DNA of 64,000 nt from Eledone cirrhosa. Its lineage: Eukaryota. The stretch covers positions 268,460,001 to 268,524,000 of the forward strand of contig OZ024740.1 in assembly GCA_964016885.1 (NCBI GenBank), in the 5' to 3' direction. Position 1 is the stretch's first letter. Every line of letters begins with the position of its first letter. The notes under the pieces were generated by a model. That model saw only the letters and a list, made by a program, of their open reading frames with translations, did no database searches and had not been told where the DNA came from. The translations under genes and the position numbers were made by a program. This document shows, piece after piece, positions 1 to 64,000 of the stretch.

Positions 1-74
1 CCCGGGCAGCACTGTGGTAGGGAGATAGACCGACGGACAAGTTACGTTTGTTGTAGATTTGATTCTAATCTCAA

Positions 75-400
75 GATAATTGTCCGGTCACTTCCTCTTC
101 GCACAGGTCACTGTCGAGACCTCAGACGTACTTGAAACCCGTACTTCTGAACTCTTCTGCAAGATCGGAATGCCAGCAGCTCGTACGAGGAAGGAGCCGC
201 TCGAGTGGGGTGGCTGTTGCAGTGGGTGTCGCCGGCCATTGTCCGCAGGAATGCTTTTGCGGTCTTGTTCACGGGTCGCAGCCTCAATACCACTGCGCCC
301 TAGGCCTAGAACCCATCATCCTCTCCATCCTTCAGTTACACTAGAACCCTTGCTTTTCCCTTTCTTTTCCATTTCCATAACCACAATAGGAATTGATACG
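75..400 (+). mobile_element. Decayed 3' fragment of a CRE-like (RLE) non-LTR retrotransposon
   Basis: Translates LSGHFLFAQVTVETS..., matching 15575-15880 (KYRGLSGHFLFAPVAVETSG) and the RLE C-terminus at 55440-55720. Confidence 0.55.
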
Positions 401-1534
401 AGGTTACCAGCAGGGTGACTAGTCTCACACAGAAAATGTGGCAGGGGTGAATAACTCGTATATTGTCTCTGTTATATATTGACATCTGGTCGTTGTGCCT
501 TGTCCCAGCTTTCGTCTGACCAGATTAAAGCGTCTACATTTCTGATTTATATGAAAGGGACATATAAGTCAAGCAGTCGATCTGGTATCAAGATCCTTTG
601 CTCTTTGGACTTGATATACTGATAGACAACACATTAAAGAATTGTAGATTATCATGGTTATGATAATTATGAATAATTTAATCATATAGGTAAAATGGAA
701 ATACAAACTAGCAATGGAGTCTTTATGTGGTCGTTTGACTGGCTAGAAATATCTGCTAAACCACCATCAAATCACACTCTTCTGTCTCCAGAAAGAAACA
801 ATGTAGACCTAGATACATTGTACCCGAAGGAAAACCCTGTGGTGGTCACGAACGCCTTTTATCATATGTTTGTTCGATTAGAGCTAGCCACTTTCCAAAC
901 AGCAATAACAAATATATAATATATATATATTTATATATATATATATATACAACATCGAAAATACAATAAAAATAAATAGAATATCATTAACTGTCTATAG
1001 TTTAACACATTGGGTAATGCAGCGCTATTACATTGTAACTGAAATAATACGCCGCGATTGTCATGACTGGAACGCATTTGATTGCAAGTCTGTTGGATTT
1101 GGCCTAGCCAGAAGCTTAACTACAACAACAACAAACACGGAAATACGATAAAATAGAAATAGAAATCGAATGTTGTTAATTTTCTTTTCATGGGTTGATC
1201 GATTATTTTGGAAATCCAGCTTCTGTCTAAAATCATATTTCTGAAATATTTATATTATTTATTCAGAAACAACGTGAGAAAATGTCCATTTCTTTTCTAA
1301 ACTGCAAATAGAAATATATTGTTGCTAGTAACTAGAAAAAACTTAGCAGCACGTTTGTTTGTACTTTGTACATCCTCGTATTACAAGGATGGGATAATAA
1401 GAAACCTGAGATTTTAACTGCTACAAATCATACAACTAAAACTTTCATGAAAACTCCACTTTAATTTAGAACAGATATTCACCAGCAAGAACGGCAGTAA
1501 CAAATGAAACAACAAAACATTAGAGTAGCTTTCA

Positions 1535-1586
<52 letters not shown>

Positions 1587-1618
1587 TCTTCCTTGCTCTC
1601 CCGTTCTCTCTCTCTCTC

Positions 1619-1726
<108 letters not shown>

Positions 1727-1835
1727 AGGAGAGCAAGGGAGAAAAAAATAATATATATATATTGTTTTTCTCTCCATTTCTTGCTCTCTCTCTCTCTCTC
1801 ACTTATTCTGCATCACGTTCTTCCAACGAGAGAGG

Positions 1836-1881
<46 letters not shown>

Positions 1882-2017
1882 TCATTAAAAATATATGAAA
1901 GAAAATGGAATAAACGGAATAAGTAGGGAAAGGGGAGCAAATAATATGTTGCGGGGGAGGGAAGGATAGGGAGAGAAAGACTGAGTAGGCTAAGGAAATA
2001 GAGGAGGGAAGAGGTGG

Positions 2018-2136
2018 AAGAAGAAGAAGAAGAAGAAGAAGAAGAAGAAGAAGAAGAAGAAGAAGAAGAAGAAGAAGAAGAAGAAGAAGAAGAAGAAGAA
2101 GAAGAAGAAGAAGAAGAAGAAGAAGAAGAAGAAGAA
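2018..2136. repeat. (GAA)n microsatellite
   Basis: Perfect GAA run. Confidence 0.98.
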
Positions 2137-2475
2137 AGTTACATCCGTAAAAGCCTTTCATCCATTGGCTACAAATGTGGGTCTGGAACGCTATCTCTTA
2201 GATAAAAAAAATAAGCAGAGATTCTCGCAATATTCGTCTTCCGGGTATTCCAATATCGAACCTCCACTGCTTTGGCAAACCACATATAAACTTTGAGAGG
2301 CAGAGAGATGCACTGCGATGTTAATTAAAGGGCTGTCGAAAATCTCAACCCACATACTATTAGACCTAAGAGATGCAAGCTCCATACAATTTGCTAATTA
2401 TTCAAGATTTAAATTCCCCCAAAGAGTGCCTCAATTTCAAGAACGAGATTTTTATATTTTGCGCAAAATTTAGGA

Positions 2476-2769
2476 CAGGCATGGGCAACTCTTTTCGAGA
2501 CGCAGGCCGCATGAGATATGTCTCATTATCAGGCGGGCCACAAGCCCTAATTTACATTCGTGCACACATTTTTAAAAAAATGGGTGGTAACTCAGGTTGT
2601 TTTGATTTGTTTCTTCAGAATTCGTACAGGTTGTTTTCCTCGATTGTAAAAATGATAGAAAGATAAATTTCAAACTGAAAAGTTGGGTAAAAAAATTCGG
2701 AAGATTTCATTTAGGTGAGTTAGGCGAGCTATTCAGAAAGTTTCGTGGGGCGCAGCTTACCCATGACTG
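2476..2769. mobile_element. hAT-like MITE
   Basis: TIRs CAGGCATGGGCAA / TTACCCATGACTG; imperfect 8-bp TSD atttagga / ctttatga. Confidence 0.6.
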
Positions 2770-3301
2770 CTTTATGATGTAACTGCTTTCTTAGAAACAT
2801 CACTCAGCAGAACACTAGCCAACTTAGCTACCTTCCTTCTCATCCCATCCTCATATCTTTGAATCGGGAGTCATGGACTTATGGACCAGCAATCTCCATT
2901 TTTTCCTGTTTCTTGTCATTGCATTACATTCTACCTGAACATTCCTTAATATCATCTGTCCATCTATTTTCTTTTCTGCCGTACACTGACCCTTTTCTTC
3001 ATATTCGTCCGTCAAGGATGTGGATAGTTAAACTTTGGGCCCTGATGACATGATTAACCTAGCATTCAAATCTACATTAATTGCCTTCTGCAAACTTCAC
3101 TTACTCATACCCCCTCTTCAGCTATTAAATCTGTCCTTCTATACATCCATGTAACGAATATCGATAATTGCATTCCAAAATATCTTGACCGACTGTGACA
3201 AAGAGACTTTTACACTTCCCTAGCTTCAGTATAAATCTATTTTCATTTGAAAATATATTTATATATATATATATATAATGTATAAAAATCAATACAATAT
3301 A

Positions 3302-3379
3302 ATTACCTCATTACCAGAGGTTTCCCGAATGAGGCGAATACGAAATAAACGTCTTCATTCGTTCGTCAGACGAGGCAAT
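3302..3379 (-). ncRNA. Type I hammerhead ribozyme, intact core
   Basis: Minus strand: stem I AUUGCCUCGU/AUGAGGUAAU, CUGACGA, stem II CGAAUGA/UCAUUCG, GAAA, stem III ACC-UCU-GGU, GUA site. Confidence 0.85.
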
Positions 3380-3477
3380 ATAAATTTTGCTCTGATACTT
3401 ACATAGAGCACTCTTCATTTCTATGACCTTTTCTATTTCCAACGGAAATTTCAATACATATATATATATATATATAT

Positions 3478-3830
3478 TAGAAAGTGAGGTTTTTTATACA
3501 AAATGAAAAATAACCGAGGTATCCTACACGAGTGAAAGTATAAAGAAAAAGAGATGAAATCGAAAATGCAACTGGAGTCTTATTTTTTTTTTAAATATAT
3601 ATATTTATTTGGTTCCTTTACCGGTTTCGCAGTTCTTCTGCTTTTCAAAAGGTGATTGAGATGGAGGGTCTGTGGTTTTTCTCAGTGAGAAAAATCACAG
3701 ACCCTCCATCTCAACTCACCTTTTGAAAAGCAGAAGAACTACGAAACCGGTAAAGGAACCAAATAAATATATATATTTTTTAAAAAAATAAGACTCCAGT
3801 TGCATTTTCGATTTCATCTCTTTTTCTTTA
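3478..3830. mobile_element. Fold-back mini-element with U3-A8 HHR in both arms (3615-3652 minus, 3719-3756 plus)
   Basis: Inverted arms of about 145 bp, apex near 3685, extra left tail, (TA)n on both sides; CCUU-UUGAAAA-GCAGaagaaCUGC-GAAACCGGUA-AAGG; relative at 52790-52930. Confidence 0.8.
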
Positions 3831-3912
3831 TATATATATATATATATATATACTGTATATATATGTGTATATATATATATATATACTGTATATATATATG
3901 TATATATATATA

Positions 3913-3945
<33 letters not shown>

Positions 3946-4033
3946 CTGTATATATATGTATATATATATATATATATATGTATATGTATATATATATGTA
4001 TATATTATTGGCAACATGATCCTCCCAAAGCAT

Positions 4034-4131
<98 letters not shown>

Positions 4132-4303
4132 CCAGTTGATGAGTAATAAAAATATTGAATCATCTGATGCATTAGAGATTTTCCGATTCTGATCACCATT
4201 ACGTCTGATGAGCAAATCGATCCAAGAGTCAAAGCTTAATGTAACCAATTAAGGCTAGGTGCTGATCGTATGCAAATCACATCACACACACACACACACA
4301 CAT

Positions 4304-4388
<85 letters not shown>

Positions 4389-4406
4389 TATATATATCTA
4401 TATATA

Positions 4407-4452
<46 letters not shown>

Positions 4453-4453
<1 letters not shown>

Positions 4454-4632
4454 GGAAAGAGTCAGGACCCCGACGGCTGAGCTCCGGTCGTTGCGCCAGC
4501 TAGATCTATTGAAACGGCCGGAGCTCAGCCGCTGGGTTCCTGACTTTTTTCCTATTACCCACTCTACTACTCTAAATATCGAGAACTCTGGTGCGTTATG
4601 GTCCACCTGGTATCTTACCTCACCTTCTTTGT

Positions 4633-4634
<2 letters not shown>
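4453..4634 (+). mobile_element. Family A fold-back element (3' half of HHR)
   Basis: Homologous to 26795-26903, 30573-30747, 30771-30973, 31640-31743 and 36508-36745; flanked by (TA)n. Confidence 0.75.
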
Positions 4635-4706
<72 letters not shown>

Positions 4707-4707
<1 letters not shown>

Positions 4708-5520
4708 TTCTTTCGTTACTTTGGTATTGTATGGTTGGGTTTTGCCTACCGCAATGTTCAATTTGTCAAGCTATTTATACGTATGTTATTACTCTAAGGA
4801 CCTACCAACCCTTATTGAGTGCTTTGTTAACTCATTCCTATTGTAGGTCGACTTTGCTTGGCTACAACCAAAGCTTTGATTATACTAAGCTTCCACTTGT
4901 ATTATTCTCCTAGATTTAATAAATAACTAATTAATGTAATTAGACAATTCTGTTGATTGGTTAATTATTTGTGTTTGTTTAATAACATCTGGTTGAGAGC
5001 TTTTATTCGGAACGTTTGAGCGGAAATTATAATATTTCCCTTGTTAACACTTTGAATTTACCCGCCAAAAACCGGGGGTTGCTTCCCTTGTTGGAAATAA
5101 CACGTGACAACGAAATGTTCGTAGGCTGCCTTCTGTAGCGGTCGCATTTAGTTTATTCACACCAGTTTGAAGCAGAACGGAATCCCTGTTGATGAAATGC
5201 ATCCTCTGTTTGATCATGGAATACCACGAGCTTGCGTGTTACATAAGTTGGATAAATGATTTTGGATTCATAGAAATACCTCAGACGTATATCGTTTGAT
5301 TTGTGCAGGTGTGTTGTTTAACCTGTTAGTTCTTTCGTTACTTTGGTATTGTATGGTTGGGTTTTGCCTACCGCAATGTTCAATTTGTCAAGCTATTTAA
5401 ACGTATGTTATTACTCTAAGGACCTACCCTAATTGAGTGCTTTGCTAACTCATTCCTATTGTAGGTCGACTTTGCTTGGCCACAGCCAAAGCTTCGATTT
5501 TACTAAGCTTCCACTTGTAT
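4707..5520 (+). mobile_element. Partial-tandem element (about 200-bp direct repeats, unit about 620 bp) with degenerate long-stem-II HHR at 5185-5284
   Basis: 4707-4910 repeated at 5329-5520; CUG-UUGAUGA-AUGCAUCC...GGAUUCAU-GAAA...CAG. Confidence 0.6.
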
Positions 5521-5524
5521 ATAT

Positions 5525-5860
5525 ATATATATATAAGTAAAAAACAAAAAATGAAAACAATAACAAAGAGTGTAGTACGAACAGTGTGGTATTAGGTTCA
5601 CGCTTGAAAGTGGGGATGGGGAACGACGTTTCGGGAATAAGCCCTTCATCAGGAGAAAAGTGGGAAGGAAAAGAGTTCCGAGGGTGTGAGCAGGAGTGGA
5701 GGAAAGACATTAAAAAGGGGGAAAAAATTAAAAGGAAGGAAAATAAATTAAAAGAAGGGGAAAAAAATTCCTGAAAGGCTGATGCTAATGTCCGTAAGAC
5801 TCTATTCCTACTATATCAAGCGTGTCGTTTGCTTTGTTATTTCTGTTTACTTTTTCATAT
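5525..5860. mobile_element. PLE-terminus-like element with minimal HHR core (5622-5660, minus)
   Basis: CUGAUGA-AGGGcuuauuCCC-GAAACGUC; shares the ctatatcaagcg block with 21690-22440; stem I poor. Confidence 0.5.
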
Positions 5861-6606
5861 ATGCATATATATATAGATAGATAGATATAGATATCATAAT
5901 TTTTTTAATTAACAAATTACGTTAACAATATGTAAACACTTTTAAAAAAGAGGTTGTCGGCGATTTAATTTTGTAAACTTATTGATTGTATGTAATTTTC
6001 GTGTTTTGTCATTATTCTTTACAACCTAAAGATTAGTTAGCATGCTAGATATAAAAGCCAAATCTTATCCGAGCGTGTTAAATAAAAAATATTCGGGACA
6101 GACCCCAACGTATTAAACGAGTTGGTAAGGAGACATTAAATAATGTATTCCTAGATACAAAATCCCTAATATGGGACGCGGTGCACAGCGGCTCGTTCTT
6201 CGCCTCCAACCTTGTCGTTTAGGCCTCAAACCCAGACTCCACCGCCCGCAATGCGGAGGAGAGGAAGATAGTCAAATACCGGGGCCTGAACGACCGATTA
6301 CTTTTTCCACCGGTCTCCGTCAAGACATCTGGCGCCCTTTGTCTCCTGCTCTGCTAATTTCCTCGGTAAAGTCAGAAAGTCGGCGTCCCCCTTGAGGCGG
6401 GAGCCTCGTAATGTGGGAAATATGTTAGAACCGATGTCTCTGATCATTCGCCGTGGTAATGCTCTTGTCATTTTGTCCGCGGAGTGTGGCTGATGCACCA
6501 CGACTGGGGTGTAGCGTCTGTCACTCCACTTCTCCGTTACTTGGTCCTTCTTTCTTTTTCTCCTTTTCATATCCTTTTTTTACTCCATTTTCTGTTGCCT
6601 TTAATA

Positions 6607-6812
6607 ATGATTTCTAGTATAGGCACAAGGTCAGTAATTTATTTTTGGGGGGAGTCGATTAAATCGACCCAGTACGTCACTGGTGCTTTATTTTATCGAC
6701 CCCGTAAGGATGAAAGGCAAAGTTAACCTCGGTGGGATGTGAACTCAGACCATAAAGGACCGTAACTCTATGCTGCAAAGCATGGTGTCCGATTCTACCG
6801 ATACTGCCAATG
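6607..6812 (-). mobile_element. tRNA-derived SINE with Meta-like core
   Basis: B box GAGTTCACATCCC and core TTTGCCTTTCATCCTTACGGGGTCGATAAAATAAAG; many copies in the window. Confidence 0.85.
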
Positions 6813-7484
6813 TTGTTTCTATTAGATAGTGCTGAATAATGTTTCTATAATGTAGTTTTATAATTAAATCTGTCTACAATTGATTGTGATAAAAGATGGG
6901 ATTGTCCCTGCAAACATTCTTCCGTTTCATATAGAGATGAATGACATCAGCCATTAAGGATTCCATAGACACTTAATAAAGATACTTTTATTTTAAATTA
7001 TACTCGCAAGAACGGAAACAAATATAATCGAAAAGAAATAGCAAAGAAAATGCAAAAGATAGGAATTTGAATGATTATATCTAAAGTTTTAATGATTAAA
7101 CAATTGTGGATCCATATATTCGCGTTGAATAATGATAAGACATTCATTCGCTATGACTTATATATATCTTTTCCTTTTTAACTTTTCGTTTTCGTACAAT
7201 GAAAATGGCTTTGTTTTACTGGCAGCATTTTCAACAAACGACCATCTTGCTTTCCATTAAAGCACTTATTCAAACCTTTGGCTGAGATATTGATGGCCAT
7301 TTGATTCACTCGTTCAGTCTGTTATCATTTTACAACAAAACTGCTTTTTGTGATGAAGAAATAAAGAATTATTTAATAACGTACAAAAGATAAAAACAGT
7401 TTGCTTTCAACTAATTCACACTTGTCTCATCAAACAAACCTATAGGATGTGCACTCTTTACATATTTTGTTCCACTTTGTTCTC

Positions 7485-8745
<1,261 letters not shown>

Positions 8746-8805
8746 ACATTCTATATTACAACGTAGGGCCTTCTATGTACTTATTAATTTGTACGGCTTG
8801 TTTTT

Positions 8806-8814
8806 ATTGTTGTT

Positions 8815-8863
<49 letters not shown>

Positions 8864-8928
8864 CAGTAGTAGTAGTAGTAGTGGTAGAGGTGGTGGTGGT
8901 GGTGGTCGTCGTCGTCGTCGTCGTCATC

Positions 8929-8965
<37 letters not shown>

Positions 8966-9192
8966 AGGTAGTAGTAGTTGTGGTAGATGTGCTGGTGGTG
9001 GTGGTGGTGGCGGTGGTCGTCGTCGTCGTAGTAGTAGTAGTAGTTTTAGTAGTAGTAGTAGTAATAGTAGTGGTAGAGGTGGTGGTCGTGGAGGTGGTGG
9101 TGGTGGTCGTCGTCGTCATCGTCGTCGTAGTAGTAGTAGTAGTAGTAGTGGTGGTAGAGGTGCTGGTGGTGGCGGCGGTGGTCGTCGTCGTC

Positions 9193-9253
<61 letters not shown>

Positions 9254-9392
9254 AGGTAGTACTAGTGGTGGTAGAGGTGCTGGTGGTGGCGGCGGTGGTC
9301 GTCGTCGTCGCCGTAGTAGTAGTAGTAGTTTTAGTAGTAGTAGTAGTAGTAGTAATAGTAGTAGTAGTAGTTGTTGTTGTTGGTGTTGTTGT
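8806..9392. repeat. Compound (GTA/GGT/GTC)n trinucleotide array
   Basis: Directly visible. Confidence 0.95.
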
Positions 9393-9746
9393 TCCAGCTT
9401 GGATACACAAAGACACGTTAAGTATTATCTGAGGCTATTTTATATACAATAATCAATTATAAAAGATCACAACAGAATTTGCTTAATTTTATGTATATAT
9501 AAATATTTCTTTCTCTCTCTTACTCTTGCACTATCTCTCTTTTTCTCCCTCTCTCCCCCTCATATCATCCCCCATCTTTCTCTCTACATATATATATATT
9601 CATTTCATCATGGCCATATAGTGAGTCTTGTTATTGTGGAGATTCGCCTGCTTTTCACACGTTCATAAGACAAGAACTAAATTTCAATAGCAGAGACAGT
9701 ACAGATATAGGGAAGACACAAGGGGGGATATATATATATATATATT

Positions 9747-9848
<102 letters not shown>

Positions 9849-10984
9849 CGACAAAACCAATTAAATTTTACGTTTCAACAAACATGCTATGTTATTCGCA
9901 CTCCAGATACGTGACTGTAGGTAAATACTTGGAAACCAAAAACGGCAATATTCCAGTACTATGAAGAATGAAGGAGCCTGTAACTGGTGACTTGACCTGC
10001 TAGAAATAGCATCTAAATCTCCCGCTAATCACACCCTATTGTCCTAAATGGGATCGATTTTGCCTTTCATCGATTCAAGGTTGATAAAAAAATGTACCAG
10101 TCTAGTACTGGGTAGATTCTTCCTTTATATCTCAATCTCCATTCCATTCTATCAGTCTCTATCTCTTTCTGGAAGAAATCTGCTGTATTCAAAGCCAGAG
10201 AAGAGATGGAGTTACAGCACCATACGTACATATAGTGGATCATATGATGGATAATGAATTCCTATGTACACCAAGGTTGGAAAACAAAACCACCCAAGAG
10301 GGTCACGAATTAAATGCCATTAATTATAGGTAAGTTCAACCTGTTTGCAAATGGAGCTATAATATAACAACAGCATAAACTGATCTCTCATAGAGCCAGG
10401 CTATACGGTAAAGGACTAGCACAAGTGATAATTGGCTTGCGTGAGATAAACCATACAGATATAGGAGTTGAACATAAATGGCATCTGTCCATAATTTCTC
10501 CATTGTTCTTGCTTAATCCCAGGATTATGATCCCAAGTGTTCCAGTCGTGAACACACTGTCACGTAATGTGTTTAGTCTTACACTATCGCAAGCGTACGT
10601 CCAGTTCTGTTTTCAATGGTGATATGTAACGATTTGAGACATATTTGGTTGCTTTTTCTATCAGCTTAATGGTTAATATTTTGTTTCCAGAAATTTCCAC
10701 AGCTGAGAAGACAGGGCATCACTATATAATCTACCTATTGTTGATATGTTGATGTTTAGCACCATCTAGAAGCAGGCCAAGCAAGCATATAATCTAATTC
10801 AATTATTGCCTTGAATATGTGGAAGAAGCTCAAAAGGACTAATTGTATGGATAACGTAAACAGATCAATAGTTATCTGAAACGAAAAGAGATCTAAACCA
10901 TAGACCCATGCCTGTGCCTATATATTTATATCTATATATATAAGAAACCTATATCTATATATATATACAACATATATATATATT

Positions 10985-11975
10985 TATTCAGGTTTGAGGT
11001 TCACCACTGGATAGAGCTGGATAGAGCTGGTCAATTCCGCATGGTCAATCTTAATGTAATAATATGGAGAGTACTCAACGTAAAGCAGTTCAACCGTCTT
11101 TGTTTTTGTAGGTGGTGGTGCTAGTACGGAGTTAAATATTATAATGACATGACAGGAGGCTGGACTTGTGTAAATCCTTGAAATGTTTATTATACTATGA
11201 TCATTTCAATGACCGGGTTCCGTATGAATCCGGTTATATCATCAGGTATTCGAAATATAATAAATGAATGTAATAGATAAAATCCATGGGGCTGAAAATC
11301 AAAGACCGGGGGACGACCGCCATCCAGCATCTTCCACCTTTGCCGGTCGCCCTCGAGTGAGGTGGTTAAAGCTTACAGTCAGGCCAGGAATGTCTTTATT
11401 CTTGTGGCATGATATTAACGCTGACTTATCTTCCTCCCCCTTTTTTTGTTTGCCTATATTTGACCGGTAGTAGTTGTTAAGATACGGATCCCTTAGAATA
11501 AACATTTTTTCGCGACATTCCTGGCCTGACTGTAGTTTGACATTAGTACCGACCTTTCTTCCTCTTTCTTTCTGTCTTTCTTCTTGTAGCTCGACACTAA
11601 CCCTGACTTTTCTTCTTCTTTTTCTTCCTTCCCCCTTCTTTTTTCTTTTTTTCTTGTGGCATGATATTAAGGCTGACTTATCCTCCTCTCCCTTTCTGTT
11701 TTCCTCTATTTGACCGGTAGTAGCACACTATAAGCTTTAGCCACCTCACTCGAGGGCGACCGGCAAAGGTGGAAGATGCTGGATGGCGGTCGTCCCCCGG
11801 TCTTTGATTTTCAGCCCCATGGATTTTATCTATTACATTCATTTATTATATTTCGAATACCTGATGATATCACCGGATTCATACGGAACCCGGTCATTGA
11901 AATGATCATAGTATAATAAACCTTTCAAGGATTTACACAAGTCCAGCCTCCTGCCATGTCATTATTTCATTATAA
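10985..11975. mobile_element. Large fold-back element with HHR in both arms (11192-11249 minus, 11857-11914 plus)
   Basis: Arms 11141-11376 / 11731-11966; AUAC-CUGAUGA-...ACCGG..CCGGU...-GAA-AUGAUCAU-A-GUAU. Confidence 0.8.
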
Positions 11976-11994
11976 TATATATATATATATATAT

Positions 11995-12335
11995 AGATAG
12001 ATATATATATTTGTTGAATTACCAACAAATTAAATATCCCTTTGCTTATATATATAGAGATATACTTGTGTGTATATATATATATATATAAGCAAAAGGC
12101 ATATTTAATTTGTTGGTAATTTAACAAATATAAATGTTTATAACTGATTTTATGATATTAAATAAATGGAAACTATATTTATAAAACCATATTTATTCTA
12201 TTATATATATTTCAAGGGTACCAAAACTTTGGTTCGCTCTCATCAGATAAAATACAAAGTTTGTTTTATAAATATTTACATAACCAGGAAGAAGACCTTA
12301 ACGGTTCAAGTTGTTCCTGGATAGTAAAGGGAAAA
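11995..12335 (-). mobile_element. 3' terminus of the Naiad-type PLE family with HHR (about 12198-12250)
   Basis: Homologous to 31783-31975, 34270-34330 and 45605-45710; UUAU-CUGAUGA-..ACCAA..UUGGU..-GAA-AUAUAUAU-A-AUAG. Confidence 0.7.
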
Positions 12336-12940
12336 TATATACATATGTGGTGTGTGTGTGTTTCTGTGTACATAAACACACACATATGTATATATATATA
12401 TATGTATATATAAGCTAGATCAAATGAGTTGATAATACAACTGTATAAAGCAGACAGATATTCAAAGCTCGAATGCAATTTTATTAACACAGTGATAGTT
12501 CAAAATTTAATCCAATTTGTAAATTTTCAGTCATAGTAGATGGGCATACGTAAACCCACGTGTGTGGGTGTGTGTGTGTGGAGGGGTAGGGGGTGCGTGC
12601 GTATGATGTGTGTGTGCCTGTATATATGTATGTGTGTATACGTACACAATATTAAAAAATAGTCGTCACTTTTAACTTAAGAGTTCTTAAGAATTTATCC
12701 TGTTGATTGATATAAGCTTCCATAATTTTATATGTTTTCTTAACATATTATATACTTAAAAGTAAAATTGGTCATAATTATAATTAATAAGTGTTATTAA
12801 ATTGATAAACCCTAATATCACACCTATAATGTTTATTCGAGTCGAAAGAGGAGTGATAAACATGACAGTCAAATTAACCGCTACATAGTATATGTATCAC
12901 TAAAATTATTATTTTACTTTTTACTCGTCTATATATATAT

Positions 12941-13124
12941 AATTGTCTCTACTTTAGGCACAAGGCCAGCAATTACCCAGTACATTACTGGTACTTTATT
13001 TTATCGACCCCGTAAGGATGAAAGGCAAAGTTAACCTCGGCGAGATTTGAACTCAGATCATAAAGGGACGTAACTATATGCTTCAAAGCATACGTCCGAC
13101 TGTCTACCGATACTGCCAATCCAC
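12941..13124 (-). mobile_element. tRNA-derived Meta-like SINE
   Basis: Same family core. Confidence 0.85.
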
Positions 13125-13547
13125 CCTAACCCTGCGTGCGTGTTGTATCGGCAGTATGATCATCACAATATACATATGTATAAATGTCTACTCCATTTTT
13201 TTATTATAAATAAATAGAAATAAAAAATGGAGTAGACATTACAATACAACGGGAGGAAACATAATAGTACCACTGATGTTGTCACAGGTGTGTGATGAAA
13301 GAACTTTAATAGACTATATATATATATATTTATATATATATTTTTAATGGTTGTTCAATCAATGATAAACATTGATTGCCAGCTGAATTAACTATAGCGA
13401 TATAAAATATACAGAAGCGAAAACCAATCCAAACCAAACAGTGAGTGTGTTTTATTATTATTTTTGGCAATAACATAACAATATATATATATATATAAAT
13501 ATATATATGCAGACTTACATTTATATATATATATGCAGACTTACATT

Positions 13548-13601
<54 letters not shown>

Positions 13602-14496
13602 TTTGTGTGTGTTTATGTTTACATACGTCTGTGTGTGTTTGCTTCTGTCTATGTGTTATTGAAGTGAACTTACTAATGAGTATGACAATTGCTTGTTAAT
13701 GAACAGCAAAGTGAAGATATTTTCACCATGCATGATTTGAAGTTTTTACCGCAACATCGATATAAATGTCTCTTCTGAGTTAAATGCAATACCAAATCCT
13801 GATAATTGGCATTTTGTATTGATGTGTGTCTCATCAGACCACCAATAAATGACATATGTTCTTTCAGATGGGAATCCTCTATTATGATCTTGCTTTGGCT
13901 CACGTAACCTTGAGAGACTTAGAAAACCAGCCTTAAAAAGACTAACTCGGTCCCAAATGAAGCTTATTCATTTTCATATCAAATTTGAGACAATCTGTGC
14001 ATCTTAATTTAGGTTTATACGGCACGATGTGTCATCAGCATATAAAATGTCTTTTATTAGAAATATAAAAATGTGCGATTAGATTTAAGCCATTTCAATT
14101 TGAACAATTTACGAGTGGTGCAGTAAGATGTTAAAGACATCTAGAGCAGTCTCTGAAATTTGTAGCAAATCAGGTAAGAGCTGTTATATCATCCTGTTCA
14201 GACCACCACTGCTGAATTCTTTCTATACAGCTACTGCAATCTTGTTTACCCACTGACACTCATCAGGGTTCAGGCACCAGAAATGAATGGTTCTGAAGAA
14301 GATAAATAACTGTTTCTTGAGAAAATAAAGTTTTATTTGGAGGATCCCAGTTGTAAATAAAATAACTCTGAGAGACTTTCAGACACGAGTGAAAATATTG
14401 AAATATGAGACTGTTTTGGACATTATAGCATGAATCAATCAAACTTTATTTGTTTACTTTAGTTATTACAATACTTGTATCAGCTTTAGTTAGATA

Positions 14497-14725
14497 AAGA
14501 AGGATGAGATACACTATCGAAACAAAGACGAGCTTGTTAGCAGTCTTTGTTTATGGATGCCAACCCATGGACACTCTCGCATCGGGCGTCCTCGGATGAC
14601 TCATATCAACCAACTGATTAAAGATGCTGGTTTGACAATTGAAGTCCTGAAAACAGCAATGGAAGACAGGGACATCTGGAGAGAGAGGATGGAGTTGACT
14701 CAGGCAATTCACCCGATCCGATGAT
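14497..14725 (+). mobile_element. RTE-like LINE 3' fragment
   Basis: LLWMPTHGHSRIGRPRMTHINQLIKDAG; homologous to 63365-63595 (minus). Confidence 0.6.
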
Positions 14726-15139
14726 TAATATGCACAAAATTAAATTTGACTAACAATTCATTGAACATAAATTCAGAAAGAAACCAAGATGCACCCCGAT
14801 TCCAAGAAATGGCATATGATTGCCTATGCTTTAAATACAAGAAGGGTTTCAGTGGTTTGAGTGATGTCAGAGTCTTAGGGGGCGCAGTACTCTGATACCA
14901 GTTGTAAGTCGTACGGACTAAACGATAGTTCAAAGTAAGACGTAAATATAGAAAGCAGAATTTTCAAGGCTTGATATTGCAAAATTAAAAGAAAACTCTA
15001 TCAGTCAAGAGTGTGAATAGAGCTTTACTTCTTCGGAAGATAGTACAACATGAGATGTTTTCTAAAACAAGGTTTATACGAAATATCAAACGAGGTATAA
15101 ATGATTACAATGTTGGTAAGCATGACTTGGTTTGACGAT

Positions 15140-15362
15140 AATAATGGTTTCTGATTTAGGCACAAGGCCAACAATTCTTTGGGGAAATGGGAAGTCGATA
15201 AAATCGACCCCATTGCATTACTCGTATTTTATTTTATCGGCCCCATAAGGATGAAAGGCAAAGCTAACCTCGCCGGGATTTGAACTCAGAACGTAAATGG
15301 CCGTAAATCTATGCCGCTAAGCATTTCGCCCGACGCTCTACCAATTCTGCCAATCCATCGCT
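15140..15362 (-). mobile_element. tRNA-derived Meta-like SINE
   Basis: Same family core. Confidence 0.85.
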
Positions 15363-15574
15363 CTTCGTTTGAGGATAATAATAAGCATATACAAAACATT
15401 TTAACGTTGTAAAGAGAATTATTTACACAAATAATATGGAACTGCTAAATTAAAGTTTCAGAAAAAAATCAGAAGCATGAAAATTAAGTGATGGATTTAA
15501 CTGCTTCAGAAAGCATATGACAAAAAGGACTTAAAAGCGCTTTACATTCTTATAAATCAATTTTATGCCCCTTA

Positions 15575-15880
15575 ATGAAGACAAACAAATACCGGGGATT
15601 GTCCGGTCACTTCCTCTTCGCACCGGTCGCCGTCGAGACCTCAGGCCTGACCCCGTATTGGCGAACTCCTCTGCAAGATCAGAACGTTAGCAGCCCGTCT
15701 GATGAAGGAGCTCCGCGAGGTGGGGTGGGGGTTGCAGTGAAAATGCTTTTGCGGTCTTGTCCGCGGGGTGCAGCCCTAACATCATCACACCCTAGGCCCA
15801 GAGCCCCCCCTCCTTTCTCTGTGGCCCTAGTGTCCTTACTTTTCAACTCTTTTTCCATTCATTTATCGCGTTCATAGTCT
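15575..15880 (+). mobile_element. CRE-like RLE retrotransposon 3' fragment
   Basis: KYRGLSGHFLFAPVAVETSG; homologous to 75-400. Confidence 0.55.
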
Positions 15881-16882
15881 TTTCCTCTACTTTGCTATAC
15901 AGCCAGATCTTCCCTTCCTTACCCCTTACAGAAAGGTATACCATTTCTTATGCTAGTTCAAGACGACAAAACACTTACTAAAAATTCAAACAACATCCTT
16001 CAACGATGTTAAGACTATCTTGGTGATCAGCTAAATTGTTCACCAAACATTAATTGGCCCTTTTTAAAACTCATTCAACAGATTGCATTAAAACACTTTC
16101 TTAGTTATGTAATTTTATTGACATGACTTTTGACAGAATCATTTTGTAAATATATAGAGTATCTTTTTTTTAATAGCTGTAATTGTGATTTATTTTTATT
16201 CTTCTTTAACTGTTATTGTTAATATTACGACGCAGTAAACCAAACAAAAACCGATTAAAGAGCATTGTAACTATACATCATGCTATTAACGATCGAATAA
16301 TTGATTATCTTCGATCTTCAAGACATGAAACTGATACAGCTAGAAATTTTGAAATTTCACTTCCTGCTTGTACTTTTTCCAATACCTTATATAACGTTTC
16401 TTTCTTTTTCGTTCATTTCTTTTTCGGCAATATCATAACATTTATAAACCCCACCACCTATTGCTGGGATCGACTGCAATGTCAGGTATCCAATAACAAC
16501 ATTCTCTAAAGAATTGAAGCCGGTTGGTAAAGACACCAGTTGATAAATTAACTGTATGTGATTGTATTAACATAATTAATATAACTGGTGAAATATATTT
16601 CTTCAATGGAATATATACAAAGGAGTTTAATCATTGCAAGGTATTTATATTCAAAGTTCTTATTTAACTTTTAATATGTTACCTCCGTAACTATGTGTGG
16701 TTGCACTCTTTACAAATTATCCCTTGTAATTGTTTGATGTGTTTATTTTATTTATATATCATCCTACTTTTGATTTAATATAAAAGCTCGGATTTACTAC
16801 TTGAAATCTTTGAGCTTATTCCACAGGTGGTATGGTGCATGATTCTGATATTCTCAGACATGACATCCTTAATATAATGTTG

Positions 16883-16960
<78 letters not shown>

Positions 16961-17073
16961 AATCAGTTTCGACCTAAAATATCGAAACCACGATGACCTC
17001 CGGTCCGTTTTTCTGTTCTTTGACCACCGTTTTCCCTTCATTTTGTATATTCTAAGCCGTGTAGGTCACTTTT

Positions 17074-17157
<84 letters not shown>

Positions 17158-17160
17158 CAT

Positions 17161-17189
<29 letters not shown>

Positions 17190-17191
<2 letters not shown>

Positions 17192-17403
17192 AGTAGTTAC
17201 ACAACAGTTAGTTCACCATACCGAGAACAATTGTTTCACCTTAGCGGATCCTCAGCTCATAAGATTACAAGATGAGGATCCGCTAAGGTGAAACAATTGT
17301 TCTCGGTATGGTGAACTAACTGTTGTGTAACCACTTCTACCTAACTCGTCCCATGGACTGAGTGCTCTACCACTACGGATATTACCTTCCAGTGTTCTAC
17401 CAC
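17190..17403. mobile_element. Family C fold-back element with HHR (17223-17258, minus)
   Basis: GAG-CUGAGGA-uCCgcuaaGGu-GAA-ACAAUUGU-U-CUC; second copy at 30311-30462. Confidence 0.8.
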
Positions 17404-17503
17404 TATATATATATATATATACTAGCAGAAGTACCCGGTGTTGCCCAGGTGTAAGTCGACCTTTGCTCTGTTGTTAAAATGTGTGAAAGTTACTTCCCTC
17501 GCA

Positions 17504-17830
17504 TCACAGGTGCAACGTTGTTGTTGGGGTTACGCTGTTGTTGGTGCTGTTATTGTCTACACCAAAAGAGGTCATCATGAAACAAGAGTTGTATTTCCAC
17601 ATGTTACGGTGGAACGTTGTAGCCGTAGTGTCATAACCTGTAAGTAGATTCAGAAGAACGTCTGGCGGGTCAGCCAATGCCTCTAGTTGCACCTTACTTC
17701 CTGCGCAGCATATAGAAGGCGCGTCGCCTGGCCACTTTATTGCCTTGCAGGATGTACAGACATTATCCATTTTGCCAATGGAAACTGTAGGCAGAAGTCC
17801 GTAATCCCCAGAAGAGTTATATCTGAAGGC
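17504..17830 (-). pseudogene. Helitron Rep/helicase N-terminal Zn-finger fragment
   Basis: MDNVCTSCKAIKW...ICCAGSKVQL...FHRNMWKYNSCFMMTSFG resembles the CxxC..CC.GKV and IRxYNSxFxFTSxG motifs. Confidence 0.8.
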
Positions 17831-18489
17831 TGCTTTTACCCAGCCTGAGCTCTTGGCAGCAGTAGCTAATGTATACCGGGAACGTTTAGCAGCAAGCCTG
17901 TTGTCTCTGTCTACCGTGGACTCCTCCGCCAGCGCTTATTGGCGACGAAGGCGAACACCAGCAAGCCTTGTCGTACGGTATGTTGGTGACTCAACCAGGC
18001 GGGAAAGACGTCTATCAGCCAGTCAAGATTCGCGCTCAGCAGGTGTTTCCTAGAGAAAGTTAATTAATGCTACTGGTTAGCTAAGCCAAAGGCACTGTGC
18101 CAATAGTAATTGAGAAAAGTGTAATATGAACAAAAGGGAATCAAGGTAAGACAATAAATTTAATATAACTACGATTAGAATATTATAGTTGCTTAAAAGT
18201 GGTGACAGTTAGGATAAACGCAGTGCTTGCTAACATTAAGGGGGAATATTGCATAAAAGATTAACCAATTGTGAATGAACTCATACCTGAGAACGCCTAA
18301 TTCGTTGTCTCAAAGCAGTAGCTACATCTTTTTTGGAGGTAAGTCTTGAACGTTTCCGTGTGGGTATAACGGCGTGTAACGAAGCTCTTAGGTTAGAGAG
18401 GGGTGATTAAGTACAGAGAGAGGTGACACCAGATTCGCTAGTATGGTTACTGGTGAATGGGAAGGTTTGGAAATATGATTATAATAACT

Positions 18490-18749
18490 TACAGAATTTT
18501 CCGGACTATAAAGTGCACTTAAAATACCTAAATTTCATAAAAAAACAGCTCTGCGCTTTATACTCTGGTGAGCCTTATGTATAAATAATACAATGGCAAT
18601 CAATCACGGTTCTAACAGAAGTAATAGATCTAGACTAAAAGTAAAGAAGATAGCATTTTCCTGGTTGGCCTTACACGCCGTTGCGCGGACCTGATTTTAA
18701 ATGATACGCCTTACATCCCGGTGAGCCTTATAGAGCGGAAAATACTGTA
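18490..18749. mobile_element. Tc1/pogo-like MITE nested in the Helitron
   Basis: TIRs TA-CAGAATTTTCCGGACTATAA / TTATAGAGCGGAAAATACTG-TA. Confidence 0.65.
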
Positions 18750-20395
18750 TCTATTGGAAAAGAATACGAATTCATGACCAAGGTGTGACACAATTGGCGT
18801 CTATACAGTGGCTGAAACAAACTTGTCCAAACCCCTGGGATCTTTCTCGTTAAGTATCCACCCAAAAGGACCGTTTCTTAGTTACAAAAAATAACCAAAG
18901 TGAATAGTATCTATATTTCTGACATATCATGCCAAAAAGAACAATATATTCAAAATATTTTCTAAAGTACATTCAATCTCTCTTTTTGACCGATGTCTTA
19001 ATAAGCAAATTATCGATTTTTTATTAGCTGTCAGTGTTTATCTGCATGCAGGTGTGTACGTGTGCGCAATCAATTGCACTGCATGCAGATGGTCTATGAC
19101 AACTAATTAAAAAATTAAAGAACAATAGCAATTTGCAAATACGCTCATAACATTTAGTCGTAAACAGAACAAAAAATGCCATTAGAGGTAGGCTAATAAT
19201 GGAAAACACACAAACCCTGGTGAACTTACGTTTAAAAACCCGAAAACTTACTTACTGTGCAAAAGGCTGTGACAGTAGTGCTATGAATTAAGTAATTTTT
19301 TAGAACCTTTTGTTTAAAAAAGGAAAAAATTGGTACGGACGTAGCAATTTTTACAACTTTGTATGTGTCCAATACAACTTGGTCAAAGTATTATTTAGTA
19401 AATTTTTTTCAAAAAGCATGATTATTTAAGACTGTTTGAAAATTTACTCACCGCTTTTAGCTTTTGGCATCACAAAAGACACCATTAAATTTGGTTTCCT
19501 TTCAGATAGGGATAGTACTGTATTTGCACTTGAATAAGGGGGAATATGAAAAGTTTAACGCTAAGATGTCGACAATCCCCTAGTCCCAATGGGGATTTTT
19601 AAATTTAAGGAAGGCGAAAAATGAATTAAATTTAACTGAAATGGCATGCAAGTAGTCTAAATAAATAAGCACTAACTCACCAATAAGTAAGTGGGCAAAT
19701 TCTGTAAAGGTCCGTTTAGTGAGACAGCCGGATTTATTGTTGCTCACAAAAAGCGAATACACACAAAGAGAAAAAGGCGGTTCGCACGTGCGTGCATACC
19801 TGTTTGTGTATCTATCGTTGAGAAAACATACTGCTCGTGGTATAGACAATCAATAACGCGCGTGAGTCACAGTGTATGCGTGCTTATATGGGCATATGAA
19901 ATTGATTTTGATTGTACAATTATTTAAGAATTAAGAATTCTACTCAAAGAACCCTGAATATCTGTTTGTAAAGCCTTCCATTTTCCCTTAAAGAAAGGCG
20001 TAGATTTGCATATTTCCACAATATTGCGCCATTGATAATTAAACTATGAATAATTGTCTGCGCTAACTCTTAAAGGTCTCATTTAACGCATGATTTATGA
20101 GTTTAAAAAAACTTTCTGAATTTTTGCAGCCTTGGAGTAACTCCTAGTGGATCTATTATTGTGGTAATATAAAATTTCATTGAAATCGGACGAATTCTGA
20201 AAATATGGATTTTTGGCTTCTGGGGACCCGATTATCGATTTTTCGAAAATATTAAGTAGCCTATTCCAATCTACGGGTCGAGTTTTATATATGTGTCAAG
20301 TTTCATGAAAATCGGATGAACGGTGTAGCTTGCAAGTTCGGGACACAAAACAAACAAACAAACAACGCCCAACTTCACTTTATATATATATATAT

Positions 20396-20915
20396 ATTAG
20401 GATTGATGCTCTGAAATAGCGATGTATACAGGAATGTATGTATAGTATATATGGCAATATACCGTATGTTTAATTGAAAACATTTTGAAGACCTTGCGCT
20501 ATTGTTTTAAAGTAGTGACTATGTCACTTCTTTTTTCGGCAAAGGAAGGGAGAGAAGCTGACAGATTCTGTTTCACACTGTTGGTGTTCCTCAGAGCAAC
20601 ATACTCCCTGCCTCTGCCGAAAATTATAGAGGCTGGATTCTTATAGAATTCCAGTAATAATCAGGAACTGATTATACAGAGCGATTGCCCGTCCAGCAAA
20701 GATTAAAAATTAGGATTAGTGCTCTGCAATCGCGATGTATACATCAATGTATGTATAGTATATTTGGCAATATACCGTATCTTTAATTAAAAACATTTTG
20801 AAGACCTTGCGCTATTAAAAATTTTTTTAATTAAACATAGGTAAACATTTTTTTAATTAAACATAGGTATATAATTAAACATAGGTATATAAAAATGTTT
20901 TTAAGTAAACATAGG
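20396..20915 (-). mobile_element. Retrozyme-like partial tandem (unit about 313 bp) with intact HHR at 20557-20597
   Basis: 20396-20503 repeated at 20709-20816; GCU-CUGAGGA-ACACcaacaGUGU-GAA-ACAGAaUCUGU-C-AGC (GUC site). Confidence 0.8.
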
Positions 20916-21561
<646 letters not shown>

Positions 21562-21689
21562 AATGTGGTGTGCTCATGCGCGGAGATCACATTGACTGAA
21601 ACGTACATATTTAATTAAGTTAATAAAACCACATACACTAAATTTATCATCTGCTGTCTATACAAACCGGTTTCGAGATAACTCAGCCT

Positions 21690-22334
21690 TTTACTATAAA
21701 CATAACATTGTTATTGCACACGTGCTTTTTCTCCATAATTTTGGTTTTCGTTTCTTCCTCTTCCCACATCCCTCTATCTTTCTATTTCTTCTTTCATACC
21801 TCATTCTAACTTCTGATGAAGAACTAGCGTCCAAAACGTTATGACTCTTTTTCTACTATATCAAGCGTTAAACAGATATGTATCTTCGTTGAAGAGTATT
21901 ATTTGCTTTGCTATTTTTCGTTTCATTTTTATTCACTTATATATGCATGTGTACATAACACATGCTTATGCACGTGCATACGTATAGCTCTTTTTACAAA
22001 AGTTTTTTTTTTTCCATTTCAGGTAAACGCGCTCCATCATCCACTTTTCTAAAAAATAAATAATACACAAAACTCCAGCACCAACAGTTTTGCAAGAGAT
22101 GTCAACATGAATGGACCTGTTATTTTTATCTAAAGACATTTTTTCCAATTCCATCCCGCCCGTCCCCTCAATCTATCTTATTTCTCATTCTTTCTTCTGA
22201 TGAAGGACTAGCGTCCGAAACGTTAAGAGCCTCTCCCTGCTATATCAAGCGTTAACCTAATATATCCCTTCCATATACTGTACCGATTGTGTTTCTGTTA
22301 TTTATGTTTACCTTTTACACACACACACACACAC

Positions 22335-22389
<55 letters not shown>

Positions 22390-22434
22390 AAAGGTAAACA
22401 GAAATAACAATACAATCGGTACAGTATATGGAAG

Positions 22435-22440
<6 letters not shown>
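21690..22440 (+). mobile_element. Two related PLE-terminus-like units with minimal HHRs (21808-21847 degenerate; 22192-22229 intact)
   Basis: UUCUU-CUGAUGA-aGGACuagcGUCC-GAAACGUU-AAGAG. Confidence 0.7.
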
Positions 22441-22528
<88 letters not shown>

Positions 22529-22640
22529 ATATATATATTATATATATATATATATTATATATATATATATTATATATATATATATATATTATAAATATAT
22601 ATATATATTATATAGATATATATATATTATAAATATATAT

Positions 22641-22688
<48 letters not shown>

Positions 22689-22734
22689 ATATATATATTA
22701 TATATATATATATATAATATATATATATACATAT

Positions 22735-22821
<87 letters not shown>

Positions 22822-22867
22822 ATATATATATTATATATATATATATATAATATATATATATACATAT

Positions 22868-22977
<110 letters not shown>

Positions 22978-24202
22978 AACACTATGTGAGTAATGACATA
23001 TATATGTATTTCAAGAAAGATATTTTTATAATAGGCTCAAACATTTTCGCAATTTTCTTTATTGATTCATTATCTAATGCTAGCAGCAATGTGAATAAAA
23101 ACATGTTGAAAAATTGTGAACATCTTTAAAAATGTGTGCTGGGTAAACAAAAGCGCTTAGATGAATTTTTATGGGCGTGAACTACATAAAATTATGTTTT
23201 GGTCAATTTATATAACCATCATTTTAATCGATATATTTGAACGGAATAAATATATATTTATTTATCTACGATTCATGTTTATAAACCATTTTTTTCAATG
23301 GAATTTCTCTAGCTAATGATTAAGTATATTATGCAGACTTGCCAGTCTCCAAAAACTCAAACGTTAAGTACCATGAAAAAAAGTGCCCCAAAACGGGGAG
23401 ATTTTACATGATGAAAGCTATACCCATTACTCACAAGAGAAGACATCTCTCACCCACCCCAAAATGGGTCAGAGATCTCCCCGTCCGTCGGAGAGAGTTG
23501 GTGGGTCTGATATTATGTTTAGTCGATGACCTATTGTAGTAAATATGATTACATTTTCCAGATTCGTCCACGAACAGTAATAAGGCATAAAAAAAAACCT
23601 AAAGAAAAATATTCGTGTGTGTGTGTTTACGCGTGTGTATTTGCGTGGGGGGGGGGGGGGGCAGTGTTTCTGTGTTTCATGTAGATATAAGAAAGAAAAG
23701 GAAATTCTCTCTTCGATATTTAAAGGAATTTTAGATAAATTGATTATAATAATTTCTGACATATATTGAGGACCAAATTTGGAACAATGAAGGGGATATC
23801 AGCCCAAGTACTTAACTGATACATTACTATATCGGCAACGAAAGTTATAGTTGGTAACTGCTGTACTTGAATGCAGGTATTAAAGAACCGGAACAAATAC
23901 ACCAAAGAATGTTCACTAGCGCTTTAATATTTCTATAAATCGTAGCGCTACCGAAGAAACTAAAAGATTACATATATATATAAGTATATAGAATGATGTG
24001 CTCAAGCTCAGAGATGCCCTAAAAATAGCTTTTGAAATAGGGTGAAGACCTTTAAAAGACGGAAAAAGAAGTTGCCGTCGCGGCTGATTCGAGTTGGTAC
24101 ATTGTCTTTTAAAATATTACATTCCAATTTTAAATCATATTCTTGATGTTATTGTTGCTTATTTTCCTCAGGTCAGGCCTGCCTAGGTAGACCTTTGATA
24201 AA

Positions 24203-24569
24203 TACCGTATTTCCCGGCGCTGAAGACGCTTCGTCCTCGAGGACGCACCCTAATTTTGACAACTAAAAATTAAAAAAAAAAAATAATTGTTTCTACTTTA
24301 GGCACAAGGCCAGCAATTACCCAGTGCATTACTGGTACTTTTATTTTATCGACCCCGTAAGGATGAAAGGCAAAGTCAACCTCGGCGGGATTTGAACTCA
24401 GATCGTAAAGGGACGTAACTATGCTGGAAAGCATGGCGTCCGACCCTCTACCGATACTGCCAATCCACAAAAAAAATAATAAACAACCCTCGGCCTCCAG
24501 GACACATGGTAGATATTTTAGACTTATTTTAGGAAAAAAGTAGCGTCTTCGACGCCGGGAAATACGGTT
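24203..24569. mobile_element. pogo/Tigger-like MITE with nested SINE
   Basis: TIRs CCGTATTTCCCGGCGCTGAAGACGCT / AGCGTCTTCGACGCCGGGAAATACGG. Confidence 0.75.
24284..24468 (-). mobile_element. tRNA-derived Meta-like SINE
   Basis: Same family core. Confidence 0.85.
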
Positions 24570-24753
24570 GGTTTTATTCGACAGCTACCGTGCCCCCCCC
24601 CCCCCTCCGCCCCCCCCCCCCCCCCCTCCGTCCCCCCCCCCCCCCCCCCTCCCAGAATAATGAGATCCCATGATTGCATTACCTAATGTATGTTTCCCAT
24701 TATGGTGTGATTTGAAGATGTCATTATTTAACAAGTCGAGTTGCCACTTAGAA

Positions 24754-24987
24754 CAGTAGTTTTCAAACTTTTCTCTACAAAAGATCCATTTTATTTGAAT
24801 GAATTTTCACTCAGAACCTCGCTACAATTACACATCTCTCAGGTTGTTATATTATGATAATAACAATGAAACGAGGGAAAAGTTTATACTTATTGAACAA
24901 TGGACACGCAATCGCATGTTCATATGTTTATAACAAAGTACGAACCTTCAATACAATCTTTGCAAATACCAGGTTGTGAACCACTAA
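24754..24987. mobile_element. Degenerate hAT/Charlie-like MITE
   Basis: CAGTAGTTTTCAAAC ... GGTTGTGAACCACTA. Confidence 0.4.
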
Positions 24988-26092
24988 CATAAAGGCTCTT
25001 CTTTTGTAACTAATGAGATGGACGAAGCCTCCGAGAGCGAAATGTCTTTTCCGTGGAAACATGATACAGTTTCCATGATAGTATATTAATCTATTTACTC
25101 AATAATTGCTAATAAACAGTAGCGATTCTTGGAGTAAATAGAAGATGAAGGAACCTGTTAACATGAGTCAAAGATATGATTTCATATGTGTAACCTTTCT
25201 GTACCCTTTCAACTCTACGACAATAATCAAATTCATTAGATTAATGTAGAAAAACCCCATAGATTGTGTTAGTGCTACTGAACCAAATAGTATTTCTATA
25301 GATCGCTGGTAGAAACTGTGTTGTTTATTGCTGTGTCAGTTGCTTTTATTCATGTCGTTTATTTACTCAACAGATAATGACATCAAGTCCATTCTCTTTA
25401 ATCGTTCAGCATATTCTAAAGAGCTTTTCTGAATAGTGTGTAACTATTATTTGCTGTGTCCATCCATTAGCTGATAAATAAATAACGGTATTCAACAATG
25501 AGTGTGTATGTGTGAGTGTGTACGTGTACGTGTGTGTGTGTGTTCGTGTATGTGTGTATGCGTGAGTGTGTACGTGTGTGTGTGTGTATGCGTGAGTGTG
25601 TACGTGTGTGTGTGTATGCGTGAGTGTGTACGTGTGTGTAAGTGTGTATGCGTGAGTGTATACGAGTATGTGTGTGTGTGAACGTGTGTAAAGAAAACAC
25701 ATACACACACATATCTACTTTTCCCACCACGCCAACCCACACCATTTTCTCTCTTTTATTCATTCTCTCACAGAGAAGTGTTCACCTAGTTTTACATAAA
25801 AGAATATTAGGTGTGCAACTCTTCAAGGTTGTATTGATGATGCAGATGTATTTTACTGAGTAACGAAAATTAACTTGTACGCGATCTATACAAACAATAC
25901 GTACTGCATTGTCAAATAAGAGTAAATGCACAACACATTTATACATACACCCATACAGAGTTTCACACGCATGCCAACTACTTATGATTAGGCGTATATA
26001 TATATATACTCACGCATACACACATATACATATGCATAGATATGTACGTATTTATATGTATGTATATATATATATATATATATATAAATATA

Positions 26093-26160
<68 letters not shown>

Positions 26161-26274
26161 TGCATATATATATATATGCATATATATGCATATATATACA
26201 TATATACATATATACATATATGCATATATATATATATGCATATATATGCATATATATATATATATGCATATATA

Positions 26275-26329
<55 letters not shown>

Positions 26330-26678
26330 ACATATATAGTATTAAATAGATCGAAGGCCATATATATGTATGTATTTATTTATATACACGCATATGTATT
26401 TCTATGTGTGTGTGTGCGTGCATCATGTGTGTGTCTATGTGTAAAAAGTAGTCCTACATATATTTGATTTTATATGAACCCATTAGTATTAATTGCTAGT
26501 AGCCAATGGATTACATTACTGGGACAGGAAGCTGTTTCTGGTTTATTTAGAGCTCCCTTTTGACACAAATATACATGTGTGTTTGTTAGTGCATGTTATC
26601 TGCGTGCCTGTATGCCTGTCTGTCTGTAGACGGGCATACACACAGACTATATATATATATACATACACACACACACAC

Positions 26679-26903
<225 letters not shown>

Positions 26904-26942
26904 TATATATATATACGTTTATATATATATACGTTTATATAC

Positions 26943-27651
26943 GTTTATTTCATTAATAGCTAACTTTGTCTGTTGCAATGCAAACACGTTTTGTGTTTAT
27001 CATATATTTTAATGTATTTAACTGCTCGGAAATGCCCCTTTTCTTGGAGCTGAATTATTGTAAACGACTGAGAGTTTATTCTCAAAATATAATATAGTAT
27101 ATTGCTCCTTAACTGTAGAGCTGATCTTTAATCCCGCATAAACGGCTGTTATTTCTAGCACCGGGAATGCGGGACGGCTAATTTGGCCTGGCTGCACACG
27201 TGTAGTCAGACCTGCTAAATTTTTGATGTGGAATATACTAATTTTACTGGGTTCCTGTTGATAAGCACAGAAGATATGGATATTTCACTTTTTATTTCAA
27301 TTCCATTTCGATTCTCTTTATTTTTCAATTCACGTACCTCCGTTGCGAAACATATTTAGGTTTCGAGGTTCAAATTCATCTACGGAGCAGGTTTGGATTT
27401 TGAAATTTAAATTTGTCCAGGAACCATGGCCTTTGCCAATATAAGCTTGTCTTTATTGACTTATATCGAGACAGACAAATTGTATTCACTTTAATTAGTT
27501 TATTTCATTAATAGCTAACTTTGTCTTTTGCAATGCAAACACGTTTTGTGTTTATCATATATTTTAATGTATTTAACTGCTCGGAAATGCCCCTTTTCTT
27601 GGAGCTGAATTATTGTAAACGACTGAGAGTTTATTCTCAAAATATAATATA

Positions 27652-27655
<4 letters not shown>
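26943..27655 (+). mobile_element. Partial-tandem element (about 155-bp direct repeats) with U3-A8 long-stem-II HHR at 27254-27360
   Basis: 26943-27100 repeated at 27500-27655; CCUG-UUGAUAA-GCA...UGC-GAAACAUAUU-UAGG. Confidence 0.65.
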
Positions 27656-27713
<58 letters not shown>

Positions 27714-27714
27714 T

Positions 27715-28010
27715 ACGTTTTTGGTATTTGTTTCGCAATTTTCTTATGTGAAAACGTGTGTTGAAACAGATTGTTATACTTTGGATGGGTCCAGCTGCCA
27801 ACAAAGACACATGCACCTGTCGGGTTTCACTTCTATTTATTATAAACTCCCCGTCGGTTAACATAATAACTAGATGGTTGTTTGGTTGTTGTTTTTTGTG
27901 AAGACGTTTTCGTCACACATTTTATGACCTCCTCTGTGACTAATTTTGTAGTTATTTTGTGCCTCTCCTATCTTCCGTCCTACACCATCTTGTTATTGTG
28001 AACTGTGTGC
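27715..28010 (-). mobile_element. Family E diverged copy
   Basis: Homology to 21048 and 35670 elements. Confidence 0.6.
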
Positions 28011-28114
28011 TTTGGTTGCGCTTGCGTTATATCCGGATTTATCAACTTTAATATAATTATTTGTTTATTTATTTTCTTGTCACTAGTTGGTTACTTGTTC
28101 TATATCTGTGTGTC

Positions 28115-28282
28115 TGGTATAGTCGGACGCCATGCTTTCTAGCATAGTTACGTCCCTTTACGATCTGAGTTCAAATCTCGCCGAGGTTAACTTTGCCTTT
28201 CATCCTTACGGGGTTGATAAAATAAAGTACCAGTAATGTACTGGGTAATTGCTGGCCTTGTGCCAAATGTAGAAACAATTAT
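28115..28282 (+). mobile_element. tRNA-derived Meta-like SINE, 5' truncated
   Basis: Same family core. Confidence 0.85.
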
Positions 28283-29604
28283 TAGTTTAGTTCTTGTGCG
28301 TCTTTGTATGTCTTTATCTTTTCCCTAGTTACTGGTTGTGAGGTTGTTGCTATTCCCCTCATGTTTTTTCTATTTAGTTTTTGGTTGGAGTTCGTTTACA
28401 TTTGTCGCTTCTGTAATCTGTCGGGCATTGCGTTTGTTCTGTGTGTGGATATGATTTTCATATGGATGTTTTCTAGTATGCCCCCATGTTCCATTCTGTC
28501 ATGTTGGTTGAGTAGTGATGAGTTTTTCCCCAACTTGGAGTTCACGCCAGTGTCCTTTTATCCTTTTTTCCTATATTACAGGCCTTCTCACCTATGTATG
28601 TCATGTTCATATTGCTACACTGTCATGCCATACATCTTATGCTATATACTACGTTCCTAATTTTACAGTTAATTTGTGACCTTAATACGCAGATTATACA
28701 TTTTTTTTTTTATCAGTGCTGGTTTTTTTCTCAAAAGGGTATGTTCTACTAATTAGAGTTTTTTTAATAGGAATAGGAGGTTTTCTACTTTTTTAATATC
28801 AAAGTTTGTCTAGGGTCCTTCTAAAGCTGTAAGCTAGTTCGCCTTTGCCGATTGCATTTATGAACATTACACTCTGGTGTTTTCTGCTGTCATACCATTT
28901 TAAAACAGCATATTAAGAACATTAGTAATCAAAGCCGGCCAAATATGTGTGATCTATTTTGGGGTTAAGGACATACATACATGATGATGATGGCTGCCCT
29001 CTCGTTATCGAGTATAACCATTGCTAGATATAACATTATTAATAATTATCATTTAATGCTATCGTGCAATGCCTGTGCGTGAAGAATTTTTTAAAGTGAG
29101 GAAAGACTGTGCACTGAGCCAATCCCATTCTCTGAGTGACAGTAGCTATAACCCGAAAAGAAGAAAATCTCAACATAATCAGTAACTACTGAGCCGCAGG
29201 TTTTATGTCGGAGTTATCCCAGTTTCCTGAGTTGCCTTCTCCTAGAAGAATGCTCTGACAAAAGCTAAGAGTCCTTCACTCCCAGTGGTTTAACAGCGCG
29301 ATCGGATATCTAGCCCGATTATTTCTATGTCCCTGCACATATATACACATATGTATACATGTATATACATATATACACATATATACATATGTATATACAT
29401 ATTTACACATTTTTGGATGGCCGTTGACACTTATGAGTTCTTTGTCAGGTTCTGTTTTTTGTCCTGCATGATCTCCAAAATCACCCTCCTCACCAAGCAA
29501 GCTTGGCGAGGTTGCCGGTTTAGTCGTCAACAACTCGACCATGTGACAGGTTGTACTGGGTTACATGTTACCAGTAGCACTCAAGAGTGACCCGACATGC
29601 ATAC

Positions 29605-29880
29605 ATACATAATGAGAAATCTGCAGATACTCCACCTTGATTTTACCTTCAGATTTATGCCTGTGATTATTGGGGCACTGGGATATGTTAGTAACTGCCT
29701 CAATACAAATGTTGAGAAGCTGTGCTTTACAGGAACAGAAAGAACACAACTAGTTAGGAAATTACAAGTACAATCCATTAATGGAACAGTAAAAATATGT
29801 AAAACATTCCAAAGATACAACTCAAAACATACACATACAACTTAAAACATACACATTCACACATACAATAACATCCATAC
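29605..29880 (+). mobile_element. R4/NeSL-like RLE retrotransposon C-terminal fragment
   Basis: MPVIIGALGYV...LQVQSINGTVKICKTF matches the RLE C-terminal pattern PviiGalG..lQk..l.gT..I. Confidence 0.6.
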
Positions 29881-30310
29881 CTACACCTGTATACATATCT
29901 ACCTAGTTGATCTGTAAATTCCAATAAGAGAGTCTTGTAACTGTTAGAAACCGACACTCTCTCTCTATTGGCAAAAATTTGTGAAATTATAAAACCAGAA
30001 GAACATACATACATATATATACATACATACATATGTTTTCCTTTATTACTGAAGTTTAACACGACTTTATACACGTACGATGAAAAGGAGAACTATGAAA
30101 AGAATGGAGTTTTATCTGTTTGTAAATGGTTTGTTGAGTTACGTTTTACTTTGAATATCCTAGAGTAATGAGGGCAGGACTAGTTGGGTTGTGGGACAAT
30201 TTGAGGATTTTGCGTACAGTTTTTCTTTTTCCCCTTTACCTATTCTATTGCACTATGCGCTCTGCTTCGCAGACTATATATATATACGGAGAGAGAGAGA
30301 GAGAGAGAGA

Positions 30311-30973
<663 letters not shown>

Positions 30974-30974
30974 A

Positions 30975-31014
<40 letters not shown>

Positions 31015-31018
<4 letters not shown>

Positions 31019-31519
31019 TATGTATACGTACATAGATATATGTATACAAACGTACAGTAGTATGTATATATATACATACATGCACAAATATATATGTACG
31101 TATGGGTTTACCGAACATTTATTATAATGTTCGGTTTGTTTGTAAACAAACAGCATAAGGAAAGTATATACTTTCAGACGTTCAATCATCTGGCAGGAAG
31201 GTATACGATGCTGACGATAGCTAATAAGCTTGAAACTAGTACATCGTTCCTGTGTCAGTGTTGAACCAAAGGTGACGTTGGTTGCCTGAACGCTGTACGG
31301 CGAAATTCGGGCTGTTTGTTTGTTTACAAACAAACCGAACATTATAATAAATTTTCGGTAAACCCATACGTACATATATATGTGTGCATGTATATATATA
31401 TATATATACATACTACTGTACGTCTGTATACATATATGTATGTACGTAGACATACATACTTACATTTAAGTATCAGCCGTACTAAGAATGAGAAATGAAA
31501 TTTCGTTTCATTGTTTTCC

Positions 31520-31522
<3 letters not shown>
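31015..31522 (+). mobile_element. Family I element with inverted arms and intact HHR at 31205-31247
   Basis: ACGAUG-CUGACGA-uAGCUaauaAGCUu-GAA-ACUAGU-A-CAUCGU; second copy at 54280-54968. Confidence 0.85.
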
Positions 31523-31568
<46 letters not shown>

Positions 31569-31574
31569 AAAATG

Positions 31575-31639
<65 letters not shown>

Positions 31640-31642
<3 letters not shown>

Positions 31643-31740
31643 ATGTTTAACCCCGACGGCAGAGCTCAAGCCGTTTCGACGGTTATTTCTGGAAATAGCC
31701 GTCGAAATGGGTTGAGCTCTGCCGTCGGGTTAAACATTTT

Positions 31741-31743
<3 letters not shown>
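31640..31743. mobile_element. Family A fold-back
   Basis: Near-perfect 100-bp palindrome between (TA)n tracts. Confidence 0.8.
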
Positions 31744-31787
<44 letters not shown>

Positions 31788-33009
31788 ATATTAAATAGAT
31801 GGAAACTATATTTATAAAACCATATTTATTCTATTATATATATTTCAAGAGTACCAACACTTTGGTATGCTTTCATCAGATAAAATACAAAGTTTGTTTT
31901 ATAAATTTTGACATAACCAGAAAAAGATACCTTAACGGTTCAAGTTTTCCTTGGATAGTGAAGGGATAAGTGAAGAAAAGTCAGATATTTCAAATTATTA
32001 AGATGAGTATGCAAATGAGGTTGATGTATAGGGCTGAAAAAAACGTTATTTTAGACGCTATGCAGAATTTAAATGTATGAGTAGGAAGAAGAAAAAGGAA
32101 GAAGACCTTGTATTTACGTTAATTTAAAAGGAAAGGTGGAATATGATTCCAAAATTTAAATTTTTTTAGCTATATTATGAGTTATAATATTGTATATATA
32201 ATCAATTAGATTATATGAAGAATTATGGTTGTAACTATATTTTATCTTATTACATTACAATAGGTTATAAGTATATAAATATCTATATAGATTAATAATT
32301 GTGCATGTATAAGTATTATAGAAATAGAAATAATTTACAATATGAGTTACGAAGGATGTTGATTTTGCATTTTACATTAAAAAAAACAGGTGGTTCAAGT
32401 TGTAAGAGGAGAACAATTTGTAGATTCGCATATTTTGTTCCAACATTGAAAATGTTTTCAGAATATTGTTAATTTAGCGAAGTTATATAGTTTAACGTAG
32501 ATATTATATTATAATATGTTTATGTTTCCACGATTGAAAAGGGAAAGATAACTCCAATCTTGTTTGTTAACCGTTAAATTTGATGAATGATTTGCTCAGA
32601 AAATATATAGAGAAAATTATATTTTATTTCGTGTGAGATTAATTATTTTAGTCGAAAGATGTGTGAAAGGAGAGGAAAAACGTAATGTGTATTTCGAACT
32701 ATCGTAAAGAGAATACATTTTCAGAATGTCAATTAAAGATTACCAATCTACATCTAAAAAAATATATTTAGAGGGGTATCATTAAGAAAACAATGTCAGA
32801 AGTTAAAAAAATATAAAAAATTATATATATTACAAAAATTTATTAAAAGGTAAAAATAGTAGAAATATTAAAAAATTAAGAAGGAGGGTCATTTAAAAGA
32901 ATTTACATTTAATTTTAAATTTAAATTTTTAAAGAAAATAGGATCTTTAAAGAAAATAGGATTTTTAAAGAAAATATGATCATTTTGAAGGTGTATAAGA
33001 TATAGTCAA

Positions 33010-33765
33010 GTGTAATGAATTTCATACTTCTGAAAGTAGAATTTTGGCGATGTCTGCAAGAAGAAAATAATTCTGTTTTAAGAATAATAGAGTTTCGACA
33101 GTTAATTATATATAAAAAGAAAACTCGATACGCAAGTTACAGAATCTTGAGAAAGCCATATTTCGGTATGCAGGTACTTTCGAAATCGTTCCCCAAGATA
33201 TTGAATAGTCTATATTGTTGTCTTTTAAGTTGCAAATTAAATGTGAAAGTGAAGTGGAAGATTTTTTTATCGGATTTCTTAAATCTGTGTTTATGGTTAT
33301 ACCAGTGTTCTTTGAATTTTGTAGAAGTGGCACCAATATAGTTAAATTCTTTGTCTCTAGTTTTAACTGTGCATTTATAAATTACGTTTTTGTCCAAGCA
33401 ATTATTTTGTAAAGGGCAGTTTGATTTAATTCTACAGTTATATTTTCTGCAGTTGTTGTTGTTCGGAACGGTACTATTATTCTGAATATTGTTGTTAGAA
33501 ATATTATTATTGCTATTTTGGTTAGTTTGGTTAGGGTTTAAATTTAAGTTTCTATTATTAATTTTATTTATGTTTTCTGCTATGTTCATAGTAGTAGAGT
33601 AGGATATTTTATAGTGTGTCTGTAAAAAATAAAGTGGTATCTGTGGGCTTTAGGAAAACATTTATCTAGTGCTTTAAAGAATAGCTTAGCTAAAGGTGTT
33701 TTAACAGTTAATGAGAATGGGGGAGAGTACCAAATAATATTTCTAGTTCTAGTTTTTTTGTTTGG
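33010..33765 (-). pseudogene. PLE thumb/linker + GIY-YIG endonuclease, frameshifted
   Basis: RNIIWYSPPFS..., NCRIKSNCPLQNNCLDKNVIYKCTV..YIGATSTKFKEHWYNHK, STSLSHLI, ELFSSCRH. Confidence 0.85.
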
Positions 33766-34012
33766 TTTAGTGTTTAAGTTAAATTGTATTTTTTATTATT
33801 ATAATTAATTCTAGGATGATTTGTCATGTTATTGTGATCTATATATTTAATTGTATTCGACTATCCTGCTCTATGTAAAGATTCATTGTAATATTCTGCC
33901 TTATCACCAAAAATATTTTTATTAGCAGAGATGCGTGAAATCCGTTGCTGGACACTATTGACTGTAGTGTTTTTAATATTTCTAGGATGATTAGAATTGA
34001 AACTTACGTAAT

Positions 34013-34197
34013 AATAATTGTTTCTACTTTAGGCACAAGGCCAGCAATTACCCAGTGCATTACTGGTACTTTATTTTATCGACCCCGTAAGGATGAAAGG
34101 CAAAGTCAACCTTGGCGGGATTTGAAATCAGATCGTAAAGGGACGTAATTATGGTGGAAAGCATGTCGTCCGACCCTCTACCGATACTGCCAATCCA
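34013..34197 (-). mobile_element. tRNA-derived Meta-like SINE
   Basis: Same family core. Confidence 0.85.
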
Positions 34198-34325
34198 CAC
34201 GTAATAATAATATTATTTAATAATATATCAGTGAATATTATACTCCAGAAAACTTGTCGAGTGCACTGAATTAGTTATAAACATTTATATTTGTTGAATT
34301 ACCAACAAATTGAATATCCCTTTTG

Positions 34326-34414
<89 letters not shown>

Positions 34415-34417
<3 letters not shown>

Positions 34418-34900
34418 ATTCTGTGTTTTTCTCTCTCTCTCTTACTGATCCCCCATTCTCTCTGTTTCTCCTACCTTCTTTCGCCCCCTCTGTCATGTCA
34501 GTTAACTCTTCCTCACACTTTCACTCACTCACTGTTTCTCCTCTCTTCATTTCATCCTGTACACCACGAAGGCTATTTTTCTCTCTTCTCACATGGCCAT
34601 CGTTCGTGTAAGGTCTTTTTTCTAAAGCGCTCATATATTCACCTAGCTTATGCTAAACAGAATAATTATGAAGCTTGTTTCATTCCTCTACGGTTAGCTA
34701 TACTCTTTGTTGTTCTCCTGTCTCACTCGCTTTACGCGTTTTAATTGTCCTAATAACTTATTTTAGTTATTATTGCACCGACGTGAGGTATATGATTTTT
34801 AATGCAATGAAATATCTATGATCGTCGGTAAATCACTGATGAGGGACTCATTTTATTACATGTTATCCATGCGCTACCTGCAGTATTTCTCTCCATATTT

Positions 34901-34905
<5 letters not shown>
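34415..34905 (+). mobile_element. Family H element with two degenerate HHR-like motifs
   Basis: Homologous to 41155-41675 (minus). Confidence 0.6.
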
Positions 34906-34942
<37 letters not shown>

Positions 34943-34945
<3 letters not shown>

Positions 34946-35535
34946 AGTAAAAATTAGCGAGAATCGAATTTCAGCCTATGAAATAACGAAAAAAACACAT
35001 TCGAATTGTGAGGCAAGCGCTCAATAATTCAAAAGAATTAGAGCTTACAACTTACGTTAAAGGCCAAACACACTGAGATGGTGGTTAAACTAGTTATCCA
35101 CACAGCGAAGATTCGATCTCCTATTTCGGGTCAAACAGATATACAGATATAAAAATATATGGAAGCATAAATGTTTTATACTCACCGGACCCCTGGAATG
35201 ATGGTAAAGTCCAGTGTTGGGGTTTCTGCGGCTCCAAAAGTTAATTACTGTCCACTTACATAAAGGATGTTAAGTTTCTCGTATCCTGACTCAACTAGGA
35301 GTGCGCGTTATCAACGGGATTCAGTTCTGAAGACCACATAGATGTGTCTGTAACTGACCCCACGTGGGGTTCAGCAAGGGAGGCAACAGCTGAATTAGGC
35401 GAATGAATTCATCTGTGTATAATATTGCGAAAATGCAAAATATCACAAATCGAATGAAGTTCTCGACAGAGTGGTTAAATATAACAAAGCTATTCGGCAG
35501 TCAATAGAATAGACCAGAACCAGTCAATAAAATTA
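34943..35535 (-). mobile_element. Family B element
   Basis: Diverged, collinear homolog of 44580-45125; (TA)n flanks. Confidence 0.7.
35185..35317 (-). ncRNA. Large HHR with U3-A8 core and extended stems II and III
   Basis: CCG-UUGAUAA-cGCGcaCUCC...GGAGcCGCa-GAA-ACCC..CUGGA-loop-UCCAG-GGGU-C-CGG. Confidence 0.7.
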
Positions 35536-35536
35536 A

Positions 35537-36225
<689 letters not shown>

Positions 36226-36358
36226 ATATATATATAAATATATATATATATAATATATATAATATATATAATATATATAATATATATATTATATATATAT
36301 ATATATAATATATATATATATATATTATATATATAATATATATATATATATAATATAT

Positions 36359-36449
<91 letters not shown>

Positions 36450-36461
36450 TAACATATGTAT

Positions 36462-36510
<49 letters not shown>

Positions 36511-36601
36511 CGAAGGAAATGTGGTAAGGAACCAGGTGGACCATAACGCACCAAAGTACTCAATACTTGAGGTAGTAGAGTGGGTAATAGGAACCAGTAA
36601 G

Positions 36602-36695
36602 ACCCCGACAGCTGAGCTCAAGCCGTTTCGACGGCTAAATCTGGACTAAATGAAAATTTATCCTGGTATTTAAATAGCCGATCTTCTCAAGGGGT
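36602..36695 (-). ncRNA. Family A full HHR with U3-A8 core (element 36508-36745)
   Basis: ACCCC-UUGAGAA-GAuCGGCUA...UAGCCGUC-GAA-ACGGCU-ugagcuc-AGCUGU-C-GGGGU. Confidence 0.8.
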
Positions 36696-36744
36696 AATTC
36701 CATATGCAAATATCCTACAGTTTGTAGGACTGGAGTATACATAA

Positions 36745-37108
36745 TATATAAGATCAAAAGATGGTTAAAGGAGTTCCATGTATTTTATTATGCGCATTTC
36801 AAAAACAAACATCATCATGCAATAATATTTGTGTTTTCATCAGATAAAACAGGAGGACATGATATGAAGGCTAAAAAACACTTGTGGATAGTGCAGTTTT
36901 AAATCAACATATGTTGATTTAAAACAACATATGTTGATTTAAATCAACATATGTTGATTTAAAACTGCACTATCCACAAGTGTTTTTTAGCCTTCATATC
37001 ATGTCCTCCTGTTTTATCTGATGAAAACACAAATATTATTGCATGATGATGTTTGTTTTTGAAATGCGCATAATAAAATACATGGAACTCCTTTAACCAT
37101 CTTTTGAT

Positions 37109-37112
<4 letters not shown>
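36745..37112. mobile_element. Family M fold-back with intact HHR in both arms (36782-36848 minus, 37012-37078 plus)
   Basis: UUUUAU-CUGAUGA-long stem II-GAA-AUGCGCAU-A-AUAAAA; arms appear identical by eye. Confidence 0.85.
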
Positions 37113-37170
<58 letters not shown>

Positions 37171-37315
37171 TATATAGGTAAGTTATTCCGGGTTGAATCG
37201 GATGTAACCACAGCAAGTAAGGTACTCAATACATAGCATCTTAAAACTATATTAAAACTATATATATATATAATAATAATAATAATGATAATAATAATAA
37301 TAATAAATATATATA

Positions 37316-37404
<89 letters not shown>

Positions 37405-37653
37405 GAAAGTTATAGAAAGTATTGTAGCAAGAAGCCAACAGTATTCCATAATATATAAGTGACTATAGCGTCAAAATGGGAAAAGAGTTAACGTAAGATG
37501 TGGGAAAAATAATTCAAACTCAATTCAGAAAGAATCAGGCTATAGATTTATCCAACAGAATTTAGTGAAATCCAGGGAAAAATCAATAGAGCCTTAACTC
37601 ATGATAAAATAAAGTTTAAAATACTCATCCTTCAATTTGGGACAACTACAAAT

Positions 37654-37736
37654 GCTCTGTATAATCTTCAAAAAGACTATTTCACGTAAACTTTCAGTGG
37701 AGATTGTCACGGTTGGAATACGATCCTCAGCAGAGC
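37654..37736 (-). ncRNA. Type I HHR, intact core (element about 37400-37962)
   Basis: GCUCUG-CUGAGGA-uCGUA...UACGu-GAA-AUAGUCUU-uuug-AAGAUUAU-A-CAGAGC. Confidence 0.8.
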
Positions 37737-37958
37737 TCAACACGATAGCTAGATTCTCACTGATTAATATGCCAAAAAGGGAATTTAAAAGCAGGCTAGT
37801 TTACCATCATGCGTGATTATGAAAATAAAACGCACATGTGGAAAAACAGGGCTGGTGACGTCAGAATGAGACGAATGTTTGATTACATGAAACAACAGTC
37901 AAAAACATTCCGAAAAAAACTATAATAAGGAGTTCAGATTTTTTTTTTAAATTCCGGG

Positions 37959-38013
<55 letters not shown>

Positions 38014-38098
38014 ATATATAATATATGGTGCCCCAGCATGGCCTCAGCCGGATGGCTGGAACAGGTAAAAGTGCAAAAGAGTATATATAATATATATA

Positions 38099-38166
<68 letters not shown>

Positions 38167-38324
38167 TTAGTTATACTATTTATGGTTATGTAAACACAAA
38201 ACCTTAAGCAGTTGTAAGTATTTTACACACACCCTAAATAGTGGTAGGCAGTAATGTATTACTACCTTATTACCAGTAAGTTAAGTAGCTCAATGTAAAA
38301 ACATCAGATGATTTACAGAGCAGT

Positions 38325-39391
38325 TATATGAAATATAAGAATCAAAGAACTGTTCAAAACATTATTGTGCTTTCAGCTGTTTCCTCCAAACCGAGGTTTG
38401 GATTCTTCGGAGCAATTTATTAATGCATGGACAGTTATATGACCTCCTTTTCAGCCGAGAGACATACCAATACATATTCAAACATTGATACATATTCAAA
38501 CATTGTGGGTCAACATTCATTACAGAATTTAGAGTGGCAGTACACACTTCGAGATTACATTTATATTAATAGGTACAATCAAAAATCAAAGATATAGGTT
38601 AAAGTACAACATGAAGATAAGTGGTTATATAGTGCAAATGTTATATGTGTGGCACGCATGTGCGTCTTGTTTATATAGTGTGGCAGAGAGATATGTGTGG
38701 TAGAGGCACTTAGGTAGGTAAATAAGAGTGTTAGGTTGGTAGATCTGGTGGCAAAGTCTTTATATGATTGATATAGTCTGTGTGTGGAGAAATATTATAA
38801 GCATTAAAGATAGTGCAAGCATTAAAAGTGTTATAAGTATTGGAGATGCACAGCGCAGGGATGTCAAGTAATTCATGTACTTCGGCATTTTCATGGTCAA
38901 GGGAGTGTATATTTCGATTATATGCCTTTCACATAATCCACGACAATCCAGTTAGAGATCGTAGTCTGGTGTTCTTTAGTTCGATACAGGAGGTTATTTA
39001 CCTACCTAAGTGCCTCTACCACACATATCTCTCTGCCACACTATATAAACAAGACGCACATGCGTGCCACACATATAACATTTGCACTATATAACCACTT
39101 ATCTTCATGTTGTACTTTAACCTATATCTTTGATTTTTGATTGTACCTATTAATATAAATGTAATCTCGAAGTGTGTACTGCCACTCTAAATTCTGTAAT
39201 GAATGTTGACCCACAATGTTTGAATATGTATCAATGTTTGAATATGTATTGGTATGTCTCTCGGCTGAAAAGGAGGTCATATAACTGTCCATGCATTAAT
39301 AAATTGCTCCGAAGAATCCAAACCTCGGTTTGGAGGAAACAGCTGAAAGCACAATAATGTTTTGAACAGTTCTTTGATTCTTATATTTCAT

Positions 39392-39395
<4 letters not shown>
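38325..39395. mobile_element. Family N fold-back (arms about 400 bp) with variant HHR (39305-39351 plus)
   Basis: 38325-38723 inverted at 38995-39393 (identical 61-aa ORFs on opposite strands); UGCU-CCGAAGA-UCCAAAC/GUUUGGA-GAAACAGCUGAA-AGCA. Confidence 0.8.
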
Positions 39396-39429
<34 letters not shown>

Positions 39430-39660
39430 CAAATAACGAAACGAAATTAAATTTCGTTTCGTTTGTAACTCACTTTTGTATGACTGACGCTCAAACAATT
39501 AAGTCAAAGATGTACATCCATATATGTAAAGTGATCAGTGAAAAAAAAAAAACTTGGTACATCTACATATGTATACGTGTGTGTATTCATATACATACTA
39601 GTATTTCAGTATACATATATGGATGTACATCTTTGACTTAATTGTTATATATATATATAT

Positions 39661-40237
39661 AGTAATAATAATAAAATTGAAGACTAAAATCCAAAGAGGG
39701 CTCGATAAGGAAAATATATATCAAATATATAAGAACCGTAGAGCAAATATTTATTAAAATAACAGATTAAAGTTTAAGCAAAGAATCGCTGCTTTCACCC
39801 TTAACGGGATCTTCTGAAACTAACAAAGTCAATCTGTAAACGCAGAACTGGATATTTCAAAAAACGTTGCAACCGGAGGAAGACAGGAAGACGATACTTT
39901 GGTTCGTGGTAACGTTCGCTGGCAAAGAACAGGAAAAAACGAATAATACGTCATTAATAGGAGCGGTGAAAAACAATTACGCGCAAAGACAAAACCACGT
40001 TTATGGTATAAAAGAGGTCGTAGACTAATGTTCTCTTAGGTGGTGCATAGAGACGTTCTCTGGCAATGAACGAAAAAACGAAGATAATAAGTCATATGTG
40101 GAGCGTGGAGAACAATAGCACGCAAAGACAAAACCACGTAAATGGTATAGCAGAAATCGTAGACTAAAATTCTAACTAGGAGACCCGTTAAGGGTGAAAG
40201 CAGCGATTCTTTGCTTAAACTTTAATCTGTTATTTTA

Positions 40238-40243
<6 letters not shown>
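39661..40243 (-). mobile_element. Family D element with HHR (39771-39821), internal about 135-bp tandem and short inverted arm
   Basis: AGUUU-CAGAAGA-uCCCguuaaGGGu-GAA-AGCAG..UUGCU-U-AAACU; second copy at 43082-43303. Confidence 0.75.
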
Positions 40244-40284
<41 letters not shown>

Positions 40285-40312
40285 TTAAAATTTAATTTCG
40301 TTTCGTTATTTG

Positions 40313-40356
<44 letters not shown>

Positions 40357-40361
<5 letters not shown>

Positions 40362-41080
40362 AATTTATATCTAGTAACATTTATATACATACAGATGCAT
40401 ATCAATGCAATGCTAGCAAATATATAGGTTTTGTCTTAGTAACATTGTGGTTCAATGCATGGGGTTGCAGAACAATAATATGAGAGACGTAAGATAAGAA
40501 AATTATAAAATTATAAAAAAATTATAAAATTGACTTACTTACTAAAATATCACTTCCAACTAATTAGTTTCTGGAATGGAGTAAATATATTTTCCGAAGA
40601 ACATAATGAAAAGCATTCTGTCGTCAGGAAAGTCTCTTTTCATGTAAGTTTCCAGGTATAGCGAGGACCCTGGAAACTTATTAAAAAAATAATTCAGTGG
40701 AGTGGAAATAGCGAAGCGTGGACTGAAATCCTAGCCATTGAGAAAATCACTGTCTCTACGTCCGTGGCAAATTCAAAAAGAATCAATCACGTGACATCGA
40801 GGTCAATCAGTGGAAAGCGAGTTGTTAAAAAGACAGCGGCCTGCCTACTACTATAGCAGCAGTCATGGCCAATATTGCTCGACAAATGAATTGAAGATAA
40901 TTATAAAGAATTTATATCTAGTAACTTTATAGAGACTTTCCTGACGACGGAATGCTTTTCAATATGTTCTTCGGAAAATATATTTACTCCATTCCAGAAA
41001 CTAATTAGTTGGAAGTGATATTTTAGTAAGTAAGTCAATTTTATAATTTTTTTATAATTTTATAATTTTCTTATCTTACG

Positions 41081-41088
<8 letters not shown>
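40357..41088. mobile_element. Family G fold-back with HHR (40935-41016 plus; 40552-40633 minus)
   Basis: ACUUUC-CUGACGA-cGGAAUG...CAUUCCa-GAA-ACUAAUUAGU-U-GGAAGU. Confidence 0.8.
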
Positions 41089-41154
<66 letters not shown>

Positions 41155-41158
<4 letters not shown>

Positions 41159-41760
41159 AACAAGGGGAGAAGAATACTGCATGGTTGCACATGGATTAAT
41201 ATTATAAAATTAGTCCCTCATCAGTGATTTGCCAACCATCATTGGTATTTCATCGCATTAAAAATCAGATACCTCAGGTTGGTGCGAGCAATAACTAAAA
41301 TAAGCTATTGGGACAAGTGAAACGCGTAAAGCGAGTGAGACAAGTAAACAACAGAAGGAAAAGCAAACCGAAGGTTGGAAAACAGCAAGCCACATGATAG
41401 TTATCCGATCAGCATAATCTGGGTGAATTTCATGAGCGGTCAGAGAAGCAGACCGTACGCCGTGAATGCGGTGTGAGAAAGAAGGAACCCCACTACTAGC
41501 GAACGGGAGGAAGTGAGAAGGGGAGAAACAGAGAGTGAGTGAGTGGAAGTGCGAGGAAGAGGTCAGTCGAGAGAAAAAGTGTAACTGACAGAGAGGGCGA
41601 AAGAAGGTAAGAGAAACAGAGAGAACGGGGGAGCAGTAAGAGAGAAAGAGAGAAACAGATAATCGCAGTTTAGGTAAATATATATGAAAAACAAGGGGAG
41701 AAGAATACTGCATGGTTGCACATTGATTACATATTATAAAATGAGTCCCTCATCAGTGAT
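41155..41760 (-). mobile_element. Family H element with terminal direct repeat
   Basis: 41155-41228 repeated at 41685-41760; homologous to 34415-34905. Confidence 0.65.
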
Positions 41761-41771
41761 ATATATATATA

Positions 41772-42146
41772 TATTGAGTATATTGGTTGTTTACAGACAC
41801 CTTAGTATGCAGATTGGAGCACACGACGAAGTACACAGGTTGGTTTGTTTACTCTGGAGTAATGTAAAATAAAAGTCAAATATGTAAAATTTGGCTTCGT
41901 TTATTATAAATTTACTGCTATATATATTTCGGTGGCAGCTATTATTGGCTGTGACTTCTTCAGGCAGTCCGATTCCAGTTCCTCGGAGGAACTAACACCC
42001 AGGATCTGGACATATTGATGTAATGACAGAGTGAAATACACTTCAACAACATGTTTACCTGTCTTTTCGACACCAATTCGGACTACCTGAAGAGGTCACA
42101 GCCAATAATAGCTGTCACCGAAATATATATAGCAGTAAATTTATAA
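41772..42146. mobile_element. Family F fold-back with HHR (41914-41968 minus, 42082-42136 plus)
   Basis: ACUGC-CUGAAGA-..CAGC-loop-GCUG..-GAA-AUAUAUAU-A-GCAGU. Confidence 0.8.
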
Positions 42147-42984
<838 letters not shown>

Positions 42985-42996
42985 GTATATATATAT

Positions 42997-43066
<70 letters not shown>

Positions 43067-43081
43067 TATATATATATATAT

Positions 43082-43303
43082 AGTAATAATAATAAATTTG
43101 AAGACTAAAATCCAAAGAGGGCTCGATAAGGATAAATATATGTCAAATATATAAGAACCGTAGAGCAAATATTTATTAAAATAACAGATTAAATTTTAAG
43201 CAAAGAATCGCTGCTTTCATTCTTAACGGGATCTTCTGAAGATCCCATTAAGGGTGAAAGCAGCGATTCTTTGCTTAAACTTTAATCTGTTATTTTAATA
43301 AAT
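43082..43303. mobile_element. Family D fold-back with apex on the HHR core
   Basis: Apex GATCTTC-T-GAAGATC near 43237. Confidence 0.8.
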
Positions 43304-43343
43304 ATATATATATATATTATGCATATATATATATATAATATAT

Positions 43344-43379
<36 letters not shown>

Positions 43380-43473
43380 TTATGCATATATATATATATT
43401 ATATATATGCATAATAAAGTACCAGTAATGCACTGGGTAATTGCTGGCCTTGTGCCTAAAGTAGAAACAATTA

Positions 43474-43538
<65 letters not shown>

Positions 43539-43559
43539 GCATATATATATATAATATAT

Positions 43560-43629
<70 letters not shown>

Positions 43630-43662
43630 ATATATATATAATTTATATATAATATATATATA

Positions 43663-43717
<55 letters not shown>

Positions 43718-43724
<7 letters not shown>

Positions 43725-44530
43725 GATATCCACGGTAAGATGTGGGGTCTAGTCTGCATGAAAAACTCAATGTAATCCATATGTTGAAAATGTTGTAGAT
43801 AAAATAAATCCCGGAAAACAATAAAACATTAAAAGGTAAACAGAGTTATGATATAAGTTAAAACAATGAAATAAAAAATCAAATCATTAGAAATATACTT
43901 CACTGCTTTACGATCGTTTCTAGGTGATGATAATACATTGTAACTATACTTCTTTATCGATCTATGTAAGGTTATTTACAAAATATCAGATAGGGAGAAT
44001 ATTTACTTACATGCATATCACTAGCTGTTGTCAAAAGCAATAATAATTTTATTCAAAATTAGTAGTAGAATAGTAGTAAGTTTAGTTCTATGAACCTATA
44101 CCATATACATTCAACTATCAATTTGACAATCCTTCCTTAATAGATTTTTTATAGCAATTCTATTATTAATACCATTCAACCATTCCTTTCAAAGCGTCAT
44201 GACCTCAACTTAAGTGAATTATTTTTCATCTTAACATCATATCGAAAAATAAGCAATATGATTAGTTAGTTCTTCAGCTACCTCCAAATAAGTTCATAGA
44301 ATTAAACTTACTACTATTCTACTACTAATTTTGAATAAAATTATTATTGCTTTTGACAACAGCTGGTGATATGCATGTAAGTAAATATTCTCCCTATCTG
44401 ATATTTTGTAACTAACCTTACACAGATCGATAAAAAAGTATAGTTACAATGTATTATCATCACCTAGAAAGATCGTAAAGCAGTGAAGTATATTTCTAAT
44501 GACTTGATTTTTTATTTCATTGTTTTAACT

Positions 44531-44533
<3 letters not shown>
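43718..44533. mobile_element. Family J fold-back with U3-A8, long-stem-II HHR (43905-44038 minus; 44349-44481 plus)
   Basis: Arms 43855-44095 / 44291-44533; UGCUU-UUGACAA-(about 110-nt stem II)-GAA-ACGAUCGU-A-AAGCA. Confidence 0.75.
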
Positions 44534-44579
<46 letters not shown>

Positions 44580-44582
<3 letters not shown>

Positions 44583-45125
44583 GAATAATCGAGTATCGAA
44601 AAATCGGCGCACGAGTTCACGATAAACAAAATTCGAAATGAGCGGCAGAGGGCTCAATAATTCAGATAAATCAGAGCTATAACTATCGTTAAAATACCGA
44701 CACACATAGAACATGTCTAAAATCAACCATACGACCGAAAAATTACGATCTGGAAGATTCGGGACACTCAGATAAAATATCAATAAATCAATAAATCAAA
44801 TGAATGTAAAAAGCATACCCGGACCCGCTAGAAAGATGGTAAACCTAGCTTCTTGGGTTTCTGTAAATCCTTAAACCGCCCTCTATCAGCCCACATAAAA
44901 ATATATAAGACTTCTAGAAAGCAGCGGACCGGAATTTACTTCCTCAACGAGCTTTTGTCCGAACGAATAAAAAGGCATAACCCGAGTTGAAAAAACACAC
45001 ATGGAATTCAGCAAGGGAGATAACCTCTATATCCGCAAAAAATATTCGGGAAAATGTGGAAATACACATATCGAATAAGAGTGCTCAATAGACATGTTAA
45101 AATAAACAGGAGCTATTCATCATTT
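44580..45125 (-). mobile_element. Family B element with large HHR at 44818-44951
   Basis: CUCG-UUGAGGA-aGUAAAUuCC...GGAUUUACa-GAA-ACCC..GCUAG-loop-CUAGC-GGGU-C-CGGG. Confidence 0.7.
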
Positions 45126-45419
45126 ATATATATATATATATAATTTATATATATATATAAATATGCATATTTCATTCTTTCTTTGAGACCATAATTTGAC
45201 TGTTATTTGACGCAACAAGACCGAGGTCATGTAGAGGCTCATGATAGTGCAATAGAGTTTTAAGTTTGGGTTAACCCATGACAAGGGTTCTATTTCGAGT
45301 ATGAAACCTCTTTCCTTACGTCCCTAATATATACGGCAAAATTACCATGCCTCTTCCATTTCTACATGATTGGAACTATTTATTATGCAAACAACTATTA
45401 TTATTATTCAAGAGAAGGC

Positions 45420-45604
45420 ATGGATTAGCAGTATCGGTAGAGGGTCGGACGCCATGCTTTGACGCATAGAGTTACGACCTTGCCATTCTGAGTTCAAATC
45501 CCGCCGAGGTCAACTTTGCCTTTCATCCTTACGGGGTCGATAAAATAAAGTACCAGTAATGCACTGGGTAATTGCTGGCCTTGTGCCTAAAGTAGAAACA
45601 ATTA
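45420..45604 (+). mobile_element. tRNA-derived Meta-like SINE
   Basis: Full-length copy with A/B boxes. Confidence 0.9.
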
Positions 45605-45710
45605 TATTTTATCTGATGAAAGCACACCATAATTTAACTTGGTGTCCTTGAAATATGTATAATGAAATAAATATGGTTTTATAAATATAGTTTCCATTTG
45701 TTAATATCGT
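45605..45710 (+). mobile_element. Naiad-family terminal fragment with HHR
   Basis: UUUUAU-CUGAUGA-..ACACCA..UGGUGU..-GAAAUAUGUAUA-AUGAAA. Confidence 0.65.
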
Positions 45711-46289
45711 ATATATATATATATATATATATATATTAAGACAGGGGGGAAGAAAAAATGGCTTCACTTGTGCTTTCAACAAATTTATTTTCTTCACAAA
45801 ATCCAAAAAGAATTTTTCTTAAAAAAAATTATTTTATAAATTAAGTTGTTGGTTGTTGGTTAGGTCTTAGGAGTTCTTGGTTAACGTAGGAGGTATTGTT
45901 TCGTTTTTAGAAAGACCTTTCACGCTGAGGTGCGCTTGTCAAACTGATGTGTATGTGGTGTGTTGTTCTATATATAGGGATTTAACATGTCTGTGGTCTG
46001 GTAGGGGTTTCTTTTCTCCCCCTTTAATAAGTGCATGGGTGTAGGTGTGTTGAAAAAGTGTTCATAGCAGTAATGAGTTGAGACGGTGAGTAGGGTTGGT
46101 GGGGAGAAACTTAGCAAGTGCGGCCTGCCCCGGTCATTCTCGAAAAATTCCTTTATTCAGGGGAAAAAGCTTTTAGCATCGCTTTTGTGTTGAGAATGGT
46201 CACAGGCAAATCGCACCTATCAAGCTTGTGAATAATTCTTTTTTTCTTTTTTTCCTGAAGAATTTTTTTGTGTTGAGAAATGGTCATCA

Positions 46290-48506
46290 GCCAAGAAATT
46301 AACACAACCAGAAATACAACTGTTAGAAAATGGACTGAAGTTCACTCCCACTCCGAAAGCAGACACAGCCGATGTTATAAAAGACACAGAAGAATACTGT
46401 CGAAAATTACGCTTAGGAGAATTCTTCCAGGGTGTACAATACGAGGAAGAATCACTGGTGAAAAACAAAAAGAACTTCACACCCCCGCTAAATAGAGATA
46501 AATACCTGGAGGAATACATAACCTACCTTCGCCGATCAGCACGTACAAATACGGCCGAGACGAAACACAAATGCAACATCCCTACAGACCAACTACTAGC
46601 ATTGAACAAGCTACAAAGAGATTCCTCAATAATAATAAAAGAAGCGGACAAAGGTGAAGCAATCGTCATCATGGACACAAACCACTACAAAGATATGGTC
46701 CTAGCACACTTGAATGACGAAAACTTCTACAGGAAAATCACTAAAAACGAAGAAAGGAAATCGAGGAACCAAATAGGCAAACTAACAACAAAGTACCAAA
46801 ACAACCTAACACCAAAAGAAGTAGATTACCTAACCAACTTCGAAATGAAAACCAGCAATTTCTATGGATTACCAAAAATTCACAAATCCATAGAAATCCA
46901 AAACAACATAAAAGGGAAAAAATACATCATACATCGAAGCACCAAAACCGACAGACTTAAAATTACGCCCCATTATTGCTGGCCCAGCCTCAAGCACACA
47001 ACGTCTAAGCAATCTATTAGACATCATACTCAAACCCCTATGTAAAAAAGTTCCAAGCTACATCAGAGATGATATGGAATTCCTTAACTATATCCCCAAA
47101 AAAGTACACCAGGATACAATCCTAGTCAGTTTTGATGTAATAAGCCTGTACACTAACATCCCACACGACGTAGGGATTGAAGCTGTGGACTTCTGGATTA
47201 CAAAACACTCAAGTCACATTTCAGAAAGATTCCCCAAAGAATTCATCTTGGAAGGACTTAAATTAGTATTGGAAAACAACCACTTCCTCTTTGACAACGA
47301 ACTTTATCTACAAATAAAAGGAACAGCCATGGGTACCAAAGTGGCCCCTACATATGCAACGCTCGTTATGGGTCACTTAGAGGCAAAATTATATTCCCAA
47401 CTACAGATAACATTCAGTCACGACTTCGCCTTCTACATTAATAAAAACTGGAAACGTTACCTAGATGACAGCTTCATCTTCTGGAACAGAAGCCAAACAG
47501 ACCTACAAAAATTTTATTCGATCCTAAACAGGCTTCATGAAGCTATACAATTCACTATGGAATGTAACGAAAAGGAACTGCCCTTTCTAGATATCCTCAT
47601 CATTAAAGAAGGGAAAATATCATAACGGACTTATTTTGCAAACCCACTGACACACACCAATACTTAAATTTCCGGTCAGCACACCCCTCACATACGAAAA
47701 GGAACATTCCCTTCAACATGGCAAGGCGCATCTGCACTATAGCAACACACCCCGTACTACAAGAAAAAAGATTATGTGACCTGAAAAAATTCCTTAAAAA
47801 ACAAGAATACCCGATGAAACTCATCAACGCAGCCATCTCCAAGGCTGAGAACATCCCAATAACAACACTGAGAAAACCAAACCCACAACATAAAAAAGAA
47901 AACCCTGCTATCTCTTTTGTCATCACTCACAACCCAGGGAACATCAACATTGTGAAAACTGCTAAGCAGTATCTCCCGATTCTACAGCAATCTACCAAAA
48001 TGAATGCACTCTTAAAAAACACACAGATAATTTATAGCAGACGCCAAACACCCAACCTTAAAAAACTAATTACCAAGGCAAAATTTACGACCAACATGGA
48101 ATCAATGCAAGTGACGAAATGCGGGGACCCTAGATGTGGAACCTGTGAACTCATCGAAGAGGGCAAACAGTTGTCATTCAAAAACCATGATAATTTCAAG
48201 GTCAATGCTAACATGAACTGCAAAACGAAAAACCTAATATATTGCGCAACATGTCCACAGTGTAAAGAGTATTACATTGGGGAAACCGGAACGGGATTAC
48301 ATGATAGAGTCCGGGTACATAAACAACAGATTAAAGACCCCACAGTCAGAAATACCACATGTAGCGCACACTTTGCATCATGCGGGAAGGGAAAATTCAC
48401 AATCTTCCCTTTCTTCAAGATATGGTCGGATAACGAACATTTCCGCAGATATAAAGAAGAATTCTTCATTGAAAAATTTAAACCACTACTGAACACGAAA
48501 AAATGA
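46290..48506 (+). pseudogene. PLE polyprotein: reverse transcriptase + GIY-YIG endonuclease (5' truncated, two frameshifts near 46915 and 47615)
   Basis: GLKFTPTP, IIIKEADKG, FYGLPKIHK, LRPII, SFDVISLYTNIP, GTAMG, RYLDD, LPFLD, CGDPRCGTC linker, NLIYCATCPQCKEYYIGET..R..H. Confidence 0.93.
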
Positions 48507-48599
48507 ATTAACACTCGGAGGTAAAATTTCATTTCACTACCCCCCCCCCCTCTTCTTATGTATACACATGAATATCTGAATGAACGGTGAGACACACAC

Positions 48600-50215
<1,616 letters not shown>

Positions 50216-50569
50216 TGAACAAAGGACTAAATTTGGGATGGACGTAGACAAATTCTTCAGGAAAAAAAGAAAAAAAGAATTATTCACAAGCTTGACAGGT
50301 GCGATTTGCCTGTAACCATTCTCAACACAAAAGCGATGCTAAAAGCTTTTTCCCCTGAATAAAGGAATTTTTCGAGAATGACCGGGGCAGGCCGCACTTG
50401 CTAAGTTTCTCCCCACCAACCCTACTCACCGTCTCAACTCATTACTGCTATGAACACTTTTTCAACACACCTACACCCATGCACTTATTAAAGGGGGAGA
50501 AAAGAAACCACTACCAGACCACAGACATGTTAAATCCCTATATATAGAACAACACACCACATACACATC

Positions 50570-50606
50570 AGTTTGACAAGCGCACCTCAGCGTGAAAGGT
50601 CTTTCT
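50570..50606 (+). ncRNA. HHR-like motif with U3-A8 core in the Neptune pLTR
   Basis: UUGACAA-GCGCaccucaGCGU-GAAAGGUCUU; stem I weak; mirrored near 45910-45946. Confidence 0.5.
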
Positions 50607-50812
50607 AAAAACGAAACAATACCTCCTACGTTAACCAAGAACTCCTAAGACCTAACCAACAACCAACAACTTAATTTATAAAATAATTTTTTTTAAGAAA
50701 AATTCTTTTTGGATTTTGTGAAGAAAATAAATTTGCTGAAAGCACAAGTGAAGCCATTTTTTCTTCCCCCCTGTCTTAATATACCTAACTGTACCAAGGA
50801 TTACACACATTT

Positions 50813-50862
<50 letters not shown>

Positions 50863-50864
<2 letters not shown>

Positions 50865-52059
50865 TTTGGTTGTTTTAAATCTGGAACTGAAACTTGAACA
50901 CATTACGATATACGGCCTGAGATCTTAAACATATGGGAGTTTTTTATGTATAAATCCAGCATGCAATTCTTGTTACTGGATGTGATGTTATGTTTGAGTG
51001 ATAATTTATATCCAACTATTTTGTATTTTTGAACGATCTACATATGTTGTATTATTTAGACTGATTTGTTATCTACTGACAATCCTATTTCTATTTAACC
51101 CCTAGACATTCGGGACTTAAGTAACCGATTGGTCGAGCCTTTACGGTTAATATACATGTGTAGTAACTCTTTGCCAGTTGGTTTTACAGTAACTAAAATA
51201 AGATTGTGGGGCTTTTGCTTCAACTCTATCTTACAGTAGCCCCGATTTGCTAGTGTATAGTTTGCTTTATATGTGGTGCCTGTCTCTATACTTGTTATAC
51301 TCAGCTCTATCCTGTAATAACCCTAATTTGCTTGTGTATGGCTTGAATTTATGTGATACCTGTCTATATGCTTGTGGAGTACCCATGGGCTACGTAATTC
51401 GGGTACCTACCAGTATACCTTGTATATGTATACCATGGCGGGGATTTTGATTACTGTTGTATTTCTGGATGTACCTTAAGAACCTCTTAGTGCTTATATA
51501 ACTATAAATTACGGCGATCATATTCATTCCTTTTATTAGGGACCAGCGCTTAATTTCCTCTGGCTTTTTTATGGGCTTAAAATTCTTTCTTTTTTCTTCG
51601 TTCTGTTTTCATTTCTTTTAAAATTTAAAAAAAAACTTTTTACATTTTTATTTACTTTTTATCTCTTTATATTATCTTCCTTTTATTTTTTTATTATTAT
51701 TATATATTTTTTTTATTATTATATTTTAACCATTGTTTGTATTTTTTTCTTTTGTGTGCCATCAATTGTATCTGCATCTTGTGAGATCTGCTTGTGCCCT
51801 AGCATTTGGCTGTGATGCTTAACAACCCCAACATGTACTCTCTCCTTGTTGTTCGCCATCTCCGAGCTCCCTATATTTACCCTCTATTGTATTCCGACTG
51901 TTCGTGCGACTAAGCCTGGTAGAGCTTATACTCAGCACTGTGTTTATTAAGCTCTGAGGATACCTACCAAACGGTATGGATGAAACATTGTAAGCAAAAA
52001 AAAAACTGTTTGAGTATGTAAGCGTTCTTTGGTTTCTTTTTCATATAACGGCTCTGTTA

Positions 52060-52062
<3 letters not shown>
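50863..52062 (+). mobile_element. PLE 3' remnant ending in HHR (51951-51995)
   Basis: GCU-CUGAGGA-..UACCaaacGGUA..-GAAACAUUGUA-AGC; start weakly resembles the W..LNTL..YGL end of GIY-YIG. Confidence 0.6.
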
Positions 52063-52130
<68 letters not shown>

Positions 52131-52214
52131 AAGTGTTAAAACGATCAAATTTTAGTTTAGAACATTTATCTGCTGACAATTGTTTCTTCCAGAGGGAAGT
52201 CTTGATTCATTAAA

Positions 52215-52789
<575 letters not shown>

Positions 52790-52792
<3 letters not shown>

Positions 52793-53704
52793 AAAAAAAA
52801 TGAAATCGAAAATGCAACTGAAGTCTTTTTATTTTAAATATATTTATTTGGTTCCTTTACCGGTTTCGCAGTTCTTGTACGTTTCAAACGTAGAATTGAG
52901 ATGGAGAGTTTGTGGTTTTCTCACATCTGGTTGGTGTTCGAATCTTACTTCTGTTTTATATGGAAAAAAGTGGCTCGAAATGCTGTTTTTAGAGAAGTAA
53001 TTTGATTGGTTCATGACTGTCATGTGAATAAGTATAATAAATTTCGCGCCTGTTCACTTTACAAAGTTCTAATTATATTTGTCTTAAAAAAAAGGGGAGG
53101 GGGGTCCAATTGTTTTTTCATATGAGGGAAGTTTGATTGGTCGATGCAGTCACGTGAATAAGCGCATCAGCTTTCGCGCCAGTTTGTGTTTGAAATTCTT
53201 TTGACTTAAAAAAAGTGGCTCACGAAGGCTTTTTTTATAAATCTAATTTGATTGGTTATAAATGAAATTATGACTCTCACGTGAACAAGTACATTAAATT
53301 CGCGCCCGTATTTTGGAAATTTGTTGTAACCATTTAGAGAATTTTGTGTCAAACAAAAGGTAATGGTCAAGAAAAAGGGGATGGAGAGAATTGTTCTGGT
53401 TCAGTGAGTATAGCTGATGTGCTGAAATGTAATTTGATTGGTTATAAATGAAATTATGACTGTCACGTGAACAAGTACATTAAATTTCGCGCCCGTATTT
53501 GAGAATTTCCTTTGTAAGCATTTAGAGAATGTTGTGCCAAACAAAAGATAATGTTCAAGAAAAACGGGATGGGGAGAATTGTTCTGGTTCGGTGAGTATA
53601 GCTGGTATGCTGGGGTGTCAAAATTCAGACTTTCTATTGAAATAAAGAAAGTAGAGATATGTATGTTTATTTGTATGCTGGTGTGTGTGTGTGTGTGTGT
53701 GTGT

Positions 53705-53740
<36 letters not shown>

Positions 53741-54125
53741 GAAGATGATTCTATTAGTAGAAATGGGGTAGGGAGCTGTGTGTGTGTGTGTATGTGTGTG
53801 TGGGAGTATGGTTAGCATGTTAAGATGGAGAGAATATATAAAAAATGTTCGCTCTACATGGCTGAATATAATAAATGTAATCTGAGTGTTTAGAATATTA
53901 ATAATAACATTCGTTTCGTTTGCAATTATATAAACAATCCTCATTTTTAACGCCATGTCAGTAGAATGAGCCCCTCATTCTTGCTCTTGTGTTTACATGC
54001 AAACACAAGTGCATGAATGAGGGGCTCATTCTACTGACATGGCTTTAAAAATGAGGATTGTTTGCATAATTGCAAACGAATCGAATGTTATTATTAATAT
54101 TCTAAACACTCAGATTACATTTATT
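52790..54125 (-). mobile_element. Longer member of the 3478 family: PLE 3' region with internal tandem repeats and a 5' fold-back (apex near 53997)
   Basis: 52790-52925 homologous to 3545-3685; arms 53868-53996 / 53998-54125; apex translates ACKHKSK...* like a Naiad C-terminus. Confidence 0.7.
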
Positions 54126-54279
54126 ATATATATATATATATATATACTTATTGAGGCCAGTTACTACAATGGCGCCATACCAGGTACGTACGTTTCATTA
54201 GCCCTCAGGACGAACATTGTTCAATCTGTGCCGATGAAAATGAACCAGAAATTCTATACCTTGCAGATTTTATTATTAA

Positions 54280-54357
54280 TATATATAAGTATGTATACGT
54301 ACATACATATATGTATACAGACGTACAGTAGTATGTATATATATATATATACATGTT

Positions 54358-54397
<40 letters not shown>

Positions 54398-54398
54398 C

Positions 54399-54434
<36 letters not shown>

Positions 54435-54968
54435 CATACTACTGTACGCCTGTATACATATATGTATGTACGTATACATACTTATATTTAAGTAACAGCC
54501 GGTCTAAGAGTGAGAAATGAAATTTCGTTTCATTTTTTCCGTTTATCGTTTTCGGTACCCCGGCCGATTAACTCACTGGATATGCAAATTAGGCTGCTCA
54601 GTCGTTAATATGCATAGGGAAAGTATATACTTTCAGACGTTCAATCATCTGGCAGGAAGGTATACGTTGCTGACGATAGCTAATAAGCTTGAAACTAGTA
54701 CAGTGTTCCTTTGTCAGTGTTGAACAAATGAGCAACGATGGTTGCTAGACACTACGGCTTAATTCGGGATGTTTGTTTACAAACACACCGAGCATTATAA
54801 TAAATGTTCGGTGAATCCATACGTACATATATATATGTGTGCATGTATGTATATATACATACTACTGTACGTCTGTATACATATATGTATGTACGTGCAC
54901 ATACTTATATTTAAGTAACAGCCGTACTAAGAGTGAGAAATGAAATTTCGTTTATTTTTTCCGATTAT
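54280..54968 (+). mobile_element. Family I element with intact HHR at 54664-54706
   Basis: ACGUUG-CUGACGA-uAGCUaauaAGCUu-GAAACUAGUA-CAGUGU. Confidence 0.85.
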
Positions 54969-54987
54969 TAATATATATATATGTATA

Positions 54988-55065
<78 letters not shown>

Positions 55066-55439
55066 GTGTGTAGTAATTACAACAGGCATAGTAAATGTAC
55101 TAAAAGTAAAAAAATACCCACATTAATTAACTACAACCTGGAAGGAGGGCATCTTAAAATTGAGTTAAAAATCACAAAAAAAAGTATATTTTTCTCACTC
55201 TCGTTACTAAGTGAGTTCAAAATCTCACGTGCAATGTATAAATTCTCAAATTTCATTATTATCCTGTTAGTGATATCTGACCGAGACTACCAGCTAAAAG
55301 ATAACAGTCTGCTTGCTAAAAGGTCAGCAGTTAGCGATAGATACCATAAAGATTTGCAGACAGTTAGTGTAACTAATGGGAAGACTACTGAAATGGTGAG
55401 CTTTTAAGGCTGATTTCGCTTCCTCTTAACAGGAGGCTC

Positions 55440-55720
55440 ACATCGTAATTCTAATTCCGCGACTAACCCAGGTTCTGCTGCACGTCGGGCCGAGGAGGCC
55501 AAGCTCCTCAAATAACGGTCGCTCTCCGACAGGTTTGCGGTTGTACCCTTGGTAGTGGAGACTTCTGGTGTCCTCGGCCCCAGGGTTACCTCCCTACTCT
55601 CTACCATAGGCGCTGAGCTGGCCAGCCGCAGGTCTGAACCCCGCGAGTTGGAGTGGCTTTTCCAGCGCGTCTCCCTTGCCATCCTCCGTGGGAACGCCTT
55701 CTCCATCCTGTCCGCCGGGG
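55440..55720 (+). pseudogene. CRE-clade RLE endonuclease C-terminus
   Basis: AARRAEEAKLLK*..FAVVPLVVETSGVLGP...LFQRVSLAILRGNAFSIL. Confidence 0.8.
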
Positions 55721-56509
55721 CTGTGTGTGTGTGTGTGGGGGGGGGGGCATCGCGGAACATTCCATATTTAGGTATCCAGATTTTTTATCCAGGTTTTTAT
55801 CTAGCAGTGATATTCCGTAAGACTAAAGAAGAAGCGGACTTTAGATTCAGCATAGTAAATGATAAATAAATAAGAAAATATAAACCAAGAAAGATAACTC
55901 TTACAAAAGAAATATTTAGTTATTGTTCTTGCTACGTTATTAATTATCTATTGTTAACGTTCTGCAATGTATAGCATGGACATATGATTAGAAAAGTCTC
56001 AGGAAAGAATCGCTGAGCATCTTAAAGGGCAAAACAAACCGACAGGAAAACTTGGGGTAGACTCTGAGCAAAATGGATTTCGGCTTGTTTCACTTAACAA
56101 GAAGACGGCGAATACTACTATTGCTGCTGCCGCCACTACCACTACAACTACTACTACTACTACTACTACTACAACAAGATATGGAAATATAGTGACGTCT
56201 TTCAAATAGTGTTAAAGCAGAAATTTTAGCTTCCAATAAATATGATTAGGATTCAACAGATTATACACACCAGTCTTCAGTTTTAAAGAATAATTTCGCT
56301 TTTAATCCCTCCTCTCCCTTTCACACACACACACGCGCGCACTTCAAGACATATTATTAAAAAGAAGAAAAATAATCCGTTTTCGCTTTTAATTCTATAT
56401 CTGATTATTTAATATTGATAAACGTACGAGGGTCGGCTGAAAAGTTCATAGGCTGACTATGAAGGATTGTTGCTAGAGCTGTGAAATCTTACATGTATTA
56501 ATTTCAATT

Positions 56510-56699
56510 CTGGCGGTAGATTGGCAGTATCGGTAGAGGGTCGGACGCCATGCTTTGACGCATAGAGTTACGGCCCTTTCCATTCTGAGTTCGAATCCCG
56601 CCAAGGTTAACTTTGCCTTTCATCCTTACGGGGTCGATAAAATAAAGTCCCAGTAATGCACTGTGTAATTGCTGGCCTTGTGCCAAAAGTAGAAACAAT
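56510..56699 (+). mobile_element. tRNA-derived Meta-like SINE
   Basis: Same family core. Confidence 0.9.
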
Positions 56700-56889
56700 G
56701 AATTTCAACTCTTATTAATACTTACATTGTTCCTTTCCAGGGACTATGTTGAAATAAAAATAAAACGTCACGTTTAAAAGTAAAAGACTAATTATTACAT
56801 GTGAAGTTAATTATTGTCTTTCATAAATCCCCCTTAACCTACCATATACAAGCAATTATTTTTAAAATTAGATACGTTATATTTGCTGG

Positions 56890-57147
56890 CTAAAGATCTC
56901 CTTCGGTCACAAATAACCATGGAATTTGCCCCGAGAAAGTTTCCCTTCCGTCCGGGCAAGGTTGTTTGAGGAAGACCAGCAGTCGCCCATGTATACCAGC
57001 CTGCCCTCGCCACGAAAGGCAAAAGACAATACAGCTTGGCACTAGTGGCGTCACAACTCACTTCTACAGTTGAGTAAACCGGTTCGGGAATTGAACTCAA
57101 AACATCAAGATTGCAAGCCCAACGTTCTAATCATTAAGCCATGCACC
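56890..57147 (-). mobile_element. tRNA-derived SINE, second family
   Basis: A box TGGCTTAATGATTAG, B box GAGTTCAATTCCC. Confidence 0.6.
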
Positions 57148-57389
57148 TAAATTTCGAATTAGAAACTAGGGTAGATAACATCGATGCTCTTGTAGTTACC
57201 TCCCTTACATAAGTGTTCTGTCCATAACTAAGAGAAGATTAATAATAGGTATTGAAGATGTTTGAATCTCTCATCATATTGAATATCATGGACAATGATA
57301 GTGACATTTTTAACTCAGCATATCAACATTTTAATTTTAATAAAAAAAGTAATATAATTTATGCACCAAACAAGTAGTCCGAATAAAGA

Positions 57390-59690
57390 TCCTTCTTCAG
57401 GAAGTCACTAGAACGTTAGATGTAGTTAAGAGTAAGTCATGCATCCTGATGGGAGACTTCAATGCACATGTTGGTACTGACCACCTGACATGGAAAGAAG
57501 TGATTGGAAGGAATGGCGACCTCGATCTAAATACGAATGGAAAGGACTTATTAGACTTTTATTCTAGCAATGGACTCTCTATCATAGACACCTTCTTCCA
57601 TCACAGAGACATCCATAAATATACATGATCAATAATTGATTTTGTTATTGTCTCTGATCTTTTTGATTCTTCGCTGGATGTTTGTGTTAAGAGAGGGGCT
57701 GAGCTGTCAACTGATCACCATCTAGTTATCTGAAGCTTGAGCCTATCTAAGGCCAAAAAAGGCCACAAAACTGGCAGGTCCAGGGCGACCTACAGGATAA
57801 AGCTAGAAGCATGGTTGGATAAGGAAGTCAGGACCAGGTATGCAGATACTATTGCATCCAATTTCCAGCTTCACTTGGAAATAAGTCCTCTTTCTTGCAC
57901 ATGTGATACAAGCAGGCACGAAAAATCTCAGCAGAGACAGTAAAAGCGTCCAAAGTTAAAACATGGGAGGACTTTGGGGTTAAGCTGGAGTCCGACTTCC
58001 GATCAGTAAATAAAATATTTTGGCAGAGCATCCACTGACTTCGTAATAAGAAGTCCTCCTCCACACCTGCTATCAAGAATGCCATACACTTTGTGAGGAT
58101 GCACTTCTCTGTAGAGAGGTGGATTCCTCGTGAGGTGGAGAGAATACTTTGTTGATCTCCTAAACCTGATCACAACAGCATCTTCGTATATACATGAGGT
58201 GCATCAGGGAGTGGTGACTAATCCCTCAGAGTTCACAAGAGCATTTAAAGAGCTCAAATGTGACAAAGCCGCTGGGGAACATGAATCAAGCCCGAGATTT
58301 TAAAAGCCTTAAATAGAGAAGGTATTAACCTAAGCAATGACAATCGGGAGTGATAATCCCAATTTTCAAAAAGGGAGACAGGAGAGATTTTTTCCAATTA
58401 CAGAGGGATCTCTTTGTTAAGCCTCCCAGGTAAAGTCTATGCTAATTGTCCAGCAAAGAGATGCAGGGAGATTGTAGAGTCCAAGCTAACTGATAAACAG
58501 TGCGGTTTTTGCCTCAGATGCAGCACAGTTGACCAAATATTCATACTGCAGAAGGTATTCAAGAAATCATGAGAGTATTGCCAGGAGGTATATTTTTGTT
58601 TTGTCGACCTTGAGAAGGCATATGACCGTTTCCTCAGGACCTGCTGTGGAAGGCTGTGGAGGAGTATGGGATTGATGGTCAGCTTCTTGTTTCCCTGATG
58701 TCTCTATACGAATGCTTATGTATGTGTGTTGGAACAAATGGTGCTAAATTGAAATCCTTCAATGTGAGTGTTGAACTCCACCAAGGATGCATACTGTCAC
58801 CTCTCATGCTCATTATTTACATGAACAGGTTTGACATGCACAGCTGGGTTGGAAGTGGTATCATGACAGGCAGGTGTAAGATAACTCTGCTGGAATTTGC
58901 AGACAACATGGTCTTACCTAACTCGACAGAAGATGATCTTCCACTAGCACTTCATAGGTTTGCTGCTGAGTGCTGAATGGCTGGAATGAAAATCAGTGCT
59001 GTGAAAACTGAGACACTTGTCCTCTCAAGGAAGCCTGCGCAGTGCACTCTACATGTGAATGGAGTTCCACTGAAGCATGTAAAGAAGTTCAAGCAACTTG
59101 GGGCTGTGTTCACAAGTGATGGAATATAGAAGGCTGAATCAAGGGCAAGAATTGCAGGAGCTGATGCAGTCAAGCGCCAGCTTAAGCATTTAGAAATCAG
59201 AAGGGAGGTAGTCATAAAAGCCAAATTTGCTATCTTAAATTCGGTTTGTGTGCCAACTCTTACCTATGTTTATGAATCTTTGGCAATGACCAAAAGAATA
59301 TGATTGCGAATACAAGCAGCCAAAATGGGATATTTCTGAAGGGTTTTTGGAGTAACGTTACTTGATAAAATACATAACTCGGAGATCAAAGAGTCACTCC
59401 AGGTAGAGCTGCTACTTCTCCGAATTGAGCGATCACAGCTCCGATACTGTGGGCATGTGGTTAGAATGTCTCAGGAAATAATCGCTGGACAGATTTTATG
59501 GGCAAAACCAACAGGCAGGAGACCCAGTGGTAGACCCCAAGCAAGATGGTTGGATAACATCCGTGAACTTAGCTGGTCTTGCTTGGGGATCCAGCTGGAT
59601 CAGTTAGAGACAGTTGCTTCTGATTGGACCTGCCAAAAGGAGTGTTTGATGACTCTGCTCCCACGATCCTAGGATAAAGGGCAAAGGATG
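57390..59690 (+). mobile_element. Decayed RTE-clade LINE (APE + RT)
   Basis: ILMGDFNAHVG, STDHHLV, IPIFKKGD..NYRGISLLS, QCGF, FVDLEKAYD, QGCILSP, FADNM, RPSGRP..RWLD; many stops. Confidence 0.9.
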
Positions 59691-60399
59691 ACAAACAAAA
59701 CAAAGTAATGTTTTACCCAGTATATTTCAACATGATATTTCAGGGCTATACCCTCTTTTCAAATGTAAAGCGAAAACGATTCAAAACAAAATGAATGATC
59801 TTCACTAATTGGTCAAAGTGTCTAAAATACACTTTATGCATTTTCAATCTATTTGACGTGCCACTTACATCATTTGATGTTCATTTCTCACAGTTATCAA
59901 CGGTTGGCTGTATACATGTATTTTAGCTTTAGTAAGTACTTACAGATATGTGGCTTATTTTCTCAATGTATTTATAAAACTAAGATAAAGAAATGTAGGC
60001 TATGCAAGCTGCAGGGAAGACTGTCTGTCAAGGAGAACAGCCACACCAAATTAATAAAATACCTTGAGTTATATGTAGGCAACCTGTGTAGTTTCTCTGA
60101 ATAAAAACAGATCACCTCCCTAGTGCTGGTTGCATGATAAAATGCACCCAGATTAGATTGAAAAGTGACTGGTGATAGGAAGGGTATCGAGCAACACAAA
60201 CACTGTAAAAACTATTGAAAGTATAACATATAAGAGTCACACAAATTGCATATACTGGACTAACACTAGTAATGTTAATGTTGTGCATGGTAGTGAGGCG
60301 GCTAAGCTAGTCATATGTAAGAACCCCCCAATCATCATCAAGCAATTTCACAACCACTTTCTCTTTCAGGTATAGAAAGCTACTACTAAAGAATGACCC

Positions 60400-62047
60400 A
60401 ACCACCATAACACAAAGCTTCACCTCTTAATGTGGGTACATTGCAACATAGACTAGGAAAATGTTGAAGTTGCTTGAGAGGTGACAAGTGGATATCTGCT
60501 GTGTTCATAAGGTGAGATGAAGTTTGCCCCTGGAAGGCTACTGACAGGCAAACAACATAAATATAAGCTTTTCTGGGTAGGAAATGAGGATGGGGTAGGT
60601 GGAGTAGAGTAGGCTTATTAGCTGATACATGGATAGATGAGGACAGCGTAAAGAATGAAAGGATTGTTTCTATGAGGAACTCTTATGGACAACTTCAGTT
60701 ACATATGACAGACCTCATCATCTTAGCTGGTGACTTCTGTGGACATATTGAGTAGTACTAGGTTTGCCACATGACATGGTGAGTGTAGTTATGGTTCAAG
60801 AAATAAAGAGAGCAAGATTCCTAGACTTCTGTGATGTAAATGAACTAACTATTTGCAATTTTAACTTTAGGACATTGAGCAGACACCTGATCATCTATCA
60901 ATCAGGTGAATACACAAGCCAGAGTGATATTTTACTTGTTAGAAAATAGGATAGACAGATAATTATGAATTTTAGGTCCTTCCCTGAAGAAGAATACACC
61001 ACACAACATAAATAATTATTAATAACATCAGAATAAGCACAAAATGGAACAAAAAACACAGGAAAACCTGAAGTAGAGAATGGAAGCTAAAGGACTTCTC
61101 TGTTAAATATAGATTTTAAAAAAGCTCTAGGGGATGCAGCCTATCAAGAGATGGTCACTGAGATGCTGAAATCTGGGGAAGAAGGAGTCGAACTAGAGAC
61201 CTGCATAATCAATCAGATAATACATGATGGAGTCATACCCAATGATTGGTGTAGCAGTATACTCATTAATTATCTAAATAGGCAGTTTGATTTCAAACTT
61301 ACTATAAAATTAGTATATATTCATAATTTCTACAAAATTCCTTTTCTTCATTAGTCTAGAAAATCATGAGCTAAATACATAACCAAATGAAACTAATCAT
61401 TATTTTAATATGCTTTTAGATGTTGTTATGTTTTGATGGATCTGCAGTATATGTTGCCAATCTTTTTGATCCCGACATCACAACTGACACCACATCTTCA
61501 GATTTGATCTTACCGTGTTTTTGTTTGGCCTTCTATCATTCTTCTTGAATCATCACTCCATCGAAGGTGTAGCAGTTTGCCTTTTTTAATGGCTAGACAG
61601 TATACATCTCACCACACCTGCATACGATCATGGGCATATTCTATTTATTTGGGGCAGTGACTGCAGAAGACGTGTACACTGGAAAGAAATGGAGGATCCA
61701 TGCGTCGTTGGATGTGCAATGTAAATGTGACAGAAAGACAAAACTTGGATGAACTGAAGGAGAAGCTGGGTTTAAGAGAAATCCAAGATGGTGTGCAGGA
61801 GAGAAATATACATTGATACGGATGTGATGCACATGGATGATGACCAGTGGGTGAAGAAGTGCCAGGAAATGTTAATGGAAGGAAGTCACAGTAGAAGTAG
61901 ACTGAGAAAGACCTGAGCAAGGGTGGTGAGAGCTGACTTCAAATCTCTGAGACTCACAGAGATGATGACGAAGAAACGTGGCAAGTGGAAGGATGCTGTG
62001 CTGAGAAGTGTGGAAAAACAGACATAAAAATGATGATGATGATGATG
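60400..62047 (+). mobile_element. Heavily deleted RTE-clade LINE with (GAT)n tail
   Basis: LNVGTL, YKLFWVG, ILAGDF, RFLDFC, IPNDWCSSILI, MRRWMCNV; ends in (GAT)n. Confidence 0.75.
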
Positions 62048-62199
62048 TGTCTGATTCCTTTTTAATTGAGAGAAGTGGTACTCTGGCTGTAATCATATAT
62101 TCTTGGTAGAAGTAGATTTATGTTCAACAGAATCCTTTCTCTGACATGATTCTCCTCTCCTTTACAACTTGAATATTTGAATTGTGTACATCACAAAGA

Positions 62200-62462
62200 T
62201 GTGGAGGCTCATGGCCTAGTGGTAAGGGTGTTGGACTTCCAATCATAATGCTGTGGGTTCGATTCCTGGGTTGGCTGGCATGTTGTGTTCTTGAGAAAAA
62301 CACTTCATTTCATTGCTCTAGTATGGAAGTGAGTACCAGCAATAGCTGGGGGTTTAACCCTGTGATGGACTGGCGTCCTGACCAGGGGAAAGTCTTGTAC
62401 TTTCAGTCACTTCATGCTATGAAACCAGGATAAGCCACTGGCCTAATGAGCCCTCTAGCTTA
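62200..62462 (+). mobile_element. tRNA-derived SINE with V-domain-like segment
   Basis: TGGCCTAGTGG..GGTTCGATTCC; AACCCTGTGATGGACTGGCGTCC..CTTCATGCTATGAAACCAGGATAAGC. Confidence 0.7.
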
Positions 62463-63017
62463 AACAGACTTTAGAATTCGGACATCACAAAGATGGTCAT
62501 GTCAGCCTAAGCAAAATTAAAATTCAGAATTCTGAGCTGTTAAACAGACTCTTGCATCCGACTGATTGGTAAAGAGTCAGTTATCAATAAACTAAAAACA
62601 ATACGTTACTTCATCTGTGCCTTTTCTACAGCCATGACAACAGTTATTGTTTTGCTGATATTAAATCTGCCCAAGATTAGGTATCTCTCTAAAATTTTGT
62701 ACTAAATACTTTTCCCAAATATTTTTTCTCTCATAACTGCAACCCCCTTGGCCATCATTCTTTTATGTTATCAACTTATAACTGAACTGCATTCACATCA
62801 ATGTCACTAAATTTGGAGAGACTTTTACAAAGCTTATGTTTGGGTAGTGATCTTTCTACTCTGACAAAATTAAAACAGAATTTTAGAAGCCACATGAATA
62901 TGTAGATAAAGAGATAGTATCTGGGTATTAAAGTTATCAAAGAAAACTGGTGTCAATGAAAAATAAATGAAATCAATTAGAATTAATATAAGATATATAA
63001 TGGTCAGTGATCCTGAA

Positions 63018-63232
63018 ATAATGGTTTCTGATTTAGGCACAAGGTCAACAATTTTGGGGAAGGGGTAAGTCGATTAAATCGACTGCAGTGTATAAATAGT
63101 ACTTTATTTTATCGACCCCGTAAGGATGAAAGGCAAAGCTAACCTTGGCGGGATTTAAACTCAAATCGTAAAGGGTAGTAACTTTATGCCGCAAAACATG
63201 GTGCAGATACTTTACCGATGCTGGTATTCCAT
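63018..63232 (-). mobile_element. tRNA-derived Meta-like SINE
   Basis: Same family core. Confidence 0.85.
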
Positions 63233-63364
63233 CATGAAATAATACTGTCTGGTCACTAAAAGATATACAAGTCTTTTAAACTACATCTATCCCAATCTTC
63301 TGATAATTACTTCATTGGATCAGAAATGTTCAGAAGTTCACATTGGCCTATTTACCATCATCAA

Positions 63365-63595
63365 CATTGGATCGAGCGAATTGTCCGAGCCAACTTCACT
63401 GTCCCTGTCTTCCATTGGTTTTCAGGTCTTCGAATGTTAAACCAGCATCTTTGATCAGTTGGTCGACATAAGTCATCCGAGGACACCTGATGCGAAAGTG
63501 TCAGTGGGTTGGCATCCACAAAAGAAGCCTGCTAACAAGCTTATTTTTGCTTTGGAAGCAGTGCCCAGTGTATCTTATCTTTCTTTCCCTAACTA
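63365..63595 (-). mobile_element. RTE-like LINE 3' fragment
   Basis: RIRYTGHCFQSK..LLLWMPTH..RMTYVDQLIKDAG; homolog of 14497-14725. Confidence 0.65.
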
Positions 63596-64000
63596 TTTAT
63601 AAAACAATAAATTAAACATTTATGATATATCATCGCAAACCATTCGTACCAGCAGTTTTAAATATGACTGTTATATCTGTTCAGTTATTGTTTTGTCCCA
63701 GGTAAGCTTTGACATAGTAAACCTATGATTAGAGAAATTCTAGTTGCGACAACCCCGACTTTCTAGACAGTTCAACTCAAACTAGATTTGGCACTTCTAA
63801 ACTCATTTTTCAAAGCTATTTGCATGAGTTTTTTAGACACAACCTAATCAAAAAATCCCTTCTCTGATATTTACGTGATATTTTCCCTTCTCTGATATTT
63901 ACGTGTATTTAATACTTTTCATTTGCTGGTAAAGTAAAAACGTTGATTTGAGAAAGCAATTGAAATCTAACTCAATTTAAGGCTGTAGCCTTAAAATGAG

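Follow-up and report, generated by a model that had tools for sequence, protein, structure and literature searches.

The locus and its features

The window, the whole 64,000-nt stretch of DNA analysed here, carries three copies of a repeat with a hammerhead-type motif (Table 1). Relative to the predicted cut, element 1 spans −349 to ~+243 and element 2 spans −303 to ~+243. The first-pass annotation had described these two elements on the minus strand, with a particular stem I, stem II base and bulged, two-part stem III for each, and this description holds; a sequence check likewise confirmed, for both, the ~60-nt insert and the G-U-C triplet, along with a shared 9-nt loop motif. Helix II comprises 75–80 nt, and the motif extends ~125 nt from the core to the predicted cut. 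Helix II of element 1 consists of a base helix, an asymmetric internal loop with the predicted pseudoknot bulge (35292–35295), and two more helices. Element 1 is slightly damaged compared to its 96%-identical relative L012, with one G missing from stem I and one substitution in the pseudoknot bulge. No open reading frame of at least 150 codons runs across element 1 or element 2, and no protein match to Penelope-like elements (PLEs) extends into the inspected units.

[quoted passage not shown] It has a 1096-codon relative in the genome (L083), its named homologues are mostly bivalve, and its 3' end is also present as an inverted copy at ~45740–46110. Small hammerheads of other families are present at 31211 (+), 54670 (+), 35989 (+) and 35849 (−), the last two forming a near-perfect inverted repeat (35820–36018) that adjoins element 1. 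A further hammerhead-like core, absent from the descriptor scan output, was recognized by eye at 45610–45680 (+).

Table 1. Positions of the three repeat copies and of their predicted parts in the window
Feature	Position	Strand	Remarks
Element 1, 5'-truncated unit, 593 of ~624 nt, between (TA)n tracts	34943–35535	−	Row L358 of the end map
Element 1 leader segment (predicted pseudoknot, 5' strand)	35323–35327	−	
Element 1 stem I, 5' strand	35315–35318	−	
Element 1 core, 5' half	35307–35314	−	U3 U4 G5 A6 U7 A8 A9 and unpaired C10.1
Element 1 helix II, ~80 nt	35228–35306	−	Evidence includes relative L012
Element 1 core, 3' half	35223–35227	−	A11.1 G12 A13 A14 A15.1
Element 1 helix III	35189–35223	−	Proximal helix, bulge, distal helix, loop
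Element 1 loop III motif, 9 nt	35200–35208	−	Not invariant in the family
Element 1 predicted cut, after C17 (35188)	35187–35188	−	Hammerhead geometry and 5'-end pile-up in relatives
Element 1 stem I 3' strand (35184–35187) and its alternative partner (35127–35131)	35127–35187	−	AU-rich spacer between the two
Element 2, 5'-truncated unit, ~546 of 612 nt, between (TA)n tracts	44579–45124	−	Row L456 of the end map
Element 2 hammerhead-type motif	44817–44961	−	
Element 2 leader; stem I	44957–44961; 44948–44951 with 44817–44821	−	
Element 2 core	44941–44947; 44940; 44862; 44861	−	U3.G8; A10.1; A11.1; G12
Element 2 helix II bulge; loop III motif	44925–44929; 44835–44843	−	
Element 2 predicted cut	Between 44822 and 44821	−	Hammerhead geometry
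Element 2 downstream segment, alternative partner for stem I (3' strand)	44760–44764	−	
Third, more distant superfamily member, 1.3 units	4706–5519	+	Partial tandem duplication
Motif of the third member	5156–5315	+	Different loop III, damaged cleavage triplet; 73 bits

A non-coding repeat superfamily

The motif is part of a ~610-base non-coding repeat superfamily, with a unit of 607–624 nt, in a 3.0-Gb animal genome. A pattern for the full motif minus the loop gave at least 5052 genome matches, compared to one in the control, and 1041 matches were obtained with a 3'-half pattern, compared to none; the motif is not a chance occurrence. A pattern that leaves the 3' half free returned 6504 matches, some of them counted doubly (control 87), and a pattern for alternative helix III sequences returned 1205 (control 6). 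The copies take the form of singles in (TA)n, 1.x-mers, dimers and arrays with tens of units, at periods of 607–624 nt and with one hammerhead-type motif per repeat unit. Long near-identical arrays of two subfamilies, with periods of 609 and 615, are found at G000:C1:81.71–81.75 Mb and at C1:13.09, 36.02, 44.27 and 49.83 Mb, suggesting recent amplification; these are possible master loci.

The fetched loci yielded 120 motif hits (99 distinct), which form 39 clusters at 88%. Unless stated otherwise, copies are counted below in an aligned set of 73, obtained from 75 covariance-model matches by removal of two truncated ones; their mean pairwise identity is 60%. A sequence-only alignment of 37 representatives and a model-fitted alignment of 74 distinct rows were used for analysis of the helices. 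In five loci of relatives, no Rfam family attained its gathering score, and the motif itself scores below that level there; there is also no hammerhead among the best 150 of 267 Rfam matches in the window, all of which are microRNA-type hairpins. Pattern searches of metagenome and viral collections, which are poor in animal DNA, gave 82 and 74 matches, respectively. Since all of these score at most 17.8 bits with our own model, compared to 70–156 bits for the 73 full-length family members, they were treated as chance.

Helices and overall fold

RNAalifold, applied to the sequence-only alignment, returned stem I, the base of stem II and stem III, and both sides have changed in 6 of 11 pairs. 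In the same 37 representatives, cognate strands pair better than swapped strands for stem I, the stem II base, and the proximal and distal parts of stem III (p ≤ 0.0002 for each), in a test that retains the shared ancestry between copies. In the model-fitted alignment, which is biased towards the model, both bases have changed in 22 of 29 pairs, and 79.9% of cells are paired, compared to 31–43% when the strands are slid; the middle helix of the insert aligns poorly, with 53% paired. The stems had been reported as covarying between elements 1 and 2. Compensatory changes are indeed present in stems I, II and III, but an all-pairs covariation test with a tree-based null on the sequence-only alignment returned no significant pair (best E 0.87). 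Unconstrained folding gives the junction in the intact copies L012 and L039; the full junction is not the minimum-energy state in window elements 1 and 2, and the folding energy is no better than that of shuffles in four of six copies. Collectively, the alignments support a type I hammerhead-like fold, in which three helices would be arranged around a junction with helix I open.

Catalytic core

The residues expected of a hammerhead core (U4, G5, A6, A9, G12, A13, A14, the A15.1-U16.1 pair and H17) are each present in 70–73 of the 73 copies, a conservation that is in part selected by our own search patterns. Of these, G5, A9, G12, A13, A14 and A15.1 occur in all 73, and U16.1 and C17 are kept in 70. 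Among the rows listed for the pattern that leaves the 3' half free, G12–A15.1 was found by eye in 100 of 100, ~58 of which are array copies; of the 92 rows starting at stem I, 90 have the G-U-C triplet.

The core departs from the canonical one at two places. Position 3/8 is U-A in 50 copies, U.G in 18, C.A in three and C-G in two. U3 is thus found in 68 of the 73 aligned copies, and in 98% of genome matches; the C3 matches genome-wide (78 of 5052) belong mostly to one C3.A8 subfamily, with C3-G8 in only two, and U3.G8 is fixed in several subfamilies. The second departure is at 10.1/11.1, where A (43 copies) or C (30 copies) faces an A11.1 that is present in all 73. As these bases are never paired, the motif is classed as a variant and not as a canonical hammerhead core. 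Element 1 combines U3-A8 with a C.A mismatch, and element 2 combines U3.G8 with A.A.

A shifted core register, with an insertion after A6, was also considered and is less likely, because the canonical C3-G8 hammerheads here share the same unpaired bases flanking helix II, which fixes the register. Canonical-core hammerheads gave 38 descriptor hits in the window and 50 PLE loci together, compared to none in five shuffles of the window. Large C3-G8 hammerheads, with a helix II of 38–49 nt, are located at 40941 (+), 37730 (−) and 3369 (−), with 10.1/11.1 mismatches C.A, U.U and A.G, respectively; the first of them has an inverted copy at ~40560–40630.

Loop III, a predicted leader pseudoknot and a possible alternative hairpin

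The loop closing helix III was regarded in the first-pass annotation as invariant, and as a possible site of a tertiary or protein contact. In the further homologs, only 23 of 73 copies have the exact loop, and 47 fit a looser pattern. When loop III was paired against the leader, the bulge in helix II or the insert, cognate sequences did no better than swapped ones (p 0.56, 0.33, 0.08 and 0.13). Cognate pairing with the 3' tail is marginal (p 0.04), with no covariation by inspection, and none was detected with a downstream G-rich segment. A key contact of an invariant loop III with another part of the RNA or with the reverse transcriptase is very unlikely in our estimate: the similarity of the loop in 47 copies and the retention of its C-A-x-C core across subfamilies in which distal helix III has changed on both sides speak for such a contact, but the loop is replaced in a deep clade of 14 copies, including the third window copy, that still spread, and no covarying partner was found. 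As judged from these comparisons, loop III is a lineage-conserved loop without a detected partner; a protein contact is possible in the subclade that keeps it.

A different contact is predicted between helices I and II. A leader segment of 4–6 nt, located 8–18 nt before U3, complements the unpaired bulge of helix II in 32 of the 37 representatives, with a cognate energy of −4.7 kcal/mol compared to −3.9 kcal/mol for swapped strands (p 0.0002), while two slid controls were null. In the sequence-only alignment, 85% of the cells of this putative pseudoknot are paired, and three of five pairs have changed on both sides. The changes include A-U to G-C in the clade of element 2 and C-G to A-U nested inside it, and therefore amount to few independent events.

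The 3' strand of stem I also matches a segment 10–70 nt downstream, with which it could form an alternative hairpin. At the variable position of this hairpin, the pair is Watson-Crick in 64 copies, wobble in two and mismatched in one, and it is absent in six; the cognate energy is −6.8 kcal/mol compared to −6.2 kcal/mol for swapped strands. When two units were folded as circles, the hairpin was complete in one and partial in the other. Since the tree contains essentially one compensatory event, a switch between the two pairings is proposed tentatively.

Ends of the insertions

Insertions were retrieved by motifs located only 3' of the predicted cut, and the first listed matches were taken; 87 insertions of the element 1 subfamily were mapped from the first 90 of 177 matches, and 65 of the element 2 subfamily (mostly U3.G8) out of 381. 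The 5' ends accumulate immediately behind the predicted cut in both subfamilies. Positions 0 to +29 hold 31 of the 87 ends in the former (6.5 expected, p ~1e-12) and 29 of the 65 in the latter (4.5 expected, p ~1e-14), the expectations being weighted by TA microhomology. No other 30-nt bin contains more than seven or four ends, respectively, and the 30 nt before the cut contain three and two, with one element 2 subfamily end, at −5, adjoining an assembly gap. Four ends lie at −1 to +3, and in most others trimming extends to the next TA-like bases. The footprint is weaker in a mixed C3.A8/U3-A8 group (5 of 27, with five rows that are duplicates of one flank). Taken together, ~40% of the sampled copies of the two subfamilies end just behind the predicted cut, which suggests that the RNA self-cuts in the cell before copying.

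In the element 1 subfamily, 46 of the 87 insertions pass through the predicted cut and 18 are longer than one unit. By hand count, three of eight stop at the second pass in each of two subfamilies, and one more stops at the third. Such second-pass stops speak against a mere mixture of closed circles with linear monomers; they fit partly cut multimers, reopening circles or a stall of the enzyme.

The 3' end is fixed, at +242 to +244 in 66 of the 87 insertions of the element 1 subfamily, and is followed by (TA)n. The unit of element 2 and L434 have three short degenerate internal repeats, located on both sides of the fixed 3' end; in six subfamilies, a long and conserved hairpin begins ~15–20 nt past this end. 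The repeats and the hairpin may constitute an initiation signal.

Probable mobilization by Penelope-like elements

The insertions show traits of the PLE type: their 3' end is internal and fixed, the targets are AT-rich or (TA)n, truncation at the 5' end varies in extent, and partial tandem repeats occur. The fixed end is 243 nt from the predicted cut and has only a few TA-like bases in common with the target. Targeting of (TA)n is reported in several PLE clades (PMC8557442), and a PLE protein has been described as initiating internally at AT-rich DNA in vitro (PMC11167929). GIY-YIG-bearing PLEs are plentiful, with 10596 candidates in the genome. A young family of coding PLEs, with ORFs of 938 and 844 codons, carries a minimal U3-A8 hammerhead at its 3' end, seen at 3648 (−) in the window and in L081, L082, L086, L090 and L092. 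From our own reading of the cysteine linker motif, this family would be of the Neptune/Nematis type, and it is a candidate mobilizer.

Unlike PLE hammerheads, the large motif is absent, in intact form, from the 50 coding PLE loci examined, a small sample of the 10596 candidates. None of 303 loci, some of which overlap, contains a two-armed insertion in which copies of one subfamily meet head to head across a short gap; 5'-truncated inverted arms are described as typical for PLEs, being frequent and not obligatory (PMC8557442). Because neither a coding element with the large motif nor a two-armed insertion was found in these samples, PLE dependence is something that we infer.

Proposed mechanism and alternative explanations

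We consider it likely that the repeat is a non-LTR retrozyme dependent on a PLE reverse transcriptase/endonuclease that acts in trans, and that its type I hammerhead self-cleaves, partially, as a monomer. Read-through transcripts of dimers and arrays would fold the three-way junction. The long helix III would make the dimer on which minimal PLE hammerheads rely unnecessary, and instead of the usual loop-loop contact, a leader/helix II-bulge pseudoknot of 4–6 bp would dock helix I with helix II. The U3-A8 or U3.G8 core, together with the mismatched 10.1/11.1, would make cleavage incomplete, at roughly 35–45% of sites. The PLE enzyme would then nick (TA)n and start at the fixed internal site via a few TA-like bases. 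Run-off at a cut RNA end could produce the short inserts, trimmed to the next TA-like microhomology, and passage through an uncut or religated site could produce inserts longer than one unit and tandem arrays. After cutting, the 3' strand of stem I may refold with its downstream complement and turn the ribozyme off.

The pile-up of 5' ends might also be produced by a structure with the shape of a hammerhead and no appreciable cleavage, in which a junction locked by the pseudoknot halts the reverse transcriptase or binds a PLE protein, and is maintained by selection. The stop probability is similar at the first and second pass, most ends lie at +5 or later, where the enzyme would meet stem I, and whole subfamilies tolerate U3.G8 and C3.A8 in the core, all of which would fit a stall. 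One PLE tested in vitro inserts without need for hammerhead cleavage, and RNA ends at the site were not seen in that work (PMC11167929). However, some ends lie exactly at the cut (0, −1 and +3 in the element 1 subfamily, 0 in the element 2 subfamily), and long predicted hairpins elsewhere in the unit give no pile-up. The retention of G12, A13, A14, A9, U16.1 and C17, while neighbouring positions drift to 39% identity, also argues against a purely structural role, and we judge this explanation improbable. Even less credible is an origin of the pile-up from a transcription start, or from splicing at a donor-like sequence behind the predicted cut. Promoters and introns have been described in PLE terminal repeats (PMC6765202, PMC4209133), and in most subfamilies stem I is followed by a G-U dinucleotide in a donor-like context, but one subfamily (L151, L153, L156, L162) lacks it, no conserved acceptor A-G is found downstream, and the onset of the pile-up coincides with the predicted cut within one base.

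Beyond partial self-cleavage by a PLE-dependent retrozyme, a more specific proposal, which we regard as rather doubtful, is that the leader-to-bulge pseudoknot on the 75–80-nt helix II rescues a core that should be crippled by U3.G8 or C3.A8 together with A.A or C.A at 10.1/11.1, that activity is tuned to ~40% cutting, and that the alternative hairpin switches off a ribozyme active as a monomer. If true, cutting at this level would allow one RNA population to yield both short run-off copies and tandem multimers, and the genome would record in vivo cleavage efficiency for each core variant.

Relation to known retrozymes and hammerheads

This type of element is already known, and its individual parts have separate precedents. 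The family here shares with metazoan non-LTR retrozymes tandem units that are non-coding and low in GC (36–38%) and carry a type I hammerhead apiece, the occurrence as monomers, dimers and arrays, and a proposed PLE dependence (PMC7229834; bioRxiv 10.64898/2026.07.22.740005). The unit of 607–624 nt is longer than the 170–400 nt given for the experimentally studied metazoan retrozymes, and lies inside the range of 51–972 listed by Li, Clavereau and Pollet 2026 (bioRxiv 10.64898/2026.07.22.740005). Compared to these retrozymes, the present family is distinguished by a hammerhead of ~125 nt, a helix II of 75–80 nt, a long helix III, a non-canonical core and the predicted pseudoknot. [quoted passage not shown]

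The architecture had been called the opposite of the minimal PLE hammerheads. This applies to helix III: it spans 29–41 nt in two helices, and does not match the very short, palindromic and dimer-dependent form of the minimal motif. Animal PLE hammerheads are described as having a short helix III and depending on dimers (PMC6765202). It does not apply to helices I and II or to U3-A8, which resemble Schistosoma PLE hammerheads. The Cercyon hammerheads of Schistosoma are reported to have a short helix I, here 4–5 bp, a long, enlarged helix II with an unpaired base on its 5' side, and U3-A8 (PMC4209133). A large helix III is shared with fungal and protist PLE hammerheads, of which a Serpula variant is described as active as a monomer; the cited account of these large-helix-III motifs reports no recognizable contact between helices I and II (PMC4209133). 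The motif here differs from PLE hammerheads in combining these traits in one animal motif, and in its extra A on the 3' side of helix II, the ~60-nt insert and the predicted leader pseudoknot.

A helix I–II pseudoknot is shared with bacterial and phage hammerheads and with that of a human C10orf118 intron, and natural U3-A8 and a mismatched U.U at 10.1/11.1 have been described in this group (Perreault et al. 2011, PMC3088659). The partner in helix II is a terminal loop in those hammerheads and an internal bulge of a long arm here; at 10.1/11.1 the mismatched bases are A.A or C.A, and several subfamilies have a fixed U3.G8. We found no published description of this combination of traits or of the repeat family, and the supplements of Li et al. 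may list large families.

On a single scaffold, the family provides a natural series of cores (U3-A8, U3.G8, C3.A8 and C3-G8), and for each of them the genome shows the position of template ends. How far the hammerhead tolerates changes at the 3–8 pair, and what cleavage contributes to PLE-type retrotransposition, thereby become directly testable. As a result of the prevalence of U3 and the very long helix II, descriptors based on the canonical core miss this motif, and counts of animal hammerheads are therefore likely underestimates. Hammerheads in other tandem units were also observed, at 6800 and 7259 in L082 (a dimer of a ~459-nt unit, with a helix II of 50 nt) and at 8168–9653 in L091, where four copies of a unit of ~490 nt are present.

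Follow-up and report, generated by a model that had tools for sequence, protein, structure and literature searches.

The window analysed here is a 64,000-nucleotide stretch of the Eledone cirrhosa genome (3.0 Gb, 34% GC, with abundant (TA)n). A sequence-only reading had singled out eight hammerhead ribozyme cores in it, six with U3-A8 in place of C3-G8 and two with U3·G8. We name the sites by the first position given in that reading. All eight heptamers were found in the sequence exactly as spelled (Table 1), and each site proved to be one copy of a dispersed repeat, with 40-51 scored matches among 113 to 2,387 initial candidates in the DNA search for each site. At 36602, 3615, 27250, 43903, 35185 and 44818, the type I core (Y3-U-G-A-N-R8-A plus G-A-A-A) lies between three stems, with stem I open. 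Positions 3 and 8 form a Watson-Crick pair at the six U3-A8 sites and a wobble at 44818 and 5185. Stem I has 3-4 or more pairs at seven sites and only U·U followed by two pairs at 50570, a weakness pointed out from the start that extends to the whole family. Every core had been described as correctly placed with GAAA and an NUH site. The NUH site is present at seven of the eight, but the 5185 copy in the window carries G17 at position 5305, where the family majority has C17. Moreover, the folds at 27254 and 5185 had been drawn too short, and both have a long stem III: at 27254 this stem spans 67 nt and stem I ends at 27425, not 27360, while the 5185 fold ends near 5309. The foot of stem II is mismatched (C·A or A·A) at 43905, 35185, 44818 and 5185. 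An N·A mismatch (C·A or A·A) just before GAAA closes stem II in several families, and non-G-C pairs at 10.1-11.1 also occur in many C3-G8 families. The lowest-energy fold of 36600-36698(-) is the hammerhead three-way junction, with ordinary stability (z -0.59).

Table 1. Hammerheads and their carriers in the window (positions of the 64,000-nucleotide stretch)
Feature	Positions	Strand	Core and its position	Remarks
Type I hammerhead, U3-A8, long stem III	36602..36695	-	UUGAGAA, 36690-36684	GUC site 36607
3' end of 5'-truncated Neptune-like Penelope-like element	about 36510-36706			beside (TA)n; holds 36602 hammerhead
Minimal type I hammerhead, U3-A8, palindromic stem III ACCGGU	3615..3652	-	UUGAAAA, 3648	GUA site 3619; Poseidon-like element end
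Inverted second copy of 3615 hammerhead	3719..3756, ends approximate	+		absent from sequence-only reading
Type I hammerhead, U3-A8, palindromic stem III, long stem II with C·A foot	43903..44040	-	UUGACAA, 44034	site 43905; Neptune-like element
Inverted second copy of 43905 hammerhead	44347..44483, ends approximate	+		absent from sequence-only reading
U3-A8 core, good stem II, self-complementary stem III, two-pair stem I	50570..50606	+	UUGACAA, 50573	
Inverted 5'-adjacent copy of 50570 element 3' end	45732..46265	-		same hammerhead (position 3 at 45942)
Penelope-type ORF in three frames (two frameshifts)	46236..48506	+		RT PF00078 and C-terminal GIY-YIG PF01541
Type I hammerhead, U3-A8, 8-pair stem I, long stem III	27250..27425	+	UUGAUAA, 27258	site 27254; GUC 27417; 555-bp unit
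27254 insertion, more than one unit long	about 26943-27640			in (TA)n
Type I hammerhead, U3-A8, 3-pair stem I	35185..35317	-	UUGAUAA, 35314	GUC 35188
Roughly 625-bp non-coding unit	about 34943-35537			holds 35185 hammerhead
Type I hammerhead, U3·G8	44818..44951	-	UUGAGGA, 44947	GUC 44822; family split U3·G8 / U3-A8
612-616-bp tandem non-coding unit	about 44580-45126			holds 44818 hammerhead
Type I hammerhead, U3·G8 family	5185..5309	+	UUGAUGA, 5189	G17 in window copy
Older non-coding unit	about 4706-5517			holds 5185 hammerhead

The type I hammerheads at 36602, 3615, 43905 and 50570 each lie at one end of a Penelope-like retrotransposon. The labels Neptune-like and Poseidon-like go by domain order and linker only, not by reference sequences. 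The 50570 motif forms the 3' end of a Poseidon-like element that is very young, and it sits about 2 kb downstream of the ORF with RT and GIY-YIG domains; the inverted copy before this ORF (45732-46265) is 99.3% identical to 50250-50783. Rescue of the short 50570 stem I by splicing, for which the available text of PMC4209133 offers a precedent in D. virilis, was considered; the sequence upstream is not rich in pyrimidines. Microsatellite-like (TA/TG)n sequence takes up about 1.5 kb of the element's 3' untranslated part (48603-50140). Similar sequence precedes the hammerhead in other copies as well, and this transposon may seed microsatellites. In the 36602 family, a full-length copy (locus L361) has an uninterrupted 786-codon frame in a 3,118-bp tandem unit, with RT-like motifs and a Cys-rich linker. 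A Pfam search of this frame returned no match, and the Atlas neighbours of its protein carry HTH_animal, GIY-YIG and RVT_1. Endonuclease sequence lies 1.0-1.3 kb upstream of the 3615 and 43905 motifs in several loci, as a PF01541 ORF 1.05 kb upstream in two loci of the 3615 family (L193 and L198) and as endonuclease-like remnants at 1.1-1.3 kb in the 43905 family, whose sister family is C3-G8. The Penelope-like carriers have (TA)n flanks, and inverted pairs are frequent: 15 in 29 loci for 36602, 16 in 24 for 3615, 6 in 23 for 43905 and 4 in 20 for 50570. An inverted C3-G8 hammerhead pair adjoins the 36602 site (36783-36849(-) and 37012-37078(+)). The 36602 superfamily also occurs as numerous very short inverted pairs that break off within stem II and form long hairpins, at about 30700-32330 in the window and in loci L207, L213, L242 and L281. 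An endonuclease unlike the Neptune-like and Poseidon-like types accompanies an abundant C3-G8 family at L366:2605-3522.

The other four sites (27254, 35185, 44818 and 5185) lie in roughly 555-625-bp non-coding units within (TA)n, which by their sequence would fit non-LTR retrozymes. Units follow each other head to tail with direct spacings of 555 bp (27254), 625 bp (35185) and 611-616 bp (44818, in arrays of 5-6 at 616). No direct unit spacing was seen in the 19 loci of 5185, whose window copy repeats its own start, and no consistently linked endonuclease was found in the family loci of these four sites. 35185 and 44818 are 79% identical over 160 bp and hence relatives. We also observed a retrozyme superfamily, roughly 320 bp long and present in at least 6,436 copies (loci L373-L402), 70% of them U3-A8, in which stems II and III co-vary strongly by eye. 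Its window copy is C3-G8, with position 3 at 20594(-). Elsewhere in the window, a 143-codon frame at 17504-17935(-) may resemble a Helitron protein.

Descriptor searches were run on the window and on a sample of 97 evenly spaced 10-kb stretches (970 kb; 1.03 Mb with the window). With positions 3 and 8 left free, a strict type I descriptor gave 75 matches in the 1.03 Mb (52 C3-G8 and 11 U3-A8) versus 24 in the reversed sequence (one C3-G8 and four U3-A8, all four long and loose). An earlier, first strict descriptor had recovered just one of the eight sites. In the window alone, a loose descriptor returned 15 matches against 12.2 in shuffles, which is no excess, so the evidence for these hammerheads is family-level conservation and not the descriptor. 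Rfam covariance models gave no hammerhead family among the best 150 of 377 matches, and the matches listed comprised microsatellite-driven miRNA matches only. Inverted hammerhead pairs, such as 35820-36018, produce miRNA-like Rfam matches.

At the family level, U3-A8 is the majority at all six sites for which it had been cited. Copies with UUGAAAA make up 78 of 83 in the 3615 family, and U3-A8 is found in 24 of 24 copies of 27254 and 28 of 28 of 35185, in each case mostly among top-ranked matches that are biased toward the query. The 50570 family, with 654 exact matches genome-wide, has U3-A8 in 98 of the first 100; it is the youngest, with 41 copies 100% identical among the matches listed. 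Unranked genome-wide counts in the 43905 clade (4,246 matches) gave 3,348 C3-G8, 790 U3-A8, 26 U3·G8 and 38 C3·A8, the two Watson-Crick states being sister families about 70% alike. In the 320-bp clade (6,436 matches, control 21) the same states numbered 1,566, 4,488, 71 and 75. Half-swaps thus stand at about 1% background in both clades. U3-A8 is a family state, not the decay of single copies.

The 970-kb sample tells the same story. With 42 family seeds we recovered 131 copies: 92 C3-G8, 31 U3-A8, two U3·G8, one C3·A8 and five others. Among the 116 intact cores the counts were 81, 30, 2 and 1, against 59.7, 8.7, 23.3 and 22.3 expected if positions 3 and 8 were independent, while at position 7 all four bases occur. 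The window itself holds 34 seed-matched copies (21 C3-G8, 11 U3-A8 and two U3·G8). A pyrimidine-3/purine-8 majority is found in 21 of the 22 clusters drawn from three or more loci; two clusters (f20, f21), one of them A3-U8 and the other a loose C3-G8, were judged false and dropped before the sample counts. As copies are descendants of few founders, p-values on such counts are no test of selection, and copy-level odds ratios are inflated. The family counts do not show C3-G8 consensuses with U3 and A8 arising independently at background rates. The prediction that searches requiring CUGAnGA would miss a large part of the population was borne out, the loss being about a quarter of the copies (31 of 131 in 970 kb), or by crude extrapolation about 1e5 of 4e5 hammerhead copies. 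Nothing pointed to CpG decay as a cause in the single C7-G8 family encountered, in which 24 of 27 copies are C3-G8. A compact U3-A8 hammerhead-like motif (UUGAAAA) at 59730-59766(-) is a single copy in the sample. Two more U3-A8 families were noticed, L253:7083(+) with L287 and L343:2527(+) with L264; the former appears to be a relative of C3-G8 motifs found in L205 and L268, which suggests another switch.

How often the swap occurred was addressed with trees. The endonuclease tree kept 13 of 27 rows from 8 families, with long branches flagged; single-locus endonuclease links (those of the retrozyme families, L290, L387, L395 and L138) were judged to reflect chance neighbours and left out. This tree needs at least three changes between U3-A8 and C3-G8. 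A single U3-A8 clade was rejected (p-AU 5e-5), as was a clade uniting 36602 with 43905 (p-AU 0.014). The 320-bp clade made its own single switch, with 20 of 21 U3-A8 rows in one 100/100 clade. Together, the three changes and this switch amount to at least four, plus the group of 27254, 35185 and 44818. Judging from these trees, in which the direction of the swap (gain or reversal) is not rooted, U3-A8 arose more than once among these jumping-gene families. The original proposal of at least six unrelated families is plausible: the recurrence stands and no single clade unites the U3-A8 families, but 35185 and 44818 are relatives, and 3615 and 50570 share one unresolved branch of the endonuclease tree. 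The repeated swaps provide a natural and clean example of how a catalytic base pair undergoes compensatory evolution, via both possible intermediates.

On the other hand, half-swapped cores are not confined to the background. The lead family, that of 36602, has 4,785 exact matches genome-wide, of which 1,182 have C3 and just 18 have G8 (14 U3·G8 and four C3-G8). This corresponds to up to about 3,590 U3-A8 copies and about 1,180 C3·A8 copies (25% of 4,785). The latter, found in loci L292, L304, L305, L028, L022, L024 and L314 among others, fall into two subfamilies, with 13 columns at which the majority base differs, and G7 is present in 97 of the first 100 C3 copies. A tree of 32 of the 62 distinct copies (the long-tailed ones), built after masking positions 3 and 8, has the shape of a ladder in which two long-branched U3-A8 copies come first, C3·A8 next and young U3-A8 last; its starred branches require two changes at position 3, with the root inferred from longer end branches and the oldest U3-A8 group consisting of two copies only. 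A first tree (42 of 116 copies) was discarded as skewed to young copies. Compared between its subfamilies, the 3' stems of this family vary at 2 of 28 columns versus 14 of 57 in loops and flanks, a difference that is not significant (p 0.08). U3·G8 is likewise amplified. The 44818 family has 439 matches, 195 of them U3-A8 and about 244 not; the first 100 listed include 58 U3·G8, which account for every copy there other than U3-A8, and no C3, and a U3-A8 subfamily is nested among the U3·G8 copies (98/97). In the 5185 family, U3·G8 is found in 21 of 23 copies, mostly top-ranked and thus query-biased matches. Hence, U3·G8 can be the stepping stone that the sequence-only reading took it for, given the nesting at 44818, but it is not rare, being the majority state of two families. 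The amplified C3·A8, U3·G8 and stem-I-poor families indicate that broken or weak hammerheads did not stop amplification.

Taking these data together, we think it probable that U3-A8 replaced C3-G8 in the founders of several Penelope-like and retrozyme-like lineages and was then copied thousands of times, that these hammerheads still cut RNA, and that the 3-8 pair is favoured without being strictly required for spread. A Watson-Crick 3-8 pair would hold nucleotide 8 in place for catalysis, as a 2006 crystal structure reportedly shows. The kinetic papers on 3-8 mutants by Przybilski and Hammann (2007), Nelson and Uhlenbeck (2008), Martick and Scott (2006) and Lee (2008) are said to report low activity for C3·A8 and U3·G8. 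The swap could proceed via a C-to-U and a G-to-A transition, both of them common, with a wobble or mismatch state in between that would cut slowly and leave the element mobile; weak selection on active master copies would then bring back the pair. In the model available in PMC4209133, cleavage would free unit-length element RNA from tandem or read-through transcripts.

A different account would make the hammerheads passengers that are irrelevant to mobility, with U3 and A8 produced by a C-to-T and G-to-A bias and hitchhiking with master copies. Both changes are indeed GC-to-AT transitions in a genome of 34% GC, C3·A8, U3·G8 and stem-I-poor families have been amplified, and the authors of PMC8557442 suggest, in the text available, that hammerheads may simply parasitise Penelope-like elements. 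Nevertheless, half-swaps make up 3 of 114 sample copies when about 46 would be expected, and no transversion state at position 3 or 8 has been amplified among accepted families. Moreover, on the lead-family tree position 3 must change twice while A8 stays fixed, and it ends as U; the stems also appear to co-vary in the 320-bp clade (by eye). We therefore regard this account as unlikely. The opposite view is the one taken from the sequence at the outset, that the double change implies selection for catalysis. In its strict form, only paired cores propagate and U3·G8 is a brief intermediate. Near-perfect 3-8 coupling in two clades and in the sample and the nesting of U3-A8 in U3·G8 within the 44818 family speak for it. 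However, C3·A8 lasted through two subfamilies, most copies of one young family are U3·G8, and 50570 spread almost without a stem I. Given about 1,180 exact C3·A8 matches in the lead family, a requirement for catalysis does not follow from the double change. Selection for catalysis is thus borne out only in part, and its strict form strikes us as quite improbable. That the motifs are chance occurrences, UUGAnAA and GAAA being common in AT-rich DNA and the folds coincidental, is hardly credible: the loose descriptor did no better than shuffles, a satellite in locus L218 yields many false U3-A8 matches and the fold z-score is ordinary, but alignment with sister families, in which C3-G8 hammerheads occupy the identical element position, rules this reading out, and there are thousands of copies against zero matches with reversed-pattern controls.

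Returning to the favoured reading, in which the 3-8 pair is advantageous without being indispensable, hammerhead cutting is likely to be useful rather than essential to these elements, as far as their sequences tell. We advance more tentatively, as a possible though somewhat doubtful scenario, that an autonomous Penelope-like lineage lost the 3-8 pair (U3-A8 to C3·A8), kept transposing through two subfamilies and later regained U3-A8. Along with 50570, this would be natural evidence that C3·A8 works in its own context, possibly through C3-G7 pairing, or that Penelope elements can move with a silent ribozyme. In this sense, nature has provided, in the amplified C3·A8 lineage, a test of the need of these elements for their ribozyme. 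This need is also directly testable, as U3-A8 and C3·A8 subfamilies coexist in one family with an intact full-length copy.

The variant itself and the descriptor bias are already in print, as the available text of two papers makes clear (PMC3088659, PMC4209133), and we are dealing with a known variant in known carriers. The first natural C3-G8 to U3-A8 covariation was reported by Perreault et al. (2011; PMC3088659), who describe these ribozymes as active in vitro. The available text of that paper presents scattered examples, without family-level or phylogenetic analysis. Our literature search yielded no paper naming natural C3·A8 or U3·G8 hammerhead families, and Lünse 2017 or the supplements of PMC4209133 may describe such families. 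Regarding the carriers, our non-coding units resemble metazoan non-LTR retrozymes, as described in the accessible portions of PMC7229834 and bioRxiv 10.64898/2026.07.22.740005, in their tandem arrangement, their single type I hammerhead per unit and their Penelope-like link. They differ in having long stems II and III and a length of roughly 555-625 bp, versus about 300 bp in the scheme of the paper. The coding elements share with Neptune and Penelope/Poseidon elements, as portrayed in the available part of PMC8557442, an RT followed by a C-terminal GIY-YIG, inverted 5'-truncated copies, (TA)n targets and a 3' hammerhead, and the Cys-rich linker of the 36602 family is a Neptune or Nematis trait. 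According to the same text, the role of hammerheads in Penelope-like elements is unclear, and Naiad elements spread without canonical ones.

The closest parallel is offered by the Cercyon Penelope-like elements of Schistosoma mansoni (Cervera and De la Pena, 2014; PMC4209133), in which, following the available text, about 1,300 U3-A8 minimal hammerheads stand beside about 2,000 canonical minimal matches. The first descriptor used there missed the U3-A8 forms, and the bias of a CUGAnGA-only census was thus previously noted for Schistosoma. Cercyon and the elements described here share the swap, the carrier class, type I topology, a palindromic stem III and mostly single or inverted copies. Unlike in Cercyon, the hammerheads at 36602, 27254, 35185, 44818 and 5185 have a long stem III of monomer type, and C3·A8 and U3·G8 families, of which the available text of PMC4209133 makes no mention, are amplified in E. 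cirrhosa. In addition, several lineages could be resolved here, with at least three independent changes, and the half-swaps were counted.
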